64,000 bases of DNA from Spirochaetia bacterium (GTDB lineage: Bacteria > Spirochaetota > Spirochaetia > CADAEX01). Numbering within the stretch: position 1 is the stretch's first letter; every line of letters begins with the position of its first letter. The stretch spans positions 182 through 64,181 of the forward strand of contig JAFZIU010000077.1 in assembly GCA_017554185.1 (NCBI GenBank), written 5' to 3'. This document shows positions 1 to 64,000 of the stretch, in pieces. The position numbers and the translations under genes were made by a program. The notes beneath the pieces were generated by a model. It was not told where the DNA came from and did no database searches. It saw nothing but the letters and a program-made list of their open reading frames with translations.

Positions 1-88
1 CCTGGTGGGTGAAGAGCTGGGCTACTGATTTCTGTTGGAAATCTGGCATTTTTTTGGTATATTTAGAGTGTAGATTTGGGAGGTAAGA

Positions 89-628
89 ATGAAAATAGGA
101 AAAAATACTGTTGTTACATTTGATTATATCTTGAAAGATGAAGACGGCAACGTGCTTGAAGACACCGAAGGACAGGGATCAAGCTACCTGCACGGCTACG
201 GAAACCTGCTGCCTGCTCTGGAAGAGGCTCTGGAGGGTCTGGAGCCTGGCGACAGCCTGCACAAACAGCTTACTGTGGATGAGGGCTTCGGCGCTTATGA
301 CGACTCGCTGGTGATCTCTTTCCCTATCTCTGAATTCGGAGACAACAAGCCGGAAGTTGGTCAGGAGATCCTGATGCCTAACGACGAGGGCGATGATGTT
401 ATCTTCGAGGTTACAGAGATTGAGGACGGCATGGTCACCCTGGACGGAAACCACCCTTATGCTGACATGCCTCTTGATTTCAACATCACTATTACAGATG
501 TCCGCGAGGCTACCCCTGAGGAGATTGCCAACGGCGACATCGAGTATGATGACGACTGTTGCTGCGACGATGACTGCGACTGCGATGATGATCACGACCA
601 CGGCTGTGACTGCGGCTGCTGTCACTGA
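89..628 (+). CDS. slyD: FKBP-type peptidyl-prolyl cis-trans isomerase SlyD with Asp/Cys/His-rich C-terminal metal-binding tail
   Basis: 179 aa. FKBP fold with inserted IF domain (VTFDYILKDEDGNVLE...LHGYGNLLPALEEALEGLEPGD). GGGAGG RBS 6 nt upstream. C-terminus DDDCCCDDDCDCDDDHDHGCDCGCCH. Confidence 0.85.
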   Translation: MKIGKNTVVTFDYILKDEDGNVLEDTEGQGSSYLHGYGNLLPALEEALEGLEPGDSLHKQLTVDEGFGAYDDSLVISFPISEFGDNKPEVGQEILMPNDEGDDVIFEVTEIEDGMVTLDGNHPYADMPLDFNITITDVREATPEEIANGDIEYDDDCCCDDDCDCDDDHDHGCDCGCCH

Positions 629-644
629 GCCGGCTTAAAACCTA

Positions 645-1181
645 TCAGAAGGTGGAGCAGAAATGTTCCACCTTTTCTTTTACTTCAGGATCTTCCTTAT
701 AATCCGGACCGGCAGCCACAATAATATCTTCAACCAGCAGGTTATAGCTGTCCAGGGTCTTCTTGACCTGGTTCATCATTTCTTTATAGTAGGCTTTGTC
801 AGGCGCCCCCTGGGAGAACACCAGAAGTGCCCTTTTAGGCGCAAGGCGGGGCTTCCGGGCGGCATCCTTAAGGCAGTAGAGGCGGTCCAGGAACATCTTC
901 AGCTGCGCCGACACATTCCCCATATAGACCGGAGACCCTATCAGAACCATATCTGTATCAGGCAGCTCTTCGATCAGGGCCGAAAGCTTGTCATCTACAG
1001 CACACTTATCCCCTTCCTTGCGGCAATATCCGCAGGCCTGGCATCCATGGAGCTCAAGCCGGTTCAGGACCACAACTTTGCCGAAATGGCCCTTCTCTGC
1101 CCCTTTCTCCAATATGTCCAGAAGTATGGAATTGGTCACCCCCTCCACCCGTGGGCTTCCCGAAATTGCTGTTATTCTCAT
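645..1181 (-). CDS. flavodoxin-like fold NADPH-dependent FMN reductase / iron-sulfur flavoprotein family protein
   Basis: ORF-track ORF trimmed to the ATG at 1181 (MRITAISGSPRVEG...). N-terminus typical of FMN reductases, plus a CxxC (HGCQACGYC). The longer track N-terminus is low-complexity. Confidence 0.6.
   Translation of the reverse strand: MRITAISGSPRVEGVTNSILLDILEKGAEKGHFGKVVVLNRLELHGCQACGYCRKEGDKCAVDDKLSALIEELPDTDMVLIGSPVYMGNVSAQLKMFLDRLYCLKDAARKPRLAPKRALLVFSQGAPDKAYYKEMMNQVKKTLDSYNLLVEDIIVAAGPDYKEDPEVKEKVEHFCSTF
649..682 (+). terminator. rho-independent terminator after slyD (8-bp stem aaggtgga/tccacctt plus T-run); lies inside the 3' end of the convergent gene
   Basis: Hairpin followed by ttttcttttac, read directly from sequence. 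Confidence 0.45.
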
Positions 1182-1292
1182 GACATCTCCAAAAAATTTA
1201 TTATTTTTACTGATTATACTATGTACTAAAACAAAAAAAAAGGTTAAACTTATTGAACGTGATATAAAAATCTCTAAAAAAGGAGTCTGGCT

Positions 1293-1379
1293 ATGCCTTG
1301 CGGAAGAAAACGGAAAAGACATAAGATCGCAACACATAAGAGAAAGAAAAAGCTGAGAAAGAACAGACATAAGAAGTAA
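1293..1379 (+). CDS. 28-aa ultra-basic peptide MPCGRKRKRHKIATHKRKKKLRKNRHKK; resembles small ribosomal-type bTHX-like proteins of Bacteroidota/Spirochaetes (not in ORF track)
   Basis: AAGGAG RBS 6-7 nt upstream of the ATG. 18 of 28 residues are K/R/H. Family assignment is from memory, not a search. Confidence 0.5.
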   Translation: MPCGRKRKRHKIATHKRKKKLRKNRHKK

Positions 1380-1435
1380 TTGTTTCCTCTGTCAGTTTGG
1401 CAGAGACGGTTAATATATTTTAAAGGAGATATGAC

Positions 1436-1609
1436 ATGGCATATTCTATCAAGGCAGACGAATGTCTGAACTGTGGTGCTTGCGAAGGCGAATGCCCAAA
1501 CGAAGCAATCAGCGAAAAAGATGGAAAGAGAGTAATTGCTGCTGACAAGTGTGTTTCTTGCGGTTGCTGTAAAGACGCATGCCCAGCTGATGCAATTGTA
1601 GAAGGCTGA
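1436..1609 (+). CDS. 2x[4Fe-4S] ferredoxin (57 aa; not in ORF track)
   Basis: Two CxxCxxCxxxCP motifs ([12 protein letters not shown] and [12 protein letters not shown]). AAAGGAG RBS upstream. Strong terminator follows. Confidence 0.8.
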
Positions 1610-1627
1610 TCATAATCAATATGATGA

Positions 1628-1655
1628 AAAGTCCCCGCAAGGGGACTTTTTTTTT
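1628..1655 (+). terminator. rho-independent terminator (aaagtcccc-gcaa-ggggacttt plus T9)
   Basis: Perfect GC-rich stem, GNRA-like loop and a run of about 9 T. Confidence 0.7.
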
Positions 1656-1752
1656 GCCCTCACCCTTTTTGCACTTCTAAAAAAATTTCAACTTTTTTAA
1701 ACTTTTTTCCAAAAAATTGAAGCAAAATTAATTTTTTTGTTGTAAGAAAGGT

Positions 1753-2409
1753 ATGAACATAAAGACAATGCCTCCGGAAGAGAGGCCAAGAGAAAAACTA
1801 TTGTCCTGCGGGGCAGCATACCTTTCCGATGTGGAGCTTATGGCAGTGATGCTGGGAAGCGGCATAAGGGGAAAGGATATCTTTGCCCTTTCGGACGAGA
1901 TTGTGAAAGAGATTGATGAGCGGGGCCTGGGCATAGGGATAGAGGACTTGCTGAGGCTCGAGGGGCTGGGGCTGGCCAAGGCCACAACGTTAGCTGCCTC
2001 TTTCGAGTTCATGCGGCGGCATCTTCTGCCCAGCACACAGCGGATACGGTTTCCCAAGGACATACTCCCGGCGGTGGCCCACTACGCTGACCGTCCCCAG
2101 GAATACTTTATCTGCCTGTCCTTGAACGGTGCCCACGAGATTACCCATACCCGGGTGGTCTCCATAGGGCTTGTGAACCGCACCATGGTCCACCCCCGGG
2201 AGGTGTTTGCCGACCCTATCAAGGACAGGGCCACCGCCATAATCTGCGCCCATAACCACCCCAGCGGCAGCACCGAGCCCAGCAAGGAGGACCGGGATGT
2301 TACCGAGATGATACGGCAGGCCGGAAAGATTCTGGGGATAGAACTCTTGGACCACATAATTTTTTCGCCTCGGGGCTATTATAGCTTTGCAGAAAAAAAA
2401 GAACTGTAG
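1753..2409 (+). CDS. radC: RadC-family JAB/MPN-domain protein (UPF0758)
   Basis: N-terminal HhH region and C-terminal JAMM motif (ICAHNHPSGSTEPSKED). Confidence 0.85.
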   Translation: MNIKTMPPEERPREKLLSCGAAYLSDVELMAVMLGSGIRGKDIFALSDEIVKEIDERGLGIGIEDLLRLEGLGLAKATTLAASFEFMRRHLLPSTQRIRFPKDILPAVAHYADRPQEYFICLSLNGAHEITHTRVVSIGLVNRTMVHPREVFADPIKDRATAIICAHNHPSGSTEPSKEDRDVTEMIRQAGKILGIELLDHIIFSPRGYYSFAEKKEL

Positions 2410-2421
2410 TATTATAGCGTT

Positions 2422-2616
2422 ATGGATGATAAACTGATTTTTATAAACGGATTCAGCCGGGAAGAGGTGTTCGAGATAATGCGGGCTGTCAAGAAGGTGG
2501 TCAAGGAACCTCAGGATGTGGCTTTCTGCATGGGCACCCCAGACAATATGTTCTTCACAGTAAAGGAGCTGATCAGCCAGGTGACCGAAGAGCACCGGAT
2601 GATGACAAAGAAATGA
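2422..2616 (+). CDS. small conserved hypothetical protein (64 aa)
   Basis: Globular-looking sequence. Its stop overlaps the start of the downstream CDF transporter gene (ATGA, 4-nt overlap), suggesting translational coupling. No SD seen. Confidence 0.4.
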   Translation: MDDKLIFINGFSREEVFEIMRAVKKVVKEPQDVAFCMGTPDNMFFTVKELISQVTEEHRMMTKK

Positions 2617-3725
2617 ACCACACAGACTATGGCAAACGGGCCAGTATAATAGGAATCTGCTGCAATGTGATGCTCTGCGTCGGCAAGCTTCTGGCAGGAT
2701 ATATAAGCGGAAGTATCTCCATCGTAGCAGACGGACTTAATAACTTATCAGATGCATCCGGGAATGCGGTGAGCTTCCTTGGCTTCAAGCTGGGCGAGAA
2801 GAAGCCCGATGCAGAGCACCCCTATGGCCACGCACGGTACGAGTATCTGGCAGGGCTTACTGTTTCTGTAATCGTACTTGCACTGGGCCTTTCCCTCTGC
2901 AAAGAGGCTGTCCTCAAGCTTATCCACCCGGAACAGCTTACCTTCAGCTGGCTCTCTATTATCATCCTTATTGTATCCATAGCAGTTAAGATGTGGATGT
3001 CCTTCTACAGCCGCCAGATCGGAGAAAAGATAGGCTCAGATACACTCAAGGCAGTATCCATCGACTCAAGGAATGATGTGATTGCCACATCGGCAGTCCT
3101 GGCGGGCATCATTTTCACCTACAACACAAATATACTGCGGCTGGATGGAATCATAGGTCTGGCCGTAGCACTCTTCATAATCTACAGCGGCATAAATCTG
3201 GTGCGGGACATGCTCTCTCCCCTTCTTGGCGAGAGCCCTGATCCTGAGCTGGTAAAGAGAATTGAAAAAAAGGTTCTGGGTTACCCCAATGTGCTGGGAA
3301 TCCACGACCTTATGGTGCACGACTACGGCCCGGGACACACCTTTGCAAGCCTCCATGTGGAGATGCCCGCCGAGATGGATGTCATGGAGAGCCACGACCT
3401 GATAGACTGCATAGAGAACGACCTCCTGGAAGAGGGAATCCAGACCTCCATCCACTTCGATCCTATAGTGACAAATGACAGCAGGGTTTCCGAGATGCGC
3501 CTTGCCATAGCCGGCAAAGTGAAGGAACTGGACAACAGCCTTACTATCCACGACCTTCGGCTGGTGATCGGCCCTACCCACACCAATGTGCTTTTCGACC
3601 TGGTGTTCCCTGCCGGTTTCAAGGGTGATGCCGCCTATGTGGAAAAAGAGGTCGAGAAGTTCATAAAGGGCCTGGACGAAAAGAATATTCCTAAGATAAA
3701 GGTAGAACAGGGTTACACCCGCTGA
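2613..3725 (+). CDS. cation diffusion facilitator (CDF) family metal efflux transporter
   Basis: 6 TM helices plus cytoplasmic domain. Motifs HPYGHARYE and SIVADGLNNLSDA are typical of CzcD/FieF. Confidence 0.85.
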   Translation: MNHTDYGKRASIIGICCNVMLCVGKLLAGYISGSISIVADGLNNLSDASGNAVSFLGFKLGEKKPDAEHPYGHARYEYLAGLTVSVIVLALGLSLCKEAVLKLIHPEQLTFSWLSIIILIVSIAVKMWMSFYSRQIGEKIGSDTLKAVSIDSRNDVIATSAVLAGIIFTYNTNILRLDGIIGLAVALFIIYSGINLVRDMLSPLLGESPDPELVKRIEKKVLGYPNVLGIHDLMVHDYGPGHTFASLHVEMPAEMDVMESHDLIDCIENDLLEEGIQTSIHFDPIVTNDSRVSEMRLAIAGKVKELDNSLTIHDLRLVIGPTHTNVLFDLVFPAGFKGDAAYVEKEVEKFIKGLDEKNIPKIKVEQGYTR

Positions 3726-3727
3726 TA

Positions 3728-5077
3728 TCAGTCTGCCAGGTCTGTACCATCCTCTTTAGGCAGCCTGCCGAAGAAGTACAGGGCAAATGGCAATGTCATA
3801 GGAGCCGACAAGAGAAGTGACAGAGGCTGTGCCTCCTGTATGCCCGAAAGACCCCGGAAATGTGCAAGAAGAAGGAGAGTCGGGATAAAGAGAAGTCCGC
3901 TTCTTAGTGCCGAAACCAGCGATGCAGAAAGCCGGTGTCCGGTGCTCTGGAACAGCATCTCGGTCACCATGCATGGCGGCAGGACCAAGGATGCAACAGC
4001 GTGGAGACGCAGAGCCCTTTTTCCTATTACTATAACAGACGGGTCATCCCGCAGAAGCTGTACCAGCTGCGGAGCAAAGACAAACAGGATTATGACCCCA
4101 ACTACAATTATGCTTTCTGCCACCATCATTGTAAAACGGTAGCTCTGCCGGATCCGGGAATAGCGCCTTGCCCCATAGTTATAGGCAGCCACCGGCTGGA
4201 ACCCCTGTCCCACTCCCAATGCAAAGGAGAAGGTGAAGAATGTAAGCCTGGACACAATGCTCATGGCAGCAACCGCCGCATCGCCAAACAGAGCACACTG
4301 GGCGTTGAGAACCACGGTAGTAAGGCTGTGGAGCCCCTGCCTGAGCAGGCTTGGAAAACCTGTGGCAGCAATATTTCCCATAACCAATGGCGAAGCTTGG
4401 AGTGCCCGCTTTATGGAAAGCTGGGATTCTGTCTTGCCCCGCCGGAACATTGACACCAGGATAGACCAGCTTATGAACTGGCTTATGGCAGTGGAAAGGC
4501 CTGCTCCGAAAATCCCCATTTTCATGGCAAACATGAAGATAGGATCCATGACCATATTGAGCACTGCTCCGGTCATCATACCCATCATTCCCAGCCTGGC
4601 CTTTCCCTCGTAGCGGAGGAAGTTGTTCAGTGTAAAGCTGCTGGTCATAAATGGGGCTGCAATAAGGATGAAAGATATATAAGTCTTGGCATAAGGGGCA
4701 ATGGTGGGAGTGCTCCCCAAGAACATGACTATAGGGTCAAGCCAGATAAATCCGATAATGGCAATGCAAAGACCGCATGTCATGGAGCCGAAGAATCCGG
4801 CCGATGCGTGGAGGGATGCCCTTTCCTTGTCCCTGGCTCCCAACGCACGGGACAGGATACTCCCGCCTCCCTGGCCGAACATAAAGCCGAAGGCCTGGAT
4901 TATTGCCATGAAGCCGAATACAATGCCCACCGCACCGCTGGCACTGGTTCCCAGCCTGCCTACAAAGGCAGTATCTACCATGTTGTAGAGGTTGCTCACC
5001 ATCATGGTTATTATGCTGGGAATAGCCAGACGCAGGACAAGGCCCGACACCGGCATGTCGGTCATTCTGTCTTTCAT
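3728..5077 (-). CDS. MATE family efflux transporter
   Basis: 449 aa, 12 TM, MATE N-terminal signature (LAIPSIITMMVSNLYNMVDTAFVGRLG). Start abuts the stop of the upstream response-regulator gene. Confidence 0.85.
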   Translation of the reverse strand: MKDRMTDMPVSGLVLRLAIPSIITMMVSNLYNMVDTAFVGRLGTSASGAVGIVFGFMAIIQAFGFMFGQGGGSILSRALGARDKERASLHASAGFFGSMTCGLCIAIIGFIWLDPIVMFLGSTPTIAPYAKTYISFILIAAPFMTSSFTLNNFLRYEGKARLGMMGMMTGAVLNMVMDPIFMFAMKMGIFGAGLSTAISQFISWSILVSMFRRGKTESQLSIKRALQASPLVMGNIAATGFPSLLRQGLHSLTTVVLNAQCALFGDAAVAAMSIVSRLTFFTFSFALGVGQGFQPVAAYNYGARRYSRIRQSYRFTMMVAESIIVVGVIILFVFAPQLVQLLRDDPSVIVIGKRALRLHAVASLVLPPCMVTEMLFQSTGHRLSASLVSALRSGLLFIPTLLLLAHFRGLSGIQEAQPLSLLLSAPMTLPFALYFFGRLPKEDGTDLAD

Positions 5078-5734
5078 TTATGCATCCACCAGACCTATAT
5101 GGATAGCATATTTTATCAGTTCCACCATGTTGCTGCAGTTAAGCTTCTGCATAATGTTGGTGCGGTGGTTTATCACTGTCTTAGAGCTAATGCACAGTTC
5201 CTTGGCAATGTCCCGGATCTCACGTCCCTCTGCCAGAAGCCTCAATATCTCCTGCTCCCGGGAGGAGAGGGTGTCATAAGTGCTGTCCTCAGGCTGTTCC
5301 AGATCCTCTTCAGGCGAAATCAGGCTTGCTATTACCTTGCTGCTTATGCGGCTGTCCACATAGGTCTCGCCGGAAAGGACCTTCTTTATTCCATCTATGA
5401 TGCTGTCCATATCGGCTTCTTTAAGGATATAGCCTTTTGCTCCAGCCTTCAGCGACTCAGTGATGTAAATCACCTTTGAATACATGGAAAGCATCACAAT
5501 CTTTATTCCCGGATTCTTCTGGAGAATCTTTCGGGTAAGCTCTATGCCGGAAGCACCATAAAGAGAGATATCCATCACAATAAGGTCGGGCTTGAGGGTC
5601 ATGGCCTGGTTGTAACCTTCCTCGCTGTTTCCTGCCTCATATATTTTTTCTGCAATATTTTTCTTTAAAAGTTCTGCTCCGATGCTGGCCCTTATAGCCG
5701 GATGGTCGTCCACCAGTAAAATAGTATCAGCCAT
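5078..5734 (-). CDS. two-component response regulator, NarL/FixJ family (REC + LuxR-type HTH)
   Basis: REC domain (LLVDDHPAIR...DLIVMDISL) and C-terminal LuxR HTH (LSSREQEILRLLAEGREIRDIAKELCISSKTV). Confidence 0.85.
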   Translation of the reverse strand: MADTILLVDDHPAIRASIGAELLKKNIAEKIYEAGNSEEGYNQAMTLKPDLIVMDISLYGASGIELTRKILQKNPGIKIVMLSMYSKVIYITESLKAGAKGYILKEADMDSIIDGIKKVLSGETYVDSRISSKVIASLISPEEDLEQPEDSTYDTLSSREQEILRLLAEGREIRDIAKELCISSKTVINHRTNIMQKLNCSNMVELIKYAIHIGLVDA

Positions 5735-7004
5735 TTTCCTTCCCCTTGAATGGAATTCTTACGTTTATCTTAGTCCCCTTTCCGGGATTGGATGTTACGC
5801 TGAAAGTTCCGTTATAATACTTAACCCGCTCCTGCATACCATAGAATCCGATATGCTCCTTGGTCAGGCTTGCCCCAATACTGCTGTCAGGAAGCCCTAT
5901 TCCATCATCAGCCACCGAGAACATTACAAAAGGATAGGAATAGATGAACTTCATAGTCACCTTAGAGGCCTCGGCATACTTGACCACATTGTTCAGAATC
6001 TCCTGAATAATCCGGAACATGCTTATCCGCATATCCTCCGGCAGCGATATCTTGTTGAAGCCGGTGCTTGAGATTGCCAGCTGGATATTTTTTGCCATAA
6101 GGATCTCTGCTGCATAGCTTTTTATCACATCAACAAAATCCTCTCCCGATTCACTGGAGGAAATGAAAGGAATCAGGTTGAAGGAGATATCCCTTGCCTC
6201 GTCTATGATGGATGATATTTCGCTGGAGATATGCTCCTTATGGCCGTCAGCAATCACTGTATCGGTATACCCCTTGAGTTCCCGAAGCCTATGCACCAAA
6301 CTGTCGTGAATATCCATGGCAATACGTTTGCGCTCGTTCTCCCTTATATGGATAAGTGTTTTTGAAAGCTCCTGCAGCTTCTCTTCCTGCTCCAGCCTGT
6401 GCTCTATCTTGGCATTCCTGAAAATTGCAAAGGAAGAGATGAACATAAGTATTACAACAACCGCATATGACATGAGAAGATTCCGCCGCTGCTGTCGCCT
6501 GTTGACGTTACGCACAAAATGGCGCAGAAGACCGAAGAACCGGTCAACCTCCTGGGTGTCCCTGGAAATCCAGAGCACCAATGTAGCAAACTCTGTCAGG
6601 TTTTCTCCTGCCTGTAAAAGCGCAGTAAGCTGATATTGAACTCTCTGCCAGTTGTATACCAGAACCTGCCGGAAATCATGAACCTGTGGATATTGTCTTT
6701 CTATTTTCATGAATGTCTGGTCGTCGGAAATCTGCACCATGGAATTGTCGAATTCCTCGAAATCCTTGACCAGTCGCTCCTGTTCTGCTGTCCGCCCAGG
6801 AGAAGGAGAAGTGATATAAGAGAAAACCGAGGTACGGAGAATAAGCCAGTTCTCGTACATATCATCGACCTGGGAGTTCTTGACTATAAAACTCTCCTGA
6901 GTGAAGAAAGAGGTGGTGACAGTATAGACCACAATGCCGATGAGAACTATCTCAATGCACAGCAGCATTGCAATTTTCTTCAGATTCTTGATGCTGATTA
7001 CCAC
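5727..7004 (-). CDS. sensor histidine kinase (HisKA_3/HATPase_c, NarX/LiaS-like) with a periplasmic sensor domain of about 150 aa
   Basis: 2 TM. H-box DIHDSLVHRLRELKG. ATPase N/G boxes at the C-terminus. 8-nt overlap with the RR gene. GTG start in the track. Confidence 0.8.
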   Translation of the reverse strand: MVISIKNLKKIAMLLCIEIVLIGIVVYTVTTSFFTQESFIVKNSQVDDMYENWLILRTSVFSYITSPSPGRTAEQERLVKDFEEFDNSMVQISDDQTFMKIERQYPQVHDFRQVLVYNWQRVQYQLTALLQAGENLTEFATLVLWISRDTQEVDRFFGLLRHFVRNVNRRQQRRNLLMSYAVVVILMFISSFAIFRNAKIEHRLEQEEKLQELSKTLIHIRENERKRIAMDIHDSLVHRLRELKGYTDTVIADGHKEHISSEISSIIDEARDISFNLIPFISSSESGEDFVDVIKSYAAEILMAKNIQLAISSTGFNKISLPEDMRISMFRIIQEILNNVVKYAEASKVTMKFIYSYPFVMFSVADDGIGLPDSSIGASLTKEHIGFYGMQERVKYYNGTFSVTSNPGKGTKINVRIPFKGKENG

Positions 7005-7023
7005 CAGACTTTATCCCCCAAAC

Positions 7024-7062
7024 AAAAAAACCTTGTACTATAGTATACACCATAATACAAGG
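7024..7062 (-). terminator. rho-independent terminator after the M20 peptidase gene (32-nt hairpin ccttgta...tacaagg followed by U7 on the minus strand)
   Basis: Seen in sequence. The A-run precedes the hairpin on the plus strand. Confidence 0.5.
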
Positions 7063-7086
7063 TTATGTCTAAAAAGAGAATTATTT

Positions 7087-8445
7087 TTACTTACACCAGC
7101 GGTATATGGTCACAGCCAGAACTTTTATTCCCTTGATATAGTCATCAAGACTTATGTATTCATCGGTGCTGTGGGCCATTTTGATATCTCCCGGTCCGTA
7201 GACTATTGCTGGAATACCACCCTGGTTTCCAAAATGCCGTGCATCGCATCCGCCGCCAAGCTGGGTTATGACAGGCTCTTTTCCAAGGACATCCCGGATG
7301 GCATCCTCGGTAAGAGTCTTGATATCCTGCTTGTCGGATGGCAGCATGTATGCGTCGTCATAATGCTGGAACTTAATGACAGGGGGATTTGCCTTAAGCC
7401 AAGCATCATCCACATTCAGAACTGCATCCTTAAGCATTTTCTTGACACGGATTATTCCCTCTTTTCCTGTTCCAAGACCCGGTGAGAAATAGGCCACTCC
7501 GTTGATCACACATTCTGCAGCTGTTGCTGTAGCGTATGTACCTCCCTTGATTGTGCCTATGCACAGGGACATCATGGTCTTTTCCTTGTTCAGGCCTGTC
7601 TCCAGGCTGATAAGGCTGTCCACCACCAGTGCCGCCTTCTCTATGGCACTTATTCCGAAAGGTTTGTTATTCTGCCATCTGGATCCGGCATGGGTCTCGT
7701 ATCCCTTTATCCGTACTTCCCAGTAGACACCGCCGCCATTTCCATCCAGGATTACATTTCCTCCTGGACCGGCAGGCTCTGTGACAATTGCAGCATCTGC
7801 TTTGTAGCCGTCTGCTATAATGCCCAGTGCTCCGCCGCCGGCGTGTTCCTCGTTCACCACTGTCTGGATCATAAGGTCGCCTGCCAGAGGTACTTTCAGG
7901 GAAGTCAGAACTTCCACTGCACTGATCATGGCAGCAACGCCGCCTTTCATATCAACAGACCCGCGGCCATAGAGCTTGCCATCTTTAATCTCGGCTCCGA
8001 AAGGATCGACATGCCACTTGCTCTCGTCCCCTATTGGAACAGTGTCGATATGGCCATTTAGTATAAGGGACTTTCCGCCTCCTTTACCTTTCAGCTTTCC
8101 AACCAGATTAGGTCTGTCTTTGTATGATTTAAGCCTGTCAAATGGCGATGCCATCAGCTGCTCGTAAGTGAACTTATCCTCTGTCATCAGCGGCATATCC
8201 AGCCCTTCCTCTCCTATGGAAGGCACCTGGGCCACTTCGGGGAAAAGCTCGAACATCTTCTTGACATCGGGCTCCACCAGTTCAGTCTCAAACCCAAGGC
8301 CGGCTATCTTGCCCTGGACAAACTCCTGGGCTTTCTTCTCGTAGCCGGTAATGCTGGGGACCTTTACCAGATCCCCAAGAAACTTGATAAAATCATCCTT
8401 GTGTTCATCTACATACTGCACAAGCTGCTGTTCTATCTTGTCCAT
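7087..8445 (-). CDS. M20 family metallopeptidase (ArgE/DapE/dipeptidase-like)
   Basis: 452 aa. Metal-binding motifs (LNGHIDTVP, GRGSVDMKGG, NEEHAGG). Sits 9 nt downstream of the TRAP permease gene. Confidence 0.8.
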   Translation of the reverse strand: MDKIEQQLVQYVDEHKDDFIKFLGDLVKVPSITGYEKKAQEFVQGKIAGLGFETELVEPDVKKMFELFPEVAQVPSIGEEGLDMPLMTEDKFTYEQLMASPFDRLKSYKDRPNLVGKLKGKGGGKSLILNGHIDTVPIGDESKWHVDPFGAEIKDGKLYGRGSVDMKGGVAAMISAVEVLTSLKVPLAGDLMIQTVVNEEHAGGGALGIIADGYKADAAIVTEPAGPGGNVILDGNGGGVYWEVRIKGYETHAGSRWQNNKPFGISAIEKAALVVDSLISLETGLNKEKTMMSLCIGTIKGGTYATATAAECVINGVAYFSPGLGTGKEGIIRVKKMLKDAVLNVDDAWLKANPPVIKFQHYDDAYMLPSDKQDIKTLTEDAIRDVLGKEPVITQLGGGCDARHFGNQGGIPAIVYGPGDIKMAHSTDEYISLDDYIKGIKVLAVTIYRWCK

Positions 8446-8454
8446 ATCTTCTCC

Positions 8455-10422
8455 TTATGCAACTGCTGCCTTTTTCTTCTCTCTGATGTACCGTGTAAAA
8501 TGGAGGAATGCACCTGCACCAAACAGAACCAGCATGGAGATAAGGGCATAATCCTTCATGAAGAAGAAGCTTATTGTGGAGAGTGAGAACAGAATCATCT
8601 CTACAAAGCTCATCTTAGTGAACCAGAACCGCTGCGGAACTATGATGAGAGGGAACATGAACAGCATGAATTCAAGGAAGTTCTTTCCGACAATAAGCAA
8701 TGGGGCGTTGAACAGAAGTCCAGGCCAGATTACAAACATGAACGGAAGGAAATAGATGAACGGTGCCATTGTCATGGCAGTGACTCCTACCTTCATCGGC
8801 TTAGCACCTGCTATACCGGCTCCTACATATGCAGAAAGACATACTGGAGGGGTAATTGCAGAAAGGATTGCGAAGTAGAATACAAACAGGTGTGCTGCAA
8901 GCATCGGAGCACCCAGCTGTACCAGAGCAGGAACGCCCAGCGCTGCCAGAACTATGTATGCTGCCAGAGTAGGAAGTCCCATTCCCAGGATAACACACAT
9001 AAGAGCAGTGAAGGCAAGACCTATGAACAGGTTTCCGTTGGCAACAGAAAGAATTCCATATGCCAGACGTTCGCCGAATCCTGTCATAGACATAATTCCT
9101 ACAATAAGTCCGCATCCTGCACAGGAAGTGGTGATAGGAATCATAATCTTGGATGCCAGTGCCATAGCTTTCAGAATCTTGACTATTCCGACTCTCTTCT
9201 CTTTGAACGGCAGATAGCTGACTATAAGTGCCACTATGGACCACATTACAGCAAACTGTGTACTGAACTGAAGCGAGAGGAGGATAACAAGCACTGTGAT
9301 TGGAATAAGCAGAGGAACAACTTTCTTTGCAGATTCCTTGAAATCAGGAAGCTGTGATTTTGGAAGGCCTGTCATACCCTGCTTTCTTGCCCGGACATCA
9401 ACTACAAAGAACATACAGGTGAAATAGAGCACCGACGGCAGGAATGCTGCGATGCAGACTGCCCAGTAGGTGTTTCCTGTATACTCTGCAATAACAAATG
9501 CTGCAGCTCCCATGATAGGAGGCATGAACTGTCCTGCGGTGGAGGATACTGCCTCGATGGCAGCAGCCACGTGCCGCTTGAAGCCCATGGAAATCATAAG
9601 CGGAATGGTTACAGAACCGGTTGTTGCAACGTTACCGCTGGCACTTCCGGAAAGCATTCCCATGAAACCGCTGGATACTACAGCTACTTTTGCCGGGCCG
9701 CCGGTAAGATGGCCGGCAATCGCCTTAGAGAAATCCATAAACAGGTTGGTGGCGTTGGAAATCTTAAGGAAGGACGCAAACAGCATGAAGAATACAATCT
9801 GTGTACATCCTGTGGACATAAGGTCTCCAAGCATACCTTCTGTTCCAATTACCAGCTGGGTCACAAGCTGAGACGGCTCAAAGCCCACATGGGCAAAGAA
9901 CCGCGGCATATATGGACCCACGAAGCAGTACAGAAGGAAGACAAAGGCAATAATAGACATTGCCATGCCGATTGATCTTCTTATTGCCTCAAAGGTAAGG
10001 AAGATGAACAGGAAGGTGAACACCACCTCGTATGTCTGTGGATCTGGATAGATATAGAGCGGAACCCAGCGCAGCCGCGCCCAGATACATATTGCTATGA
10101 TAAGGGCAATCAGAATCAGGTTGAGCACGGTCTCTATCTTCTTATTCTTGAAGAAGCCGGATGGATATACCATGAATACGATTGTGTACATAAGCATGAT
10201 ATGCACCGGTCTCTGAATGTTAGGCGGGAAAGCGAATGCAAAAATCTCAAAGACCGGGATACCGATGACTATGACCCCGATGACAAACAGGAACTTCTTG
10301 ATCCAATCATGCTTGAAAAAAGCAGTCACACCCTGAAAATCGTCATCGTCGTAGATGTTGATTCCCATCTCCTTTTCGAGCTCTTCAATTTCAGCTTTGT
10401 TGAATTGTTTAGCTTCGGCCAC
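8455..10422 (-). CDS. TRAP transporter fused permease (TAXI-type 4TM/12TM DctQM fusion)
   Basis: 655 aa polytopic membrane protein. Adjacent to a TAXI binding protein. Confidence 0.85.
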   Translation of the reverse strand: MAEAKQFNKAEIEELEKEMGINIYDDDDFQGVTAFFKHDWIKKFLFVIGVIVIGIPVFEIFAFAFPPNIQRPVHIMLMYTIVFMVYPSGFFKNKKIETVLNLILIALIIAICIWARLRWVPLYIYPDPQTYEVVFTFLFIFLTFEAIRRSIGMAMSIIAFVFLLYCFVGPYMPRFFAHVGFEPSQLVTQLVIGTEGMLGDLMSTGCTQIVFFMLFASFLKISNATNLFMDFSKAIAGHLTGGPAKVAVVSSGFMGMLSGSASGNVATTGSVTIPLMISMGFKRHVAAAIEAVSSTAGQFMPPIMGAAAFVIAEYTGNTYWAVCIAAFLPSVLYFTCMFFVVDVRARKQGMTGLPKSQLPDFKESAKKVVPLLIPITVLVILLSLQFSTQFAVMWSIVALIVSYLPFKEKRVGIVKILKAMALASKIMIPITTSCAGCGLIVGIMSMTGFGERLAYGILSVANGNLFIGLAFTALMCVILGMGLPTLAAYIVLAALGVPALVQLGAPMLAAHLFVFYFAILSAITPPVCLSAYVGAGIAGAKPMKVGVTAMTMAPFIYFLPFMFVIWPGLLFNAPLLIVGKNFLEFMLFMFPLIIVPQRFWFTKMSFVEMILFSLSTISFFFMKDYALISMLVLFGAGAFLHFTRYIREKKKAAVA

Positions 10423-10437
10423 AGACTACCTCTTAAA

Positions 10438-11409
10438 TTATTTGATGATTCCTTTTTCCTTGAAGTATTTCAGAGCACCTGGGTGCATAGGAATTGGAAG
10501 TCCACCCTGTGGGTCATCCTTGTTGATCCATGGAACGTTGCTTGGCATAGCTTCCTGGAGGAAGTCCCAATGTTCCCACCATACTTTTGTGAACTCATAT
10601 GCCTGATCTTCTGGCAGTGTATCGAGACACATAATGAAGTATGTACTCTGGAACTGCTGTGCATCTGGAACATTGAACTCAGATCCGAATGTTGTGGATG
10701 AATAGTATGGATACTTCTCCATGAATTTCTTAGCAAGAGCATCGTCTGTAGGAAGGAATCTAATCTTTCTTGCAGTTGTGATCTCTTTCAGCTTTGCATG
10801 GCCGTGACCGAATGCATAGATAAGACAATCGGCCTGTCCATCGATGAACATTCTGGTTGCATCGTTTTTCATGATTCTGTAGATTCTTGCAGTCTGGTCA
10901 GTTACACCTGCCCATGAAAGAAGCTCGGAGAATGCGATTCCGTCTGGCTCGCCCTCTACATAGGTTGCAATACTCTTGCCCTTAAGGTCTGCCAATGTCT
11001 TGATGTTGGAATCAGCGTTTACAACGATGTTGAAGATTCCAGGCCAGATTCCGAACAGAATTCTGATGTTCTGTGGTTTGTCCCATGGCTCTTTTCCCTG
11101 AAGAGCTGTATATCCGCCAAGAGGCTCGCCCAATGCCAGCTGAGCTTTTCCTTCAGCCATTGCCTTGATGCTCTCGTTGGTAAGTCCAGGGGATGCACTG
11201 TTCATTGCAATGAAGTTTGTATTGTCAGTAATCAGTTTTGCATAAGCTGCACCGCATGCATACCATGATCCTCCGATTGAAGATGACTTGATGACTACAA
11301 ACTGCTTTCCGCCATCAGCTCCACCTTCGCCTTTCTCTTTGCTTCCACCGGCAAATACCATGCCAGCTGCAAGAAGAAGAACTAAAGCAAACAGTAATAC
11401 TTTTTTCAT
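10438..11409 (-). CDS. TAXI-family TRAP transporter solute-binding subunit
   Basis: Signal peptide plus TAXI fold motifs (IGGSWYACGAAYAKL). Confidence 0.85.
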   Translation of the reverse strand: MKKVLLFALVLLLAAGMVFAGGSKEKGEGGADGGKQFVVIKSSSIGGSWYACGAAYAKLITDNTNFIAMNSASPGLTNESIKAMAEGKAQLALGEPLGGYTALQGKEPWDKPQNIRILFGIWPGIFNIVVNADSNIKTLADLKGKSIATYVEGEPDGIAFSELLSWAGVTDQTARIYRIMKNDATRMFIDGQADCLIYAFGHGHAKLKEITTARKIRFLPTDDALAKKFMEKYPYYSSTTFGSEFNVPDAQQFQSTYFIMCLDTLPEDQAYEFTKVWWEHWDFLQEAMPSNVPWINKDDPQGGLPIPMHPGALKYFKEKGIIK

Positions 11410-11442
11410 ACTTTTCTCTCCTTTTTGTTTTGTTATTTTAAT

Positions 11443-11470
11443 AATATAGGGGGGGCTCCGGTGCCGTAAA
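11443..11470 (-). promoter_or_regulatory. candidate sigma70-like promoter of the TAXI-TRAP-M20 operon (minus strand -35 TTTACG, 16-nt spacer containing a C7 homopolymer, -10 TATATT)
   Basis: Plus-strand G7 tract at 11449..11455 lies inside the spacer. Hexamers are weak and read by eye. Confidence 0.3.
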
Positions 11471-11564
11471 TGGGAAAATTTCCTAAATTCCCGGGCATGG
11501 AAAACATTTTCCCGAAAGGTTTACAGAACCGCTTTTAGCCGTTATAGTAATAGAGGAGATTCGT

Positions 11565-11792
11565 ATGATGAACGACAGAATAAGCAAGCTGGGCCTTCTA
11601 TTTATTATTGTGGGTTTCTTCATGCTCTGTGTCAGCTATGCCATAGAAAATTTCGATATATTATACTCTGTTGATCCAGGCTATCTGTCAGCCCTGGGCG
11701 GCTTTACCCTCGTCACCGGCATGCTGGTGCTGGCCATCACCGGAACCTTCTATATCCTCAAGATGCTGGTCAGAAGATTTACAAAGAAATAA
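11565..11792 (+). CDS. small 2-TM membrane protein (75 aa)
   Basis: GAGGAG RBS. Two hydrophobic helices. Confidence 0.45.
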   Translation: MMNDRISKLGLLFIIVGFFMLCVSYAIENFDILYSVDPGYLSALGGFTLVTGMLVLAITGTFYILKMLVRRFTKK

Positions 11793-11911
11793 TTTTGTAA
11801 ATAAATAAATTTTTGTAAATAAAGTTAAAAAATAGTTGACAAAAAGTTATACATCAAGTTATATTTTATAATGTATTCATGTTTATATACTATTAGTATA
11901 TATATTAAGGA

Positions 11912-13309
11912 GTGAGAATGAAAAACAAGCTAATTTTTCTTTTGTGCGCAGTAATTGTACTGATGTTGTGTGCTTGTGATTCAGGAAGTGTTAAAAATAG
12001 CAGTTTAGACAGCGATACAGTCACAGTATCCCTTGCTGTTGCAGGGGAAAATATCTCTTCAAAAGCAATCTCAATCGGCAACCCTTGGGTTGGAAGCGAC
12101 ATAATATTTCAGTATAAGGCAATTCCAAGCTTTAAGCTTGCAAACGGGAAAGATCCTATAGGCTCAACTGGTGATGTCTGGACCGATTTCCCTTCCAGTT
12201 TTAATGGCTCCAGCTTTGAGCTGACTATCTCAAGAGGAGACTGGACTTTTGATGTCCGCGGCATCGATAAAAATGATGCTTCCATCATTTTATACAAGTT
12301 GCCAGCCAAGATGAGCTTTTCTTCCTCTTCCACATCAACAAACACCATTGTCTTCAATATTGAGAAAATGCCTGAGGGATTTGGCACTGCCTGCTTGAAT
12401 ATCCTTGTACAGACCGACATTGATGATGGAAGACTTATTGTCGAGTATAACGCTGTCGGCAGTGACGATTCTTATGAGTACACTTTTGACAGACCTACAG
12501 ATATCGATAAATATAAGGCCTTTTTTGCAGAAAACCTTGATCTTGCCAGCGGCACCTATATAATGACTTTCAACTATAAGGACAGTGAGTACAAGGCAGA
12601 TCTGGGCCCCTATATTGTTGAGATTGTGAACAAAAAGATTACCACTGTTGAGGGACGGATTGCAACGAATCGTCCATTCAGATTCGTAATGTCTGGAAGC
12701 ACCGAAGGCGTCCCCAGAATGAGCTTGAGTGAGTGTATCGTCTACTTTGATACAACAGTCGACCAGAATGTTGATTTAACTTTGTCAAAAGGAACTTTCT
12801 TCATACCAAGAGAGGGATCCTATACTCTCAATCCATCCCCATTCGCAGAAAGCCAGATAGAAATAGAGAAGCAGAGCATAAATAAGCAACAGCAGCTTGA
12901 AGTTAAGAAAGTTGAAGTTCAAAAAGCCGAAGCCCAGAAGGCTGAAGCTAAAAAAGCTGTAATAGAAAAGCAGCTTGAGCAGAAAATTGTAGTTCAGAAT
13001 GAACCTGCAAAAATAATTGAAAAACAGAAGATAAAAGAGTTGATCAAGGATGAAATAACAAAACCGCAGGATCGTGGCATTACTTTCAAATATGATTTTA
13101 TCTGTGATAGCGTTTTGGTTGACTCTGAACGGGTAAAATGGTGTTATAACTACGATACCAAGCGCTGGGAATTCTCCTTGCCGGCATCCTTGTTTAACAA
13201 TAACATTGCTGCCGCAAATCATACTCTTGTTATCAAAGCTTCTGTATTTATTGGCGAAGAACTTGTACTCGGCACAGAGAGTGAGCCTGTTGCAATTCAC
13301 TTAGAGTAA
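11912..13309 (+). CDS. lipoprotein with a central K/E/A/Q-rich coiled-coil repeat region (KKVEVQKAEAQKAEAKKAVIEKQLEQK)
   Basis: Lipobox (LMLCAC). Gene and its 120-nt upstream region are AT-rich (about 38% and 20% GC). Tandem 15-nt DNA repeats near 12890..12960. Confidence 0.6.
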   Translation: MRMKNKLIFLLCAVIVLMLCACDSGSVKNSSLDSDTVTVSLAVAGENISSKAISIGNPWVGSDIIFQYKAIPSFKLANGKDPIGSTGDVWTDFPSSFNGSSFELTISRGDWTFDVRGIDKNDASIILYKLPAKMSFSSSSTSTNTIVFNIEKMPEGFGTACLNILVQTDIDDGRLIVEYNAVGSDDSYEYTFDRPTDIDKYKAFFAENLDLASGTYIMTFNYKDSEYKADLGPYIVEIVNKKITTVEGRIATNRPFRFVMSGSTEGVPRMSLSECIVYFDTTVDQNVDLTLSKGTFFIPREGSYTLNPSPFAESQIEIEKQSINKQQQLEVKKVEVQKAEAQKAEAKKAVIEKQLEQKIVVQNEPAKIIEKQKIKELIKDEITKPQDRGITFKYDFICDSVLVDSERVKWCYNYDTKRWEFSLPASLFNNNIAAANHTLVIKASVFIGEELVLGTESEPVAIHLE

Positions 13310-13332
13310 GTTCTGGGTTAATTGATTTATAC

Positions 13333-13363
13333 ATCCCTGTGTTCTATGGCACAGGGATTTTTT
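13333..13363 (+). terminator. rho-independent terminator (tccctgtg-N8-cacaggga plus T6) immediately 5' of tRNA-Gly
   Basis: Seen in sequence. Closely resembles the terminator at 38184. Confidence 0.6.
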
Positions 13364-13434
13364 GCGGGCGTCGTATAGTGGTAATACCTAAGCTTCCCAA
13401 GCTTATGTCGGGGGTCCGATTCCCCTCGCCCGCT
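13364..13434 (+). tRNA. tRNA-Gly(CCC)
   Basis: Cloverleaf: acceptor GCGGGCG/CGCCCGC, D-arm GTATAGTGGTAATAC, anticodon arm TAAGC-TTCCCAA-GCTTA, T-loop TCCGATT. No encoded CCA. Confidence 0.85.
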
Positions 13435-13443
13435 TAATTTATT

Positions 13444-14289
13444 ATGACTGGACTGGTGATGGAAGGCGGAGCCATGCGGGGTATGTTCACCGCTGGTGTC
13501 TGCGATGTGCTTATGGAGCACGGCATAAAATTCGACGGTGCAATAGGTGTCTCGGCCGGCGCCACCTTTGGCTGCAACTACAAATCACATCAGATAGGCC
13601 GCGTGATACGGTACAACAAGCGTTTTGCCCGCAACTGGAGGTACTGCAGCCTCCGTTCCCTGTTCCTTACCGGCGACCTGTATGGCGCCGACTTCTGCTA
13701 CGACAAGATACCTAACCAGTTCGATCCTTTCGATTACGACACCTTTGCCAAAGACCCCATGCGCTTTTATGTGGTGGTCTCTGACTGCATGACCGGCGAG
13801 CCTATCTATAAAGAACTCAAAACTGGCCGAGGAACAGAGCTTACCTGGATGCGGGCCAGTGCCAGCATGCCATTAGTCTCCAGCGTGGTCAAAGTGGATG
13901 GCTACTGCCTTCTGGACGGAGGCATGACCGATTCCATCCCTCTAAAGAAGTTTCAGGAGATGGGATACGACAAGAACATTGTGATTTTGACACAGCCTAA
14001 AGATTTCATCAAAGAACCGGATTCCCTTCTGAAGCCTATGCGCCTTACACTGCATCGCTATCCCAAGCTGCTGGCAAAGATGGAGAACCGCCATGTCGAA
14101 TACAACCATCAGCATGATTATGCCTTCCAGCAGGAAAAAGAGGGGAAAGCCATAGTGATCTGCCCCGATAAGCCACTGGGAATATCACGCGTAGAGCATA
14201 ATCCAGACGAACTCCAGCGTTGCTATGACGCAGGCCGCCAGGTTGCAGAAACCCGTCTGGAAGAGATTAAAAAATTTCTGAATAACTAA
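13444..14289 (+). CDS. patatin-like phospholipase
   Basis: Gly-rich oxyanion hole (MEGGAMRG), nucleophile elbow GVSAG, Asp in DGG (LLDGGMTD). Confidence 0.8.
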   Translation: MTGLVMEGGAMRGMFTAGVCDVLMEHGIKFDGAIGVSAGATFGCNYKSHQIGRVIRYNKRFARNWRYCSLRSLFLTGDLYGADFCYDKIPNQFDPFDYDTFAKDPMRFYVVVSDCMTGEPIYKELKTGRGTELTWMRASASMPLVSSVVKVDGYCLLDGGMTDSIPLKKFQEMGYDKNIVILTQPKDFIKEPDSLLKPMRLTLHRYPKLLAKMENRHVEYNHQHDYAFQQEKEGKAIVICPDKPLGISRVEHNPDELQRCYDAGRQVAETRLEEIKKFLNN

Positions 14290-14290
14290 T

Positions 14291-14767
14291 CTATTTCTCT
14301 TTGATCACTTTACCGGTGATATGCTCGGGAACCAGCTCAAGACAGGTGACCTTGGGACCGCTTTTCTCAACAGTCTTCTCGATGAATTCAGGTGCAAAGT
14401 TGAACTTATAGCAAAGCTTTCTGCAGATATCAAGTGCCTTATCATGATCCTCCACAATGCGAATACGGCCGAACACAATCACGCTCTTGAAATGGAGAAA
14501 CCATCCCTCTGCATCTGGGGTTCCTTTGTCCATCACGCAGAAAGAGACCTTGTCGTGCCTGCTGATGGAATCAATCTTATGCCCCTCGCCTGCGCCGTGG
14601 AAATAGATGCGGCCATCGGCCTCCGAATAGTAGAAATCAAGGGGGATTCCATAGGGATAATCATCATCCCCGAGAACGGAGAGGACACCCCGCACCTCGC
14701 CCTTTAGAATAGCGATGCACTCCTCCCGGGAAAGCTGCTGCTTGATCCGGCGCATAGGTCTGAACAT
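14291..14767 (-). CDS. pyridoxamine 5'-phosphate oxidase family (FMN-binding split-barrel) protein
   Basis: 158 aa with PNPOx-like fold signature. Confidence 0.65.
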   Translation of the reverse strand: MFRPMRRIKQQLSREECIAILKGEVRGVLSVLGDDDYPYGIPLDFYYSEADGRIYFHGAGEGHKIDSISRHDKVSFCVMDKGTPDAEGWFLHFKSVIVFGRIRIVEDHDKALDICRKLCYKFNFAPEFIEKTVEKSGPKVTCLELVPEHITGKVIKEK

Positions 14768-14768
14768 G

Positions 14769-15410
14769 CTATCTCCTGCGGCCGAAAAGACGCTCTGCAG
14801 GATTAACCCTGAAGCGGATTACAAAATAAAGGTAGGCAAAGGCAAAGCCGCCCAGGTGGGTCAGATGGGCAACCCCGGCGTTGTAGCCAGTCATCTGATA
14901 TACAATCTCAAGCACAGTGTACCCGAGGATAAGCATCCGTGCCGACATGGGGACAATACCGAAAAGGAACACGGTGGAATCAGGGAATATCACAGCATAG
15001 GCCAGAAGCACTGCAAAGAGGGCACCGGAGGCACCCAGAAGGAAGATGCGATAATAACCGGTGTTCACATAGACAAAGTAAGAGAAGATGCCGGCAAGAG
15101 TTCCGCATACAAAGTAGAACAGGAGGAATTCCTTGCTGCCTATAGACTGTTCCACAGCCATGCCGAAAAAGTAGAGACCAAGCATGTTGAAGAAAAGGTG
15201 GCTCAGGCTTCCGTGAACAAACATGTAGGTTACAAACTGCCAGTACATGTGATGATGAGCCACGTTGATAGGGTTCATGGCCAGGTACGATGCAATCCGG
15301 CTGTTCATGGAGGTAAGCAGGAATATTGCCACATTGACTATGATTATGTAGAGGCACCAGTTCTTGTAAACATATCTGAATCTGGTTGAAAGAAGGTCAC
15401 GGATTTTCAT
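14769..15410 (-). CDS. rhomboid family intramembrane serine protease
   Basis: 6 TM. GASGALF catalytic Ser motif and downstream AHLTHLGG His. Confidence 0.8.
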   Translation of the reverse strand: MKIRDLLSTRFRYVYKNWCLYIIIVNVAIFLLTSMNSRIASYLAMNPINVAHHHMYWQFVTYMFVHGSLSHLFFNMLGLYFFGMAVEQSIGSKEFLLFYFVCGTLAGIFSYFVYVNTGYYRIFLLGASGALFAVLLAYAVIFPDSTVFLFGIVPMSARMLILGYTVLEIVYQMTGYNAGVAHLTHLGGFAFAYLYFVIRFRVNPAERLFGRRR

Positions 15411-16411
15411 CGGTTTTCTCCTTTGAATGGCTTAAGGAATGAGTCGAAGAGAGCGCTTATATCGTCCAGGACTGGGCTTGCCGGATAGGAGTTCACAATA
15501 GTCTCTCGGCTTGATGAGAGGATTTCAAAAGCTTTTTTCTTTGCCTTCTCGATTGCTCCGGTGGCTTCAATTATAGCAATGGCTTCCTCCACTGCATCAC
15601 CCGCTTTTTCGATTCCCTGATTGCCTGCGTAAGCAAAGATTTCTTTAAGACGGGCCATATCGCCGCCCAGCAGGCTGCACAGTATTACAGGAAGGCTCTT
15701 CTTTCCCTCAACTATGTCGTCACCCCGCTTTTTACCAGGGTTTCCTGTAGTCAGGTTGGTCACATCATCCAAGATCTGGAAGCCCACACCCATCTGCTGA
15801 CAGACCTTTCCCATGGCAAGAGCTGTCTCTTCGGAACCACCTCCGGCACGTACACCCAGGCGCCCGGAAAGCTGTGAAAGCGCACCTGTCTTGAAGCTGC
15901 ACATAGTCATATATTCATCTTCGGAAGGGATGTAGTCCTTGTCCCTGTGCCACAGGATATCAAGCCCCTGCCCTATGTGGAGATGGGTCATGCTGTCGTT
16001 GTAATAGCGGTAAGCTGCAAGCTTTATCTCGTCTTTGAAGCTGCTTGAGTCGATGCAGATATGAGGCAGGAAGTAGAGGAAGTTACCTGTGTTGATGGAG
16101 AGGTCGGTGCCATATATAAGATGAACTGCCGGTTTGCCCCGGCGGAAGTCTGATGAATCCTCGATGTCGTCTATGATCAGGGTACCGTTGTGGGGAAGCT
16201 CCACCAGAGGTGTGAAGGCAAGGATATCGTCATCGCTTTTGTACAGCTGGTAGAAGAGCATCATCAAAAGGGGACGCCACCGCTTGCCACCCCGGGCTAT
16301 CAGGTCAAGGGCAGGTGCATTGATCTGGCTCAGGAACTGGTCTTTGACCATATTCATTTTTTTAGGGAAAATGGTCTGTAAATATTCCTCGATTTTTGTT
16401 AATCTCATCAT
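15407..16411 (-). CDS. polyprenyl diphosphate synthase (trans-isoprenyl diphosphate synthase family)
   Basis: Both DDxxD motifs (LIIDDIEDSSD and FQILDDVTN). Confidence 0.85.
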   Translation of the reverse strand: MMRLTKIEEYLQTIFPKKMNMVKDQFLSQINAPALDLIARGGKRWRPLLMMLFYQLYKSDDDILAFTPLVELPHNGTLIIDDIEDSSDFRRGKPAVHLIYGTDLSINTGNFLYFLPHICIDSSSFKDEIKLAAYRYYNDSMTHLHIGQGLDILWHRDKDYIPSEDEYMTMCSFKTGALSQLSGRLGVRAGGGSEETALAMGKVCQQMGVGFQILDDVTNLTTGNPGKKRGDDIVEGKKSLPVILCSLLGGDMARLKEIFAYAGNQGIEKAGDAVEEAIAIIEATGAIEKAKKKAFEILSSSRETIVNSYPASPVLDDISALFDSFLKPFKGENR

Positions 16412-16444
16412 ATATAATGTAAGGGTAATGGGGATTTAGTTCAA

Positions 16445-17041
16445 GTGAAAAAAGGAACCTGGGACGACGATTTTTATACCAAGAAGGCACAGAAGGAGGG
16501 CTACCCTGCCCGTTCTGTCTATAAACTGCAGGAGATTCAGCAGAAGTTCAGCGTGATAAAGAAGGATTTCAAGGTGCTGGATGTGGGGGCTGCCCCGGGA
16601 AGCTGGACCATGTACATCATGAAGATGCTGGGTGAGTCCGGATTTCTTTCGGCCATTGACCTTAAGCCGCTGAGCATAACTGTAAAGAACCCCAATTTTT
16701 TCTTTGTCCAGGGCGATGCTTTTGACCCCGAGAACATAAGAGTGCTGGCAGAGAAAGGGCCTTACAATGCGGTAGTAAGCGATGCTGCCCCCTCCACCAC
16801 CGGCAACAAGATAGTGGATACCGAGCGCTCAATCCAGCTGATTGAATCGATTTACAGCACTGCACTGCAGGTGCTTACCCCCGGCGGCAACTTTGTGTTC
16901 AAGATGTTCCAAGGGGGCAAGGAGAAAGAGATCCTTGATGATATGAAGAAGCACTTTAATGCGGTGAAGATACTTAAGCCGCAGGCTTCCCGCAGCAATT
17001 CCTTCGAAACGTTTGTGATAGGGCTGGGTAAGAAAGCTTAA
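16445..17041 (+). CDS. rlmE: 23S rRNA (uridine2552-2'-O)-methyltransferase RlmE/FtsJ
   Basis: SAM motif VLDVGAAPGSW, K-D-K-E catalytic residues. GTG start. Confidence 0.85.
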   Translation: MKKGTWDDDFYTKKAQKEGYPARSVYKLQEIQQKFSVIKKDFKVLDVGAAPGSWTMYIMKMLGESGFLSAIDLKPLSITVKNPNFFFVQGDAFDPENIRVLAEKGPYNAVVSDAAPSTTGNKIVDTERSIQLIESIYSTALQVLTPGGNFVFKMFQGGKEKEILDDMKKHFNAVKILKPQASRSNSFETFVIGLGKKA

Positions 17042-17502
17042 AGCAGGCCTTTACCACCCTTCCCGCCCAGGATCTTGCCCCCCGCGGCAAGACCCAAGGC
17101 AATGGCGGCCACGCCCACCACTGCCTTCAGGACCGTGTTCACCTGGCTCGACTCTTTAGTGCCGTATTTGCACCAGTGGGTGAAGTGCTCGCAGTTGTTG
17201 AATGCAATGTTGTACTCGCCATGGAGCTTGCCCACCATGGATTTGGCCCTCTCCACCACACGGTCCGGCGGGAAGGCGCCCGGCTCATCCGTCTCCTCCA
17301 CATAGAGCCCGCTGCCTTCAAGAAAGTCTGCAAGAGAAGTCTCGATTATCTTAGCTCTTTCGGCATCCAGCTCTATACCTATGCCGGCCGAATAGTGGAT
17401 GACCCGGCCGTTCCCAATGTAAATGCCATAGTGTTTGTATAATCCCCGGTCTGCCACAATCACATCGCCGGCCAGCGGAACTTTTTCTGTAATACTCTTC
17501 AT
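17038..17502 (-). CDS. LRAT/PLAAT-like NlpC/P60-superfamily protein with C-terminal Gly-rich membrane anchor
   Basis: His (KHYGIYIG) plus NCEHF catalytic Cys signature of the LRAT/H-rev107 family. Tail KAVVGVAAIALGLAAGGKILGG. GGAGG RBS. Confidence 0.65.
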   Translation of the reverse strand: MKSITEKVPLAGDVIVADRGLYKHYGIYIGNGRVIHYSAGIGIELDAERAKIIETSLADFLEGSGLYVEETDEPGAFPPDRVVERAKSMVGKLHGEYNIAFNNCEHFTHWCKYGTKESSQVNTVLKAVVGVAAIALGLAAGGKILGGKGGKGLL

Positions 17503-17525
17503 AATCTAAATATACCTCCGATAAT

Positions 17526-18179
17526 CTAAATCGCCAACGGGTTCTCAAGCAAATCTTCCATGGAGCATCCCAGCACCTTGGAAAGCCGGAACAGCGCATT
17601 CACCTGGGCTTTGTCTATGTTGTTCTTCCGCTGTTCATACATCTGGATAGAACGCAGACTCACCTCTGACCGCTCAGCAAGTTGTGACTGTGAAAGGCCG
17701 TTTGCCTCCCTGATCCTCTTAAGATGTGTCTCTGCTCCCAGCTTTGAGCACACCTGATCAAGCCGTTCGATGAACCGGGTTATATCCATCTCATGGTATA
17801 CCGGATACATCTTAATAATTTCTGAAAGAGAAATATGTTCAAAGATGTCCCTGAAACTCCGGGCACTGTACCACTGATACTCTGCCAACGCCCACCCAGC
17901 CCAGTACTCCGGCGATTTTGACAAGGAAAACTTAACTTTTTGGGGCAACTTCTTTCCCGGATAGAAGCGGGAAATAATCTCAGATGCCAGCTCATAACCA
18001 GACATCCCGGCAACCACCCGGGGATTGCCGCATTCAAAAAGCCTTGCATACTCTGAGTTGATAAAAAACCTGGCAAAGAGATCTGCCTCTATCCCGACCA
18101 TGTTTATGGCATAGTCAAAGGCGGTAGCCAGATGCTTTTTTGCATCACTTAAATAGTATTCGCTGTATGCGTGCATCAT
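17526..18179 (-). CDS. protein with uncharacterised N-terminal domain and C-terminal XRE-family HTH (antitoxin-like)
   Basis: C-terminal HTH_3 (LKRIREANGLSQSQLAERSEVSLRSIQMYEQ). ATG at 18179 preceded by AAGGAG (the track TTG start at 18188 is less likely). Overlaps the upstream DUF3990-like gene by about 35 nt. Confidence 0.6.
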   Translation of the reverse strand: MMHAYSEYYLSDAKKHLATAFDYAINMVGIEADLFARFFINSEYARLFECGNPRVVAGMSGYELASEIISRFYPGKKLPQKVKFSLSKSPEYWAGWALAEYQWYSARSFRDIFEHISLSEIIKMYPVYHEMDITRFIERLDQVCSKLGAETHLKRIREANGLSQSQLAERSEVSLRSIQMYEQRKNNIDKAQVNALFRLSKVLGCSMEDLLENPLAI

Positions 18180-18834
18180 TGTTATCAATCTCCTTTCGGA
18201 TAATATCCATCACAAACAGGTCATTTTTATACCTTGAGACCTTTTTCATCTCAAGCTTATACGCCTTCCGGGCCTCATCATCCCGCTTTTTAAATAGAGG
18301 AAAATATTCAGACTTATCCACCGGTTTGGCCTCTATAAAGCTGATTGCTTCAAAAGCTTTTTTGGAAATAAGAACAGTCTGTGAGCCAAGATGACCGAAA
18401 TATAGTGCGTGAGTCAGGCTTCTGAGCGGCAATCCGTTCTCCACAAAACTTTCTGCAAAAGCAAAGTAGGAATCATCTGCACGATAACCGGTCAAGACAT
18501 CATAGACCGATGTGTCCTCGCAGAAATGACTGATTATATAATCCTTTGCATTGACCGCAATCTCGTTGGAAAGAGAGAATTTCCTGTTCTTGAGCAACAG
18601 GGCAATCCAGTTGAGCACAGTATGATTCCCGTCCAGCTGATTCAGATGCTCAAGCCCGTCCAAAGGAAACTCATACATGTTCACAAAGCCATCAGTGCCA
18701 TTCTTGCATGCCCATTCCTGTGCCAGCTCATAGTCAAAGGTACAGTAAAATCCCCGGCCATAATCATTGTTAGGTTTGCCAAGGGCAAGCTGGGGTTCTT
18801 TTATTATGTGGTCAGATCCATGATACAAAATCAT
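18145..18834 (-). CDS. DUF3990-like protein (MILYHGSDHIIK N-terminus)
   Basis: N-terminal LYHGS motif is how DUF3990 proteins start. Family assignment is from memory. ATG at 18834; the track TTG is at 18840. Confidence 0.5.
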   Translation of the reverse strand: MILYHGSDHIIKEPQLALGKPNNDYGRGFYCTFDYELAQEWACKNGTDGFVNMYEFPLDGLEHLNQLDGNHTVLNWIALLLKNRKFSLSNEIAVNAKDYIISHFCEDTSVYDVLTGYRADDSYFAFAESFVENGLPLRSLTHALYFGHLGSQTVLISKKAFEAISFIEAKPVDKSEYFPLFKKRDDEARKAYKLEMKKVSRYKNDLFVMDIIRKEIDNNDARIQRILFK

Positions 18835-18841
18835 GGTCAAA

Positions 18842-18863
18842 TTATATCATTACAATGATATAA
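18842..18863 (-). promoter_or_regulatory. perfect palindrome TTATATCATT-AC-AATGATATAA ending 8 nt upstream of the DUF3990-like start; candidate operator for the downstream HTH protein
   Basis: 10-bp perfect inverted arms with a 2-bp spacer. The minus-strand reading contains TATAAT. Confidence 0.45.
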
Positions 18864-18865
18864 AA

Positions 18866-19945
18866 TCAAGCATTAAGTTGACTTATCAAAAATGAGCGGC
18901 AGTAGTCCACCAGCTGTCGACGCCTGCCCCAGGCCCGGCGGAAATTGGCAGGATCAATCAGCCTTATATGCTTGGTGATATTGTTCTCCTGAAACTGCCA
19001 ACCATGGTATTCGGCCAGTTTAGACCAGAACACCTCGCCTCCGGCGGTGGGCAGATCGATGTTGAAATATCCCTGTATTTCCTTAAGATGCTCAGGATGC
19101 GCAGAGATCACCTCCAGAGTCCTCTGAAGGATTGCCTCGTCATCCATGGCATTTATCTTCTTAGCTCTGGCCCCGCTAAAGCTGAAATTAAAGTATCCCT
19201 TCAATGTCTTCAGGAGCGGGGCAAACCGCTTCCTGCAATCATCATACCCCAGCTTCATCCGCCGCTCGGCTCCCTTGGAAGAAAAGTCCAGCACGCCGAA
19301 CCAGTTATCCCCAAGATTGACAGTAGGATGAATCACGATTGTATTGATTCCCAAACCAGAATAGTCAACGTGGTAACTCCGCTTCAGGTTCACCACAATT
19401 GCATCGGTGCACCCCTCTTCCACAAGGGGTCCTATAGGGACCTCATCGCCCCAGCCGCCATCGATATAATGACTGCCAAAAATCTTCTCACCCTGGAACA
19501 CAATGGGAATTGCGCTGGTGGCACATAGAATCTGCTCCGCCATTTCTTTATCATAATTGTTCAAACAGAAACTCTCGGTCTTATGGGTGTCGGTATTTAG
19601 ACAGGTTGCATACAATTTTTTCTTGAGGGTAGGCAGCCTGCTGAAATCCAACTGCTCCATGATTCTATAAAGCCCTTCCCTGCTGAAGATAGCCCCAGAC
19701 CTCTTGGTGGGAGACTTGAAATCCAGGATATTGCTTTCAAGCTGGGTAGTCCATATATCTACAGCGGTATCGAAATCGCAGAGTGTCAACAAAATAGCAT
19801 TCAGCGCCCCTACCGAGGATCCTGAGATCACTGATATTTTCTTGGTCAGCCCTATCTCGGCCAGGTACTTCCAGACGCCCAGCTCATATGCGCCTTTTCC
19901 ACCGCCGCCTGCCAGAACCAGCCCTATTTTATGTTTGAAAAACAT
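18866..19945 (-). CDS. patatin-like phospholipase (359 aa, with C-terminal extension of about 130 aa)
   Basis: LVLAGGGGKGAY oxyanion loop, GSSVG nucleophile, IDGG Asp. ATG at 19945 preceded by GGAGG (the track start 19963 is less likely). Overlaps the 3' end of the Fic gene by 22 nt. Confidence 0.8.
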   Translation of the reverse strand: MFFKHKIGLVLAGGGGKGAYELGVWKYLAEIGLTKKISVISGSSVGALNAILLTLCDFDTAVDIWTTQLESNILDFKSPTKRSGAIFSREGLYRIMEQLDFSRLPTLKKKLYATCLNTDTHKTESFCLNNYDKEMAEQILCATSAIPIVFQGEKIFGSHYIDGGWGDEVPIGPLVEEGCTDAIVVNLKRSYHVDYSGLGINTIVIHPTVNLGDNWFGVLDFSSKGAERRMKLGYDDCRKRFAPLLKTLKGYFNFSFSGARAKKINAMDDEAILQRTLEVISAHPEHLKEIQGYFNIDLPTAGGEVFWSKLAEYHGWQFQENNITKHIRLIDPANFRRAWGRRRQLVDYCRSFLISQLNA

Positions 19946-20802
19946 GATTGTGCCTCCAGACAAGTCTCTCGTAGGAATCCCCGCTCATAGTTCCATTCCT
20001 TAAGTCCACGGTAGTAAAACCACTTGAGTTCTTCGGTGATGATAATCGGTTTAATATTGTACTTCAAGCACTCCTTGAACATGATAAGACGCCCCACCCG
20101 ACCGTTGCCATCCTGGAATGGATGAATACGCTCAAACTGAACATGGAAATCCAAGATATCATCCAAGGTCACGGTTTTCTTTGCATTATACTCGGCAAGG
20201 AGAGCCTTGATCCTGGGCTTAACACTCTCGGGACTGGCTGTATCCATACCCCCTACCTCGTTCTCTAAAAGCTTATAATCTCCAACTTTGAACCAAGTCT
20301 TCCTGGAATCGGAGGTACCGCTCTTGAGAATAAAATGAAGCTGTTTGATAAAGCTTTCGGTAAGTTTTGACTTAGCCCCCTCAATAGCCAGATCCACACA
20401 CCGAAAATGATTCACTGTCTCAACTATATCGTCCACATTGACGCTTTTATCTGTAATTCCTATGGTGTTAGTCTCGAAGATATAGCGGGTCTGCTCCGGG
20501 GTAAGCCGTGAGCCTTCTATATGGTTGGAGTTATAGGTAAGCTCTATCTGAACCCGATGGTACAGCCCACCTTTAAGCCCGGCTTCCTTTTCCCTCTTAA
20601 GCTGCTCAAGGATAGTCTCGTTCTTTTTCTTGGAGTGACGTATCTGCCGTTTTGGCTTAGAAGACCTAGATGGTACTTTCCAAGTCTTGCCCTCCAAAAT
20701 GGCACCTGGCACACGTCCGGCATTGCAGTAGTTCCGCACACTCCGCTCCGAGACCTGCCAGGCTTTGGCTATATCTGTCACTTGCCAATAATCTACGCTC
20801 AT
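19924..20802 (-). CDS. Fic/Doc family protein with N-terminal HTH and class-II-type inhibitory motif
   Basis: Fic motif HPFQDGNGRVGR. SNHIEG matches the (S/T)xxxE(G/N) inhibitory helix. N-terminal MerR/excisionase-like HTH (MSVDYWQVTDIAKAWQVSERSVRNY). ATG at 20802. Confidence 0.85.
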   Translation of the reverse strand: MSVDYWQVTDIAKAWQVSERSVRNYCNAGRVPGAILEGKTWKVPSRSSKPKRQIRHSKKKNETILEQLKREKEAGLKGGLYHRVQIELTYNSNHIEGSRLTPEQTRYIFETNTIGITDKSVNVDDIVETVNHFRCVDLAIEGAKSKLTESFIKQLHFILKSGTSDSRKTWFKVGDYKLLENEVGGMDTASPESVKPRIKALLAEYNAKKTVTLDDILDFHVQFERIHPFQDGNGRVGRLIMFKECLKYNIKPIIITEELKWFYYRGLKEWNYERGFLRETCLEAQSCFSNIK

Positions 20803-20820
20803 AGTAAGAATATAGCATAA

Positions 20821-20879
20821 TATCGGCAAAATATAAAGCACTTTTTTATTAAAATAACTCTATTTATATATTGCCGATA
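20821..20879 (-). promoter_or_regulatory. 15-bp imperfect inverted repeat (TATCGGCAAAATATA ... TATATATTGCCGATA, 14/15) in the AT-rich region upstream of the Fic gene
   Basis: Seen in sequence. About 29-nt spacer. Lies between the dapA terminator and the Fic start. Confidence 0.3.
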
Positions 20880-20893
20880 AAATCCGATAAGGA

Positions 20894-20928
20894 CAAAAAA
20901 ATCACCCCAGGAAAGCACCCGGGGTGAC
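20894..20928 (-). terminator. rho-independent terminator after dapA (tcaccccgggtgctttcctggggtga plus U8 on the minus strand)
   Basis: GC-rich 9-bp stem and a poly-U tail. Confidence 0.65.
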
Positions 20929-20950
20929 GAAATAGCGTAAAGCGATAACC

Positions 20951-21826
20951 TTACAGTCCAAGCTTTGCCATTGCAGCGTCCATCTGAGCCTTTACAGCAG
21001 CAGAGGTCTCGCACAGAGGCAGGCGGTAAGCTTCCTGGATCATGCCGGCCTTGGCCATAGCATACTTGATAGGAACCGGGTTTGTGTCGGCAAACTCTGC
21101 TCTGAAGAACGGGAGCAGCTTGTAGTGGAGTGCCTTAGCCTCTTCCAGCTTGCCAGCCAGTGCTGCGTTGCACAGTGCATTCATCTCTCTTGGGATAAGG
21201 TTGGATGCTACAGATACAATTCCCTTTCCGCCCATTGCAATAAGGAGGAAGCCCAGGTTGTCGTCGCCGGAGAGCACTGTGAATGTGTCTGGCTTTGCAG
21301 CGATAAGGTTCATCATCTGGTTTACGTCGCCGCTTGCTTCCTTTACAGCCTGGATATTTGGATGCTGAGCCAGTCTGAGCATAGTTGCGTTGTCGATGTT
21401 CTTTCCTGTTCTTCCAGGGATGTTGTATACAACCATCGGAATGTCAACTGCATCTGCGATTGTCATGAAGTGGCGGTAGAAGCCCTCCATGCTAGGCTTG
21501 TTGTAGTAAGGTGCAACCTGCAGTGTGGCATCTACGCCGTAGCTTGCTGCAATCTTGGTCATGTGGAGTGCCTCGGCTGTGCTGTTGGAGCCTGCGCCTG
21601 CGATAATCTGGCAGCGGCCTGCAACCTGACGTGCTACAAACTCGATGATCTTAAGGTGATCCTCGTGGATGATTGTAGGGCTTTCGCCTGTGGTGCCCAT
21701 AGGTGCGATTCCGGCAACTCCGGATTCCACCTGGAAGTCAACCAGTGCCTTGAGAGCGCCCCAGTCAATTGATTCGTCCTTATTGAATGGTGTGATAAGG
21801 GCGGTGTATATTCCTTCAAACTTCAT
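20951..21826 (-). CDS. dapA: 4-hydroxy-tetrahydrodipicolinate synthase
   Basis: DapA N-terminus GIYTALITPF and TIM-barrel motifs (GTTGE). Confidence 0.9.
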   Translation of the reverse strand: MKFEGIYTALITPFNKDESIDWGALKALVDFQVESGVAGIAPMGTTGESPTIIHEDHLKIIEFVARQVAGRCQIIAGAGSNSTAEALHMTKIAASYGVDATLQVAPYYNKPSMEGFYRHFMTIADAVDIPMVVYNIPGRTGKNIDNATMLRLAQHPNIQAVKEASGDVNQMMNLIAAKPDTFTVLSGDDNLGFLLIAMGGKGIVSVASNLIPREMNALCNAALAGKLEEAKALHYKLLPFFRAEFADTNPVPIKYAMAKAGMIQEAYRLPLCETSAAVKAQMDAAMAKLGL

Positions 21827-21839
21827 TTTTTTTCTCCTG

Positions 21840-22583
21840 TTATGGTAAAATTTCTTTTATAAAATCTTCTACACTGTAGAAGCCTTTCTTGCCCTTGATC
21901 CACTCTGCTGCCATTACTGCACCCAATGCAAAGCCTCCGCGGCTCCGTGCATTATGGGTTATCTCGATGGTGTCGGCAGGTGAATCCATATACATAGTAT
22001 GGATTCCAGGAATGCTGCCACCTCTTGTGGATGACACATGGAGCTCTTCCGGCTCTATCCGCCGGTCCAGGCACTGTGTCACGATCTTGGTCTTCCGGTC
22101 GCAGTTGGCAAGAATCTTCTCTGCCAGTGTGATGGCGGTGCCGGAGGGTGAATCCTTCTTAAGCTTATGATGCATCTCGTGAACCATGATGTCGTAGTCC
22201 GGCACAGCGTTTGCCAAAGATGCGGCATAGCTTGCCAGCTTGAACAGCATATGTGCTCCGATGGAGAAGTTGGATCCCCATACAAAGCCGATGCCTGCCT
22301 TCTCGATCATAGCCTTGATCTGGTCATACTTGTCACCCCAGCCGGTAGTTCCAAGAACAACAGGTGTGGAACCCTGCGCGTAGGCGGTGCAGTTTTTAAG
22401 CACAGCTGCTGGTGATGAGAAGTCAATTACTACATCTGCATCAGCCAGTACAGCAGCTGATATCTCCTTGTGAGCAGTTTCTACCATCGGGTCTACAATG
22501 GCAGACACAACATGACCGCGGGAAAGGAGGATCTTTTCGATTTCCTTTCCCATCTGGCCGTAGCCTGATAATAAAATTTTCAT
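21840..22583 (-). CDS. dapB: 4-hydroxy-tetrahydrodipicolinate reductase
   Basis: N-terminal Rossmann GYGQMGKEI and the DapB C-terminal domain. Confidence 0.9.
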   Translation of the reverse strand: MKILLSGYGQMGKEIEKILLSRGHVVSAIVDPMVETAHKEISAAVLADADVVIDFSSPAAVLKNCTAYAQGSTPVVLGTTGWGDKYDQIKAMIEKAGIGFVWGSNFSIGAHMLFKLASYAASLANAVPDYDIMVHEMHHKLKKDSPSGTAITLAEKILANCDRKTKIVTQCLDRRIEPEELHVSSTRGGSIPGIHTMYMDSPADTIEITHNARSRGGFALGAVMAAEWIKGKKGFYSVEDFIKEILP

Positions 22584-22587
22584 GCGT

Positions 22588-23559
22588 TTATTTTAATATT
22601 CTAAAGTCCACATCGTCAACTGGGTTAAGACCAAGTTCTGCTGTGATCACTGGAACGCCCTCTTTCTCGAAGGTTCCGGCAATCTTAGCCTGCATATCCA
22701 GGTCTTTTACCAGTGCAACCATGTAGCCGCCTCTTCCGCCACCGGTAAGCTTTGCACCGTAGGCACCCATCTTGATGGACCGCTCGCAGAGCTCGATAAG
22801 CCGTGGATGGCTCATGTTAAGCTCGATAAGAAGCTGATGGTTTGCTGTCATGATCTCGCCCACTGCATCGTAGTCGCCAGATATAAGGGCAGCCTTGAGT
22901 GCATATACCTGCTCTGCAGTCTTGTTCAGCCTCTTGTAGAAGAAGCCTGCATCCTTCTTGATCAGCGCCTCAATCTCTGCATCCATAAGGGCTGTGTCGT
23001 AGGTCACACCGCTGTTTGCCAGAACTACATAGAGTGGCTTAGGCGGTTTGATCCGCTCGTACATCTTCTTGCCGTCCCTGATCTGATACATCATGATTCC
23101 GCCGAAGGAAGATGCTGTGTTGTCAACACCGCTCGGCTCCCCGTGATATGGGAACTCACCCTGGAAACCCACCCAGTTCTGCTCCACCAGGTCCAGACCC
23201 AGCTTGAACTCGTCGTTGCATGCACGGCCGAAGGATACGCTGATTGCTGCGCTGGCTCCTACTCCGCTTCCTGCCAGAAGATCGCCGCCTACTGTGATCT
23301 TCATAGGGTTCTTCTTGATATCAAGACCCATCTTCTCAATCATTCTTTCATAGGAAAGGCGGCACTTTGCAGCCTTTTTCTGAATATATCCTGGAACCTC
23401 GGTCCGGTGGTCCTCGATTATGAGGTCGGAACCTTCAGGCAGGCGCTCAACCTTGGTCTCTGTCTTAAAAGGCAGTGCCGATACAATTGCTGGTACACCG
23501 TTGAGAACAAACTGATCCCCAATCAGAATGTTTTTTCCGTATGCATATCCAATACCCAT
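22588..23559 (-). CDS. GHMP kinase, mevalonate-kinase-like
   Basis: N-terminus GKNILIGDQFVLNGVPAIVSALP resembles MVK (GKVILFGEHAVVYG). GHMP ATP motif ITVGGDLLAGSGVGASAA. Assignment not confirmed by search. Confidence 0.55.
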   Translation of the reverse strand: MGIGYAYGKNILIGDQFVLNGVPAIVSALPFKTETKVERLPEGSDLIIEDHRTEVPGYIQKKAAKCRLSYERMIEKMGLDIKKNPMKITVGGDLLAGSGVGASAAISVSFGRACNDEFKLGLDLVEQNWVGFQGEFPYHGEPSGVDNTASSFGGIMMYQIRDGKKMYERIKPPKPLYVVLANSGVTYDTALMDAEIEALIKKDAGFFYKRLNKTAEQVYALKAALISGDYDAVGEIMTANHQLLIELNMSHPRLIELCERSIKMGAYGAKLTGGGRGGYMVALVKDLDMQAKIAGTFEKEGVPVITAELGLNPVDDVDFRILK

Positions 23560-23576
23560 TTCATTCCTCCATTTTT

Positions 23577-24806
23577 TTATTTATTCATCAGCTTCTTGAG
23601 GACGTTCTCACATTCATCCATAAGAAGCGCTTCTTTTCCAATTTTTATCGTAGTTGCAGCTGACACTCTATGACAGGCATCTGCAAAGCCGCCCAGGTTC
23701 AATGTCGCTTCCGGCAGGAAGGCGTTGAGCCCCGGAATCTCATCGTGCATAACCCGGTCTGTCAGGGGCAGCGAAGTCCGCATAGAAACCTTGGTCTCTC
23801 CCATATCCACATGCCCGAAACCCGGCACCTCGTCAGGAATCTGCTGATACCCGGCCATGTACTTATCCTTGGGCACCAGACCGCTGTCGGCAACCTCCTC
23901 GCAGAAAATACCGATCATCTTGACACCCATGGGCATGAACCGGTCCTTTACATCGCACCAAACAATGTGCTCTGTCTGGTTGAACTCACCTTTCCTGATC
24001 CGCTCGAACTCCTGGTCGAACTTCTCCTTCTTCATGCTGCGGAACTTCTCTATTGTCTTCTGGTCTGCATCGTCTGTCCCGTGGAGAAGCATCTTGATTC
24101 CAAGCTCGGGGCCGCCGCCGTAGAAGCCTACGCCGCCGATAATATCAAGCATGCTGTAGAGCTCGATGATCTCGAATTCCCTGTCCGGGAGGGTGATGTA
24201 GAAGACATCCTTGCCATCATTCTTCTCCATGCGCATAGTCCCCTGCTTAAGGGCCTCTTCCGTGCACTTCCAGTTCTCGCCGTGCACCTGCCAGTCGATA
24301 TAGAAGAAGTCGGCAATGCCACCCAGTGCGGCAATATGGGCCAGTTTCTTGTTGGCAGGATTCAGGCGGCAGGCAAAGTACCAGCAGGTCACCGATGCAG
24401 AGATATCCCTGTCGCCCTTGAGACCGTACAGGTCCGGGTCCAGGTTTATGACAGAGTCGGAAGTTGATTTTTCTGCCTTGTGGTGGTCCAGCAGGATCAC
24501 CAGGTTCTTGCCGGCATTCAGTTTGCATACAAAGGGTGCAATCTTTCCGGCAAAGTCGGCAAAGACAATGATTTTACCGCTGTTTTCGGCAAACAGTTTT
24601 TCAAGCACCTTCGGATAAGGCTTTTCCAGAGAGAACCGCTGCACCTTGTAGCCTTCGTCGCAGAACGCTTTGTACAGCACTGCACCTGATGTAAGGCCGT
24701 CAGTATCGTTATGATGGAGAAGAACCAGCTCCTTGGAAGGATAGTTCTTCATCCGCACTATGGTTTTATCAACATCCCTGAAATAGGTGTCCAATATTGA
24801 GTCCAT
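23577..24806 (-). CDS. DHH-family phosphoesterase (DHH + DHHA1-like)
   Basis: N-terminal DHH signature VLLHHNDTDGLTSG. Gly-rich GGGPE near the C-terminal domain. Confidence 0.55.
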   Translation of the reverse strand: MDSILDTYFRDVDKTIVRMKNYPSKELVLLHHNDTDGLTSGAVLYKAFCDEGYKVQRFSLEKPYPKVLEKLFAENSGKIIVFADFAGKIAPFVCKLNAGKNLVILLDHHKAEKSTSDSVINLDPDLYGLKGDRDISASVTCWYFACRLNPANKKLAHIAALGGIADFFYIDWQVHGENWKCTEEALKQGTMRMEKNDGKDVFYITLPDREFEIIELYSMLDIIGGVGFYGGGPELGIKMLLHGTDDADQKTIEKFRSMKKEKFDQEFERIRKGEFNQTEHIVWCDVKDRFMPMGVKMIGIFCEEVADSGLVPKDKYMAGYQQIPDEVPGFGHVDMGETKVSMRTSLPLTDRVMHDEIPGLNAFLPEATLNLGGFADACHRVSAATTIKIGKEALLMDECENVLKKLMNK

Positions 24807-24824
24807 TCTGTCTTTCCTCTCTCC

Positions 24825-25691
24825 TTAATCCTCTGTCTTTTTCCTTGACAGCATCAGGTTTACCATTGCACAGATAGATGTCACAAAGATCAGCAGGAAG
24901 GAGATAGCGTTGATAACTGGTGTAGAGCCATCCCTTACACGGTTGAACAGTGCTACCGGCAGCGGTACATCTGCTCCTACCAGGAACAGTGTGGTGTTGA
25001 AGTTCTCGAAAGAAAGCAGGAACGAAAGTGCAAGTCCTCCGATTATGGAAGGCCGCAGGTACTTAAGGGTGATGTACCAGATTACCTGGAACCGGTTGGC
25101 ACCAAGGTTGTAGGCTGCATCCTCAAGTGTCCTGTCAAACTTCTTAAGCCGGGCAGACACAACCATAGCCACATAGGTGGATATGAAAGAGAACTGTCCG
25201 AAAGCCACCAGCCAGAAACCAGGTCTTATAGCATCCAGCCGGATACCGAAATGGTTCTGGAAGAATGTGGCAACTGTGGTGGTGAAGGACAATATAGAGA
25301 TACCCAGGATTACACCAGGAATGACGATAGGTGCAATCATCAGGAGGTACATAAGGTTCTTGAGCGGGAAGTTCTCCTGCTCGAACAGGAATGCAGCACA
25401 GGTTCCCATGGCTGTGGACATAAGTGATACTGCAATAGCCAGCCGGAACGATACTCCGAAAGCCCTCATGTTGAACCTGTCGTGGAAGAAGCCGGTCGGT
25501 CCGCCGCCGGATCCATCGCCGAAGAACCAGTCAAGGGTAAAGCCTTTCCATGGAAGTGACGGGATCATGGAGTTGTTGAACGCTAGGATACAGGTGATAA
25601 GAAGCGGTGCGAACAGGAACACAAAGTAAATGATGATGAATGTGTTGAATGTTATGGTATAAAACTTTGAGTTAGGCAGTGAACGGATCAT
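24825..25691 (-). CDS. potC: ABC transporter permease, PotC-like (spermidine/putrescine type)
   Basis: 6-TM permease in a Pot-type operon with an EAA-like loop. Confidence 0.75.
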   Translation of the reverse strand: MIRSLPNSKFYTITFNTFIIIYFVFLFAPLLITCILAFNNSMIPSLPWKGFTLDWFFGDGSGGGPTGFFHDRFNMRAFGVSFRLAIAVSLMSTAMGTCAAFLFEQENFPLKNLMYLLMIAPIVIPGVILGISILSFTTTVATFFQNHFGIRLDAIRPGFWLVAFGQFSFISTYVAMVVSARLKKFDRTLEDAAYNLGANRFQVIWYITLKYLRPSIIGGLALSFLLSFENFNTTLFLVGADVPLPVALFNRVRDGSTPVINAISFLLIFVTSICAMVNLMLSRKKTED

Positions 25692-26554
25692 TTTACCACC
25701 TCCTTAAGGTTCTGGCCGGAGAGCTTGAGTGCTATCCAGATTATAATAGAAGACATAAGGAGCAGCAGGAAGCCGAAGGCAGCACCCATGTTCCAGTTGA
25801 AGTAGAGGATGAACTGGTTGTAGATCTGCTGTGTGAACCACAGGGAGTTCTTTCCGCCCATCAGGTTAGGTGTCAGGTAGCTTCCAAGAACCATCATGAA
25901 CACGATGATGCAGCCGGAGATTATACCGGGCATGCAGTGCGGAATTATTATATGACGCCAGATCACCCACTTCTTGGCGCCCAGGTCGTAGGCTGCCTCG
26001 ATATAGGAGTTGTCCAGGCTGTCCATTACACCGATAATCGGGACAATCATGAAGAGGACCGATGTGTAGACCAGACCCATGATCATGGCTGCGTCGTTGT
26101 ACAGCATCTCTATAGGCTGTTTCCAGATTCCGAACTTGGTCATGAAGTGGTTGATTATACCGCTCTCGCGGAGGATGATCATCCAGCCGTAAACTCTTAT
26201 AAGCTCGCTTACCCAGAACGGGATAAGGATAAGGATTGTCAGGAATCCACGGGTCTTGAGGCTTGCTATCTTAGTAATATAGAAAGCAACCGGAAGTCCG
26301 ATGATCAGCACGATTATGGTTACTGTGATGGAATACATTGCAGTGCGCAGGAAAGTGTTCCAGTAGATCGGCTCCTTGAAGAACTCAAAGTAGTTTGATA
26401 ATGTAAGTCCAGGCTGCTTTAGATATGCGGCTCTGGTGAATGACATACGCAGAAGCTCGATATGCGGCAGCACTATAAGGAGCAGCAGCCACAGGAAAAC
26501 CGGGATAAAGAATATAAAGAAGCCCCAGCCTAGCTTTTTAGATTTCGTCATCAT
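25688..26554 (-). CDS. potB: ABC transporter permease, PotB-like
   Basis: 6-TM permease with 4-nt overlaps on both sides. Confidence 0.75.
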   Translation of the reverse strand: MMTKSKKLGWGFFIFFIPVFLWLLLLIVLPHIELLRMSFTRAAYLKQPGLTLSNYFEFFKEPIYWNTFLRTAMYSITVTIIVLIIGLPVAFYITKIASLKTRGFLTILILIPFWVSELIRVYGWMIILRESGIINHFMTKFGIWKQPIEMLYNDAAMIMGLVYTSVLFMIVPIIGVMDSLDNSYIEAAYDLGAKKWVIWRHIIIPHCMPGIISGCIIVFMMVLGSYLTPNLMGGKNSLWFTQQIYNQFILYFNWNMGAAFGFLLLLMSSIIIWIALKLSGQNLKEVVK

Positions 26555-27647
26555 ACATCTTCGCTCCTGTTTCCTTGAAACATACAGAAGAAGCTGGATC
26601 CCAGCCGATTACGATATTGTCGCCCTTCTTGATGTAGTCGAACTGATGGTTCTGAGGCAGTGCAACAAGCACCTCCTGACCGGTAGGTGTGACTACCAGA
26701 AGCCTTGAGTTTCCGCCGTCGAACAGCACAGCCTTTACAAATACACCGGTGCGGTTGAAGGATGTCTTGTCCTCTGCAGGATTGATGATTATGGCTTCAG
26801 GACGGGTATACATTCCTACGGTGTCACCTTCCTTGCAGTCCTTGATGGAGGTGATGGCATACTTAAGGCTGTTCTTGTCCAGCACATAGAAGTTGCCGCT
26901 CTCGTCTTTTGCCAGTTTTCCGGTAACCTTGTTGTTGTTTCCTACGAACATGGCAACAAAGGAAGAAGCCGGGTTGTTGTACAGGTTGCTCGGAGTGTCG
27001 ATCTGCTCGAAGCGGCCGGTGTTCATTACTGCCACATGGTCGCTCATCACCATGGCCTCCGACTGGTCGTGGGTTATGTATACGAAGGTTGTGCCGATCT
27101 CGGCCTGCAGCTTCTTAAGCTCTACCTTCATGTGCTCACGCAGCTTAAGGTCCAGTGCTCCCAGAGGCTCGTCCAGAAGCAGTACTGCGGGCTCCAGGAC
27201 CAGACAGCGGGCAATTGCGATACGCTGTTTCTGGCCGCCGGAAAGCTGGTCAATCCGCTTGTCTGCATACTCTGGCAGACCTACTCTTTCAAGAATGTTA
27301 TGCACCTTTTTCATCACCTCTGGGGTTTTCTCGCCCCGGCGGCGGAGTCCGAATGCGATGTTTTCCTTGACATCCATCATCGGGAAAAGTGCAAGATGTT
27401 GAAAAACAAGGTTTACAGGCCGTTTGTTAGGCGGCACGTTTGCCATATTCTTTCCCCGGATTTCGATAGAACCTGCTGTAGGCTCGAAGAAACCGGCAAT
27501 CATTCTGAGCAGCGTTGTTTTTCCACATCCGGAAGGTCCAAGAATAGAGAAGAATTTTCCATCCTCTACATTGAAGGACACATCATTCACTGCAGTAAAA
27601 TCTCCATATTTCTTTACTACATTTTTTACTGAAAGAGCAATTTCCAT
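26538..27647 (-). CDS. potA: ABC transporter ATP-binding protein, PotA-like
   Basis: Walker A GPSGCGKTT, signature LSGGQKQR, Walker B LLLDEP, C-terminal TOBE domain. Confidence 0.85.
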   Translation of the reverse strand: MEIALSVKNVVKKYGDFTAVNDVSFNVEDGKFFSILGPSGCGKTTLLRMIAGFFEPTAGSIEIRGKNMANVPPNKRPVNLVFQHLALFPMMDVKENIAFGLRRRGEKTPEVMKKVHNILERVGLPEYADKRIDQLSGGQKQRIAIARCLVLEPAVLLLDEPLGALDLKLREHMKVELKKLQAEIGTTFVYITHDQSEAMVMSDHVAVMNTGRFEQIDTPSNLYNNPASSFVAMFVGNNNKVTGKLAKDESGNFYVLDKNSLKYAITSIKDCKEGDTVGMYTRPEAIIINPAEDKTSFNRTGVFVKAVLFDGGNSRLLVVTPTGQEVLVALPQNHQFDYIKKGDNIVIGWDPASSVCFKETGAKMYDDEI

Positions 27648-27720
27648 GTTATACCTGCACTAATAAAAGATAAAAAAAAGCAAAGCCGGCACGTGGCCAG
27701 CTTTGCCTAAGAATGAAAAC

Positions 27721-28818
27721 TTATTTTGCAGCTCTCATCTTGTCGAGAATCTTTCCTTCCATTTCCTCAAGTCCTGATGGAACGGTCGGATACCAGTTCA
27801 TGTTAGCCATAACTTCTGGTGTGAAGCATCTTGAGAAGTTTGCAGCAGCTTCTGGAGTATAGTATTTAACTGCATCCTTTGATGCTGTACCATAGCCTTC
27901 TGCGTTTGTGAACTCAGCTGCCTTCTCTGGCTGCAGAACGAAGTTGATCCACTTGTAAGCGCCTTCAACGTTCTCAGACTTTGCAGGAAGTGCAAATGTG
28001 TCAACCCATGCCATAGCTCCGCTCTTTGGTGCTACGTAGTCGATGTCTGGGTTCTCTTTGTAGAGCTTCCATGCTCCCTGCTCCCAGCCTTTTGCCAGCC
28101 AGATCTCTCCAGCTCTCATACCCTGCAGGAGTGCGTCGCCGTTTTCCCAGTAGTACTTAAGAACTTTCTTGCCTTCGATCAGCTTTGCTCCAACTGCATC
28201 AAGCATCTTCTGATATTCAGTCGGGTTGCTGTAAAGAGCGAATGGGTCATATCCAAGGGCAAATCCCATAGCGCAGAGGATAGGTCTCTTGCATCTGTAG
28301 GATACATGTCCTGCATACTGTGGGTCCAGAAGGTCTGTGTAGTCCAGTTCTTTTGGATCTTTCTTGACATACTTCTTGTTTACAACAAGTCCGGATGTTC
28401 CGAATACGTGTGGAACTGCATAGGACTGGCCTTTGTACTCAGTATACTTCTTTGTTGCAGCAAGTGTGCTTGCATCCAGCTGATCTGTGTTGACCTTTGA
28501 ATAGTCGATCGGCTGATAAATTCCAAACTCTTCAACTACTGCCACAACTCTGTCCTGTGATGGCTGTGCCAGGTCGAATCCGCTGCCGCCTGTAGCTCTC
28601 AGCTTGGAGATCATCTCCTCGTTGCTGGATGGTGTAGCTTCTACCTTAATACCATAAAGTCTCTCGAACTCGTCGATCTGGGACTGTGGAGCATATCCTG
28701 TCCAAGTGAGCATTCTAAGAACTTTGTTTTCTGCAGCTGCTTTCTCTTTGTTTCCGCCTGCAAATGCAACAGATGCACATACGAGGACAACAAGAAGAAC
28801 CAGTAAAGCTTTTTTCAT
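27721..28818 (-). CDS. potD: periplasmic polyamine-type solute-binding protein, PotD/PotF family
   Basis: Signal peptide plus type-2 periplasmic binding fold. First gene of the minus-strand operon. Confidence 0.75.
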   Translation of the reverse strand: MKKALLVLLVVLVCASVAFAGGNKEKAAAENKVLRMLTWTGYAPQSQIDEFERLYGIKVEATPSSNEEMISKLRATGGSGFDLAQPSQDRVVAVVEEFGIYQPIDYSKVNTDQLDASTLAATKKYTEYKGQSYAVPHVFGTSGLVVNKKYVKKDPKELDYTDLLDPQYAGHVSYRCKRPILCAMGFALGYDPFALYSNPTEYQKMLDAVGAKLIEGKKVLKYYWENGDALLQGMRAGEIWLAKGWEQGAWKLYKENPDIDYVAPKSGAMAWVDTFALPAKSENVEGAYKWINFVLQPEKAAEFTNAEGYGTASKDAVKYYTPEAAANFSRCFTPEVMANMNWYPTVPSGLEEMEGKILDKMRAAK

Positions 28819-28948
28819 ATTTTTCCTCCATTAGATATATGTTCTTCTATTTTCCCCTATTTTAAGTGTCAAGTCAACCTTTTTTCCACCCTTTATTATA
28901 TATATTTTTTATATTGATAATAACTTTAGGAATGATTAATATAAGGTT

Positions 28949-29704
28949 GTGGACCGTTTTTCCAGAATCATACAGGTGATCGGTGATGACTCTTTCCAGA
29001 AGATCCAGAAGGCGCGGATAACCATCTTTGGACTTGGTGCCGTAGGGGCCTGGGCGGCCGAGATGCTGTCCCGGAGCGGTGTGGGTCACTTTACCCTGGT
29101 GGATTTTGACCAGATTGCCAAGACCAACATAAACCGGCATGTGTGTGCCACCGAGTCCACCATAGGAATCCCCAAGGTAGAGGCTGTGCGGAACCGGATC
29201 CTGGATATAAATCCGAAGGCCGAGGTGAAGGCGCTCAAGCTGTTTGCAGACTACACCAACAGGGATGCGATTCTGGACGAGAATCCTGATATAGTGATTG
29301 ATGCCATAGATTCCCTGGGGCCAAAGGCGGCCCTGCTGGAAGCCATCCACCAGCGGGGGCTACGGGCCATCTCCTCCATGGGGGCTGCACTGAAGACCGA
29401 CATAACTGCTGTCCACACCGGAGACCTGTTCAAGACCACGGTATGCCCGCTGGCCCGGAGCCTGCGCAAGTACTTGCGCCGCCGGGGGATAGCTGACGGA
29501 ATACTGTGCGTATACTCAACCGAGCTGCCGGATCCTGGAGCTCTTAGAGCCCCGGAGATAGAGCCTGATGATGAGCAGCTGCACAGGGGCCGGGAGCGGA
29601 ACATACTGGGCAGCTATCCCCCGGTGACCGCTGTGTTCGGGATTACAATAGCCGACCTGGCAGTAAAGATGATATGTAATCCCGACTCTGCTGCCGGGCG
29701 ATAG
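28949..29704 (+). CDS. tcdA: tRNA threonylcarbamoyladenosine dehydratase (ThiF/MoeB-like E1 fold)
   Basis: Rossmann motif IFGLGAVGAWAAEMLSRSGVG. GTG start. Confidence 0.8.
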   Translation: MDRFSRIIQVIGDDSFQKIQKARITIFGLGAVGAWAAEMLSRSGVGHFTLVDFDQIAKTNINRHVCATESTIGIPKVEAVRNRILDINPKAEVKALKLFADYTNRDAILDENPDIVIDAIDSLGPKAALLEAIHQRGLRAISSMGAALKTDITAVHTGDLFKTTVCPLARSLRKYLRRRGIADGILCVYSTELPDPGALRAPEIEPDDEQLHRGRERNILGSYPPVTAVFGITIADLAVKMICNPDSAAGR

Positions 29705-29706
29705 GC

Positions 29707-29732
29707 AAAAAAAAGCCTCCCGGTCGGGAGGC
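29707..29732. terminator. terminator hairpin gcctcccg-gtc-gggaggc with an A-run on the plus side (U-run on the minus side); terminates the minus-strand tRNA-Arg/MFS transcript, possibly bidirectional
   Basis: Seen in sequence. Confidence 0.55.
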
Positions 29733-29739
29733 ATCTATC

Positions 29740-29813
29740 TAGGCCCTAGAAGATTCGAACTTCTGACCTACGGCTTAGAAGGCAGTTGCTCTATCCAGCT
29801 GAGCTAAGGGCCC
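29740..29813 (-). tRNA. tRNA-Arg(TCT)
   Basis: Reverse complement GGGCCCTTAGCTCAGCTGGATAGAGCAACTGCCTTCTAAGCCGTAGGTCAGAAGTTCGAATCTTCTAGGGCCTA is very close to E. coli argU. G1-U72 wobble and one U-C mismatch in the anticodon stem. Confidence 0.8.
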
Positions 29814-29849
29814 AAGATAAGAGAAGTATATTTATTACAATATTTGTTG

Positions 29850-31052
29850 TCAAGTTGCCTTTCCTATTTTTCTAAGTGCAAAGACAGAGAGTAAAAGACA
29901 TGGAATCATGATCATGGCGATAAGCTGGAAGTTGCCTGTTCCGGCGTACAGGGCATAACCCAGGAACGGCCCTGTGGCGCTTCCCATATCCTGGAACGTG
30001 GCAATGCGGTTCATGAACACAGCCTGCTCTGCAGGATTGGCATATTCACCGGCAATGGAGGTGCGCAGGATCTGGGAGGCGGAACCGGAGAAAAGCTGCA
30101 CTATGAACATGGCCAGCATTATGTACCACAGCTTGAATATAGCCAGTGTCAGGATAATGATTATCTGAATGATAAATACAATTGAAAAAGCTTTCCTGCG
30201 CCCTATCTTGTCGCATACATACCCGATCACAGGGCCGCTTAAGGACACTATCTGCCCTGCCACCTGGAACAGGGCGGCGAAGGTGGCCGCACCCACGGCT
30301 ATGCCGGCCCCGGGCAGGATATAATCAACAATAGCACGACCCCGCAGGGAGCCCATCATGGTGGCAAATGTGGCAGAGACCAGGATCACAAGGCCCAGTA
30401 TTATGAGCACCTTGGGGTTGCTCACCTTACCCCGCCCTGCCCGGGGTGCTGTATCCACCGCTGCTCCGTCGGCTCCCATAAGGTTCGCCCTGCCCCCCTT
30501 GAAGAAAAGCAGGCAGGCAGCAGTAAGGGCCGCAAGCAGTACAGGCACTGACCGGGGGGATATAAGGTCGGCCAGGACACCGGAGATAATAGTTATAATG
30601 CCGTAAATCTGCCCTTTTATGGTCTCGTGCCATGCCATATACCGGCTTAAGGACTCCCGGTTTGAATAGCGCAGGGCAGCTATGTACCCCTCTATACGGA
30701 GCAGCGAGAAGCAACCTCCCCAGAGGGCGCGCAGGAAAAGGAGCCACCAGAAGCCCCATGGTATAGCGTAACCCAAAGTTATGAATGTGGAAAGGCATAC
30801 AGCGATAACCAGCGGTTTATCTGAATTCATCCGGGTGACCACAGAGGTGGAGATCTCGTTTGTAATAAGCCGGACAAACCGGTTAACAGAAAGGAGTATT
30901 CCGATCTGGAACACTGTGATATTAAAGCTTTCAGGGGTTACTGGAAGCAGGCAGTAGATCATGGCATCACCAGCCATTCCCAGCCCCACAATAATCATGA
31001 CTATGATGAATTTTTTTGTATCCGGGGTGATCTTTGTCCGCATAATACTCAA
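29850..31052 (-). CDS. MFS transporter
   Basis: 400 aa, 12 TM. 4-nt overlap with the recR stop. Confidence 0.8.
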   Translation of the reverse strand: MSIMRTKITPDTKKFIIVMIIVGLGMAGDAMIYCLLPVTPESFNITVFQIGILLSVNRFVRLITNEISTSVVTRMNSDKPLVIAVCLSTFITLGYAIPWGFWWLLFLRALWGGCFSLLRIEGYIAALRYSNRESLSRYMAWHETIKGQIYGIITIISGVLADLISPRSVPVLLAALTAACLLFFKGGRANLMGADGAAVDTAPRAGRGKVSNPKVLIILGLVILVSATFATMMGSLRGRAIVDYILPGAGIAVGAATFAALFQVAGQIVSLSGPVIGYVCDKIGRRKAFSIVFIIQIIIILTLAIFKLWYIMLAMFIVQLFSGSASQILRTSIAGEYANPAEQAVFMNRIATFQDMGSATGPFLGYALYAGTGNFQLIAMIMIPCLLLSVFALRKIGKAT

Positions 31053-31654
31053 ATTGAAGTACGTCCCAATAGCGAACGGGTCAACGTCATCCGGTCAACA
31101 TATTCAAGGTCGCCCCCCACAGGAAGCCCTGATGCAAGCCGTGTAACTTTTATATGGATGCCCCGGTTCTCCAGCATCTTCTGGATATAGAGGGCAGTGG
31201 TCTCTCCTTCCACCGATGGGTTCAGGGCAAATATCAGTTCCTCAACCTCCCCTTTCTCTATCCGGCTTATAAGGGGATAGACGTTCAGCTTCTCGGGCCC
31301 TATGCCGTCAATGGGCGAAAGAAGTCCCATAAGCACATGGTAATAGCCATCAAAGGCACCGGTAGATTCGATGATGTCGATATCCTGTGGATTCTCCACC
31401 ACGCACAGAAGCTTCTTATTCCGTGTGGTGTCGGAGCAGATGCTGCACTCATGGGCATCGGTGTAGCAGCCGCATGTCGGACATGGTTTTATAGTCTCTT
31501 TAAGTTTTTTTATGTTGTCAGCCAGGTTGTCGGTGAAGAAGGAATCCTCTTTTAAAAGATGATAGACAATCCGGGCAGCACTCTTACGCCCAATTCCTGG
31601 CAGAGAGGAGAAATTCTTTATAAGCACATCGATGATGGTCTCTTGGGTCTTCAT
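31049..31654 (-). CDS. recR: recombination protein RecR
   Basis: HhH (LPGIGRKSAARI), C4 zinc finger (CPTCGCYTDAHECSIC), Toprim domain. Confidence 0.9.
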   Translation of the reverse strand: MKTQETIIDVLIKNFSSLPGIGRKSAARIVYHLLKEDSFFTDNLADNIKKLKETIKPCPTCGCYTDAHECSICSDTTRNKKLLCVVENPQDIDIIESTGAFDGYYHVLMGLLSPIDGIGPEKLNVYPLISRIEKGEVEELIFALNPSVEGETTALYIQKMLENRGIHIKVTRLASGLPVGGDLEYVDRMTLTRSLLGRTSI

Positions 31655-31974
31655 CAGATACCTGCGAATCCAGGAGGAAGCCCGCCCATGCGGGAAGAGA
31701 ACTCCTCGTTCATCTTCTGCTTTATCTTGTTATATGCATCAGTGCAGGCAGCCTTCACCAGCTGTTCTGTCATGGATGGGTCGGATGCATCAATGGCATC
31801 GGGAGATATCTTTACATCGGTTATCTCCATCTTGCCGTTCATGTCCACCCGCACCATATCGCCGCCGCCATAGCCGCTTACAGAGAGGTTCTCCATCGAT
31901 TTCTTCATCTCTTCCATCTTGGCCTGGATGCCGGAGGCGTTCTTCAATATATCCATCGGGTTGAAATTCATCAT
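31654..31974 (-). CDS. ybaB: nucleoid-associated protein YbaB/EbfC
   Basis: YbaB fold. ATG at 31974 (or 31971) with AAAGGA RBS; the track start is a TTG. Confidence 0.85.
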   Translation of the reverse strand: MMNFNPMDILKNASGIQAKMEEMKKSMENLSVSGYGGGDMVRVDMNGKMEITDVKISPDAIDASDPSMTEQLVKAACTDAYNKIKQKMNEEFSSRMGGLPPGFAGI

Positions 31975-31984
31975 ATTATCCTTT

Positions 31985-33580
31985 TCAGACAATCTCGCCT
32001 TTAAAAACGTTCTTCACCATCTCCACAGCCGGCGACACAGCTGGCCTTACTGCCGCAGCACTGGCATTCTCCTGTTTCTGGGGCTTCTGCACCTCGACAG
32101 CAAGATTCTGCCCTGTTGTCTCTGCAACCACAGATCCGATTTTTTGGGCAGCCTCCTCCAGTTTCAATGCCTGGAAAGATTCGGAACATGGAATGATCAC
32201 CTTTCCATTCTGCACTTTCCACCCGCCGGTCCGCTCCAGGGAAGAAGCGAGGAAAATCTCATTTTCCTTTTTAAAAGCTTCAATCACATTGTTTCTTATA
32301 GCTGTGATGTCAATCTGCGCCGGCTCTGGTTCATCCTGCACATCTTCGGGCTTGGTTTCTTCAGCCTGATGTGAAGCACTGTCATCCTGAACTGGTTTCA
32401 GGGGAATATCCTGTTTCGGAGCGCAGCCTTTTGCCGGCACAAATCCTTTCTTAAGAGCCTCAAGCCGCTCCACCAGCTCGGAACTGGAGACAAAGTTCTT
32501 CATAGAAGAGAGCCGGGTCACCAGAAGTTCAAGCTCAAACCGCTGGCTCAGCGAATAGCGCAGGTCCCGGTAAAGCTGGAGCACAAGGGCAAGCGCCTGC
32601 TCTATCTGATACACAGAGAATGCAGAAATAACCTTGGGTGAGAATGCAGCGCTGGAATAGCCCAGGACCGATTCCTTATCCACATTGTTCTTTATAAGCA
32701 GGATGTTGCGGAAATACTCGGTAAGCTCGGTTACAAACTGCTCTACAGCCACGCCGCTGGCCAGAATATCGTCCAGGATTTCCAGTGCAGCCTTGGAAGA
32801 GCCGTCTGCAAAGCACTCGGCCAGCTGGTTTATCTTGTCAAAGCCCACCAGCCCCATCTTCTCCTTGATCAGGGCAAGGGAAATCTCATCCCCCGAGAAA
32901 GCCGCTATCTTGTCGAACAGGGTATAGGCATCCCGGAGCGACCCGGTGGCTTCCTTAGCTATCCAGAAAAGGACATCATCATCAGCCTTTATGCTGCTCT
33001 CGTCGCATATCTTGCGCAGCCTTTCCTTGATCACGTCGGTGTGGATAAGGCGGAAATTGAAATGCTGGCACCGGGAGCGGATGGTTGCCGGCACCTTGTA
33101 GACCTCGGTGGTGGCAAAGATGAATACAATATATGGAGGTGGCTCCTCTATGGTCTTGAGCAGTGCGTTGAATGCACTGTTTGAGAGCATGTGCACCTCG
33201 TCAATGATATAGACTTTATACTTGGAATTGGCAGGGGCGAAAAGCACTTCGTCCTTGATCTGCCGCACGTCATTCACCGATGTGTTGGATGCGCCGTCTA
33301 TCTCGATCACATCCATGGAGTTGCCCTGGGCAATCTCCCTGCAGCTGGAGCACTGGCAGCATGGGTTACCGTCCGGTAACGGGTTCTGGCAGTTTATGGC
33401 TTTGGCCAGGATGCGTGCGGCAGAAGTCTTGCCTACGCCCCGGGGTCCCGAGAACAGGTAGGCATGGGCAATCTTGCCTGAAGAAGTCGATTTCTTGAGG
33501 CTGGTGGCCACAAAATCCTGCCCTGCCAGCTGGTCGAAAATGGCGGGTCTCATTCTGGTTGCAGTTACGGTGTATGACAT
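31985..33580 (-). CDS. dnaX: DNA polymerase III subunits gamma/tau
   Basis: AAA+ Walker A GPRGVGKTS, Zn module CQCSSC, DEVH box IIDEVHML. Confidence 0.9.
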   Translation of the reverse strand: MSYTVTATRMRPAIFDQLAGQDFVATSLKKSTSSGKIAHAYLFSGPRGVGKTSAARILAKAINCQNPLPDGNPCCQCSSCREIAQGNSMDVIEIDGASNTSVNDVRQIKDEVLFAPANSKYKVYIIDEVHMLSNSAFNALLKTIEEPPPYIVFIFATTEVYKVPATIRSRCQHFNFRLIHTDVIKERLRKICDESSIKADDDVLFWIAKEATGSLRDAYTLFDKIAAFSGDEISLALIKEKMGLVGFDKINQLAECFADGSSKAALEILDDILASGVAVEQFVTELTEYFRNILLIKNNVDKESVLGYSSAAFSPKVISAFSVYQIEQALALVLQLYRDLRYSLSQRFELELLVTRLSSMKNFVSSSELVERLEALKKGFVPAKGCAPKQDIPLKPVQDDSASHQAEETKPEDVQDEPEPAQIDITAIRNNVIEAFKKENEIFLASSLERTGGWKVQNGKVIIPCSESFQALKLEEAAQKIGSVVAETTGQNLAVEVQKPQKQENASAAAVRPAVSPAVEMVKNVFKGEIV

Positions 33581-33650
33581 CTTTTATAGTATAAGGTAAA
33601 TAATTGCATAGGTCAATTGACAAATTGCCAGCGGGAAAGGTACAATTTTC

Positions 33651-34493
33651 ATGATGACATACCAGAGTTTTAAGAAACGTGTTTTTGAAATTGTAGACAG
33701 ATCCAAGCCCGGCGATACTGCAAGCCGGATTTTTGATGTCTCGATAATTTCATTAATCATCGTCACTATTATCACAATCTTCATAGAGACTTTCGATATA
33801 CCTGACAAGCTGCAGAAAGCCATTGATAATTTTGAGACATTCACTCTGATTGTATTCTCGGTGGAGTATCTCCTCAGGCTCTGGGTCTCTCCGTTCCTTT
33901 ATCCACGCCTTTCTCCGGCCAAGGCCCGTCTGAAATACTGTTTCTCGTTCATAGCGATTCTGGACCTGATAGCAATCCTTCCGTTCTGGGTACCTGCCCT
34001 CTATCCCTTTGACCTCCGTATCCTGAGGGTTTTCTGGCTTATCAAGGCCAACCGGCATACCAGATCCATGCGGAAGCTTTTTGTGATAATGAAGCGGAAA
34101 AAAACAGAGCTGTTCTATTCATTATTTGTGCTGTTTGTTCTTCTGCTGGCCACCTCTGTCCTGGTTTATCATTTTGAGTCCAATGCCCAGCCAAATATAT
34201 ATGGCAATGCCCTGGAAGGCCTGTGGTGGTCTATATCAATATTCACATTTGCATGGCCTGGAGATGTCTATCCCATCACCATACCCGGAAGGCTTTTGGG
34301 TGGAATCATGGCTATAATAGGCATGGCAATAATTGCAGTCCCTGTAGGTATCATTTCATCCGGATTTATGGAAAGTGCGGAGAAATCCAGCAAAAACAAA
34401 GAAAGAGACGTCAAACTCGAGCTCCTCAATCAGATAAAAGAAGAACTGGATGACATCAAGAAAAAAGTTGATAAATCAGGAGATAAAGAATGA
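33651..34493 (+). CDS. Kv-like 6-TM ion channel with non-canonical selectivity filter (TFAWPGD)
   Basis: S4-like LRILRVFWLIKANRH. The pore region GLWWSISIFTFAWPGDVYPIT aligns to Kv [20 protein letters not shown]. Confidence 0.7.
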   Translation: MMTYQSFKKRVFEIVDRSKPGDTASRIFDVSIISLIIVTIITIFIETFDIPDKLQKAIDNFETFTLIVFSVEYLLRLWVSPFLYPRLSPAKARLKYCFSFIAILDLIAILPFWVPALYPFDLRILRVFWLIKANRHTRSMRKLFVIMKRKKTELFYSLFVLFVLLLATSVLVYHFESNAQPNIYGNALEGLWWSISIFTFAWPGDVYPITIPGRLLGGIMAIIGMAIIAVPVGIISSGFMESAEKSSKNKERDVKLELLNQIKEELDDIKKKVDKSGDKE

Positions 34494-34750
34494 AAGATTA
34501 CACTATCCCTACCCAGAATATCTGCCCCCGTTCCATCTCGTTTTCCATCGAAGACGGCAAAGTTTATAACATAAAGTTCCAGGGGGGCTGCCCAGGCAAC
34601 ACCAAGGCAATAGCAAAGCTGCTTGAGGGAGCCGATGCACAGTATGTGGTGGACATGCTCAAGGGCAACGACTGCGGCGGCAAAGGCACTTCCTGCGCCG
34701 ACCAGCTGGCCCGCGGTGTGGAACAAGCCCTGGCTGAACAGCCAGCATAA
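34490..34750 (+). CDS. small conserved 4-Cys protein (86 aa)
   Basis: AGGAG RBS. The ATG overlaps the channel-gene stop (ATGA). Cys in CPRS, GGCPGN, NDCGGKGTSC. Confidence 0.5.
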   Translation: MKDYTIPTQNICPRSISFSIEDGKVYNIKFQGGCPGNTKAIAKLLEGADAQYVVDMLKGNDCGGKGTSCADQLARGVEQALAEQPA

Positions 34751-34755
34751 TAAAT

Positions 34756-34786
34756 AAAAAGGGCAGCCAAGAAGCTGCCCTTTAAA
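34756..34786. terminator. bidirectional terminator between convergent genes (gggcagc-caagaa-gctgccc flanked by A5 and TTTAAA)
   Basis: Seen in sequence. Confidence 0.55.
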
Positions 34787-34802
34787 CACTTTTCAGTGAA
34801 TC

Positions 34803-35954
34803 TTACTTCATCAGGCTCTTAAACAGAGCAAGCACATCTTCCTTGGAAGCATCCCGTGGGTTGCCTGGGGCACATGCATCCTTGATAGCGCACTCTGCCA
34901 GATAGTCCAAGTCCGCTTCCTTGACAATGCCGTTAAGGCTCTGTGGAATTCCAACATCGATGGAGAGCTGGCGCACTGCATCAACTGCAGCCTTGCGGTA
35001 CTCTTCCTGACTCATTGTGGAAATGCCTTTCACTCCCATTGCCCAAGCGATATTGCGGTACTTCTCTCCGGAAGCCGGTGCATTGTATTCCATTACAGTC
35101 GGCAGCAGGATAGCGCATGCAACACCGTGCGGTGTGTCGTAGAAAGCACTCAGTGTATGAGCCATAGCATGGTCAATTCCAAGGCCTACGTTCGAGAAGC
35201 CCATTCCAGCCACATACTGGCCCAGAGCCATCTCTTCCCTTGCCTTTGGATCTCCCTTTACAGAGTCCCGCAGAGACCGGGCAATAATCTCGATAGCCTT
35301 CAGATGCATCATGTCGGTCATCTCCCAAGCGCCTTTGGTGATATATCCCTCGATAGCGTGGGTCAGGGCATCCATACCGGTGGAAGCCGCCAGTTTTGCA
35401 GGCATGGACATCATCATGTCCGGGTCTACACATGCGATTATTGGAATATCGTGAACATCGACGCATACGAACTTGCGCTTTGCCTGGACATCGGTGATTA
35501 CATAGTTGATTGTAACCTCGGCAGCTGTGCCGGATGTGGTCGGAACTGCGATTATAGGCAGACAAGGATTCTTGGTAGGGGCCACCCCTTCAAGGCTCCG
35601 CACGTCGGCAAACTCTGGGTTTGTGATTATGATTCCAACTGCCTTGGCTGTGTCCATAGAGGATCCGCCTCCGATAGCGATAATGTAATCTGCTCCGCAC
35701 TTCTTGCAGAACTCAACTCCGCTTAGAACATTCTCTACCGGTGGATTCGGCTTGATGTCGGAATATACCTCATATGCAAGTCCTGCTCCGTCCAGGATGT
35801 CGGTAACCTTCTTGGTGACGCCGAACTTAAGCAGATCCGGGTCGGTGCACACCAGCGCTTTTTTCCAGCCGTGAGCTTTTGCTTCGTTGACAATCTCGTT
35901 GATTGCCCCTTTTCCGTGGTAGGATGTCTGGTTAAGAGTAATTCTGTTTGCCAT
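34803..35954 (-). CDS. iron-containing alcohol dehydrogenase (FucO/DhaT-like)
   Basis: Fe-ADH motifs GGGSSMDTAK and the His cluster. Confidence 0.85.
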   Translation of the reverse strand: MANRITLNQTSYHGKGAINEIVNEAKAHGWKKALVCTDPDLLKFGVTKKVTDILDGAGLAYEVYSDIKPNPPVENVLSGVEFCKKCGADYIIAIGGGSSMDTAKAVGIIITNPEFADVRSLEGVAPTKNPCLPIIAVPTTSGTAAEVTINYVITDVQAKRKFVCVDVHDIPIIACVDPDMMMSMPAKLAASTGMDALTHAIEGYITKGAWEMTDMMHLKAIEIIARSLRDSVKGDPKAREEMALGQYVAGMGFSNVGLGIDHAMAHTLSAFYDTPHGVACAILLPTVMEYNAPASGEKYRNIAWAMGVKGISTMSQEEYRKAAVDAVRQLSIDVGIPQSLNGIVKEADLDYLAECAIKDACAPGNPRDASKEDVLALFKSLMK

Positions 35955-36027
35955 GTTTTCTCCTTTTTTTGTAGTCTAACATTACTATTGTAAGGGCAAA
36001 ATCCTTATCTGGCAAGAAATTTGTTGG

Positions 36028-36057
36028 TTGACTTTTCCCATAGGGGGGGGGTATCTT
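36028..36057 (+). promoter_or_regulatory. candidate promoter of the lipoprotein gene with a G9 homopolymer in the spacer (-35 TTGACT, 18-nt spacer tttcccata+G9, -10 TATCTT)
   Basis: G tract at 36043..36051. With G8 the spacing would be 17 nt. Confidence 0.4.
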
Positions 36058-36097
36058 TAAAGTAGAGTTTAAATACTTTGACAAAGGAGGCTTCAAA

Positions 36098-36595
36098 ATG
36101 AAGTCAAAATCATTATTTTTTATCTTTTTAATGGTTTGCCTGGTGTTCTTCCTTGCCAGCTGTGATGGCGGTGGAAGTTCCGGTGGTGGCGGCGGTGAAG
36201 GAAGCGGCGGTGATGTATTTGTTATTACCGATGTAACTCCTCACGATGGTATTGATGATATTCATACTGTTTCTGGAGGTATTTATATTTCATCAGGTGG
36301 AAATGTACTCATTATTAAGGACAGAATAGAGTTAAATAATGGTGGAACCATCCTCGATAAAGTCCAAGCAGAAATAGATGGCGTTCCTGCCGCTAATAGT
36401 GAGTTTACCGGTACATGGAGCCTAAATGGAAATAAATATACCGTTCATCTGACAAAAGAGAAAGATAAACTCGAGGGAACAACAAAAGATGTTGATATCA
36501 ATGCCTCAGCCACCCTTTCTGCAGACGGGAAGACTTTGACATCTGATCAGAAACAAGAGGGTATAGAATGGTATTACGTTTATACAAAGCAGTGA
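36098..36595 (+). CDS. lipoprotein with Gly/Ser-rich linker (165 aa)
   Basis: Lipobox LASC followed by DGGGSSGGGGGEGSGG. AGGAGG RBS. AT-rich gene. Confidence 0.6.
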   Translation: MKSKSLFFIFLMVCLVFFLASCDGGGSSGGGGGEGSGGDVFVITDVTPHDGIDDIHTVSGGIYISSGGNVLIIKDRIELNNGGTILDKVQAEIDGVPAANSEFTGTWSLNGNKYTVHLTKEKDKLEGTTKDVDINASATLSADGKTLTSDQKQEGIEWYYVYTKQ

Positions 36596-36618
36596 TTTTT
36601 ACTGCGTTTGATTGATAC

Positions 36619-36646
36619 AAGGCAGGGTTTTGACTCTGCCTTTTTT
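36619..36646 (+). terminator. rho-independent terminator (aggcag-N10-ctgcct plus T5)
   Basis: Seen in sequence. Confidence 0.5.
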
Positions 36647-36690
36647 GTTGCAGTGCAATGATTTAGAAAAAAGTTTAAAAATTTTTCATT

Positions 36691-36745
36691 TTGTTCTTGC
36701 ATATAGAAACAAAACATGCTATTGTGTTTCTATCCATAAGAACAA
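36691..36745 (+). promoter_or_regulatory. 55-nt inverted repeat (TTGTTCTTGCATATAGAAACA ... TGTTTCTATCCATAAGAACAA) abutting the trpB2 RBS; candidate operator or translation-regulating hairpin
   Basis: 8-bp and 7-bp stems separated by a 6x6 internal loop, with a 13-nt apical loop. 3' arm ends at 36745; AAGGAGG is at 36744..36750. A possible -35/-10 (TTGCAT/TATTGT) sits inside. Confidence 0.35.
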
Positions 36746-36762
36746 GGAGGTTACAGAGTCTT

Positions 36763-38148
36763 ATGAGCAAAAATGAAATCCCTTACAAAATCTATCTTTC
36801 TGAAAACGAGTTGCCAAAGAGCTGGTACAATCTCCGTGCTGATATGAAGAACAAGCCGGCCCCGCTGCTCCACCCGGGCACACATCAGCCCCTTAAGCTG
36901 GAGGAGCTTACCCCTATTTTCTGCGAAGAGCTGGCAAAGCAGGAGCTGGATGACACCACTCCATATATCGAGATTCCAGAGGAAATCCGGAACTTCTACA
37001 AGATGTACCGGCCATCTCCACTGGTTCGGGCATACTGCCTTGAGAAACAGCTGGGAACCCCTGCAAAGATCTACTACAAGTTCGAAGGAAACAACACATC
37101 TGGAAGCCACAAGCTTAACTCAGCCATTGCCCAGGCCTACTATGCAAAGAAACAGGGCCTCAAGGGTGTGACCACCGAGACTGGCGCCGGACAGTGGGGA
37201 ACAGCCCTTTCCATGGCATGTGCATACTTCGGTCTGGACTGCCAGGTCTACATGGTCAAGGTTTCCTACGAGCAGAAGCCGTTCCGCCGCGAGGTAATGC
37301 GGACCTACGGAGCAAAGGTCACTCCTTCTCCATCCGACACAACCAATGTTGGACGGGCTATCCTGAAGCAGTTCCCTGGAACAACAGGAAGCTTGGGATG
37401 CGCTATCTCCGAGGCTGTTGAAGCTGCAACAACACAGGAAGGCTACCGCTATGTGCTTGGAAGCGTACTTGCACAGGTATTGCTGCACCAGACAGTAATC
37501 GGTCAGGAAACCATGACAGCATTGGATAAATATGGTGTAAAACCAGATATGATTATCGGCTGTGCCGGCGGCGGTTCCAACCTGGGCGGCCTTATCTCTC
37601 CATTCATGGGAAGAAAGCTCCGGGGCGAGGCAGACTACCAGATCATCGCTGTAGAGCCTGCATCCTGCCCGAGCTTCACCAGAGGTGTGTATGCATACGA
37701 CTTCTGCGACACAGGCCATGTATGTCCGCTGGCAAAGATGTACACACTGGGCTCTGAGTTCATTCCATCTGCAAACCACGCAGGCGGACTCCGCTACCAC
37801 GGCATGAGCTCCATCCTGTCCCAGCTGTACGATGACAAGCTTATCGAAGCACGGGCTGTCGAGCAGACATCGGTATTCCAGGCTGCAGAGCAGTTTGCAC
37901 GTGTCGAGGGTATCCTCCCTGCACCAGAGTCCAGCCATGCTATCCGCGTAGCTATCGACGAGGCACTCAAGTGCAAAGAGACCGGTGAAGAGAAGACAAT
38001 CGTATTCGGCCTTACCGGAACCGGTTACTTCGACCTGGTTGCATATCAGAAGTACAACGACGGCCAGATGGGCGACTATATCCCGACCGATGCCGACCTG
38101 AAGAGGGGCTTCGATGCAATCCCGCGGTTCCCTGGAAACATGGAATAA
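36763..38148 (+). CDS. trpB: TrpB2-type tryptophan synthase beta-like PLP enzyme
   Basis: TrpB-like PLP lysine region (SGSHKLNSA) and the TrpB2 N-terminal extension. ATG at 36763 (MSKNEIPYKI) preceded by AAGGAGG; the upstream track extension is non-coding. Confidence 0.8.
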   Translation: MSKNEIPYKIYLSENELPKSWYNLRADMKNKPAPLLHPGTHQPLKLEELTPIFCEELAKQELDDTTPYIEIPEEIRNFYKMYRPSPLVRAYCLEKQLGTPAKIYYKFEGNNTSGSHKLNSAIAQAYYAKKQGLKGVTTETGAGQWGTALSMACAYFGLDCQVYMVKVSYEQKPFRREVMRTYGAKVTPSPSDTTNVGRAILKQFPGTTGSLGCAISEAVEAATTQEGYRYVLGSVLAQVLLHQTVIGQETMTALDKYGVKPDMIIGCAGGGSNLGGLISPFMGRKLRGEADYQIIAVEPASCPSFTRGVYAYDFCDTGHVCPLAKMYTLGSEFIPSANHAGGLRYHGMSSILSQLYDDKLIEARAVEQTSVFQAAEQFARVEGILPAPESSHAIRVAIDEALKCKETGEEKTIVFGLTGTGYFDLVAYQKYNDGQMGDYIPTDADLKRGFDAIPRFPGNME

Positions 38149-38183
38149 TTAAGTAAAAGTAGTTCTCCTGAGAAAGATTTGTA

Positions 38184-38216
38184 CCCTGTGTCAGCAATGG
38201 CACAGGGATTTTTATT
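38184..38216. terminator. terminator ccctgtg-N10-cacaggg plus ATTTTTATTT between convergent genes
   Basis: Near-identical stem to the terminator at 13333. Confidence 0.55.
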
Positions 38217-39153
38217 TCATCTGCTTTTCCCAGAATCGCACAGCATCATCAAGCCAGCCCTCGGCTATGGTGCCGGCTCCAAGCCCAAAGCCGTGAGGCA
38301 ATCCATTGTAGGCATGGAACTCGGTAGGTATGCCCAGGGCTTTCATTGCATCAATGCGCTGTTCCATAGTTCTCCAGCTGGCTATGCCGTCACTCTTGCC
38401 GACACAGACAAAAGTCGGCGGGTCGGTGGCCTGGTAATCATCATATCCAGTATACTGCATAACAACAGTGCCAGCCCTTGGAATATCGCCGCCACCGAAG
38501 TACTGTGCCCCGTAGCTGTCCAAAGTTGCCGCCATCCGTGCCCCTGCGCTGCCTCCCCACAGAGAGTAGCAGTTTGTATCCACCTGCAGATCATCGGCAT
38601 GCTCAAAGATAAATGTCAGAGCCCGGGCTAAATCCTGATATGCAGTAAGCCACCCAGGTCTGTAGATAATGGCAAAAGCATTGTAGCCCTTTTTAGAAAG
38701 TTCCAGAGCGTGGGGAAAACTGTCCTGCAGAGCTCCCACATAGACAAACCCGCCGCCTGCATTGCACACAGCAAACTTTGCCCCTGGCTTCCCACGGAAG
38801 AAGAATAATCCGGTATCCCGCTTTGCTGGATCGGCTTTCTTTTCTTCTTCTGTATAGATATTGTAGAATACCTGCTCACCCTTCTGTGCATGCTCTTTAA
38901 AATATTTGACTATTTCTACAGTTTTATTCGGGTCATGCCCATACCAAGTTAGGCGGAGATTTCCAAGTGTAGTGCCGGAATAGTAGTGATCATTGGCTGG
39001 GAAAATCAGCCTTCCCCAGGGCTTGAGATCCGGGTCATTTTTCACATCTTCTATAGCTGTATTTGTGGTAATATTGTTCATTGTAAGCCCCTTTGCATAA
39101 AGTGCTGTGCTAAGACAGAATGCCAGTAGAAGAAGTGCAATATATTTTTTCAT
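38212..39153 (-). CDS. secreted alpha/beta-hydrolase (esterase/lipase)
   Basis: Signal peptide. Nucleophile elbow GGSAG, catalytic His near LPHGFG. Confidence 0.75.
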   Translation of the reverse strand: MKKYIALLLLAFCLSTALYAKGLTMNNITTNTAIEDVKNDPDLKPWGRLIFPANDHYYSGTTLGNLRLTWYGHDPNKTVEIVKYFKEHAQKGEQVFYNIYTEEEKKADPAKRDTGLFFFRGKPGAKFAVCNAGGGFVYVGALQDSFPHALELSKKGYNAFAIIYRPGWLTAYQDLARALTFIFEHADDLQVDTNCYSLWGGSAGARMAATLDSYGAQYFGGGDIPRAGTVVMQYTGYDDYQATDPPTFVCVGKSDGIASWRTMEQRIDAMKALGIPTEFHAYNGLPHGFGLGAGTIAEGWLDDAVRFWEKQMK

Positions 39154-39206
39154 GTCATACTCCTTTCTTCAATTCCACTTTAATAATACAAAGATGGAAG
39201 AGCATT

Positions 39207-39251
39207 TGTACAATATAACTTTCGCAACCCGCTATACCTAAAACGCATAGC
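39207..39251. repeat. copy A of a 45-nt repeated element (TGTACAATATAAcTTTCGCAA-N-GCTATA-N7-AACGCATAGC); the second copy is at 42525
   Basis: About 80% identity to 42525..42569. Lies upstream of the minus-strand hydrolase gene. Confidence 0.4.
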
Positions 39252-39348
39252 AAAAAAGTTGAAAAATATTTTGTTGTTCTATTGACATTACAACAAAACC
39301 ACGCTATATTATTCTTGTAACTTAAAAAGAACAACAAAGGAGGCCACT

Positions 39349-40134
39349 ATGGCAAAGACAGTTAAATTAGCAAAAGGAATTATGGAAGTATACGATTTCG
39401 GAACAGTAAAACTCCACGCATACAAGACTAACGATTTTATCACAGACGAATGCTTCCTGGTGGAAAAAAACGGAGCAGCATTCCTTATTGAATCACCATG
39501 TTTCTTTGACAACATTGCAGAGCTTGAAAAATACATCAAGGACGCTGGACTCAAGTATGAAGGAACAGTTATCTCTTACCATGGAGCAGGTGCCAGCTTT
39601 ATGAAAGGTTACCCTGTCTACTCCACCAAGAATGCAGATGACTACAACCACAATGGCGGTGGCGCAGGACTGGTCAACAAATTCACAGGAGCTTTCGGAA
39701 CAGTTTTTGACAACTCTATCTATACCACCACAGATTTCATCAAGGGTGACACCCTCACTCTGGCAGGGGTAGAGATGAAGATCACAATTACAGGCGAGGC
39801 TTTTGACATAGAGATTCCCGAGATCAACGCAGTTTATACCCACATGTTGGGACACGACTGCCACTCTATCGTAGCTGGTGCCGGCCATGCTGACGCTATC
39901 ATTGCACAGCTTGAGGGCTATATCAAAAAAGGAATCAATATGATCCTTACCTCTCACTACACAGTAGAGAACCTGGAAGATGCAAAGACAAAGATTGCAT
40001 ATCTGGAAGATCTTAAGAAAATTGCAGCCGCAAACACTACCCCCGAGGCTTTCAAGGCAGCAGTTAAGGCTAAATACGGAACATATTCCGGAGAAAACTA
40101 TCTGGATATGACCACTGGTTTCTTCTACAAATAA
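39349..40134 (+). CDS. hypothetical protein (261 aa), possibly metallo-hydrolase-like
   Basis: AGGAGG RBS. Sequence THMLGHDCHSIVAGAGH. No confident family assignment. Confidence 0.4.
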   Translation: MAKTVKLAKGIMEVYDFGTVKLHAYKTNDFITDECFLVEKNGAAFLIESPCFFDNIAELEKYIKDAGLKYEGTVISYHGAGASFMKGYPVYSTKNADDYNHNGGGAGLVNKFTGAFGTVFDNSIYTTTDFIKGDTLTLAGVEMKITITGEAFDIEIPEINAVYTHMLGHDCHSIVAGAGHADAIIAQLEGYIKKGINMILTSHYTVENLEDAKTKIAYLEDLKKIAAANTTPEAFKAAVKAKYGTYSGENYLDMTTGFFYK

Positions 40135-40168
40135 AAGAATTCTGGTATACTTCCGGCAGGAGCAGAAG

Positions 40169-40588
40169 ATGAGGATTAGTGTTCGTTTTACTGCAGCAGT
40201 CCACACACTGCTGTGCATAGATTACTTCGAAGACTCATTTAAAGTTACATCTGACTTCATTGCCGGAAGCACCGGAGTCAACGCTGTCATCATAAGAAAG
40301 ATACTTCTGCAGTTGCAGAAGGCTAATCTGGTGACCACGGCGGCAGGAACCGGCGGCTCCCACCTGGCAAAGGAGCCCGAAGATATAACGCTGCTTGATA
40401 TTTATAACGCTGTCAAGGATAAGGAGGATGAGATATTCAACTTCCATCCTTCCCCTAATGGCAAATGCCCGGTGGGAAATAACATCCACCGGGTATTGGA
40501 TCCATGTTTGAACACTGCCCAAGGAGCCTTGGAAGCGGAGCTTGGCAAGACCACCCTGGCAGATCTGCTTAAAAAATTACCTAAATAA
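40169..40588 (+). CDS. Rrf2 family transcriptional regulator
   Basis: Rrf2 wHTH (SDFIAGSTGVNAVIIRKILLQLQKANLV). Only a single C-terminal Cys (NGKCPVGNN). Confidence 0.8.
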   Translation: MRISVRFTAAVHTLLCIDYFEDSFKVTSDFIAGSTGVNAVIIRKILLQLQKANLVTTAAGTGGSHLAKEPEDITLLDIYNAVKDKEDEIFNFHPSPNGKCPVGNNIHRVLDPCLNTAQGALEAELGKTTLADLLKKLPK

Positions 40589-40606
40589 ATCTAACAAGCT
40601 GATAGT

Positions 40607-41608
40607 TTACTTTATCTCAACAAGTCTATAGTTGCGGGAACCGAAGCCGATTTTTGCTGCGTGCTCCAGAGTGTGGATTCCGTTCCTGCTCTCAATGCGC
40701 TCAATCAGACTGCCGGAATCTTTTGCCTTGTAAACCAGATCAACACAAGCCTGGTCAAGGGCAACCGGGTCGGTGGATGCAAGAATTCCGATATCGTGCA
40801 TATCAGGCTCTGCCGGATTTGCATTACAATCACAGTCCACGCTCAGCCGGTTCATAACATTCACACATACAATTCCTTTGCCATCCTGCATATAATCGCA
40901 TACCGACTTTGCAGCTTCTGCCATGCTCTCAAGGAACTCATCCTGAGGACAGCGGGTCCAAGATGTCACACTCCGTCCTGCGCTGTGGATATTAAGCTTA
41001 CCCGATTTTTCGCAGCTCATACCCGATGCAAAACCTATGGAAAGATTCTTGATTGCACCGCCGAAACCGCCCATGGCATGTCCCTTGAAGTGGGAGAGGA
41101 TCAGATAGGTCTGGTAGTCCTTAAAATGGGTGCCCACATAGTTTTCCTTAAGCCGGATACCGCCATTCACAGGAATTGTCATATACCCTTCTTCATCCTG
41201 CAGGTCAAAGCCGTTTGCCACATCCAGAAAGCCGTGCTCCTTTGCAATCCTCATATGGTCTATGTTGTTGCTCCTAGAGCCGCCGTATGCTGTGTTGCAT
41301 TCCACGATTGTAGCGTTAAGTTCATCCTTAACCAGCTTTCCAATTAAGGCTGGACGTAGATAATTTGTTTTCTCGCTTTCGCCGGTGCTCACTTTCACTC
41401 CAGTTTTACCAGTCGCCTTATAGCCAGTGGCATTGTATACTTTTACCAGGGCTTCCGGTGTGATGTCCTTTATAAAATAGACCACCGGAGCAGACTTATC
41501 TTTTGTCTCAAAAGTTTTATTTTTTTCCACCTCTTTTTCTCCCTTTGCAAAAAGTGATACCGAAAGTGCCAGCACAAGTGCAACAACAAAAATTGATTTC
41601 AGTTTCAT
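40607..41608 (-). CDS. secreted hypothetical protein (DUF362-like)
   Basis: Signal peptide. Motifs HFKGHAMGGFGGAIKNLSIG and CDCNANP. Family recalled from memory. Confidence 0.4.
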   Translation of the reverse strand: MKLKSIFVVALVLALSVSLFAKGEKEVEKNKTFETKDKSAPVVYFIKDITPEALVKVYNATGYKATGKTGVKVSTGESEKTNYLRPALIGKLVKDELNATIVECNTAYGGSRSNNIDHMRIAKEHGFLDVANGFDLQDEEGYMTIPVNGGIRLKENYVGTHFKDYQTYLILSHFKGHAMGGFGGAIKNLSIGFASGMSCEKSGKLNIHSAGRSVTSWTRCPQDEFLESMAEAAKSVCDYMQDGKGIVCVNVMNRLSVDCDCNANPAEPDMHDIGILASTDPVALDQACVDLVYKAKDSGSLIERIESRNGIHTLEHAAKIGFGSRNYRLVEIK

Positions 41609-41617
41609 AATAAGCTC

Positions 41618-42478
41618 CTACTCCGGCTTTCCGCTTAAAATAAATTTCACTATATTCGGGTCGTTGTGATCAATAATCTCGCTGTGTCCCAGGTCAAGGG
41701 AATCGATTTTTGCCATGTCACTTTTGGTAAGCTTAAAGTCCCATATGTCAAAGTTCTGCTCCATGCGCTCCTTATGCACGCTCTTCGGCAGGATTGAGAC
41801 GCCTCTCTGGACATTCCACTTAAGAGCAACCTGGGCGGCAGTCTTTCCGTACTTCCTTCCAATATCGCTTAGGACCGGGTGAGTAAAGATACCGTGTTTG
41901 CCCTCTGCAAGAGGCCCCCAGGCCTGAGGTACACAGCCATATTCCTTCATAATTTCGATTGCATTGTACTGAGCAAAGAAAGGATGAAGCTCAATCTGGT
42001 TCACCATAGGTTTTACATCTACCAATGTGCAGAACTCAGTCATCTTCCCAGGATTGAAGTTGGACACTCCTATGGCTCGGATCTTGCCAGCCTTGTAAAG
42101 CTCTGTCATTGCCCTCCATGCACCATATACATCACCATAAGGCTGATGCAGAAGAAGCAGGTCAAGGTACTCCAGACCAAGCCTTCTCAAGCAGCGGTCA
42201 AAGCCTTTCTTGGCCTCTTCGTATCCGTAGTCGCTGGTCCACAGTTTTGTGGTTATAAAAAGATCTTCCCTCTTTACAATTCCTGCTGCCACTGCCTCTT
42301 TTATTGCAGCTCCTACAGCTTCCTCATTCATATATATTGCAGCTGTATCAATCAGCCTGTAACCTGTCTTAATAGCATCTAAAACCGCCTGCTTACACAC
42401 CTGTGGATCCGGCACCTGAAAAACTCCGAAGCCTTCCAGAGGCATCTTAACGCCATTATGCAAAGTACTATATTCCAT
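41618..42478 (-). CDS. aldo/keto reductase
   Basis: AKR catalytic tetrad context (IDTAAIYMNE) and C-terminal cofactor loop. Confidence 0.85.
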   Translation of the reverse strand: MEYSTLHNGVKMPLEGFGVFQVPDPQVCKQAVLDAIKTGYRLIDTAAIYMNEEAVGAAIKEAVAAGIVKREDLFITTKLWTSDYGYEEAKKGFDRCLRRLGLEYLDLLLLHQPYGDVYGAWRAMTELYKAGKIRAIGVSNFNPGKMTEFCTLVDVKPMVNQIELHPFFAQYNAIEIMKEYGCVPQAWGPLAEGKHGIFTHPVLSDIGRKYGKTAAQVALKWNVQRGVSILPKSVHKERMEQNFDIWDFKLTKSDMAKIDSLDLGHSEIIDHNDPNIVKFILSGKPE

Positions 42479-42524
42479 GAATCAATCTCCTTATGATTCA
42501 AGGATAACGGCTGGGTCGTAAAAT

Positions 42525-42569
42525 GTACAATATAATTTTCGCAATGTGCTATATCAGGAACGCATAGCT
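42525..42569. repeat. copy B of the 45-nt repeated element; spans the AKR upstream region and the last 7 codons of the LysR gene
   Basis: See copy A at 39207. Confidence 0.4.
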
Positions 42570-43376
42570 GTTTTTATCTCTTTTATGAAAGACTACATAG
42601 TAAGTTGCAAGTGCTTCCTTGTCAGTAATCGGAATATCTGTGCGGTCACTCTTCCAATCTGTGCGTTTCTGTGTCACATCGGTGGAGAAAGAAGGAAGCT
42701 GGGAGGAATTTACCAGTGTGGAAAAATCATCCCTGCTGTTCTGCAAGAGGAAACGGCTGTTGGGCATCATCTTCTCATGAATTTCATGCCAGAAGCCTAT
42801 CTCGCTCATCAAAAGCATGGTCTCCCCGTCAATGTCCTTGAATTTAAGCGACTTGCGTTTCTCAAATTTATGCCCCTTCGGAGCCGAGAAATAAAGGTGT
42901 TCGGTACCATATTTCCTGCATATATAATTATCATCTACTATGGGCTCGGCCAGAACTGCTATCTGGATCTCTCCCCTGTCCAGCTTTCTGCGGACAGCTT
43001 CTGAACCTTCAACTGATGATGTGATGTTCTTATCAGGATAAATGGAAGAAAGCTGCGGAATCAGGTCCCATAGGGGCGAAGGTGCTACAGAAGCAATATT
43101 GATGCTGTGTTCCATGCGGTATGTATCCTGAAGCACTGTCTTGAAGCTGTTCACGCTCAACTCGATATCCTTTGCATACTGTACAGCCAGCTTTCCATAT
43201 TCGTTCAAGGCAATGGTATTCTTGGTCCTGGTAAAAAGTGGCACCCCCAGTTCCTCCTCCAGATGCTTCATTGCACGGCTCAAGGCAGGCTGTGATGTAT
43301 GCACCTGCTGCGCCGCCTTCGAAATATTGCCGCACTCGGCGAATGCCAGGAATTGGTTGATCTGATATAGTTCCAT
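42549..43376 (-). CDS. LysR family transcriptional regulator
   Basis: N-terminal LysR HTH (MELYQINQFLAFAECGNISKAAQQVHTSQPALSRAMKHLEEELG). ATG at 43376; the track extension is spurious. Confidence 0.8.
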   Translation of the reverse strand: MELYQINQFLAFAECGNISKAAQQVHTSQPALSRAMKHLEEELGVPLFTRTKNTIALNEYGKLAVQYAKDIELSVNSFKTVLQDTYRMEHSINIASVAPSPLWDLIPQLSSIYPDKNITSSVEGSEAVRRKLDRGEIQIAVLAEPIVDDNYICRKYGTEHLYFSAPKGHKFEKRKSLKFKDIDGETMLLMSEIGFWHEIHEKMMPNSRFLLQNSRDDFSTLVNSSQLPSFSTDVTQKRTDWKSDRTDIPITDKEALATYYVVFHKRDKNSYAFLI

Positions 43377-43481
43377 AATATTATTATACCACGTACTATG
43401 CGTTTTGAGTATAGTGGATTGCGAAATATTTATTGTACAAATATGTAAGAATGTTACAGAATAAAGCAAAGGGAGAATGAT

Positions 43482-44099
43482 ATGAACGTATTGATGATAA
43501 ATGGAAGCCCTCATGCAAGCGGCAATACAACCCTTGCCTTGGGAGAAATGGAAAAGATATTTGCACAGGAAGGGATTGAGACAAAAATCCTGAATATTGG
43601 AAACAAAGCTATCCGTGGCTGTATAGCATGCCGGTCATGCGCCAAAACCGGTAAATGTGTCTTTGACGATTGTGTGAACGAGGCAGCACCCCTTTTTGAG
43701 AAGACCGACGGTCTAGTGGTGGCAAGCCCTGTTTATTATGCCTCGGCAAATGCAACCCTTATTGCGTTCCTTGACCGACTGTTCTTCAGCACCCATTTTG
43801 ACAAGACCATGAAGGTAGGTGCCAGCGTGGTATGTGCAAGGCGGGGCGGCTGTACTGCCACATTCGACGAACTGAACAAATATTTTACCATTTGCGGGAT
43901 GCCTGTAACTTCAAGCCAGTACTGGAACTGCGTCCACGGCCGGGAGATAGGCGAGGCTGCCCAGGATTCCGAAGGGCTTCAGACCATGAGGGTTCTTGCC
44001 CGGAATATGTCATTCCTTATAAAAAGCATTGCCCTTGGAAAGGAAAAATATGGCCTGCCCGAGAAAGAGCCATGGCAGCCTACTCACTTTATAAGATGA
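43482..44099 (+). CDS. flavodoxin-like fold FMN reductase / iron-sulfur flavoprotein family
   Basis: MINGSPHASGNT N-terminus and a CxxC pair (CIACRSCAKTGKC). Confidence 0.7.
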   Translation: MNVLMINGSPHASGNTTLALGEMEKIFAQEGIETKILNIGNKAIRGCIACRSCAKTGKCVFDDCVNEAAPLFEKTDGLVVASPVYYASANATLIAFLDRLFFSTHFDKTMKVGASVVCARRGGCTATFDELNKYFTICGMPVTSSQYWNCVHGREIGEAAQDSEGLQTMRVLARNMSFLIKSIALGKEKYGLPEKEPWQPTHFIR

Positions 44100-44113
44100 A
44101 AAGGAGTAAATAG

Positions 44114-45706
44114 ATGAAAAAATTTTTAGCAGTAGTATTATTTGCACTTTTGATTATCAGCACCGGTGCTGCCAAGCCTTTGAACACTATCCAGGCAGGC
44201 CCTGGCATCGCAGTGGTCGAGACACAGTCCGGCACAGTACAGGGCTATGTCCACAATGGGGTATATACCTATCACGGCATTCCTTATGCACAGGCAGAAC
44301 GGTTTGCAGAACCCAAGCCGGTTGCAAAATGGGATGGAATCCGCCCTGCACTGGTATGGGGAGATATGGCTCCTCAGGACACCTCCCGGGAGAATGATAT
44401 GTTCCCAAGCCACTGGAACTGGCCCTACTGGGAACCCCATGTGCTCCCTATGAGCGAAGACTGCCTTAACCTCAATATATGGACCAACGGAATAAACGAC
44501 GGCAAGAAACGGCCTGTCATGGTATGGTTCCACGGCGGTGGCTTTGTAGTGGGCGGCGCTATCTCTGATATGGCATACGATGGCGAGAACCTGGCCCGCA
44601 CAGGAGATGTGGTTGTTGTTTCTGTAACCCACCGGCTGGGCGTACTGGGCTTCCTGGACCTGAGCGCATATGGCGATGAATACAAGCATTCCGGAAACCT
44701 GGGAATTGTAGACCTGGAAGCTTCTCTTAAGTGGATCCGCGACAACATAGCCCAGTTCGGCGGCGATCCAAACAATGTCACTATCTTCGGCCAGTCCGGT
44801 GGCGGAGCCAAGGTTCTCGCCCTTATGGCAACCCCTTCGGCGAAAGGCCTTTTCCATAAAGGTATAGTACAGAGCGCCGCACTTATCGAGGCAAACCCTG
44901 TAAGCCACAAAGTGGCAGAACTGGTTATGAAGAACCTGGGTGTATCAACTGTAGAACAGCTTAAGCAGGTTCCTTTCGACAAGCTTAATGCCGCAGGTTT
45001 CAAAGCAATGGCAAATGCAGGACAGAATATGTGGAGACCGATGGTAGACGGTGATTACATTCCAGAACCACCTGTAGCTGACAAGTTCACCTCTATCTCA
45101 AATGATGTACCTCTTATGATTGGAACAGCCCTTAACGAATGGGTGACACTCCTTGACCTTCCAAAGATGATGACACTCCAGAGCGACAATAAGAACAACT
45201 GGACCGATGAACAGGTAAAGCAGAAGATGAAAGAAAAGTACGGCGACAAGGCAGATGCGGTTGCGGCTGCATTCAAGAAGGCATATCCCAACAAAAAGCC
45301 TGCCGATGCCCTCTTTGTAGAAAATTGGCTGCGCCAGTATATGCTCCAGGCCATGAACACAAAGGCAGACCAGAAGGGCGCCCCTGTATACAGCTATGTA
45401 TTCACCTGGGAAACTCCGGTCATGGGCGGCTTTGCCATGAGCTACCACTGCTCCGAGCTCCCGTTCGTATTCAACAACATAGACCTGACACTTACTGCCA
45501 CCGGCGGTTCCAAGGAAGCACGTAAACTGGCCAGCACCATAAGTTCAGCATGGGTCAACTTTGCCCGCACTGGAAGTCCTGATGCAAAAGGACTGCCAAA
45601 GTGGGAACCTTACACAACAGAAAAAGGCGCTACTATGATCCTGGACAACAAGAGTGCCCTGGGGTACCACCACGATGCAGAGCTTCTTAAGTTGTTGACC
45701 CCATAG
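44114..45706 (+). CDS. type-B carboxylesterase/lipase (secreted)
   Basis: Signal peptide. VWFHGGGF oxyanion hole, GQSGGG nucleophile. Confidence 0.85.
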   Translation: MKKFLAVVLFALLIISTGAAKPLNTIQAGPGIAVVETQSGTVQGYVHNGVYTYHGIPYAQAERFAEPKPVAKWDGIRPALVWGDMAPQDTSRENDMFPSHWNWPYWEPHVLPMSEDCLNLNIWTNGINDGKKRPVMVWFHGGGFVVGGAISDMAYDGENLARTGDVVVVSVTHRLGVLGFLDLSAYGDEYKHSGNLGIVDLEASLKWIRDNIAQFGGDPNNVTIFGQSGGGAKVLALMATPSAKGLFHKGIVQSAALIEANPVSHKVAELVMKNLGVSTVEQLKQVPFDKLNAAGFKAMANAGQNMWRPMVDGDYIPEPPVADKFTSISNDVPLMIGTALNEWVTLLDLPKMMTLQSDNKNNWTDEQVKQKMKEKYGDKADAVAAAFKKAYPNKKPADALFVENWLRQYMLQAMNTKADQKGAPVYSYVFTWETPVMGGFAMSYHCSELPFVFNNIDLTLTATGGSKEARKLASTISSAWVNFARTGSPDAKGLPKWEPYTTEKGATMILDNKSALGYHHDAELLKLLTP

Positions 45707-45723
45707 TTTAAGTAATTATTTAT

Positions 45724-46599
45724 TCAGCACACAGTTCGCAAGGTCTCCAGGAACACTTCTCCTGCCCTTGTGAACTGCTGTCCTCTTCGCCATACCACAT
45801 ACATATTTGTCACAAGTTCAGGCATCAGTGGTTTGAAGCAGAGAGGAGAATCCTTGCTTGTATCAGTCAGCCCATCAAAAGTAAGCAGATACCCTACCCC
45901 GCCCCGGGCAAGAACACTTCCATTATAGGAAAGATCCAGGGTTGCCACCACATTAAGCTTAGATATATCATCCCCGAACCATTTAGGCAGGTCGGCCGCA
46001 AGGGCCTGTCTGGAGGCCATAAGAGGCTTTCCTATCAAATCCTTAGGTTCAATATAATCGCGGTCTGCAAGCTCGGCATCACACCTCATCACCACACCCC
46101 AGCGGTCAACAGAATGAACTGTAATTGAATTATATTTCTCCACATCCACATTCTCTACAATAACTGCAAAATCAAACAACCCTTTGTCCAGCTTCTCCAG
46201 CACCCGCTCGCTGTCTCCGGCATAAAGATGGTAGCGGATTTTCGGATGCTGCTTTTTCAAAAGCAATATTGTCTTAGCCAGGAAAGAGATATTCTTAGAC
46301 TCGGCACAGGCAATGGCAATATCACCCATAACTTCATCTTCCTTAAGCATCTTAAGGTCAAGCACTGTCTTATCTGCCATAGCGATGATATCCTCAGCCC
46401 GCTCCCTCAGAATCTCCCCTGCTGGAGTCAGCCGCATTGCATAATTGGTGCGCTCAAAAAGCTTTTCTCCAAGCTCCCATTCCAGATCCTTGATCTGGCG
46501 GCTTATAGTGGGCTGGGTCACGCTTAGCACCTCTGCTGCCTTGGTGATATTCTCAAGCCTGGCAACCTCTAAAAAATACTTTAATACCCGTAGTTCCAT
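45724..46599 (-). CDS. LysR family transcriptional regulator
   Basis: HTH MELRVLKYFLEVARLENITKAAEVLSVTQPTISRQIKDLE. ATG at 46599. Confidence 0.8.
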   Translation of the reverse strand: MELRVLKYFLEVARLENITKAAEVLSVTQPTISRQIKDLEWELGEKLFERTNYAMRLTPAGEILRERAEDIIAMADKTVLDLKMLKEDEVMGDIAIACAESKNISFLAKTILLLKKQHPKIRYHLYAGDSERVLEKLDKGLFDFAVIVENVDVEKYNSITVHSVDRWGVVMRCDAELADRDYIEPKDLIGKPLMASRQALAADLPKWFGDDISKLNVVATLDLSYNGSVLARGGVGYLLTFDGLTDTSKDSPLCFKPLMPELVTNMYVVWRRGQQFTRAGEVFLETLRTVC

Positions 46600-46712
46600 G
46601 GGATAAATATAGCATATTTCTTTTCCTTTGTCATTCATAAAAAGCATAACTGGCAATATAAACAAAGTATTGGTAATAACTGCTGCACTTTGCTATATTC
46701 AAACCATAGGAG

Positions 46713-47801
46713 ATGACTATGAAACTTACAAAATCAATCTTATTAATTGGAATCATCGCTCTGGCAGCATCTGCACTTAGCATGGCATCCTGCAAAACCA
46801 CAAAGGAGATATCAATGGATACAACATCAGCAAAAATTGAAAAGACTGAACATTACACATTTGAACTTGCAGAAAATGTAACCCGCACAAAGGTGACATT
46901 CAGGAACCATTTCGGAATCGAGCTGGCAGGCGACCTTTATGCACCAAAAGATGCACCACAGACAGGAAACGCAGCCCTTGCAATCAGCGGTCCTTTCGGA
47001 GCAGTCAAGGAGCAGTCATCGGGCTTCTATGCAAACCAGATGGCTTCCCGTGGCTTCATCGCCCTTGCATTTGACCCATCCTTCACCGGCGAATCTGGCG
47101 GAGAACCTCGTTACATGAACAGTCCCGACATCAACACCGAAGACTTTATGGCAGCAGTGGACTACCTTTCAACCAGAGACAACATCGACCCGGAGAAAAT
47201 CGGAATAATCGGTATCTGCGGCTGGGGCGGCATGGCAATTAACACAGCAGCAATTGATACAAGAATCAAAGCAACTGTAGCAAGCACTATGTACGATATG
47301 AGCCGTGTCGTTGCAAAAGGCTACTTTGACAGCGCAGACAGTGAGGATGCTCGGCATGGAATGCGGCAGGCACTTATGGCACAGAGAACCGAAGACTTCA
47401 AGAATGGCACATACAAGCTGGGCGGCGGCGTGGTCGATCCACTTCCTGCAGATGCACCTTACTTTGTAAAAGACTATTATGACTACTACAAGACACCACG
47501 GGGTTATCATGAGCGCTCCCTTAACTCAAACGGCGGTTGGGCAGTTCAGACAGGAACATCGCTTCTGAATGCAAAGCTTATGGCTTATTCTGACGAAATC
47601 CGCAGTGCAGTAATGGTACTCCACGGCGAAAAAGCACATTCCCGCTACTTCGGAGAGGATGCCTTCAAACGGCTTACCGGTGACAACAAGGAATTAGTGA
47701 TCATCCCTGGTGCAAGCCATACCGACCTGTATGACGGTGGCGCAAACAACGTAATTCCATTCGACAGACTTGCAGAGTTCTTTGATAAATATTTGAAATA
47801 A
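46713..47801 (+). CDS. dienelactone-hydrolase-like alpha/beta hydrolase (lipoprotein)
   Basis: Lipobox SMASC. GICGWGG resembles the DLH Cys-nucleophile elbow G-x-C-x-G-G. Confidence 0.6.
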   Translation: MTMKLTKSILLIGIIALAASALSMASCKTTKEISMDTTSAKIEKTEHYTFELAENVTRTKVTFRNHFGIELAGDLYAPKDAPQTGNAALAISGPFGAVKEQSSGFYANQMASRGFIALAFDPSFTGESGGEPRYMNSPDINTEDFMAAVDYLSTRDNIDPEKIGIIGICGWGGMAINTAAIDTRIKATVASTMYDMSRVVAKGYFDSADSEDARHGMRQALMAQRTEDFKNGTYKLGGGVVDPLPADAPYFVKDYYDYYKTPRGYHERSLNSNGGWAVQTGTSLLNAKLMAYSDEIRSAVMVLHGEKAHSRYFGEDAFKRLTGDNKELVIIPGASHTDLYDGGANNVIPFDRLAEFFDKYLK

Positions 47802-47812
47802 AAGAGGATATT

Positions 47813-48328
47813 ATGAGCAAAAAGATAATCGCGCTTATGGCGCTGGTACTGATTACCGGAATCATGGCAACAAATGTTACAGCACAGTCAAAAAAAGTTG
47901 CAAAGGATGGTGCAGCAATGCAGACAAAAGATAAATCTGTGGCAACCCGCGTCATCACAAATGGAACAAAGATTGTAATGCACTTCGGCAGCACAGAGAT
48001 TCCCGGAATCCTTAACGATTCAAAGACAGCTCAGGCCCTTATAAAGAATCTTCCGTATACTGTGCACATGAACCGTTACAGCCACGACTTCTGCGGCATC
48101 GTGCCGGCAAGAGATTTTCCCCATAACGAAAGCGAAGTTCATTATGGATGGCTCAATGGCGATATCGACTATGCAACCGACGGACCGTATTTCACAATCC
48201 TGTTTGAGGACGAAGAAGCTTCCGAGCGGTATGGAAACCAGGTCAACATCGGCGTGATCACCTGCCCTCTTGAAAAAATTTCTTCCCTTAAAGGAAGTTT
48301 TGATGTTAGAATTGAACTTGCCCAATAG
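47813..48328 (+). CDS. secreted cyclophilin-like-fold family protein (paralog 1)
   Basis: Signal peptide. Shares I.ING.T..ATL.DNS.S.A....LP.T..M with 48972..49424. Confidence 0.45.
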   Translation: MSKKIIALMALVLITGIMATNVTAQSKKVAKDGAAMQTKDKSVATRVITNGTKIVMHFGSTEIPGILNDSKTAQALIKNLPYTVHMNRYSHDFCGIVPARDFPHNESEVHYGWLNGDIDYATDGPYFTILFEDEEASERYGNQVNIGVITCPLEKISSLKGSFDVRIELAQ

Positions 48329-48337
48329 GAGGTTCTT

Positions 48338-48967
48338 ATGAAAAAGATCATCATGCTGATTGCTGCAATCGGCCTGATTATAGGCTTAACCAGCCCGGTC
48401 TTTGCACAGAACACGGTAAATGGAAAGAACTTAATCGTCTTCTTCTCCCTTTACGGCAACCAGAAGAGTGTACAGACCGATGCAGATTCAAGCGCAAGCC
48501 GGACCATATATAATGGCAAAGTGGCAGGCAACACAGAAATCATTGCCCAGATGATTCAGGAAGAAGTGGGCGGTGACATGGTGCTGCTTCAGACTGTCAA
48601 TAAATTTTCCAACGAATATAAAACCGTGATTGAAGAGGGAAAACACAATAAAAACACCAAGTTCAAGGAGACAACCAACAAGATTGATCTTAGCGGCTAC
48701 GAGAATATCTTTATCGGATTCCCGGCATGGTGGTACGATATGCCAGACCCACTTTTCGACTTCTTAGACAAACATGACTTAAGCGGTAAAAAGGTATATG
48801 TATTCGCCACAAGCGGCGGCAGCGGACTTATGCGGTCAATCAGCGGAATTCAGAAACTTGAACCGAATGCTGACGTGAACAAAACCGGTTTCCATGTGTT
48901 CTACACCCGCATTGCCGGCGCAAAAGAAGATGTGAAGGCATGGCTCAAGAAAGTCGGAGTAAAGTAA
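48338..48967 (+). CDS. flavodoxin with N-terminal signal peptide
   Basis: Signal peptide MKKIIMLIAAIGLIIGLTSPVFAQ, then a flavodoxin core (LIVFFSLYGN...YVFATSGGSG). Confidence 0.65.
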   Translation: MKKIIMLIAAIGLIIGLTSPVFAQNTVNGKNLIVFFSLYGNQKSVQTDADSSASRTIYNGKVAGNTEIIAQMIQEEVGGDMVLLQTVNKFSNEYKTVIEEGKHNKNTKFKETTNKIDLSGYENIFIGFPAWWYDMPDPLFDFLDKHDLSGKKVYVFATSGGSGLMRSISGIQKLEPNADVNKTGFHVFYTRIAGAKEDVKAWLKKVGVK

Positions 48968-48971
48968 ACCC

Positions 48972-49424
48972 ATGAAAAAACTGGTTGTTTTATCTTTGCT
49001 GCTTTTTATAAGTTCCGCTCTCTTTGCGGCTGAAAATGGAAACTCTGTGGGTAAAAACACTTTGGATGAAAAACTGATTATCAATATCAACGGCCAGACC
49101 GACCTTACTGCCACCCTGTATGACAACTCCTCAAGCAGGGCTATGGTGGAGCTCCTTAAGAAGGGGCCTGTCACCATAGATATGCACGATTTCTCCAATT
49201 TTGAGAAAGTGGGTGAACTTCCGGTGACACTGCCCAGAAACGATACCTACACCGAAACCGATTCAGGCGATCTCATCCTCTACCTGGGCAAGCGTTTTGT
49301 AATCTACTACGACAAGAACAGCTGGAATTTTACTCCGCTGGGAAAAGTTGAAGGTGTTTCAAAGCCAGAACTGAAAAAGATTCTTGGCAGCGGGAATGTG
49401 ACAGCGGTGTTGACACTTAGGTAG
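48972..49424 (+). CDS. secreted cyclophilin-like-fold family protein (paralog 2)
   Basis: Signal peptide. Paralog of 47813..48328. Confidence 0.45.
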   Translation: MKKLVVLSLLLFISSALFAAENGNSVGKNTLDEKLIININGQTDLTATLYDNSSSRAMVELLKKGPVTIDMHDFSNFEKVGELPVTLPRNDTYTETDSGDLILYLGKRFVIYYDKNSWNFTPLGKVEGVSKPELKKILGSGNVTAVLTLR

Positions 49425-49434
49425 GAAACTTGCT

Positions 49435-50505
49435 ATGCGTTCATTTTGTGTTGGAGCCCTTCTGATGACCGCTTTTTTACTCCTCCCCTGCCTGGCCTTT
49501 GCAGACGCAGCTGACTATGCAGCCCGGGCTTCCAACTTCGATGGGAAAATATTCCATAACGAACACGAGTTCATCCTCCTGATGAAAGATATCCCCAAGG
49601 ATGCTCCAACCAGTTTCCTTTCCGACAAAGAGACTGTCCCGGAAAGCAAACTCCCTCTTAAAACCCCTGATTTCACCGGCGACACTATGGGCGGGGAACT
49701 CTTTTTCACCTGGTTTGGCCACTCCACACTGCTTATCCAGATGGGTGGGAAAAATATACTTTTTGACCCGGTTTTCTCAAACCGCTCGTCGCCGGTGCAG
49801 TTTGCAGGCCCCAAGCGGTTCACCCCGCCCCCATGCACCATTGCCGACCTGCTGGAAATCGATATACTGATCATCTCCCACGACCACTACGACCACCTGG
49901 ACAAGAATGCAATTAAGAAAATCGATCCCAAGGTCAAGAAATATGTATGCCCCCTTGGAGTGGAGAAACGGCTTATAAAATTCGGCGTCCCAGGGGATAA
50001 GATCACAAACATGGCCTGGTGGGAGGAAATCAAGCTGGAAAGCATTGATATAGCCTGCACCCCTGCCCGCCATTTTTCTGCCAGATCCTTAACAGACCGC
50101 TTCGAGACCCTGTGGGCCTCCTGGGTGCTGTCCGACGGCAAATATAAAATCTTTGAAAGCGGCGACAGCGGCTGGGATGACCATTTCCAGCGCATCGGAG
50201 CCAAGTACGGCAGCTTTGACCTGGCCTTCATGGAAGCTGGGCAGTACAATATCCGCTGGCCGTCTGTGCACATGAAACCGGAAGAATCCTTCGAAGCAGC
50301 CAAAGCTGTAGGGGCAAAGCTGGTAGTCCCTATCCACTGGGGCACCTTTGTACTATCCAGCCACCCCTGGGACGACAGCGTCCAGCGGATGGTCAAGGCT
50401 GCCGACGGAAGCAACATCAAGATTATAACCCCATACATCGGGGAGACCGTGCCATTCTCCAGGATCCTGGACTACCAGGAACGCTGGTACGAACCGATCC
50501 GTTAA
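49435..50505 (+). CDS. secreted MBL-fold metallo-hydrolase (NAPE-PLD-like / Zn-dependent hydrolase)
   Basis: HxHxDH motif ISHDHYDHLD. Confidence 0.75.
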   Translation: MRSFCVGALLMTAFLLLPCLAFADAADYAARASNFDGKIFHNEHEFILLMKDIPKDAPTSFLSDKETVPESKLPLKTPDFTGDTMGGELFFTWFGHSTLLIQMGGKNILFDPVFSNRSSPVQFAGPKRFTPPPCTIADLLEIDILIISHDHYDHLDKNAIKKIDPKVKKYVCPLGVEKRLIKFGVPGDKITNMAWWEEIKLESIDIACTPARHFSARSLTDRFETLWASWVLSDGKYKIFESGDSGWDDHFQRIGAKYGSFDLAFMEAGQYNIRWPSVHMKPEESFEAAKAVGAKLVVPIHWGTFVLSSHPWDDSVQRMVKAADGSNIKIITPYIGETVPFSRILDYQERWYEPIR

Positions 50506-50554
50506 AAAGTAGTTATATATGGTATAATTCTGCCGATATAATAAATGTACCGGT

Positions 50555-51601
50555 ATGAAAAAAGATCTGTTCTGGACCATTGTAACGCTGATTCTCTCCA
50601 TCCTCACAATGTATATCTGCTTCTTCAAGAGCGGCCTTTCCTTCCAGGAGTTTGTGGAGGCAATCAAGCACGCCAACGTCCTTTGGCTTATCCCCGCAGT
50701 CCTCTGCATGTTCTGTTTCATCTGGTTCGAAGGGCACTCCCTTACCCTGATCTCCCGCTCCATGGGCTATCCGGTTCAGCACAGAAAAGGCTTCTTGTAT
50801 GCATCTGCCGACATCTACTTCTCGTCCATAACTCCATCTGCCACCGGCGGACAGCCTGCCAGCGCCTACTTCATGTATATCGACGGCCTTCCGGCCGAAG
50901 TTGTGACTGCAGCCCTCATCCTTAACCTGACCATGTACACATTGGCCATCATCACACTGGGACTGCTTTCTGTACTCTTCTTCCCAAGCATCTTCTTCCA
51001 GTTCCCTCTCTCCTGCAAGGTGATGATCCTGTTCGGCATTGTCTCCATGGTGCTGCTGACACTCTCATTCATCATCCTGCTTAAGAAAAAGGTTGTACTC
51101 CTCAAGATAAGCAGCATCATCTTCTATCTGCTGCGCAAGCTCCATTTCAAGGCCCTTTCGGCAAAGCTTGAGACAAGGTTCAACGCAGGAATGGAAAAGT
51201 ACAATCTGGTTGTCGAGCAGATTTCCGGCAAGACAGGACTTTTAAGCAGAATCTTCTTCCTTAACCTGCTGCAGCGTACATCTCAGATCCTGGTTCCTGT
51301 ATTTGTCTACTTTGCCCTTCACGGCAATTATTCAAACTGGCTTATGATATTCGTCATCCAGTGCTATGTGGTGGTGGGATCAAACTTCATCCCTATGCCT
51401 GGTGCGGTAGGAATCTCGGAATTCATCATGTTCTTCGGCTACTCAATGCTCATGGACAACAGCTTTGCCATAGAATTAGCAGTTGCAAGCCGTGGAATTT
51501 CATTCTATACTTGTAGTATAGTTTCCCTTATAACAGTAATATTGGGATACATCTTCATCAGGTTCATCAAAAACAGACGGAAAAGCGAGGTCCGGGAATG
51601 A
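50555..51601 (+). CDS. lysylphosphatidylglycerol-synthase-TM-like (flippase-like, UPF0104) membrane protein
   Basis: 348 aa, about 8 TM. 4-nt overlap with pssA. Confidence 0.65.
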   Translation: MKKDLFWTIVTLILSILTMYICFFKSGLSFQEFVEAIKHANVLWLIPAVLCMFCFIWFEGHSLTLISRSMGYPVQHRKGFLYASADIYFSSITPSATGGQPASAYFMYIDGLPAEVVTAALILNLTMYTLAIITLGLLSVLFFPSIFFQFPLSCKVMILFGIVSMVLLTLSFIILLKKKVVLLKISSIIFYLLRKLHFKALSAKLETRFNAGMEKYNLVVEQISGKTGLLSRIFFLNLLQRTSQILVPVFVYFALHGNYSNWLMIFVIQCYVVVGSNFIPMPGAVGISEFIMFFGYSMLMDNSFAIELAVASRGISFYTCSIVSLITVILGYIFIRFIKNRRKSEVRE

Positions 51602-52308
51602 TTGGTTTTTATGACTATACAGTAATCCTCACATATCTTTCCATGATTTCCGCCACATGCGGAATAATCTTCTGCCTGAATAATATAGGGCACCCTTATA
51701 TAGGTATGTTCTTCCTCCTGCTGTGCGGACTGTGTGACGCCTTTGACGGGAAGGTGGCCAGGACCAAGAAAAACAGGACCGAGCGGATGAAGAAGTTCGG
51801 CATCCAGATCGATTCCCTCTCGGACCTGATAGCTTTCGGAGTGCTGCCTGCCTGCATCGGAATTGCCATGATGCGGTGCAGTATATTCTACGAGACCCTG
51901 CCCAACACCATCTTCTTCTTAAAAATCACTGAACGGGCCATGGGGGTCAAGATAGCCTTCACTATAATTGCCACATTCTACACCCTTGCGGCTCTGATCC
52001 GCCTGGCATTCTTCAATGTACTGGAGGAGGAACGGCAGCAGACCGAAGATTCTGCAGGACGTTTCTTCCATGGACTTCCGGTCACCAGTGCAGCCCTGGT
52101 GTTCCCTACCGTACTGCTATGCCATATTGTGTTCAGCATGGACTTTACATTTCTCTATTGTGCCCTTATGGCATTAATGGGAATCCTGTTCATCTCCGAC
52201 ATAAAGGTAAAAAAACCTACCACAAAGGATGTCCTTGTGATGATTGCCTTCGGTGCTGCGGAGGCCATTGTACTGGGCCTTATATTCATCTTCCTGAAAA
52301 GCCGCTGA
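51598..52308 (+). CDS. pssA: CDP-alcohol phosphatidyltransferase, probable CDP-diacylglycerol--serine O-phosphatidyltransferase
   Basis: DG(x2)AR(x8)G(x3)D(x3)D motif (CDAFDGKVARTKKNRTERMKKFGIQIDSLSD). Directly upstream of psd. Confidence 0.7.
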   Translation: MIGFYDYTVILTYLSMISATCGIIFCLNNIGHPYIGMFFLLLCGLCDAFDGKVARTKKNRTERMKKFGIQIDSLSDLIAFGVLPACIGIAMMRCSIFYETLPNTIFFLKITERAMGVKIAFTIIATFYTLAALIRLAFFNVLEEERQQTEDSAGRFFHGLPVTSAALVFPTVLLCHIVFSMDFTFLYCALMALMGILFISDIKVKKPTTKDVLVMIAFGAAEAIVLGLIFIFLKSR

Positions 52309-52323
52309 AACACCGGGACTGCC

Positions 52324-53136
52324 ATGGACGGGCTGAACTTCTTATATAAGACTCCCTTTGGAAGATGTGTCTTAAAGCTTCTTGCATCTCGTCCTGTCTC
52401 AAAGCTGTGCGGCGCATTCCTGGATTCCAGGCTCTCTGCCTTCCTTATCAAAAGCTTTGTCAGAAAAAACAATATAGACTGCAGCGACTACGAGCTTGAC
52501 GGGATAAAAACCTTCAACCAGTTCTTCCGCCGCAGGATCAAAGAGGGGAAACGCCCCTTCGATATAGAGTCACAGCATCTTCCTGCCCCCTGCGACGGTC
52601 TTCTTACCGTCTATCCAATAAATGACGAATGTACAGTGATACCTGTAAAGCAGTCGGCTTACACAATCACCTCGCTCTTGAAAGATAAAGAACTTGCCAC
52701 AAGATATTCGGGGGGATGGTGCCTGGTGTTCCGCCTCTGCGTTGACAACTACCATCGGTATGCCTACCCTGTTTCCGGGGTTAAGGGACCCAACATCTTT
52801 ATTCCGGGAATACTGCATACAGTGCAGCCCATTGCCCTGGAAGAGTTTCCTGTGTTTGCCCAGAACTGCCGCGAATACACCGTAATTGAATCAGACCAGT
52901 TCGGCAAAGTGGTGCAGATGGAAGTAGGTGCCATGCTGGTAGGAAGAATCGTAAACCTGGAGCAGGAGGGAAAGGCCGAGCGCGGCATGGAGAAAGGCTA
53001 TTTTGAATACGGTGGCTCCACAGTCATCCTGCTGATAGAGAAAGATAAGCTTTCAGTCCGCCAGGACATTATTGAAAACACCCAGAACGGAACTGAAACC
53101 CCAGTCAAGATGGGTGAATATGTGGGAACCAGATAA
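52324..53136 (+). CDS. psd: phosphatidylserine decarboxylase proenzyme
   Basis: Self-cleavage GST motif (FEYGGSTV) and conserved His and Asp. Confidence 0.85.
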   Translation: MDGLNFLYKTPFGRCVLKLLASRPVSKLCGAFLDSRLSAFLIKSFVRKNNIDCSDYELDGIKTFNQFFRRRIKEGKRPFDIESQHLPAPCDGLLTVYPINDECTVIPVKQSAYTITSLLKDKELATRYSGGWCLVFRLCVDNYHRYAYPVSGVKGPNIFIPGILHTVQPIALEEFPVFAQNCREYTVIESDQFGKVVQMEVGAMLVGRIVNLEQEGKAERGMEKGYFEYGGSTVILLIEKDKLSVRQDIIENTQNGTETPVKMGEYVGTR

Positions 53137-53138
53137 TT

Positions 53139-54842
53139 TCAGTACAGCTTCTTGATGAAGTTTGTAAGTCCTTTCTTTTCGGATCTATCATAGAAAGAAG
53201 CATATCCCGTAAGCTTATAATCAGGGGCAACTCCACCCTCAATATCAAAGAATGCACCATTCCTTACAGAGCTGAAAAGCCATGGGCTTGAGGTCTGGAA
53301 CAGGGATCCTGCCGCAGTGGATGTAAGATATACTGCACATGCGCCGCCGCCGGTCTTGTTTCCTATAAGTGTCACCTTGCCCGATTCGGCCAGCATAGAG
53401 GCCAGCAGGTTTCCGCAGGAGAAAGTGGTGCCGGAGATGATACAGAAGATGCGGCGGTCGCCTACATAGTCATCCGCTTCCCCGAATTTCCCGTCAAAGT
53501 TCACATCTGCTGTGTAGGATGTGGCAGACTGACAGTCGGTTATATTCCGGCGGACAGCCAGGGAGCTCTGCCCCAGAATCCAGCTGGCCACAAAGACCTC
53601 GGCATCCACAGAACCGCCTGTGTTGCAGGAAAGATCTATGACCACATTCTTTATCTTAGGGTTATTCTGTATCTCTTCGTTGGCATAGTGGATAAGGCCC
53701 ACAGTGTCAATTCCGCTGGAGGCAAAATCCTTTTCTACAGCACGCTTCTCCTTGCGGGTCAAGGGTTCTTCTGCATAGTTTCTGGAGCGGTCAAAGCTGA
53801 AATCATCAAAGGTAATGTATGCAGTATCACCCTTTTTCTGATATCCAGGAACTCCATCTGGGAAGAACTCCTGCCTTGCCTCAAGTCTTTCATGCAGATT
53901 CTGGACAAAGCTTTTAACAGATGGGCTTGGAACTATATCTATCCCTTCCCTATGCACTCCTGTATAAGGAGACCGGGCATGGAAAGCGCTGTGGAGGTCG
54001 CCGAAATACTTGTAGCAGATTTCTGCCAAAGCATAATCGCACTGGAACGGGTCGGTGGAAGAAAGCTTCTCGTCCAGCCCCAGCATTTCGAACCACTCCC
54101 TTATTTTAGTTATGTTATGGCTCTCGGCAAGGCCATAGTTGAGCTGCAGGTTAAGCCCCAGTTCCTTGTAGTTGAAATCAGCAAAATTCTCATCAAGCTG
54201 AGAAGGCTCTACAGAATAATACTTCTCTCCCAGCTCTGTAAGCTCTTCATCATAGGTTTTAATGCAGCTCTTGGAAGAGACAAAGAACAGGTTCTCGCCG
54301 TTGTAAAGCAGAGCTCCCAGGGACGCTATCCCGAAGACATCCGAGAAGGTCTGGAGAGGCATAAGACAGAGATTGCCAGCCCTGAATATATCGATGTTGA
54401 AGGTTCCATACTCCAGGGTAAGAGAACGCCCTCTGCTCTCAAAGCTTAACGGCTCGTGCTTGATGATGGTGTCATCAAGGACAATATCAAGGAGGGTAAC
54501 TGCATCGGGCTGCTTAAGGAACAGGTCATAGTCGGAAAAATAGATTTTCTCCTCCTCTACATTCACCTCAAGGAAGGCGCCGTTGGACCTGGTGACAACA
54601 ATGATTCCATCTTTGACCTCGGTGGTATATTCCCCTTCTCCATAGAGGAAAACCAGCCCATCCTGCAGGCTTACATAGGGTATTTTTCCAGTAGCGTCAG
54701 AAAAGAGCAGGTCGAGGGTTTCTGTATTCTCAAGGCTCTCTATAAATGCTGTTGTTGTCTGTGTATTAAAGGTAATATCCTGAGCCATAGCCGGCTGAAG
54801 GAACAGACATAATAGAAATACTGTCAAAAGGATACGCCGCAT
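53139..54842 (-). CDS. S41-family (C-terminal processing/tail-specific-like) peptidase, secreted
   Basis: VVIDLSCNTGGSVDAEVFVASW matches the S41 IDLRNNGGG...A region; the Lys is at NKTGGG. ATG at 54842 (MRRILLTVFLL signal) with GGAGG RBS. Confidence 0.6.
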   Translation of the reverse strand: MRRILLTVFLLCLFLQPAMAQDITFNTQTTTAFIESLENTETLDLLFSDATGKIPYVSLQDGLVFLYGEGEYTTEVKDGIIVVTRSNGAFLEVNVEEEKIYFSDYDLFLKQPDAVTLLDIVLDDTIIKHEPLSFESRGRSLTLEYGTFNIDIFRAGNLCLMPLQTFSDVFGIASLGALLYNGENLFFVSSKSCIKTYDEELTELGEKYYSVEPSQLDENFADFNYKELGLNLQLNYGLAESHNITKIREWFEMLGLDEKLSSTDPFQCDYALAEICYKYFGDLHSAFHARSPYTGVHREGIDIVPSPSVKSFVQNLHERLEARQEFFPDGVPGYQKKGDTAYITFDDFSFDRSRNYAEEPLTRKEKRAVEKDFASSGIDTVGLIHYANEEIQNNPKIKNVVIDLSCNTGGSVDAEVFVASWILGQSSLAVRRNITDCQSATSYTADVNFDGKFGEADDYVGDRRIFCIISGTTFSCGNLLASMLAESGKVTLIGNKTGGGACAVYLTSTAAGSLFQTSSPWLFSSVRNGAFFDIEGGVAPDYKLTGYASFYDRSEKKGLTNFIKKLY

Positions 54843-54960
54843 GAAAACCTCCAAAAAAAACAGCCAAGCAGACTGCATCACATTGGCTGCCGCTTACCGC
54901 TGCTACCTTCCGGTCCTGACGGGGTTGGGCGGAGCTCAATTGCACAGTGCCTGGCTGAAG

Positions 54961-55047
<87 letters not shown>

Positions 55048-55082
55048 AAAGGCTCGTACAGTTTATCCACAAAAAATGTAAA

Positions 55083-55111
55083 TTGTCAAGCGTATAATAA
55101 TTTGGTAATAT
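55083..55111 (+). promoter_or_regulatory. candidate promoter TTGTCA-N17-TAATAT ending 6 nt before the M23 peptidase ATG (possibly leaderless)
   Basis: Hexamers read by eye. Confidence 0.35.
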
Positions 55112-55117
55112 ATAAGA

Positions 55118-56275
55118 ATGAGGCATGTTCTGGCAAAATGCATCATCATCCTTTCCTTGCTGCTCCCGGCACTGCTGCTATCGGCCGAAGAAAAAGAACT
55201 CAAAGTCCCCAAGGGGGGAAACCTCTCGACCATGCTGAAAAACGAGGGAATTCCGGGCCAGCAGATACTGGATGTCACCAAAGCCCTCTCTGCCCACTAC
55301 AACCTTAAGCATATATATCCTAACCAGAAGATACTTATAAAGACAGAGGATGATCCCGAGGTACGCCTTATGGAGCTGCGCCTTTCTGCCGACTTTGACA
55401 AGGATATAGTTGTCAAGTACAACGGATATGCCTACGAATCCTACCCCGAGATGCTCTCCCTCAGGATGGTGCCTGTTGCGGCCGAAGGTTCGATAGAGAG
55501 CAGCTTCTACAACGATATGTCGGCAGCCGGAGTAGCAGGAGCCAAGATAATGGAACTGTTCAGGATTTTCTCTTTTGATGTGGATTTCCAGCGTGATATC
55601 CGCAAGGGGGACAAGTTCAAGGTGCTCTACTACGATTTTATAAAGGATGACGGCACCGTGGTGAAGCATGGCCCTCTGGCATTTGCATCCCTCAAGACCA
55701 ATTTCTCTGATGTGAATCTGTACGGATTTGTAACTGACAGCAATGAATACGACTATTACAGCTCGGAAGGAAAGAGTGTGCGGAAAACCCTGCTCAAGAC
55801 CCCGGTGGCCAATGCAAGAATCTCTTCCACCTATGGCATGAGGACAAACCCGGTATACGGCTACGAGTCATTCCACAAGGGGCTTGATTTCGCAGCACCC
55901 CTCAACTCACCCATCCTGGCATCGGGAAGCGGCACCGTGGAACTGGCCGGCTGGTTCGATATCTATGGGAATTGTATAATTCTGAGGCACAACAACGGGT
56001 ACAAGACCCTGTATGGCCACATGAACGCCTACGGCAAAGGAATAAAGAAAGGGGTGAGGGTAAAGCAGGGGCAGGTGATCGGCTATATAGGCTCCACCGG
56101 AATGTCCACAGGACCGCATCTGCACTATGAGGTCATACTCAATGATGTGAAGATAAACCCGGCATCGGTCAAGTCGCCGCCGGAACGGAATCTGACCAAG
56201 AACGAGATGGAGCGGTTTACAAAGCGCAAGGCCCAGATTGACGAGCTTTTCGAGAACTTGAAGAAAAAGGATTAA
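55118..56275 (+). CDS. M23 family (LytM-type) peptidoglycan DD-metalloendopeptidase
   Basis: HKGLDFAAP ... GSTGMSTGPHLHYEV Zn-binding motifs. Signal peptide. Confidence 0.85.
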   Translation: MRHVLAKCIIILSLLLPALLLSAEEKELKVPKGGNLSTMLKNEGIPGQQILDVTKALSAHYNLKHIYPNQKILIKTEDDPEVRLMELRLSADFDKDIVVKYNGYAYESYPEMLSLRMVPVAAEGSIESSFYNDMSAAGVAGAKIMELFRIFSFDVDFQRDIRKGDKFKVLYYDFIKDDGTVVKHGPLAFASLKTNFSDVNLYGFVTDSNEYDYYSSEGKSVRKTLLKTPVANARISSTYGMRTNPVYGYESFHKGLDFAAPLNSPILASGSGTVELAGWFDIYGNCIILRHNNGYKTLYGHMNAYGKGIKKGVRVKQGQVIGYIGSTGMSTGPHLHYEVILNDVKINPASVKSPPERNLTKNEMERFTKRKAQIDELFENLKKKD

Positions 56276-56292
56276 ACAGGTATAGTGATTTT

Positions 56293-56508
56293 ATGACACC
56301 ATTATTCAAAATGTTACTTGGCTGTGTGCTTATCACAGTTTCAATGATAGGATTCCTTATGGAATTCAAGGCCTTTCCCCATAACCCCAAGAACCCTGAA
56401 TGGTGGGATGCATTTCATGCCAAGCATCTGCGCCAGATCCGTCTGGCCGGACGTATGTGCCTGCTTCTGGGCCTTACTTTCCTGCTCTATGCTTACCACA
56501 AGTACTGA
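56293..56508 (+). CDS. small 2-TM membrane protein (71 aa)
   Basis: ORF-track ORF. Hydrophobic helices. Confidence 0.35.
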   Translation: MTPLFKMLLGCVLITVSMIGFLMEFKAFPHNPKNPEWWDAFHAKHLRQIRLAGRMCLLLGLTFLLYAYHKY

Positions 56509-58584
56509 TCAGGGACTTATCTTCTCAAGCTTAGTATAGTTGGTCAGGAACCGTGCATACTGGCCGGTCTCAAACCGCACCACAACCACAGGCTCGCCAG
56601 CCTCGACCCAGCTTTTTACAATTACACCTACTCCGTAATCGTCCCGATAAATGTAGTCGCCTATTCTGTATCCTGTGCCAGCTCTTCCTTTGGAATGACT
56701 GCCGCCTCTGACATCAAGATATTCAGATGGAATCTCGTCCAGGAAGCGGGATGGGCTGCAGAACTGGGACTTACCCCATATCATCCGCTGGCGGCAGGAG
56801 GTCATGTAGAGCTCATTTCTGGCCCTGGTTATGCTTACGTAGAAGATGCGCCGTTCCTCCTCGATCTCCTCCTCGTCCTCGGCGCCCCGGCCGGGGAAGA
56901 GCTCGTCCTCAAGGCCTGTTATTATGACACGGTCAAATTCAAGCCCTTTGGTGTTGTGCATTGTTATAAGGGTTACACGGGCGTTCTCGTCGGTCTGTGC
57001 AGCACCGGTATCAAGTTCTATGTTCTCGAGGAACTGGGTTATTCCCTCTGAACCGGCCGGGAATTCGGCGGCAGCGTTGGAAAGCTCTCTTAGGTTATCG
57101 GCCTTGAAGGTTCCCTCCGCCTTGTCCTCGTCCCTGTAGTACTCAAGGAGGCCGGAGCTGCGGAGTATCTCGTTTATCAGGCCGGAGAGGTTTTCGTCCG
57201 GCTGGGCAAGCTGGGTGGACAGCCCGGAATATACTTCCAGGAACTCCTCAAGGGCTGCCTTGCTCTTCCCCTTGCTGCCTTCCACATAGGCCTTGAGCCT
57301 GGTGGCTATGTCTTCCCCTTCTGACGCCAGGATCTTGTCTACAGTAGCCTTGCCGATGCCCCGTGCCGGCTTGTTTATTATACGCTGGAACGAAATCTGG
57401 TCCTTTGGGTTCACCAGGAAGGCCATCCAGGCCAGGGTGTCCTTTATCTCTTCCCGCTCGTAGAACCGCAGGGAACCCACTATGCGATAGGGTATGGCAA
57501 GCCGTGTGAACACCGACTCGAAAAGCCGGGACTGGGCATTGGTGCGGTACAGGATGGCGGTCTCCACTTTGTCCTTGGCCACCAGGCTGGCGCAGTACTC
57601 GGCCTCCTCCTGGGCTGTGTTGAAGTAGCTTAGTACTGGCTTCTGCCCTCCCTTCCGGGCTGTCCACAGTCTCTTGCCCAGCCGGCCTCTGTTCTTATCC
57701 ACCACTGCGCTGGCCAGATTGAGTATAGGGGCGGTGGAGCGGTAGTTCTGCTCCAGCTTTATAACCTTGGTGCCGCTGAAGTACTCCGGGAACCCTATTA
57801 TGTTCTGCACCTCGGCACCCCGGAATTTGTATATGGACTGGTCGTCGTCCCCCACCACTGTAAGGCTCCTGCCGTCACCGGCCAGCAGCTTCAGAAGCTC
57901 AAACTGGGCAATGTTCGAGTCCTGGTACTCGTCCACCAGTATGACCTGGAACTTCCGGGAAAGGCGTTCCCGTATCTCCCTGTTGTTCTTTAAGAGCTCC
58001 ACCGCCTTAAGGATAAGGTCGCCGAAGTCTACATTGCCAATGGAATCAAGCTTCTCCTGATAAGCCTTGTATACAGCCGGAAAATCAGGGTCAAAAGTAA
58101 CTGTTGTCAGATCGTCATCCGGCCCAAGGCCAAAGTCCTTGGCCCTGCTTATCAGGTTGGCATAAAGCTTCATATCCCGCTTGGAACCGCCCTTCTCCAG
58201 GCTCTTCAGAAGAGAGACCATGTCGGAGTCGTCGTAGATGGAGAAACTGGGGGAAAGGCCGGCATACTCGCTGTTCCGCCTGAGTATCCAGGCTCCGAAG
58301 GAATGGAAGGTGCGGATCATCGGAAGCTCGTATGACTTCATATCCCCGGTGTAGCCAAGGAAGTTTGCCACCCTTTCTCGCATCTCCCCTGCTGCTTTGT
58401 TTGTAAAGGTTACAGCCAGTATGGAGGACGGCAGGGCGCCGCAGTGCTCCACCAGATATGCAATCTTGGAGGTTATCACCCGGGTTTTCCCCGAGCCTGC
58501 GCCGGCCAGAATCAGAAGAGGATGCCCCTGATTCACCACCGCTTCATATTGTTTTGGATTCAGCTTCTCAAGATAATCCGACAT
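56509..58584 (-). CDS. uvrD: ATP-dependent DNA helicase UvrD/PcrA
   Basis: Walker A AGAGSGKT and the UvrD helicase motifs. Confidence 0.9.
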   Translation of the reverse strand: MSDYLEKLNPKQYEAVVNQGHPLLILAGAGSGKTRVITSKIAYLVEHCGALPSSILAVTFTNKAAGEMRERVANFLGYTGDMKSYELPMIRTFHSFGAWILRRNSEYAGLSPSFSIYDDSDMVSLLKSLEKGGSKRDMKLYANLISRAKDFGLGPDDDLTTVTFDPDFPAVYKAYQEKLDSIGNVDFGDLILKAVELLKNNREIRERLSRKFQVILVDEYQDSNIAQFELLKLLAGDGRSLTVVGDDDQSIYKFRGAEVQNIIGFPEYFSGTKVIKLEQNYRSTAPILNLASAVVDKNRGRLGKRLWTARKGGQKPVLSYFNTAQEEAEYCASLVAKDKVETAILYRTNAQSRLFESVFTRLAIPYRIVGSLRFYEREEIKDTLAWMAFLVNPKDQISFQRIINKPARGIGKATVDKILASEGEDIATRLKAYVEGSKGKSKAALEEFLEVYSGLSTQLAQPDENLSGLINEILRSSGLLEYYRDEDKAEGTFKADNLRELSNAAAEFPAGSEGITQFLENIELDTGAAQTDENARVTLITMHNTKGLEFDRVIITGLEDELFPGRGAEDEEEIEEERRIFYVSITRARNELYMTSCRQRMIWGKSQFCSPSRFLDEIPSEYLDVRGGSHSKGRAGTGYRIGDYIYRDDYGVGVIVKSWVEAGEPVVVVRFETGQYARFLTNYTKLEKISP

Positions 58585-59899
58585 CTACTGCTTCCAGATC
58601 TATGTTGTTCCTTTTTATCACTTTTGCCCGGACTACATCCCCCGGCTTTATGCTGCCGGACATAGCCCGACCGCTATGCAGGATAACAGCTCCGTCCACC
58701 TCGGGAGCATTCATATATCCCCGTCCCAAGGCTATTTCTTCTTCGGCTATGACTTCCTCCACCAGCACCTCAATCTCCCTGCCTGTATAGGATTCAAGCC
58801 TTTTTTCGGTGATGCGGTTCTGCAGATCCTGTGCCTGCTCCTTCCTAAGCCCTGCTGTTGCTATAGGCACTTTGTCCTTGAAACCGAAGGCCTTGGTTCC
58901 CTCTTCCCTTGAATATGTGAAGAAACCGCACCAGTCAAGCTGTGCCTCCTCAAGGAATTCCATAAGACACTGGAAATCAGAATCTTTCTCGCCGGGAAAT
59001 CCCAGCATTATTGTGGAGCGGATAACGCTTTCCGGCAGTGCCTTGCGGATAGAAGCAATCAGCTTAAGGTATTTCTCATTGTTTCCCTTTCTCCCCATTG
59101 CCTTCAGAATAGGCTCCGATGCATGCTGGAAGGGAATGTCAAAGTAAGGAATCAGCCGGCTGTCCTTTTTAAACAAAGGCAGAATCGAAGGATTGAATTT
59201 ATCAGGATGCATGTACAGAAGCCTAATCCGAAAGTCCCCCTTAAGACGGCAGATCCGCCTAAGCAGATATATCAGATCCTGTCCGATGTCGGTACCCCAG
59301 GAAGCAAGGTCCTGGCTTACCAGGTTTATCTCGAAGAAGCCTTTTTTAACAAAGCTCTTGATCTCTTTCATTATGATGTCGGCTGGAATGCTCCTGAGCT
59401 GCCCCCTGATAAGGGGGATGGCACAGTAGGTGCAGTTGTTGTTGCACCCTTCTGCAATCTTTATGTAGGTGCTCCGCGGGAATGTGAACAGTGTACTCCG
59501 TTCCACAAAGCAGTCTTGCGATGGCAGCTTGGGGCTTACAAGTCTGGTTTTCCCTTTGACAATTTTCTCAACAGCATCGGGAATTGCATACAGGTCGCGG
59601 TTTCCCACAAAGCCGTCGGCTTCACTCATCTCGTCGGAAAGCTCCTTTCCATACCGCTGGGCAAGGCATCCTGCTGCTATCACAATCTTATCCGGATAGC
59701 TGCTTTTGCAGTTAAGGATTGTGTTTATAGATTCCTCTTTCGCATCATTTATAAAGCCGCAGGTGTTGATTATGACAACATCAGCATGCTCAAGATCGGT
59801 GTACTTCCAGCCCTTCTGCTCCATGAGGGCAAGGACAGTCTCCCCATCCACCTGGTTTTTGGAACATCCCAGGTTAACGATATAAAAAGTTTTTTTCAA
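58568..59899 (-). CDS. rimO: ribosomal protein S12 methylthiotransferase RimO (radical SAM MTTase with TRAM domain)
   Basis: N-terminal Cys triad (NLGCSKN, NTCGF), radical SAM CNNNCTYC, C-terminal TRAM. Confidence 0.8.
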   Translation of the reverse strand: MKKTFYIVNLGCSKNQVDGETVLALMEQKGWKYTDLEHADVVIINTCGFINDAKEESINTILNCKSSYPDKIVIAAGCLAQRYGKELSDEMSEADGFVGNRDLYAIPDAVEKIVKGKTRLVSPKLPSQDCFVERSTLFTFPRSTYIKIAEGCNNNCTYCAIPLIRGQLRSIPADIIMKEIKSFVKKGFFEINLVSQDLASWGTDIGQDLIYLLRRICRLKGDFRIRLLYMHPDKFNPSILPLFKKDSRLIPYFDIPFQHASEPILKAMGRKGNNEKYLKLIASIRKALPESVIRSTIMLGFPGEKDSDFQCLMEFLEEAQLDWCGFFTYSREEGTKAFGFKDKVPIATAGLRKEQAQDLQNRITEKRLESYTGREIEVLVEEVIAEEEIALGRGYMNAPEVDGAVILHSGRAMSGSIKPGDVVRAKVIKRNNIDLEAVDVGLS

Positions 59900-59907
59900 A
59901 TTTCACC

Positions 59908-60990
59908 TCAGTGTGTCGAGACAATTGAAAGATTGAAGGATTTGTCTGCTGTCTCTTCCCAGCCGATCTTCTCGGATGTCACATCACCCTTGTTTCCAAG
60001 AGAAATCTCTGCATCAGCTATAAGAATCCTGGCATTGCCGGCATTGGAAAGCCATACCTTGACCTCGTCGGTCACCTCAAGGCGAACCTGCTCTCCTGCC
60101 TTATAGTATTTTTCTGCACTTTTGCTGCTGTCTGCCTGATACCGGAACATACATGGGCCGCTGAAGTTCACCTCCATGGCAAAGTTCCGTTTCACAGGGG
60201 ATGCAAGCACTGTCACGCTTCCCTTGTCATGCATTATTACAGATTCCGGCTTGGGCGCGATGGCAATCGATGGAAGCGGCGGCGGCACAGGAGCCTCTAT
60301 AGCCCGGTCTATCCGTATGATTGCAGTCCTGGCCTCCGGGTTCACATCCTTAAGTGTGACCTTCACATCGTTCCTGGAGTCTCCGTTCAAGTCTAAAAGC
60401 TTCTCCTGGCCGGGAGACAGCACTACATTGCCACCCTCGGTTCCAAGCACCACAGATGCACCCACTGCCTTGCATACAATCTCGGAAGAGGTATCTCCAA
60501 GCTGCACCTGCACTATATCGTTCTCGGTAAACGAGCGCTCAAAAAGCACTTCGTTCATCACATATACATTTGTCTTCTGCTCTTCCTGTGCAACAGGTTC
60601 CGCTGCACTCTCCTGCACTTTTCTGCCCGAGAAGATGAACCACACTGCAATTCCCATGACAACCAGGAACACAAGGATAAGGACAAGAGGGGTAATATTC
60701 TTTTTTTCAGTCATTACAACCGGAGCTTTTGTCTTCTGGGCCGGAGCTGATTTCTCCTCCTCTGGAATTCCCTTGAACATGGCCACCAGATGTCTGCTGT
60801 CAAGCCCATAATAGCGGGCAAGAGAGCCTATAAAACCTGTACAGTAAGCCTCGCCCGGCAGATCCTGGAACCTGTTTTCCTCTATAGCCTGAACATAGCC
60901 GGGCAGGATATGGGTATCGGATGAAACCTGATTAACAGGGAGGTTCTTCTCCTCTCTGGCTGCTTTAAGAATTGCACCTACAGAATCCAT
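59908..60990 (-). CDS. RodZ-like cytoskeleton protein (N-terminal HTH, TM, C-terminal DUF4115-like)
   Basis: HTH_25-like N-terminus, a single TM (ITPLVLILVFLVVMGIAVWFIF) and a periplasmic beta-rich domain. Confidence 0.55.
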   Translation of the reverse strand: MDSVGAILKAAREEKNLPVNQVSSDTHILPGYVQAIEENRFQDLPGEAYCTGFIGSLARYYGLDSRHLVAMFKGIPEEEKSAPAQKTKAPVVMTEKKNITPLVLILVFLVVMGIAVWFIFSGRKVQESAAEPVAQEEQKTNVYVMNEVLFERSFTENDIVQVQLGDTSSEIVCKAVGASVVLGTEGGNVVLSPGQEKLLDLNGDSRNDVKVTLKDVNPEARTAIIRIDRAIEAPVPPPLPSIAIAPKPESVIMHDKGSVTVLASPVKRNFAMEVNFSGPCMFRYQADSSKSAEKYYKAGEQVRLEVTDEVKVWLSNAGNARILIADAEISLGNKGDVTSEKIGWEETADKSFNLSIVSTH

Positions 60991-60993
60991 GTA

Positions 60994-61704
60994 TCACTCA
61001 GCCTCGAAAAGGAAGTTCTCAAATACATTGGCACTGGCCGGAGAATCATATTCAAACCGGGTTTCCGGAATACCTTCGTTGGTCTTTATATCGGTAAAGT
61101 CGAACTGCATCTCCTGATAATCGGCAGACACACATATCATGCGCCGTATAAGATTGTTCTCGCCAACACACATGATAAGCTGACGGAAGCCTTCATCAGC
61201 AGTCTTCCATACAAACTTAAGCTTTATGACCATCTCTTCGCTGCTTTCATCAAGCGGTACAAAATCAGGGCTTTCAAGATATGCGACAGTATAATTCTGC
61301 TTCAAGATCTTAAGACCTTCTCTGCTTGCCATCCCGGCGCCGGAAACACCGCCTTTCTTCTTAAGCTTCTGCTGCATGATTACACGGTATTTCGGGATAT
61401 AGATGACCAGCTTCTCCTTGTCCACCACCAGAACCTGTTCCTTGGGGTTGTCAAAATTAATCCTGAGGAGCGACGGGGTCTTGTAATATATAATGCCAGT
61501 CATCTTCTCCTTGCCTTTGGAAATGGCCACATTTGCCTCGTAATCATCAATTGTACCGTACTGGGCAGAAACTATGTTGAGGAATTCGTTTGCTGTGACA
61601 ATCCGCGCCGGATCCTGTGTCTCCTGTGCAGAAGAGAAAAGCACTGGGAATATAATCAGACAGATAAAAATAAAATACTTTTTCACATATATTAGTTTAT
61701 TCAT
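60994..61704 (-). CDS. LolA-like outer-membrane lipoprotein carrier/sorting protein
   Basis: Signal peptide plus LolA-like fold. Low confidence on exact family. Confidence 0.45.
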   Translation of the reverse strand: MNKLIYVKKYFIFICLIIFPVLFSSAQETQDPARIVTANEFLNIVSAQYGTIDDYEANVAISKGKEKMTGIIYYKTPSLLRINFDNPKEQVLVVDKEKLVIYIPKYRVIMQQKLKKKGGVSGAGMASREGLKILKQNYTVAYLESPDFVPLDESSEEMVIKLKFVWKTADEGFRQLIMCVGENNLIRRMICVSADYQEMQFDFTDIKTNEGIPETRFEYDSPASANVFENFLFEAE

Positions 61705-62474
61705 AGAATATGGTTTGTCAAGGTTAGAGCCGAAAGTTCCTGCTCGGTCAGCTCCCTATAACTGCCCGGTGCAAGCGCAGGGTCCAGGCTCAGATGATTA
61801 ATGCTGATGCGCTTGAGGAATGTGACCCGGTTCCCCAGGGCTGCAAATATCCGCTTGACCTCGTGATAAAGCCCTTCGTAAATTGTAAGCCGGCAGGTGT
61901 TACCACTATCCCACTCAAGCTTTCCGCCCCTGCAGACAGCTCCCGGCTCATGATCTTCCGGCGGTATCTCCACACCGGCAGCTACAGCTTCGGCATACTG
62001 CTTCTGCCCTGCCTCTGAGACTGCATTCTCAAGCTTCACAAAATAGGTTTTTGGTATGCGGTGCTTTGGAGAAGTAAGCCGGTGGTTAAGCTCTCCGTCT
62101 GTGGTCAGTATCAGAAGCCCCTCGGTATCCAGGTCAAGACGGCCTACAATGCCTAGCTCGCCTCCCAGCCTTTTACCCTTGTCTGCATCTTCCAGCAGGT
62201 CGAACACTGTGGAATGAGCACCCCCTTTGGAGGAGCAGACATACCCTGCCGGTTTGTTCATCATATAGTACACATGAACCGCAATCTTAAGAGGCTGACC
62301 ATCAACTTCGATTCTGTCCCGAGAAAGATTTATATGGATATCAGTGCGCCCTGCAGGTACCCCGTTCACAGTCACCAGACCATCCCTGACCAGAGCCTTC
62401 ACGTCGCTGCGGGAGCCATATCCGCTGTTTGCCAGAAGCCGGTCAAGCCGCACTTTTTCCTCAATCTTTCCCAT
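61701..62474 (-). CDS. rsuA: RsuA/RluB family rRNA pseudouridine synthase
   Basis: S4 domain RLDRLLANSGYGSRS and catalytic GRLDLDTEGLLILT. Confidence 0.8.
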   Translation of the reverse strand: MGKIEEKVRLDRLLANSGYGSRSDVKALVRDGLVTVNGVPAGRTDIHINLSRDRIEVDGQPLKIAVHVYYMMNKPAGYVCSSKGGAHSTVFDLLEDADKGKRLGGELGIVGRLDLDTEGLLILTTDGELNHRLTSPKHRIPKTYFVKLENAVSEAGQKQYAEAVAAGVEIPPEDHEPGAVCRGGKLEWDSGNTCRLTIYEGLYHEVKRIFAALGNRVTFLKRISINHLSLDPALAPGSYRELTEQELSALTLTNHIL

Positions 62475-62503
62475 ACTTTTATTATAACATATTGACTTGC
62501 CAG

Positions 62504-62532
62504 TTGACAGACCATTTTTTTAAACTTACAAT
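62504..62532 (+). promoter_or_regulatory. strong sigma70-like promoter TTGACA-N17-TACAAT ending 6 nt before the helicase ATG (leaderless mRNA candidate)
   Basis: Consensus -35, good -10 and 17-nt spacer. ATG at 62539. Confidence 0.5.
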
Positions 62533-62538
62533 TTTTGA

Positions 62539-64000
62539 ATGGCCTTGACAGAAGAAAAACCTATCATAGTACAGAGCGATGGCACAATACTGCTGGATGT
62601 CCACTCCCCCAATTTCGAGGCAGCCCGGGATGATATCTCTGTCTTTGCAGAGCTTATCAAGTCCCCCGAGCATATCCACACCTATTCAATCTCTCCCATA
62701 TCCCTCTGGAACGCCGCTTCTGCAGGCATTCCCACCGCACAGGTTATAAAAAGGCTTAAGAAATGGTCCCGTTTTGCAATACCCGAGAATGTCCTTTTCC
62801 AGATTGAGGACAGCGGTTCCCTTTTCGGAAAGCTGGTGCTGGTGGAGACTGATAATCCCGACAATCTGCTTCTCAAGGTGGAGAACGATATTCTTTACAA
62901 ATCCATTTTTGCAGTTAAAAAGCTTGAGAAGCTGCTTATGCCTGTTCCGGGCGAGAACGCTTTCCTGGTGAATGTCCTTGACCGGGGCACCGTGAAGCAG
63001 GAGCTTATAAACTTAGGCTATCCTGTAAAGGATAATATACCGCTCCGGACCGGTGCTCCAATGGAGTTCAAGCTGCGGAAGACCACAGCCGGCGGAAAGA
63101 AGCTGGTGATCAGGGATTACCAGATAGAGGCTGCCAATGCATTCTACGGCAAGGGTGCCCCGGGCAATGGTTATGGCACTGTGGTCATGGCCTGCGGTTC
63201 CGGGAAGACTATGGTTGGAATGAAGATAATGGAGCTTATGCAGACCCAGACTTTGATCCTGACCACCAACATCGCTGCAGTGCATCAGTGGATGGAGGAG
63301 CTCCTGGACAAGTCCTTTGCAAAGCCAGAGGATATCGGGGAATACAGCGGCGAGAAGAAAGAGATAAAGCCTATAACTGTGGCCACATATCAGATTCTTA
63401 CATGGCGGCCCGACAAGAATGATCATTTCCCTCATTTTGAAATCTTCAAGAAGAACAAATGGGGACTCATTATTTATGACGAAGTCCATCTGCTCCCTGC
63501 CCCAGTGTTCAGGATCACCGCAGAGATTCAGGCAATAAGCCGGGTAGGTCTTACCGCCACACTCATCCGCGAGGATGGCAGGGAAAAAGATCTTTTCTCG
63601 CTGGTAGGACCTAAAAAGTATGACAGCCCATGGAAAGACCTTCAGGCCAAGGGGTGGATTGCAGATGCATCGTGCCACGAGATAAGGGTGGAACTTCCCG
63701 AGGATATGAAGGTTCCCTACTCCATCGCAGGAAAGAGAGAGAAGTTCCGCATTGCATCAGAAAACCCTCGGAAGCTTCCGATCATAAAGGAGCTTATAGA
63801 CAACCATCCCGATGATTTTATCCTTATCATAGGACAGTATCTGTCACAGCTGAAGGAAGTCAAGAAACTGCTGAATGTCCCCATCATCACAGGTCAGACC
63901 CCCAACAAGACCAGAGAGGAAATATATGGCCGGTTCAAGAGGGGCGAAGAGCGGGTGATCATTGTCTCAAAGGTGGCAAACTTTGCCATAGACCTGCCCG
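62539..64000 (+). CDS. XPB/Ssl2-like SF2 DNA repair helicase (3' end outside window; absent from ORF track)
   Basis: N-terminal damage-recognition-like domain, Walker A MACGSGKTMVG, DEVH box IIYDEVHLL. Reading frame stays open to the window edge. Confidence 0.8.
   Translation, partial: MALTEEKPIIVQSDGTILLDVHSPNFEAARDDISVFAELIKSPEHIHTYSISPISLWNAASAGIPTAQVIKRLKKWSRFAIPENVLFQIEDSGSLFGKLVLVETDNPDNLLLKVENDILYKSIFAVKKLEKLLMPVPGENAFLVNVLDRGTVKQELINLGYPVKDNIPLRTGAPMEFKLRKTTAGGKKLVIRDYQIEAANAFYGKGAPGNGYGTVVMACGSGKTMVGMKIMELMQTQTLILTTNIAAVHQWMEELLDKSFAKPEDIGEYSGEKKEIKPITVATYQILTWRPDKNDHFPHFEIFKKNKWGLIIYDEVHLLPAPVFRITAEIQAISRVGLTATLIREDGREKDLFSLVGPKKYDSPWKDLQAKGWIADASCHEIRVELPEDMKVPYSIAGKREKFRIASENPRKLPIIKELIDNHPDDFILIIGQYLSQLKEVKKLLNVPIITGQTPNKTREEIYGRFKRGEERVIIVSKVANFAIDLP

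Follow-up and report, generated by a model that had tools for sequence, protein, structure and literature searches.

Five closely packed genes separate dapA from rlmE in an uncultured spirochaete of the rumen; do they form one machine, or is the site a place where separate genes have accumulated? The window analysed here is a stretch of 64,000 nt (contig JAFZIU010000077.1, Spirochaetia bacterium), and it was compared with related rumen Spirochaetia contigs, which carry L numbers below. With considerable confidence, the sequence comparison suggests that the region is a recombination or accretion hotspot between dapA and rlmE of uncultured rumen Spirochaetia, composed of four layers rather than a five-gene machine. 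The gap holds five ORFs, all on the minus strand, and in this respect the preliminary description was accurate: every ORF and its Pfam match was found, the overlap of the Fic and patatin genes is 22 nt (19924–19945), and that of the DUF3990 gene and its helix-turn-helix (HTH) partner, previously put at about 35 nt, is exactly 35 nt (18145–18179). The islet is bounded, as had been described, by a convergent rlmE, whose stop codon overlaps that of the LRAT gene at 17038–17041, and by the terminator of dapA. The features are as follows.

16445–17041, plus strand: rlmE, FtsJ-type rRNA methyltransferase (Pfam FtsJ, 4e-47), conserved flank
17038–17502, minus strand: LRAT/PLAAT-like gene (PF04970, 1.4e-28, 100 bits)
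17509–17537, minus strand: LRAT promoter-like site, TTGGCG-17-TATATT (promoter scan)
17526–18179, minus strand: partner protein with N-domain and HTH_3, 217 aa (gene callers; the maximal ORF reaches 18188)
17539–18878: DUF3990 cassette, 1,340 bp, promoter/operator and two overlapping genes (blastn against L002/L003)
18145–18834, minus strand: DUF3990 protein, 229 aa (PF13151, 5.5e-41)
18841–18869, minus strand: DUF3990 cassette promoter, TTGATT-17-TATAAT plus an extended TG (10 of 12 matches in the promoter scan)
18866–19945, minus strand: patatin-like phospholipase, 359 aa (PF01734, 8e-26, 92 bits)
19924–20802, minus strand: HTH-Fic protein, 292 aa (PF02661, 3e-16)
19946–20894: Fic cassette of roughly 0.95 kb, comprising the gene, its promoter and a split operator (homologous to L004 and L009; absent from L028 and L002)
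19953–19957, minus strand: patatin Shine-Dalgarno sequence GGAGG, inside the Fic 3′ end (junction sequence)
20809–20889, minus strand: Fic promoter and split inverted repeat (promoter scan and repeat search)
20901–20928, minus strand: dapA intrinsic terminator, an 11-pair hairpin with a run of T after it
20951–21826, minus strand: dapA (Pfam DHDPS, 2e-88), conserved flank

The synteny of rlmE is kept in all relatives compared, and dapA is 96–99% identical among close relatives; the dapA terminator is common to L001, L005, and L009 and differs in L002 and L028. Between these flanks, at least seven arrangements occur among the related contigs.

L006–L008: dapA-LRAT-rlmE, no other islet gene
L002, L003, L151: dapA-patatin-LRAT-rlmE
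L028–L030, L148: the same with the DUF3990 pair
The window, L022–L024, L139–L144: the same with the DUF3990 pair and Fic (five-gene state)
L009, L150: five-gene content plus an HTH gene, another LRAT-like gene, and DUF1232
L005, L001: M42 peptidase, radical SAM, SNF2 helicase, and HTH genes upstream of patatin
L004: Fic together with NYN, DUF1232, and uncharacterized genes

This comparison establishes the gene content, the independence of the modules, and the cassette boundaries, with junctions that are precise to the base, and the islet genes do not behave as the single unit proposed earlier: every partial combination occurs in close relatives, and dapA-LRAT-rlmE stands alone in relatives whose dapA is about 85% identical. 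At least 10 independent rumen assemblies carry the same five-gene arrangement, and since their LRAT proteins too are identical, all of these contigs count as one strain cluster. The islet previously called fixed is thus fixed within that cluster, whereas the locus is highly variable among related genomes.

The first layer would be the LRAT/PLAAT-like gene, an ancestral neighbor of rlmE that was inherited vertically with its own promoter. Its presence without other islet genes in relatives marks it as a vertically inherited core gene and not as cargo; accessory status, which had been assigned to all five genes, would hold for Fic, for the DUF3990 pair, and more loosely for patatin, but not for LRAT. 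The −10 hexamer of its promoter-like site ends 6 nt before the ATG, and the site falls within sequence that L002/L003, which lack the cassette, share without a break from window position 17538. The catalytic triad (H24, H36, and C104 of NCEHF) and a C-terminal hydrophobic tail (Kyte-Doolittle 19-residue mean 2.0) are conserved, and a comparison with solved structures finds human PLAAT3/HRASLS (8e-12), the NCEHF motif being aligned. The protein is therefore predicted to be an NlpC/P60 acyltransferase/phospholipase with a C-terminal membrane anchor. It shares the H-x11-H...NCEHF arrangement and the anchor with the mammalian PLAAT/HRASLS and LRAT enzymes, and differs from them in being bacterial, in having no assigned substrate, and in being a core gene that lies outside the mobile cargo.

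The second layer, the patatin-like phospholipase, would be an older, lineage-specific resident. The motifs GGGGKG, GSSVG, and IDGG are present in its translation, so that the motifs claimed earlier for both lipases (GSSVG...DGG here, H...NCEHF with a membrane anchor in LRAT) are borne out; its C-terminal extension, roughly 120 aa long, has no family match in Pfam. At this locus the protein is 69–98% identical across all arrangements except dapA-LRAT-rlmE and L004, and distant homologs stand alone elsewhere. By sequence, patatin is a long-resident, lineage-specific gene of the dapA-rlmE locus.

The third layer is probably the DUF3990 cassette, in which a palindromic operator within the promoter spacer would precede two overlapping genes. 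In L002/L003, window position 18879 is joined directly to 17538 (blastn), so that the 1,340 bp have the final patatin codons on one side and the LRAT promoter on the other. One junction carries a 7-bp microhomology, GTTGGCG, and the cassette ends show neither a target-site duplication nor terminal repeats. A 22-nt palindrome, TTATATCATTGTAATGATATAA (18842–18863), occupies the promoter spacer and overlaps the −10 hexamer, which ends 6 nt before the ATG. Across 19 homologous loci the palindrome is conserved in position and covaries in sequence, shifting as the proteins diverge, and the XRE partner probably uses it as its operator.

Modeling gives the DUF3990 protein an ADP-ribosyltransferase fold that is nearest to the RES toxins. 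Its invariant residues include H5-G6, Y25-G-x-G-F-Y30, and D112, the last of which we guess to be the third catalytic residue. The partner consists of an all-helical N-terminal domain (approximately residues 1–145), which has no Pfam family and no match among solved structures in the PDB, and a C-terminal XRE HTH. DUF3990 would accordingly be an NAD+-using toxin, and the partner an antitoxin and autorepressor whose helical domain neutralizes the toxin and whose HTH represses the cassette promoter at the palindrome; the earlier toxin–antitoxin-like reading is accepted, and the pair may be a type II toxin–antitoxin or abortive-infection module with toxin-first order. Toxicity, neutralization, the toxin's target, and an anti-phage role we infer from sequence, together with DNA binding by the HTH domains of both the partner and the Fic protein. 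Without other islet genes, the overlapping pair recurs in gut and (pro)phage contigs by the thousand (over 4,500 and over 3,700 clusters at 90% identity for its two proteins). It adjoins AbiEii, the Lit-type peptidase U49, Wadjet JetC/D, and relaxase remnants there; in viral contigs, down to 41% identity, the partner is immediately downstream in 14 of 16 and approximately 3 kb downstream in a 15th. A fusion of the N-domain to DUF3990 also exists.

Among known systems, the pair resembles RES-Xre (ParST, MbcTA, Res-Xre) in joining a small ADP-ribosyltransferase-fold toxin to an XRE-HTH protein with a presumed neutralizing domain, and in its putative autoregulatory operator in the promoter. In contrast to RES-Xre, DUF3990 has no RES domain by sequence, its Pfam family being DUF3990; its conserved residues look H-Y-[D/E]-type (HG[ST], YGxGFY) rather than R-E-S; and the gene order is toxin first. 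The partner here has a C-terminal HTH and an N-terminal neutralizing candidate domain that matches neither Pfam nor the PDB, and RES-Xre antitoxins have the opposite layout. The pair also resembles the PADLOC candidate PDC-M42, in which the two genes are likewise adjacent: the match of DUF3990 to PDC-M42A (2.5e-37) covers almost the entire model, and residues 5–141 of the partner weakly match PDC-M42B (8.8e-7, 27 bits, model positions 1–133 of 138), although the extra XRE HTH is absent from that 138-position model. PDC-M13 and PDC-M10 are further DUF3990-based PADLOC candidates; together with PDC-M42 they are computational predictions, for which a literature search found no experimental paper. 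MbcT is an NAD+ phosphorylase (PMC6436930).

An unlikely but serious alternative is that patatin and LRAT serve housekeeping membrane-lipid remodeling and that the site merely tolerates selfish, toxin–antitoxin-type insertions with no role in defense. LRAT is core, patatin is long resident with a divergence like that of neighboring genes, at a distance of 3 kb there is another patatin, which is conserved (13444–14289), and the PDC entries are unvalidated candidates. However, the divergence of patatin is a recombinant mosaic (53–100% by block in L009), the gene is duplicated in L001, and a paralog adjoins WYL and HigBA genes; in addition, a DpdE/ZorD-type SNF2 helicase (3e-119) is among the alternative cargo, and DUF3990 pairs occur in defense islands elsewhere.

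The fourth layer of the proposed hotspot would be a solitary, auto-inhibited Fic AMPylase in a cassette of approximately 0.95 kb, which replaces the native dapA-patatin intergenic region. Homology to L004/L009 covers window positions 20879–19951, and L028 and L002 are without 20945–19946. The translation carries the Fic motif HPFQDGNGRVGR, the inhibitory-helix motif SNHIEG, and an N-terminal HTH_17-like domain; the closest solved structure is the Fic family protein 4x2e (4e-31, both motifs aligned), and the protein is predicted to be a class II-type AMPylase. PDC-S04 matches over its full length (4.5e-104). The Pfam searches uphold the earlier domain calls for all five genes, and PADLOC identifies two candidates, PDC-S04 and PDC-M42. 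With PDC-S04 and the class II Fic AMPylases (4x2e/4x2c) the protein shares an aligned inhibitory SxxxEG and HPFxDGNGRxGR, and a solitary gene; relative to the 244-position model and the 235-aa solved protein, it adds the HTH and a conserved split operator. Assignment to SoFic was ruled out (28.7 bits against an NCBIfam cut-off of 550). PDC-S04 showed no defense activity in one native-host test (bioRxiv 10.1101/2024.12.20.629700).

The Fic promoter (TTTATA-17-TATATT with TG, 20837–20809) is spanned by an inverted repeat with arms at 20811–20837 and 20863–20889 (core ATCGGCAA...TTGCCGAT) and half-sites CGGCAA (20876–20871) and TTGCCG (20829–20824), the latter inside the promoter spacer. The HTH probably binds this split operator. 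Both L004 and L009 keep the repeat ahead of Fic, as do 55 of 75 metagenome loci (Fic 64–72% identical), compared with 13 of 2,456 control windows (0.5%). An AT-rich upstream region with a 15-bp inverted repeat had been assigned to the whole islet; the repeat is real but belongs to the Fic cassette alone, the DUF3990 pair and LRAT each having their own promoter. Metagenome Fic loci have no conserved downstream partner, and Fic homologs elsewhere lie in unrelated contexts without other islet genes. Such scatter, which the preliminary description had named as grounds for refuting its reading, is thus seen for Fic and, as described above, for the DUF3990 pair.

That Fic and patatin form a functional pair, with the lipase controlled by Fic through transcription from the Fic operator or through AMPylation, we consider improbable. 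In its favor are the 22-nt overlap, the GGAGG inside the Fic 3′ end, the same junction in L009 and L150, and the loss of the patatin promoter on Fic insertion. Patatin nevertheless occurs without Fic in three arrangements (L002/L003/L151, L028–L030/L148, and L005/L001), an 84%-identical Fic in L004 precedes an unrelated 537-aa gene, homology between Fic cassettes stops exactly at the junction, and neither patatin nor any other of the four remaining islet genes is found in the 80 closest metagenome Fic loci. In Fic-free relatives patatin has its own −10-like TAAAAT/TAAACT, and comparison with them indicates that the GGAGG was created by the cassette junction. Because the insertion replaced the patatin promoter, patatin would now be read from, and translationally coupled to, Fic, and this coupling would be a by-product of the junction.

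The compositional deviation of the islet is marginal. GC is 0.484 in the window and 0.488 ± 0.035 on average in the 57 non-islet genes; a lower GC than in the flanks, as had been claimed for the islet, is weakly borne out, with DUF3990 lowest at 0.426 (Fic 0.460, HTH 0.477, patatin 0.491), but LRAT is richer at 0.557. The codon-adaptation-like index is 0.695–0.740 for the five genes versus 0.771 ± 0.041 for the remainder. In line with the preliminary description, the genes called over about 8 kb to each side include no integrase, and the search found no adjacent tRNA (the nearest is at 13364–13434), no direct repeats flanking the islet, and no target-site duplication or attC-like site for cassette insertion. 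Very little therefore speaks for one integrative element or prophage that came in by a single event and has since decayed: DUF3990 pairs on predicted viral contigs and slightly low GC and codon adaptation would fit it, but the integrase, tRNA, and repeats are missing, and the two cassettes have independent boundaries, are also found separately, and flank the resident patatin gene, one on each side. Least credible is one defense or toxin system, with the two lipases as membrane effectors and Fic and the toxin–antitoxin-like pair as sensors or regulators, for which strand, tight packing with overlaps, and the arrangement shared by at least 10 assemblies could be cited, but which is largely refuted by the partial combinations, by three separate promoter regions, by the restriction of the identical arrangement to one strain cluster, and by the scattered occurrence of Fic and the DUF3990 pair without the others in hundreds to thousands of contexts.

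Core-gene-flanked defense or accessory hotspots have been described for the Escherichia coli and Pseudomonas pan-genomes. The dapA-rlmE locus shares with them conserved core flanks, alternative cargo, toxin–antitoxin- or defense-like genes, and many occupants without an integrase. It differs in its very small scale, with promoter-plus-gene cassettes of 0.95 and 1.34 kb that are seamless at gene ends, in its host, an uncultured rumen spirochaete, and in a cargo of defense candidates rather than validated systems. Since the five-gene state is stable in the assemblies that carry it and Fic and patatin are coupled there, secondary functional cooperation may have followed. The locus would thus be a hotspot of an ordinary kind, though a well-resolved one, at which candidate toxin–antitoxin and defense cassettes have accreted.

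The interval between rlmE and dapA carries five open reading frames on the minus strand, each confirmed by translation and Pfam search. The preliminary description, made from sequence alone, had listed the same genes, and its overlaps (22 nt for Fic/patatin, 35 nt for DUF3990/HTH), its inverted repeat upstream of Fic and its dapA terminator hairpin were all found:

17038–17502, minus strand: LRAT/PLAAT-like protein, 154 aa (Pfam LRAT, 1.4e-28); its stop codon overlaps that of the flanking rlmE (FtsJ, 4e-47)
17526–18179, minus strand: HTH protein, the partner of DUF3990, 217 aa by the gene callers (HTH_3, 2.9e-10, C-terminal)
18145–18834, minus strand: DUF3990 protein, 229 aa (Pfam DUF3990, 5.5e-41)
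18866–19945, minus strand: patatin, 359 aa (Pfam Patatin, 8e-26)
19924–20802, minus strand: HTH-Fic protein, 292 aa (Fic, 3e-16, with a weak N-terminal HTH_17)
20811–20837 and 20863–20889: arms of the inverted repeat 5′ of Fic
20928–20901: strong terminator hairpin of the dapA flank (DHDPS, 2e-88)

The suggestion that this islet is GC-poorer than its surroundings survives only in part: DUF3990 (0.426), Fic (0.460) and HTH (0.477) lie below the mean of the non-islet genes of the window (0.488 ± 0.035), and patatin (0.491) and LRAT (0.557) lie above it. All five genes score modestly low on a codon-adaptation-like index (0.695–0.740 vs. 0.771 ± 0.041 elsewhere). As a sign of foreign origin composition is too weak, DUF3990 alone standing about 1.8 SD under the mean GC.

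The same description proposed that the five genes form one accessory system, and this is not borne out. Window proteins were compared by tblastn with the loci of dapA relatives and with contigs encoding islet proteins or homologues. In the genome collection, dapA relatives belong to bins of uncultured “Spirochaetia bacterium” sampled from rumen and gut (hosts include yak, sheep, goat and horse). Between conserved flanks the interval from dapA to LRAT–rlmE takes at least seven arrangements, in which all partial combinations of the genes occur.

Arrangements of the interval from dapA to LRAT–rlmE; L-handles denote related or homologous loci on other contigs.
State A: dapA–LRAT–rlmE (L006–L008; dapA ~85% identical)
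State B: dapA–patatin–LRAT–rlmE (L002, L003, L151)
State C: dapA–patatin–DUF3990–HTH–LRAT–rlmE (L028–L030, L148)
State D: the arrangement of the window (L022–L024, L139–L144)
State E: HTH, a second LRAT-like gene and DUF1232 ahead of Fic–patatin–DUF3990 (L009, L150)
State F: M42 peptidase, radical SAM, SNF2 helicase, HTH and a small ORF ahead of patatin–LRAT (L005, L001; L001 also has a second patatin and a PDDEXK_2 transposase-like gene)
State G: unknown gene, Fic (84%), three unknown genes, NYN, DUF1232 and more (L004)

Every contig with an identical LRAT protein is in state D, and the five-gene state is thus fixed within one strain cluster. Nor do the five families co-occur at the loci examined elsewhere: among the best 80 of more than 580 metagenome Fic relatives (64–72% identical, chiefly from the human gut), none carries a homologue of patatin, LRAT, DUF3990 or the partner within 6 kb, and the DUF3990 loci examined elsewhere are without Fic, patatin and LRAT. 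These comparisons indicate that the locus is a small accretion hotspot, in which two self-regulated cassettes, each acquired independently, have joined a core PLAAT-like gene and a resident patatin. Because the five-gene system does not stand, it does not merit further pursuit as a new defence system.

The LRAT-like gene is 60–70% identical where the polyprenyl synthase is 65% and the rhomboid gene 65–70% identical. Its divergence keeps pace with that of its neighbours, which marks LRAT as a core gene, inherited vertically; the variable stretch is only the dapA-to-LRAT interval. Its H24, H36 and C104 (NCEHF) align with human PLAAT3 (8e-12), and the C-terminal hydrophobic anchor is kept in all states, with the tail present in eight orthologues and paralogues. 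Elsewhere on this side of the window, several otherwise near-identical contigs (cf. L145–L147) lack the rhomboid gene (14769–15410, between the polyprenyl synthase and a PNPOx-like gene) or have it truncated. A second variable spot of GC 0.34–0.41 lies about 4 kb from the islet (11500–13434); it holds a plus-strand 463-aa ORF (11918–13309) that has no Pfam match and adjoins a tRNA-Gly (13364–13434). On sister contigs this ORF is missing (L143) or swapped for a ParE/PhdYeFM toxin–antitoxin pair (L145).

The patatin (PF01734, 91.9 bits vs. a cut-off of 27.7) has the Ser–Asp dyad and the Gly-rich oxyanion loop (GGGGKG, GSSVG, IDGG), and its C-terminal 119 aa have no Pfam match at E ≤ 10. A CapV-type effector of CBASS can be dismissed at 24.7 bits vs. 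a cut-off of 200, with no cyclase (CD-NTase) gene at the locus. Full-length homologues form a continuum of identity from 98% to ~41%, and the distant ones stand alone: a paralogue in the genome bin of L005 adjoins WYL and HigBA genes, and another, in a different phylum-level context, adjoins genes of Cys/Met metabolism. In L009 the patatin (L009:3620-4729) is 100% identical to that of the window over the first 40 residues, falls to 53–82% in its central part and returns to 95% close to the C-terminus, and its neighbours Fic and DUF3990 are 94–95% identical. This mosaic points to recombination within the gene and suggests either intragenic recombination or diversifying exchange. The L009 contig (JAFZYX010000155.1) is filed under a “Ruminococcus sp.” bin; its dapA is 99% identical to that of the spirochaete window, and the contig is probably mis-binned.

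Among the cargo genes of the hotspot, defence-related PADLOC matches are PDC-S04, PDC-M42-like, a DpdE/ZorD-type SNF2 helicase and a pVip-like radical SAM protein; many genes have no PADLOC match, and no complete validated system was found. At L005:12275-16130 a 445-aa radical SAM protein (pVip-like, 3.5e-22) lies beside an 816-aa SNF2 helicase (DpdE/ZorD-like, 3e-119) and an M42 peptidase, a set that matches no recognised complete system. A small set of genes recurs ahead of Fic at L009:958-2642 and L150:4321-6005, encoding a divergent XRE HTH, an additional LRAT-like protein (57% identity) and a membrane protein with DUF1232; DUF1232 is found again in the unrelated cargo at L004:18266-18667. 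At L001:17713-20873, an opposite-strand PDDEXK_2 gene separates two patatin paralogues, which share 60% and 85% identity with the patatin of the window; this transposase-like (Rpn-type) gene could drive rearrangement at the locus.

Base-by-base blastn comparison of the window with the other states of the gap delimits both cassettes. Relative to state B, the DUF3990 cassette is a 1,340-bp insertion (17539–18878) that extends from ~9 nt upstream of its −35 hexamer to the final codons of the HTH gene. Its right junction has 7 bp of microhomology (GTTGGCG) with the old patatin tail, and this sequence doubles as the −35 region of the promoter of LRAT (TTGGCG-17-TATATT). That the last codons of the partner are displaced patatin tail was considered and dropped, since ENP[LM]x is the consensus C-terminus of the family. 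The Fic cassette spans ~19946–20894, and the stretch from 20879 to 19951 is common to L004 and L009. Its 3′ end provides a GGAGG 7 nt upstream of the patatin ATG. Relatives that lack Fic have a −10-like element for patatin itself immediately behind the dapA terminator, so that the overlap of Fic and patatin arose secondarily, through the insertion. Neither target-site duplications nor terminal repeats were found at the DUF3990 junctions, and across the junctions of both cassettes transposon-like ends (target-site duplications, terminal inverted repeats) are absent, the 7-bp microhomology being the only feature. A search for a recombinase, att or attC-like site that could account for insertion found none. 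The locus also does not have the make-up of an integrase-mediated genomic island: consistent with the preliminary description, no integrase lies within ±8 kb, the nearest tRNA is 3.6 kb away, and no direct repeats flank the islet.

The HTH-Fic protein (PF02661, 60.5 bits vs. a cut-off of 24) carries the active-site motif HxFx(D/E)GNGRxxR as HPFQDGNGRVGR and the inhibitory helix motif (S/T)xxxE(G/N) as SNHIEG (residues ~92–97 of 292). Both SxxxEG and HPFxDGNGRxGR align with the solved Fic family protein 4x2e (4e-31), in which the inhibitory motif reads SNKIEG. By these motifs the protein is predicted to be a class II auto-inhibited Fic/Doc AMPylase. It matches the PADLOC single-gene candidate PDC-S04 (PDLC04836) at 4.5e-104 over model positions 3–232 of 244. 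Assignment to SoFic fails in NCBIfam (28.7 bits vs. a cut-off of 550), and the PADLOC SoFic match (2.1e-19) falls far below that to PDC-S04. At the 80 Fic loci, the genes downstream fall into 19 unrelated clusters. Upstream, a CGGCAA...TTGCCG pair with a 35–39-nt spacer is present at 55 of 75 loci, compared with 13 of 2,456 control windows. The pair in the window itself is 41 nt apart, and the proximal half-site lies within the Fic promoter spacer. The inverted repeat is thus a conserved feature of the Fic gene; we infer that it is a split operator by which Fic, through its N-terminal HTH, regulates its own expression. PDC-S04 is frequent in rumen genome bins, with 1,628 calls (PMC13356809), and its deletion in one native host gave no defence phenotype (bioRxiv 10.1101/2024.12.20.629700).

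The DUF3990 protein (PF13151, 140.2 bits vs. a gathering score of 32.2) is predicted from its model to have an ADP-ribosyltransferase fold, the clan to which Pfam assigns DUF3990 (PMC7955679), and DUF3990 is known as an Rhs C-terminal toxin domain, or toxin tip (PMC4524185). Its invariant residues include H5-G6, Y25-G26-x-G28-F29-Y30 and D112. Of these, H5-G6 and Y25–Y30 fit motifs one and two of the H-Y-E-type enzymes, and the third residue of the catalytic NAD+-binding triad is only inferred, with D112 or Q152 as candidates. Likeness to the RES–Xre toxin–antitoxin systems is at the level of fold only (8–12% identity): the toxin there has a RES domain with an R-E-S motif, whereas DUF3990 has no RES Pfam match.

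The partner model (pLDDT 87) combines an all-helical N-domain with an XRE HTH, and its PDB matches are restricted to the HTH. DUF3791 is the usual neighbour of DUF3990; the N-domain has no Pfam family even at E ≤ 10, and no DUF3791 match was among the results of that search. The N-domain family comprises 1,280 representative clusters, with stand-alone (~145 aa) and HTH-fused (~215 aa) forms and one fusion to DUF3990. This 393-aa protein from the representative library (P0477) joins N-domain residues 2–137 to DUF3990 residues 158–322 without an HTH, and supports a direct functional link between partner and DUF3990. Proteins of 357–368 aa with N-domain, HTH and an extra C-terminal region of ~150 aa also occur. 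At E ≤ 1e-5 the DUF3990 family has 4,591 clusters and the partner family 3,709, and the identity of both proteins falls in parallel, from ~85–90% within the lineage to ~60–66% in other gut organisms. Cluster members named at ~60% identity are “Eubacteriales” and “Ruminococcus” only, which suggests that the pair may be of Clostridia origin; plasmid DNA gave one weak match to the cassette, from Subdoligranulum. In IMG/VR contigs the partner lies directly downstream of DUF3990 in 14 of 16 cases, down to 41% identity, and the 35-nt overlap is kept over the same range. In a 15th contig, L136, the DUF3990 gene is split and the partner follows ~3 kb downstream; the homologue there (L136:3457-7532) aligns to residues 3–157 only, and may have been broken by an insertion. 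Elsewhere the overlapping pair adjoins AbiEii, peptidase U49 (Lit-type), Wadjet JetC/D, AAA_14/DUF4143 and relaxase fragments.

The promoter of the DUF3990 cassette (TTGATT-17-TATAAT) carries a 22-nt perfect palindrome in its spacer, and TTATATCATTGTAATGATATAA is the candidate operator sequence for the partner. A palindrome occupies the same place between −35 and −10 in 19 homologous loci, and its sequence shifts as the proteins diverge: TATCATTGnAATGATA at 58–100% identity, TACTTCCnTAGAAGTA at 48% and TATCACTnnGGTGATA at 41–44%. This covariation is good comparative evidence for XRE autoregulation of the pair in the manner of type II toxin–antitoxin systems, and self-regulation of the cassettes is reasonably well supported by such comparisons. 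Many homologous cassettes (L123–L136, L032, L034) have two palindrome copies, in the promoter spacer and in the leader, of which the spirochaete cassette keeps the first only. At all three promoter-like sites in the islet (17502–17537, 18834–18869, 20802–20837) the −10 hexamer ends 6 nt before the ATG, which suggests that the mRNAs may be leaderless; of the window's 62 gene starts, 8 show the same spacing. Unlike these promoters, the gut homologues of both cassettes mostly have 40–100-nt leaders with GGAGG.

[quoted passage not shown] The DUF3990/N-domain–XRE pair is toxin–antitoxin-like, and HTH-Fic is solitary. Both cassettes appear to be in PADLOC already as unvalidated candidates: PDC-M42A matches DUF3990 at 2.5e-37, and PDC-M42B gives a weak match to the partner (8.8e-7, 27 bits), over the N-domain only, the two genes being adjacent and overlapping. 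We found no experimental work in the literature on DUF3990, DUF3791 or PDC-M42/M13/M10. Toxicity of DUF3990 is plausible, the P0477 fusion and the Rhs toxin tip lending indirect support to a growth-arresting toxin that the partner would neutralise by binding, and either cassette may have an anti-phage role.

A more speculative possibility is that the stacking is not accidental, and that Fic, patatin, the ADP-ribosyltransferase-type pair and the PLAAT-like enzyme make up an emergent composite abortive-infection unit. On this account, the Fic cassette replaced the patatin promoter and would have placed a membrane lipase under an HTH-Fic-controlled leaderless promoter, translation of Fic and patatin would be coupled, and AMPylation or ADP-ribosylation signals would free membrane-destroying lipases. 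If true, this would be a new multi-effector system caught during assembly. We consider it very improbable, and accretion of separate cassettes is the reading adopted here.

Accretion at this site offers an example of 0.95- and 1.34-kb promoter-plus-gene units gathering at a core-flanked site, without a recombinase, in an uncultured rumen spirochaete, with ancestral and intermediate states all visible. The split operator of HTH-Fic is conserved, which provides a regulatory handle on PDC-S04 and suggests autoregulation. DUF3990 with its N-domain/XRE partner is a large uncharacterised family, found in thousands of clusters from gut bacteria and (pro)phages, and is now described by fold, operator, covariation and fusion, making a toxin–antitoxin or abortive-infection test straightforward. 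The description of this pair, together with the two conserved operators, is the most reusable outcome of these analyses.

Follow-up and report, generated by a model that had tools for sequence, protein, structure and literature searches.

In the MqsR/MqsA system, the toxin gene comes first, and the antitoxin consists of an N-terminal toxin-binding domain followed by a C-terminal XRE HTH. Autorepression by MqsA takes place at a promoter palindrome. In RES-Xre systems, such as ParST, MbcTA and Xre-RES of P. putida, the Xre gene comes first and the HTH is N-terminal. DUF3990 proteins have been placed in other settings. PDC-M42 of PADLOC, in which a DUF3990 protein with a C-terminal extension is encoded first and a helical partner second, is one of 145 phage-defence candidates obtained by 'guilt-by-embedding' (bioRxiv 10.1101/2024.01.29.577857). 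Triads of DUF3791, DUF3990 and a small protein (PADLOC PDC-M13 and M10) occur in Clostridium botulinum/tetani and Bacteroides plasmids. Moreover, DUF3990 serves as the variable C-terminal toxin domain of Rhs T6SS proteins in Serratia (Rhs5) and Enterobacter (RhsA), where the next gene is presumed to confer immunity (PMC4524185, PMC10763514). Pfam includes DUF3990 in the ART clan (PMC7955679). No functional study of the domain was found in the literature searched, where four papers name it, in agreement with a first-pass annotation of the present DNA, which had called it functionally uncharacterised.

We describe herein a pair of overlapping genes, A and B, in a 64-kb window (the whole stretch of spirochaete DNA that was analysed). 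The pair is best explained as an autonomous two-gene operon that encodes an autorepressed, toxin-first module of the type II toxin-antitoxin-like or abortive-infection kind, a reading to which we assign a probability of roughly 0.6. The components of this reading differ in strength: sequence comparison gives good support to autorepression by B at a palindrome in the promoter, while it is an inference that A is toxic and that B neutralises it. The features are collected in Table 1. The span originally given for the pair, 18145-18863, takes in gene A and the palindrome but misses gene B, which extends down to 17526; the overlap, first put at about 35 nt, is exactly that long.

Table 1. Features of the A-B locus (positions in the window)
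Feature	Position	Strand	Details or basis
Gene A, open reading frame	18145-18840	minus	from TTG; ORF list
Gene A, probable true coding sequence	18145-18834	minus	from ATG; 229 aa
Gene A, ART-fold core, aa 1-172	18319-18834	minus	predicted NAD-site residues
Gene A, C-terminal helical extension, aa 173-229, stop included	18145-18318	minus	alignments
A/B overlap	18145-18179	minus	35 nt; final 35 nt of gene A
Shine-Dalgarno AAGGAG for gene B, within gene A	18190-18195	minus	10 nt 5' of the B ATG
Gene B	17526-18179	minus	from ATG, 217 aa; ORF list; start 'MMHAY' shared with homologues
Gene B, N-terminal all-helical domain, aa 1-145	17745-18179	minus	proposed A-binding (antitoxin) part
Gene B, C-terminal XRE/Cro-type HTH, aa 153-210	17550-17723	minus	proposed operator-binding part
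Gene B, C-terminal tail and stop codon	17526-17549	minus	ORF list
-35 box TTGATT	18864-18869	minus	contains the TGA stop of the upstream patatin gene
Extended -10 element TGATATAAT	18841-18849	minus	promoter scan; last T 6 nt before ATG
Operator O1	18842-18863		perfect palindrome TTATATCATT-AC-AATGATATAA; minus-strand reading TTATATCATT-GT-AATGATATAA

Gene A very probably starts at the ATG at 18834 and not at the TTG at 18840, and the product from this ATG is identical to an NCBI protein (P0121). Its assignment to DUF3990 was borne out by a profile search (PF13151, E 5.5e-41, 140.2 bits against a gathering score of 32.2 bits), with a match that covers positions 1-152 of the 152-position model. 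A has the ART beta-sandwich that defines the ADP-ribosyltransferase superfamily by fold, and the closest solved folds are toxins; a search by sequence found no solved structure for it, and the same holds for the N-terminal domain of B. The NAD pocket is predicted to be intact and PARP/diphtheria-toxin-like, with H5-G6-S7, G26-x-G28-F29-Y30 and W41 as its likely residues. H5, Y30 and W41 align with H862, Y896 and Y907 of PARP1 (E 2.6e-4, 42% probability; PARP1 sequence entered by hand). No Glu aligns at the third, acidic position, for which D112 is a candidate by position alone; an Asp as catalytic acid would be unusual among H-Y-E enzymes. In a set of DUF3990 subtypes with only 27-63% identity to A, including the DUF3791 triads, which share the core, residues H5, G6, Y30, W41, R84, D112 and Q152 are invariant. 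Behind the core lies a C-terminal extension, modelled as long helices with a low pLDDT of 50-65, which is conserved and, in alignments, confined to DUF3990 proteins paired with a B-type partner; it is missing from those of DUF3791-type systems.

The second protein was correctly said to end in an XRE HTH. The HTH_3 match (aa 153-210 of 217, E 2.8e-10) lies above the gathering score of that model, and the region has the five-helix fold of XRE/Cro-C1 domains. The proposal that the rest of B belongs to DUF3791 did not hold: aa 1-150 have no Pfam match at E <= 10, a profile of 104 DUF3791 sequences gave an hhalign probability of 1.9%, and profile comparison with single DUF3791 sequences gave less than 1%. 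Among 34 diverse members of the family, the N-terminal domain likewise has no Pfam match at E <= 0.01. A degenerate second HTH within this domain was considered and rejected, as the resemblance extends over nine columns ('GmSGxELA'/'GlSQsELA') at 0.3% probability. At 50% identity, the family of this domain comprises 1699 representatives. Of the top 150 representatives of the B family, 28 are too short to contain an HTH. The domain is also found without an HTH beside a DUF3990 gene, in the PDC-M42 prototype of T. saccharophilum; thus, it appears to be the domain, and not DNA binding, that is tied to A.

Of the described systems, PDC-M42 is the one that shares both the gene order and the two protein types with A-B. 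A matches nearly the whole PDC-M42A model (E 2.5e-37), and aa 5-141 of B match PDC-M42B weakly (E 8.8e-7), so that, judged by E-value, adjacent genes match M42A and then, weakly, M42B. Strong matches to both models were obtained with the T. saccharophilum pTS1 pair, whose partner protein aligns with the N-terminal domain of B over 131 columns. The M42B model has 138 positions and no HTH, whereas the present locus adds an XRE HTH and a matching palindromic operator. The comparison with MqsA made in the first-pass annotation holds for the layout only. A-B resembles MqsR/MqsA in its toxin-like first gene, its C-terminal XRE HTH and the palindrome at its own promoter. However, membership of the MqsA family does not follow: B lacks the zinc-binding CxxC motifs of MqsA, having isolated cysteines only in its N-terminal domain, the MqsA model TIGR03830 reaches 25.5 bits (cut-off 61.8) over the HTH only, and A has an ART fold and is not a RelE-like RNase such as MqsR. 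RES-Xre systems are linked to A-B only by similarity of fold. Their toxins bear the RES motif, whereas A is a DUF3990 protein with a His-Tyr pocket; their gene order and HTH position are the reverse of those of A-B, in which the toxin-like gene is first and the HTH C-terminal; and the toxin-binding domain of their antitoxins is unrelated to the N-terminal domain of B. Neither A nor B has a Pfam match to RES or DUF2384, and the Xre_ParS model NF049845 reaches 17.7 bits against a cut-off of 90.

The DUF3791 triads differ from A-B in having three genes, DUF3791 first and no HTH partner, and their DUF3990 protein, of about 160 aa, is without the insertion and the C-terminal extension present in A. 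Their small third protein was tried as a relative of B and showed no similarity. The Rhs toxin tips carry the same Pfam domain as A, but they are secreted as Rhs-core fusions, whereas A is a free-standing cytoplasmic protein under probable self-repression.

The palindrome announced upstream of gene A is indeed perfect: the arms of O1 are 100% complementary, and 7 bases separate it from the ATG. It takes up the whole promoter spacer and five of the six bases of the -10 box. The window contains only two perfect palindromes whose arms reach 10 nt or more and whose loop does not exceed 4 nt, against a mean of 0.2 in first-order Markov simulations. The promoter itself is the best sigma-70-like one in the 4.1 kb scanned (16900-21000), with 10 of 12 consensus matches, a 17-nt spacer and a TG extension; no internal promoter for B was found within A on the minus strand. 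In eight loci of close relatives, which represent two distinct upstream contexts, TATAAT-TT(G/A)ACC-ATG is kept and no Shine-Dalgarno sequence precedes gene A, while a normal ribosome-binding site, GGAGG, stands there in most homologues of other phyla. Since the -10 box ends only 6 nt before the ATG, the mRNA for A is probably leaderless in this spirochaete clade, as judged from spacing alone.

Conservation across genomes provides far stronger evidence for O1 than does the chance calculation. A comparison set of 80 homologous loci was drawn from other species of Bacillota, Spirochaetota and Actinomycetota. Of these, 70 carry the core TATCATN4ATGATA upstream of gene A, as opposed to 2% of control windows. 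In 44 of the 80 the operator is doubled, usually with 27 bp between a site in the spacer/-10 region and another before the ribosome-binding site; Collinsella has two TATCAC...GTGATA sites. In addition, the half-site and the recognition helix of B co-vary (TATCAT with SLRSIQMYEQ, TATCGT with ALRMIQLYEQ, TAATAC with SLNTIRAYER, among others), and at the one examined locus whose B is without an HTH no such palindrome was found. The promoter position, the conservation and this co-variation support the original suggestion that the palindrome is an autoregulatory operator, and B would be the protein that binds it.

The pair is conserved as a unit. B directly follows and overlaps A in 79 of the 80 loci, the sole exception running off its contig, whereas the neighbouring genes are unrelated in other respects, with 155 Pfam families represented in 129 flanking proteins. 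Defence or mobile-element functions are weakly enriched among them; the neighbours are heterogeneous, with no constant defence-island context seen. The cassette is common in gut bacteria, with more than 4,500 clusters of A and about 1,700 representatives of the B domain, mostly from gut Bacillota. A phage origin was rejected, as A is in no PHROG family and homologues appear in just six unannotated 'Bacteriophage sp.' faecal contigs.

These observations bear on how A and B are related functionally. The constant adjacency and overlap of the two genes, and the pairing of the N-terminal domain of B with A irrespective of an HTH, are indirect evidence for a toxin that its antitoxin neutralises. B might be a transcription factor only, with an N-terminal sensor of a ligand or signal, and A a benign NAD-dependent modifying enzyme, for instance one that, like Arr, ADP-ribosylates an antibiotic or another small molecule, or one that regulates a host protein; there would then be no neutralisation at the protein level. 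This is the best of the alternatives, but we regard it as unlikely. A pure regulator fails to explain why the N-terminal domain of B accompanies DUF3990 even without an HTH. Moreover, A-B shows the typical marks of toxin-antitoxin and defence cassettes, namely genes that overlap, tight autorepression, a small size and a patchy spread among phyla, and both the use of DUF3990 as a toxin tip by Rhs proteins and the toxins among the closest solved folds speak against a benign A.

Alternatively, A-B might form part of a larger defence system, local to this clade, together with the patatin-like phospholipase and/or an LRAT/NlpC-P60 protein. The neighbourhood lends this idea some substance: the order patatin, A, B, LRAT recurs in relatives L081-L084 and L086 and L087 have an LRAT gene behind B, the -35 box of A contains the patatin stop codon, the gap between B and the LRAT gene is just 23 nt, and the patatin weakly matches models of defence phospholipases. 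Nonetheless, patatin and LRAT homologues were found in none of the 80 loci of other species, and linkage to patatin, LRAT or Fic was not seen outside this clade, except that two related loci have Fic homologues near A. L085 is without LRAT, and L085-L088 have an unrelated gene in the place of patatin, with sequence identity beginning exactly at the -35 box and the promoter-A-B block the same from there on. A larger system is therefore very unlikely. In L085, an AbiEii pair lies further upstream, beyond the gene that replaces patatin.

That the palindrome acts as an RNA hairpin (a terminator or attenuator of patatin, or a translational element) and not as a DNA operator is scarcely credible. 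In its favour are the location directly 3' of the patatin stop and the fact that the sequence can be drawn as a hairpin. However, the stem is rich in AU, the loop is very short and a T-run is missing; the fold of -8.6 kcal/mol (z -1.08) is equalled or bettered by 25 of 200 shuffles; no Rfam family matches above noise; and the motif persists where the upstream gene is not patatin, often occurs twice at set places in the promoter and varies together with the HTH.

As an autorepressed toxin-antitoxin-like module, A-B would operate as follows. Transcription would start from the strong sigma-70-type promoter TTGATT-17-TGATATAAT, and dimers of B, bound through the C-terminal XRE HTH to the palindrome that spans the spacer and the -10 box, would block RNA polymerase. 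Free A would be harmful, perhaps by consuming NAD+ or by ADP-ribosylating an essential target, and the N-terminal helical domain of B would bind and neutralise it; as a speculation, B may possibly contact the family-specific C-terminal helical extension of A. Because the mRNA for A may be leaderless, whereas translation of B can rely on a good Shine-Dalgarno sequence within gene A, B would be expected in excess. Once B is lost or sequestered, for example upon phage infection or shut-off of host expression, A would be freed and the operon derepressed. Phage defence or the stabilisation of mobile DNA would be the most likely biological role. A bolder version, which we hold to be doubtful, is that of a widespread abortive-infection system, in which an ART-fold effector with an unusual His-Tyr-Asp site would act on a target new for ARTs, an antitoxin with a new helical fold would both inhibit the enzyme and sense the phage trigger, and fusion to the HTH would add a transcriptional feedback loop.

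DUF3990 is a large family of the ART clan, whose members occur both in cassettes of this kind and at the toxic tips of Rhs proteins. With one promoter, one operator and two genes, the cassette represents a minimal and very common test system, which may be used to find the activity and target of DUF3990 and to study a new inhibitor domain. For XRE repressors, the operators and recognition helices that vary in concert provide a natural specificity series. Should A prove not to be toxic, the finding would reduce to an ordinary self-regulated operon; if the cassette is a defence system, a PADLOC candidate would become a real one, abundant in gut and rumen bacteria.

In the window, the genes relevant to the cassette all lie on the minus strand (see table). 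Read from the ATG at 18834, gene A, the DUF3990 toxin-like member of the pair, encodes a 229-residue product identical to NCBI protein P0121 (from a 'Spirochaetia bacterium' MAG), and its N-terminus, MILYHGS, matches the start of its homologues. The partner gene, B, likewise begins as its homologues do (MMHAY). The two genes overlap by 35 nt, much as the first-pass annotation had estimated; the coordinates given there leave B out. RefSeq names the pair 'DUF3990 domain-containing protein' and 'helix-turn-helix transcriptional regulator'.

Table. Positions of the cassette and of neighboring features in the window
Feature	Position	Strand	Remarks
GC-rich hairpin	1627-1650		AAAAGTCCCC-GCAA-GGGGACTTTT
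Second patatin-like ORF	13444-14289	+	281 aa
rlmE	16445-17041		islet boundary
Variable islet	17038-20841		
LRAT/NlpC-P60 gene	17038-17502	-	begins 23 nt past the B stop
Gene B	17526-18179	-	ATG at 18179; 217 aa
Gene A, listed ORF	18145-18840	-	TTG start
B ribosome-binding site	18190-18195	-	AAGGAG; within A, 10 nt 5' of the B ATG
Palindrome	18842-18863		TTATATCATT-AC-AATGATATAA; arms perfectly complementary
Sigma-70-like site	18869 to 18841	-	TTGATT, 17-nt spacer, TATAAT with TG before
Promoter-like site near Fic	20837 to 20809	-	
Inverted repeat	20811-20837 / 20863-20889		27 nt, 81% complementary; just upstream of Fic
dapA	20951-21826		islet boundary

A is a DUF3990 protein, as had been proposed; it covers the full Pfam model (E 5.5e-41), and Pfam assigns DUF3990 to the ADP-ribosyltransferase (ART) clan (PMC7955679). 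An AlphaFold model of A, with 25 sequences as input, reached a pLDDT of 79.9, and a Foldseek search against viral models matched ART-PolyVal domains. Across DUF3990 subtypes with 27-63% identity to A, the invariant residues are H5, G6, P14, D24, G26, G28, F29, Y30, T32, A38, W41, W76, R84, D112, G116, A119, and Q152; the NAD-pocket signature of this ART-fold protein is conserved. A profile of these subtypes aligned with a PARP1 fragment (E 2.6e-4, 42% probability). This alignment pairs H5-G-S with H862-G-S, G-x-G-F-Y30 with G-K-G-I-Y896, and W41 with Y907, and we regard it as a lead rather than proof. No acidic catalytic residue was aligned between the profile and the fragment; D112, invariant and right before strand 5, is a candidate catalytic acid by position only. 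In the literature searched, DUF3990 is mentioned by four papers only; in T6SS Rhs proteins of Serratia and Enterobacter it is a variable C-terminal putative toxin domain (PMC4524185, PMC10763514, PMC12165300). Only M42-type DUF3990 proteins carry, as A does, an internal insertion and a C-terminal helical extension of ~57 residues, and these are the ones paired with a B-type partner, which suggests that the extension of A may contact B.

B combines a new helical domain with the XRE HTH. The N-terminal domain (residues 1-145) is all-helical and has no Pfam match at E <= 10; none of 34 diverse B-family members has a Pfam match to this domain at E <= 0.01. Its sole family match is PADLOC PDC-M42B (E 8.8e-7). 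A profile search with the domain recovered 1699 representatives at 50% identity (1108 below 1e-10), and among the top 150, 92 are of HTH-fusion length, while 28, at 140-170 residues, are too short for an HTH. The earlier suggestion that B belongs to DUF3791 did not hold: hhalign against a 104-sequence DUF3791 profile gave a probability of 1.9%, and single-sequence comparisons gave <1%. On one metagenome contig (L095, 1422-2038), B is broken into two ORFs (153 and 37 residues), so that the N-terminal domain is retained and the HTH lost; the cause may be an assembly error, or this may be a naturally occurring derivative without an HTH.

The palindrome was correctly described, both in its perfect arms and in its distance from the start codon; the A of the ATG of gene A sits 8 nt beyond its last base. 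The 64-kb window has just two perfect palindromes whose arms reach >=10 nt and whose loop is <=4 nt, against a mean of 0.2 expected from Markov simulations; the other one, a GC-rich hairpin, looks like an intrinsic terminator. The top sigma-70-like site in a scan of 16900-21000 has 10 of 12 consensus matches. Its spacer is filled by the palindrome, which also covers all but one base of the six-base -10 box, a classic repressor position, and the patatin gene upstream has its stop codon within the -35 box of this site. Since only 6 nt separate the -10 box from the ATG, the sole alternative start (TTG) abuts that box, and A has no Shine-Dalgarno sequence, a transcript from this promoter would be leaderless. 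An RNA-hairpin reading of the palindrome is weak (-8.6 kcal/mol, z -1.08), and Rfam gave no family above noise for this region.

Scanning a single genome for each species yielded 80 loci, mostly from Bacillota, with some from Spirochaetota and Actinomycetota. A B homologue directly follows A, with an overlap of ~20-35 nt, in 79 of them, and the single exception is truncated by a contig end; A-B is a conserved two-gene operon. The motif TATCATN4ATGATA (<=2 mismatches, <=120 nt upstream of A) was found at 70 of the 80 loci versus 87 of 4395 control windows (2%). Two sites are present at 44 loci, one between a TTGACA-like -35 box and the -10 box, its 3' arm entering TATAAT, and the other between the -10 box and a GGAGG ribosome-binding site. 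The spacing is exactly 27 bp in 31 of the 44, or ~2.6 helical turns, so that two B dimers would lie on different DNA faces. Divergent loci carry different palindromes at the same position, and the recognition helix of B changes along with them: TATCAT half-sites accompany S/K/N-LR-S/N-IQMYEQ, TATCGT accompanies ALRMIQLYEQ, TAATAC accompanies SLNTIRAYER, AATACCCCCAATTGGGTGTATT accompanies SISQLQRLEY, and GTACAC...GTGTAC accompanies SVRIIQKYEQ. Collinsella has two sites of TATCAC...GTGATA. At the one HTH-less-B locus examined, in T. saccharophilum, no such palindrome lies beside A. Combined, these comparisons of operon and operator are strong indirect evidence that the HTH of B binds the palindrome, and the autoregulatory role first proposed for it gains support from a conserved operator that sits inside the promoter and changes in step with the HTH.

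In close relatives (A 85-87% identical), the cassette lies in a variable region between dapA and rlmE. The islet of the window contains Fic, patatin, A, B, and LRAT/NlpC-P60 genes. Compared with loci L081, L085, and L086 of close relatives, it occurs in versions with patatin only, with Fic and patatin (the window), or with DUF6577 and AbiEii replacing patatin; the window Fic matches PADLOC PDC-S04 (E 4.5e-104). The stretch that starts with the -35 box and runs up to the ATG is near-identical in the relatives: only isolated bases differ, and none of these lies in the -35 box, either palindrome arm, or the -10 box. Where the upstream genes differ, the -35 box is the exact point at which similarity starts. 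The 80 other-species loci contain no patatin or LRAT homologue, and their flanking genes are heterogeneous (155 Pfam families among 129 flanking proteins), with few recurrent mobile-element or defence-type families, e.g., AAA_14/DUF4143, integrase, resolvase, and N6_Mtase. A phage origin was considered, and A falls in no PHROG family. The A-B cassette is, judged by these comparisons, autonomous.

Several neighbors deserve mention. The LRAT/NlpC-P60 protein (E 1.4e-28) has a glycine-rich and hydrophobic C-terminal tail, and in most close relatives its gene comes next after B. Two related loci from other species (L051, 2989-3807; L052, 1760-2578) have, on the opposite strand immediately upstream of A-B, a Fic-family gene with 31% identity to that of the window, which may be a coincidence or may reflect a loose association. 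The inverted repeat upstream of Fic overlaps a promoter-like site and might serve the HTH_17-Fic protein as a regulatory site. The second ORF, judged patatin-like by eye, lies ~4.5 kb from the cassette-adjoining patatin gene.

Among catalogued systems, A and B match PDC-M42A and PDC-M42B of PADLOC, respectively. PDC systems are 145 candidates whose prediction rests on related genes found inside known defence systems (bioRxiv 10.1101/2024.01.29.577857). Very strong matches to the same models come from the T. saccharophilum pTS1 pair (E 3e-109 and 3e-51), and 131 columns of that pair's 142-residue partner align to the N-terminal domain of B; unlike B, that partner lacks an HTH. Classical DUF3791 systems of Clostridium and Bacteroides plasmids, which correspond to PDC-M13 and M10, have three genes rather than two, in the order DUF3791, short DUF3990, and small protein. 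A 149-residue protein of a B. fragilis plasmid (L097, 2055-2504) that carries the DUF3791 annotation is apparently a fusion: PDC-M13C models (the small third triad protein) match its first half, and DUF3791 matches its second. The cassette is related in fold to RES-Xre. The first-pass annotation was largely right about the layout, with the toxin-like gene first and the HTH C-terminal, and its likeness to MqsA stands as an analogy of layout and goes no further. The cassette is best described as an ART-fold toxin-antitoxin-like module, an HTH-fused relative of candidate PDC-M42.

In such a module, B would repress its own promoter, A would be toxic through NAD+ use or ADP-ribosylation, and the N-terminal domain of B would neutralize A. 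The ratio in this clade would be biased toward B, with A translated from a leaderless mRNA and B with the help of a Shine-Dalgarno sequence. The main rival, in which B is a sensor-regulator and A a harmless enzyme, fits the operator data equally well, but leaves unexplained why the N-terminal domain of B is paired with DUF3990 even without an HTH. The toxin-antitoxin-like module may serve in phage defence or in stabilization of mobile DNA. The cassette introduces no new principle; it is an unknown that is clearly defined, abundant, and amenable to experiment.

Follow-up and report, generated by a model that had tools for sequence, protein, structure and literature searches.

A G9 tract in the promoter spacer of a lipoprotein gene as a candidate slipped-strand length-variable site in a presumed rumen Treponema

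Promoter switching by homopolymeric tracts is textbook knowledge for mucosal pathogens, Treponema pallidum included. In the case of Neisseria meningitidis porA, one-base slipped-strand changes lead to graded, high-to-none expression of the surface protein, and the tracts are usually 9–11 nt long. Other promoters with spacer repeats are those of the Bordetella pertussis fim genes (poly-C), Haemophilus influenzae hifA/hifB (TA repeats) and Mycoplasma hyorhinis vlp genes (poly-A). The hif repeat is also situated between divergent promoters, and the vlp targets are lipoproteins of a rapidly diversifying family. To our knowledge, hardly anyone has searched uncultured commensal spirochaetes for this type of switching, and our full-text literature search for rumen, Treponema and phase-variable found no report.

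In T. pallidum, a poly-G tract in the -35/-10 spacer of tp0126, the gene of an OmpW homologue, sets expression with an optimum at 17 nt (Giacani et al. 2015, Infect Immun 83:2275, summarised in PMC7864442). Poly-G tracts of 7–12 nt are likewise found in the promoters of the envelope genes tprE/G/J and tprL. For tprE/G/J, eight G's or fewer are permissive, and in tprL, G9 predominates over minorities of G8 and G10 (PMC7864442). Among clonal isolates of T. pallidum, length variants were detected at 24 of the 46 poly-G/C tracts of at least 8 nt and at none of the shorter ones, with more than 90% of the reads of a clone at one length (PMC10013896).

The locus described here is located in a 64-kb stretch of DNA (the window, in its whole length), in which positions 36028-36057 read TTGACT-TTTCCCATA-GGGGGGGGG-TATCTT. 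On the + strand, these positions comprise the -35 hexamer TTGACT (36028..36033), an 18-nt spacer composed of tttcccata and G9 (36034..36051) and the -10 hexamer TATCTT (36052..36057), with the G9 homopolymer, a candidate slipped-strand tract, at 36043..36051. An earlier note on this DNA had given the same reading and the same coordinates, and both were confirmed exactly. The transcription start region is predicted at 36063..36066 (+; about 36064) from the usual distance of 6–9 nt past the -10 box, and the RBS AAGGAGG (36084..36090, +) precedes the ATG by 7 nt. Run counts revealed that G9 is the sole G or C run of at least 8 nt in the window, the i.i.d. expectation for the 64 kb being 0.10 for G runs and 0.18 for C runs of at least 9 nt. 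Two features of porA/tp0126-type promoters, an uninterrupted G/C tract of at least about 8 nt and its location within the -35/-10 spacer of the promoter that serves the adjacent gene, are thus present, the latter in silico.

The gene downstream (36098..36595, +; ATG at 36098) encodes a 165-aa lipoprotein. Its start, MKSKSLFFIFLMVCLVFFLASC-DGGGSSGGGGGEGSGG, comprises a signal peptide, a LASC lipobox with Cys22 and a Gly/Ser linker that tethers a calycin-like β-barrel domain, and Cys22 is invariant. The product had been correctly described in the earlier note as a lipoprotein with a Gly/Ser linker, while the description of the gene as AT-rich holds only mildly (40% G+C vs 48% in the window). The N-terminal lipobox and the small closed antiparallel β-barrel place the protein among calycin (lipocalin/avidin-like) lipoproteins, and the match to Pfam Lipocalin_4 (PF13648; 17.5 bits, E = 0.0078) stays under the gathering cut-off of 22.4 bits; the likeness is one of shared fold, not of membership in the sequence family. 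By its signal peptide and LASC lipobox the protein is an envelope or surface component, as are the targets of porA/tp0126-type promoters. A terminator-like hairpin (36619..36649, +), formed by a 10-bp stem (36619-36642; AAGGCAGGGTTTTGACTCTGCCTT) and followed by TTTTGTT, stands directly past the stop codon, which suggests that the lipoprotein gene is monocistronic. Comparable hairpins are located ahead of the next promoter copy in L005, L006 and L093.

The divergent upstream neighbour of the lipoprotein gene encodes an iron-containing alcohol dehydrogenase (ADH; 34803-35954, -, by annotation). The closest relatives of this ADH are encoded by the ruminant-gut MAGs RUG13243, RGIG6743 (sheep rumen) and RGIG9992, labelled Treponema sp., Spirochaetaceae or Spirochaetia. 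Locus L015 shares synteny with the window across tens of kb at 79–89% DNA identity, and the contigs that carry an identical lipoprotein come from ruminant metagenome assemblies. On the basis of this sequence evidence, we assign the host to an uncultured rumen Treponema/Spirochaetaceae. A scan of GTDB species genomes with the ADH protein supplied this assignment and also led to L008 and L015, the two syntenic loci; the scan of the same genomes with the lipoprotein alignment confirmed no relative, and a protein-based metagenome scan retrieved one distant locus only (L090).

Between the window and L015, the ADH is 96% and the TrpB-like protein 98% identical, as opposed to only 35% protein identity for the lipoproteins encoded in the same slot. 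Such fast divergence, together with paralogy, is typical of exposed envelope proteins, and the lipoprotein may be exposed at the surface. We also noticed that the promoter, lipoprotein gene and terminator behave as a unit resembling a mobile or fast-evolving cassette, with copies at 36028-36649 of the window and in L005 (150-1344), L006 (996-2189), L093 (300-881) and L015 (9383-9930). The unit forms tandem paralogs after a TSCPD gene in L005 and L006 and follows an unrelated gene in L093.

In the consensus promoter scan, TTGACT-18-TATCTT matched 9 of 12 positions, a score that has no significance by itself, as the scan returned 6 promoter-like sites per 1.4 kb vs 2.4 ± 1.5 in shuffled sequences. 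Three downstream alternatives for the -10 box (TTTAAA, TAAAGT and TAAATA) were rejected on inspection, for none has an acceptable -35 box at 16–18 nt. Upstream regions of lipoprotein orthologs and paralogs were collected, and 13 of them were aligned (MAFFT; columns shift by one at 17-nt spacers). TTGAC is invariant in 13/13 of them and is followed in each, at 17–18 nt, by a TAnnnT box, which in the homologues reads TAAAAT, TATACT, TATCAT, TATATT, TAATCT, TAAGAT, TATAAT or TACCAT. At the matching place, orthologs retain an (A)AGGAG motif and then ATG; apart from the promoter boxes, the spacers and leaders of the 13 regions diverge. Given the invariant TTGAC and the TAnnnT box at 17–18 nt in 13 regions, TTGACT and TATCTT very probably represent a real sigma-70-type promoter of the lipoprotein gene with the tract inside its spacer, in agreement with the proposal of the earlier note.

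Putative tRNA promoters of the window, TTGACA-17-TATACT (tRNA-Arg) and TTGACA-18-TAAACT (tRNA-Ser), indicate that an E. coli-like consensus applies and that 18-nt spacers are in use here. Throughout the whole window, sites of the form TTGAC.-N-TA...T number 6 for N = 17 and 7 for N = 18, with 0–4 at other spacings. The tRNA-Ser (GGA) gene and the gene of a small SRP RNA (RF00169, 64.9 bits) are arranged head to tail (54859-55089, -) downstream of the promoter-like site TTGACA-18-TAAACT. This organization suggests a shared transcript, and the site is an example of an 18-nt spacer in a probably strong promoter.

Relatives vary in the G run by the -10 box of the lipoprotein promoter. L015 and L008 possess a G4 that abuts the -10 box within a 17-nt spacer. 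Spacers of 18 nt are found in L091 (12 nt, G5 and T), in L100 (12 nt and G6), in L006b, in the window and in L093, where the sequence TTGACT-ttttcgcat-G9-TAAAAT repeats the 9 + G9 composition of the window. The spacer total is thus kept as the run grows (12 + 6 to 9 + 9), which points to selection on spacing, and judged from these sequences 18 nt is the spacing typical of this promoter family, with or without a long G run. The argument of the earlier note that 18 nt is suboptimal and that loss of one G would create the optimal 17 nt is therefore weak, since 18 nt is conserved in the closest orthologs; a copy with one G fewer is present in one contig (see below). The same series of spacers is one argument for a competing explanation, namely a fixed ordinary promoter in which G9 is a neutral or compositional extension, the spacer is held at 18 nt by purifying selection and G8 is an error or an inconsequential rare variant, so that phase variation of any biological consequence would be absent. 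Relatives with G4, G5 or G6 at the tract position, all with a total of 17–18 nt, speak for it, and the tract could be no more than a neutrally lengthened compositional trait of the spacer. We take a fixed promoter seriously, with a probability that falls noticeably short of even.

Tract lengths were compared in consensus assemblies. Among six near-identical assemblies, the tract is G9 in the window, L001/L089, L002, L003 and L088, and G8 in L004, a 1.1-kb Logan contig (SRR12529263) that matches the window at 100% identity across 1142 nt, the tract apart, so that its spacer measures 17 nt. Length variation thus rests on one contig of six. The earlier note had named a uniform G9 length as the outcome that would speak against a variable promoter, and at the level of consensus assemblies the length is not uniform, L004 reading G8. 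Near-identical overlaps amounting to about 13.3 kb contain no indel other than the G8/G9 difference, besides a few SNPs away from the promoter; this makes the tract a hotspot for indels, of biological or of technical origin. A pure G9 also occupies the same place in L093 and L092, which share 89% DNA identity with the window and differ from it in the -10 box and the upstream gene. In total, the tract is exactly G9 in 7/8 assemblies spanning two lineages. The samples belong to one study and are not clearly independent, and L097-L099 (P0007 contigs) were left out of the length comparison because they begin at or past the G run. Further tract-spanning contigs were sought by an exact look-up of the TrpB-like protein, which gave no record, and by a scan of JGI metagenomes with the flanks and a variable gap (TTGACTTTTCCCATA-N2-25-TATCTTTAAAG), which gave no match.

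Three independent metagenome contigs end no more than 2 nt from the G run, namely L092 (1-11, AT then G9) and L097 and L099 (both 1-8, starting with GGTATACT). Assembly may have broken off there because the homopolymer is heterogeneous or hard to sequence, or the ends may mark a recombination junction; they are proof of neither. In L088, a G>A change relative to position 34226 of the window (gene 33651-34493, +) converts Trp192 of an ion-transport protein (PF00520) into a stop, and the split gene may represent strain-level inactivation or an assembly error.

The constancy of the tract can be argued both ways. More spread than an exact G9 in 7/8 assemblies, including a lineage at about 11% DNA divergence, might be expected of a highly unstable tract, and an intact 9-site run at this divergence is not improbable by chance (0.89^9 about 0.35), both of which suit a fixed promoter. 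The single variant comes from one short Logan contig, where a homopolymer assembly or sequencing slip is possible. Moreover, G8 (17 nt) and G9 (18 nt) are both normal spacings, and hence the sole observed variant need not alter expression much. Yet, for a fixed promoter it is unexpected that the only indel of the 13.3 kb falls in these 9 bp, and in T. pallidum the instability of tracts as long as this one has been demonstrated (PMC7864442, PMC10013896). By analogy, a dominant G9 in consensus sequences is compatible with phase variation, because the tprL tract is mostly G9 yet has G8 and G10 minorities, and because clones with more than 90% of reads at one length nevertheless differ from each other.

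A further point that neutral composition does not predict emerged from a census of G/C runs, in which 450 kb of Treponema/Spirochaetia loci (L008-L025, L036, L046, L049, L062, L072, L074, L077, L083 and L085) were compared with 739 kb of non-spirochaete loci from the same query, each against i.i.d. expectation. For runs of 7 nt, observed vs expected numbers were 3/26.7 in Treponema and 5/69 in other bacteria; for 8 nt, 1/6.7 and 1/19; for 9 nt, 4/1.7 and 1/5.3; and for at least 10 nt, 1/0.58 and 0/2.1, respectively. The Treponema loci are thus bimodal, with runs of 7–8 nt depleted about ten-fold and runs of 9–10 nt in about 2.4-fold excess, small as these numbers are, whereas in the non-spirochaete loci the depletion is monotonic with run length. 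A second mode at 9–10 nt is the signature expected if selection retains long tracts, again with the reservation of small numbers, and an excess of 9-10-mers beside such a depletion of 7-8-mers argues against the fixed promoter. We also found TAnnnT directly 3' of G/C runs of at least 7 nt in 3/10 tracts besides the index case (nominal p = 5.5e-4); the pattern was set post hoc and one of the three (L085) lies within an ORF, so we treat it as a lead only.

Taking this evidence together, we regard the G9 site as a credible candidate for a slipped-strand length-variable promoter of a calycin-like lipoprotein gene in a rumen Treponema, an explanation that we hold to be slightly more likely than not. 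G9 fills the -10-proximal half of the spacer of what is very probably a sigma-70-type promoter, and slipped-strand mispairing during replication would add or remove one G, so that G8, G9 and G10 would correspond to spacers of 17, 18 and 19 nt. The change of spacer would alter the distance and the rotational phasing of the two boxes and, in consequence, the rate of transcription initiation. Both G9 and G8 would probably be expressed, with expression lowered or silent at G10 and above or at G7 and below, and a subpopulation of cells would thereby acquire a volume control that is both reversible and heritable. G9 is probably the active rather than a crippled state, because 18 nt is family-typical, is as frequent as 17 nt in the window and occurs in the putative tRNA-Ser promoter. 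The phase-variable promoter put forward in the earlier note thus keeps its basis in the position of the tract in the spacer and in one G8 copy; what changes is the expected behaviour, which would be graded control rather than rescue from a handicapped 18-nt state, with G8, G9 and G10 acting as a volume control more than as an on/off switch. For this scheme we infer the transcription start site, the slippage rate, the effect of length on transcription and the surface exposure of the product.

The position of the run permits other modes of action than spacing. The G9 abuts the -10 hexamer in the window and L093, and G-rich blocks abut it in most relatives, as would suit either the binding of a protein or an effect of a rigid G:C block on melting by the -10 box, as discussed for tprL. 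In L036, a G9 abuts TAGAAT at 22 nt from TTGACA, and spacing logic alone misfits this arrangement. A third variant of this explanation is an effect on the divergent ADH promoter, some 28 bp off on the other strand. The ADH promoter-like site TTGCCA-17-TACAAT (35987..36015, -) matches 10/12 positions in the consensus scan and hence scores better than the lipoprotein site, and its -35 box is only 12 bp from the lipoprotein -35 box. Yet, the tract is located upstream of the ADH -35 box, beyond the core promoter, and the ADH promoter is conserved in relatives without a long run, the cTTGCCA box being kept in L007, L015, L008, L091 and L100. No regulator motif or inverted repeat stands out at the site, and the local hairpin does not exceed that of shuffled sequence in stability (z = -0.40). 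We consider it highly unlikely that the tract acts other than by spacing.

The probability that the tract is an RNA element, either a cis-regulatory leader or the hairpin of an intrinsic terminator, with U's after CTTTTCCC-ATA-GGGGGGGG, is in our estimate next to negligible. The terminator scan did give three overlapping hairpin calls at 36032-36051, but the stem depends on G-U pairs and the tail reads GUAUCUUUAA. A Rho-independent terminator made of CTTTTCCC and GGGGGGGG was rejected, as no co-oriented gene lies upstream, the neighbour being divergent, and the fold reaches -11.2 kcal/mol with the same z of -0.40. Rfam returned nothing relevant for the whole window and nothing at the site at gathering threshold. 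In a relaxed Rfam search of 35900-36250 (E ≤ 1), the best match was a chance-level preQ1-II at 35952-35983 (E 0.62, 20 vs a cut-off of 47 bits), away from the tract.

Similar tracts were seen elsewhere in the window and in related loci. Second in length among the G/C runs of the window is a C7 (11449-11455, -), situated in the spacer of TTTACG-16-TATATT (11443-11470, -) and abutting the -10 box, upstream of a gene encoding a TAXI-family TRAP solute-binding protein with a signal peptide (10438-11409, -; TIGR02122, E = 8e-53). The architecture is that of the G9 lipoprotein promoter with a shorter run. The G9 of L036 (12695-12703, -; uncultured Spirochaetaceae E24_bin239), which abuts TAGAAT, precedes by 32 nt the ATG of a gene for an unrelated lipoprotein of 237 aa (MKKILASLLALAMLFAFTAC...), and the spacers there, 22 nt to TTGACA and 14 nt to TTGCAA, do not fit a simple spacing model. 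L014 (Treponema sp. RGIG3209) possesses two 9-mers outside long ORFs (9620-9628 and 17522-17530). Its C9 precedes by 33 nt the ATG of a gene that is divergent from ADH and encodes a membrane protein of 835 aa, i.e., in the slot of the window lipoprotein, and its G9 adjoins the gene of a 443-aa membrane protein. In L085 (Treponema sp. Gsp477_bin62), a G9 (6870-6878) is in frame within an 838-aa ORF (5070-7586, -), possibly as a variable tract of the translational frameshift type.

The mechanism itself is not new, and the host and the target are mildly so. If confirmed, the locus would be a concrete case of a rumen treponeme that controls an envelope lipoprotein stochastically, and poly-G contingency loci would then seem to characterize the whole genus. 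As a caution, the consensus of a MAG hides tract heterogeneity, and such sites tend to interrupt assemblies. A wider proposition, doubtful at present, is that rumen and gut treponemes carry genome-wide G9/C9 contingency tracts, preferentially -10-proximal in the promoters of envelope genes. Candidates for such a set are the window lipoprotein, the L036 lipoprotein, the membrane sensor-like protein of L014 and the C7 of the window TAXI gene, with an intragenic one in L085. Were this true, commensal spirochaetes would possess stochastic surface variation of the T. pallidum type, its use in the rumen might be directed against phage, protozoal grazing or host IgA, and the poly-G strategy of the syphilis spirochaete would be ancestral to the genus and not an adaptation specific to the pathogen.

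With regard to known systems, the locus shares with fim, hif and vlp a simple repeat in or beside the promoter boxes and the control of surface structures or lipoproteins, while the types of repeat, the regulators and the organisms differ, and the divergent gene in the window is metabolic and has the tract outside its core promoter. A dominant G9 with rare variants is reminiscent of tprL; yet, the tprL tract overlaps the -10 region and leaves the -35/-10 spacing unchanged (PMC7864442), and the target proteins of tprE/G/J and tprL are unrelated to the window lipoprotein. The position of the poly-G within the -35/-10 spacer is that of N. meningitidis porA (PMC7864442), which in turn belongs to a pathogen of another phylum and is experimentally established. 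With tp0126, the locus has in common the genus, a G tract that sets the length of a sigma-70-type spacer and an envelope protein gene as the target (PMC7864442). Heterogeneity and length-dependent reporter activity were measured for tp0126, unlike here, where there is one G8/G9 difference between assemblies. The organism and target differ as well, i.e., a commensal rumen treponeme with a calycin-like lipoprotein and a majority spacer of 18 nt as opposed to a pathogen with an OmpW-type barrel. By these comparisons, T. pallidum tp0126 is the closest known case, and N. meningitidis porA is the classical example of poly-G in a promoter spacer.
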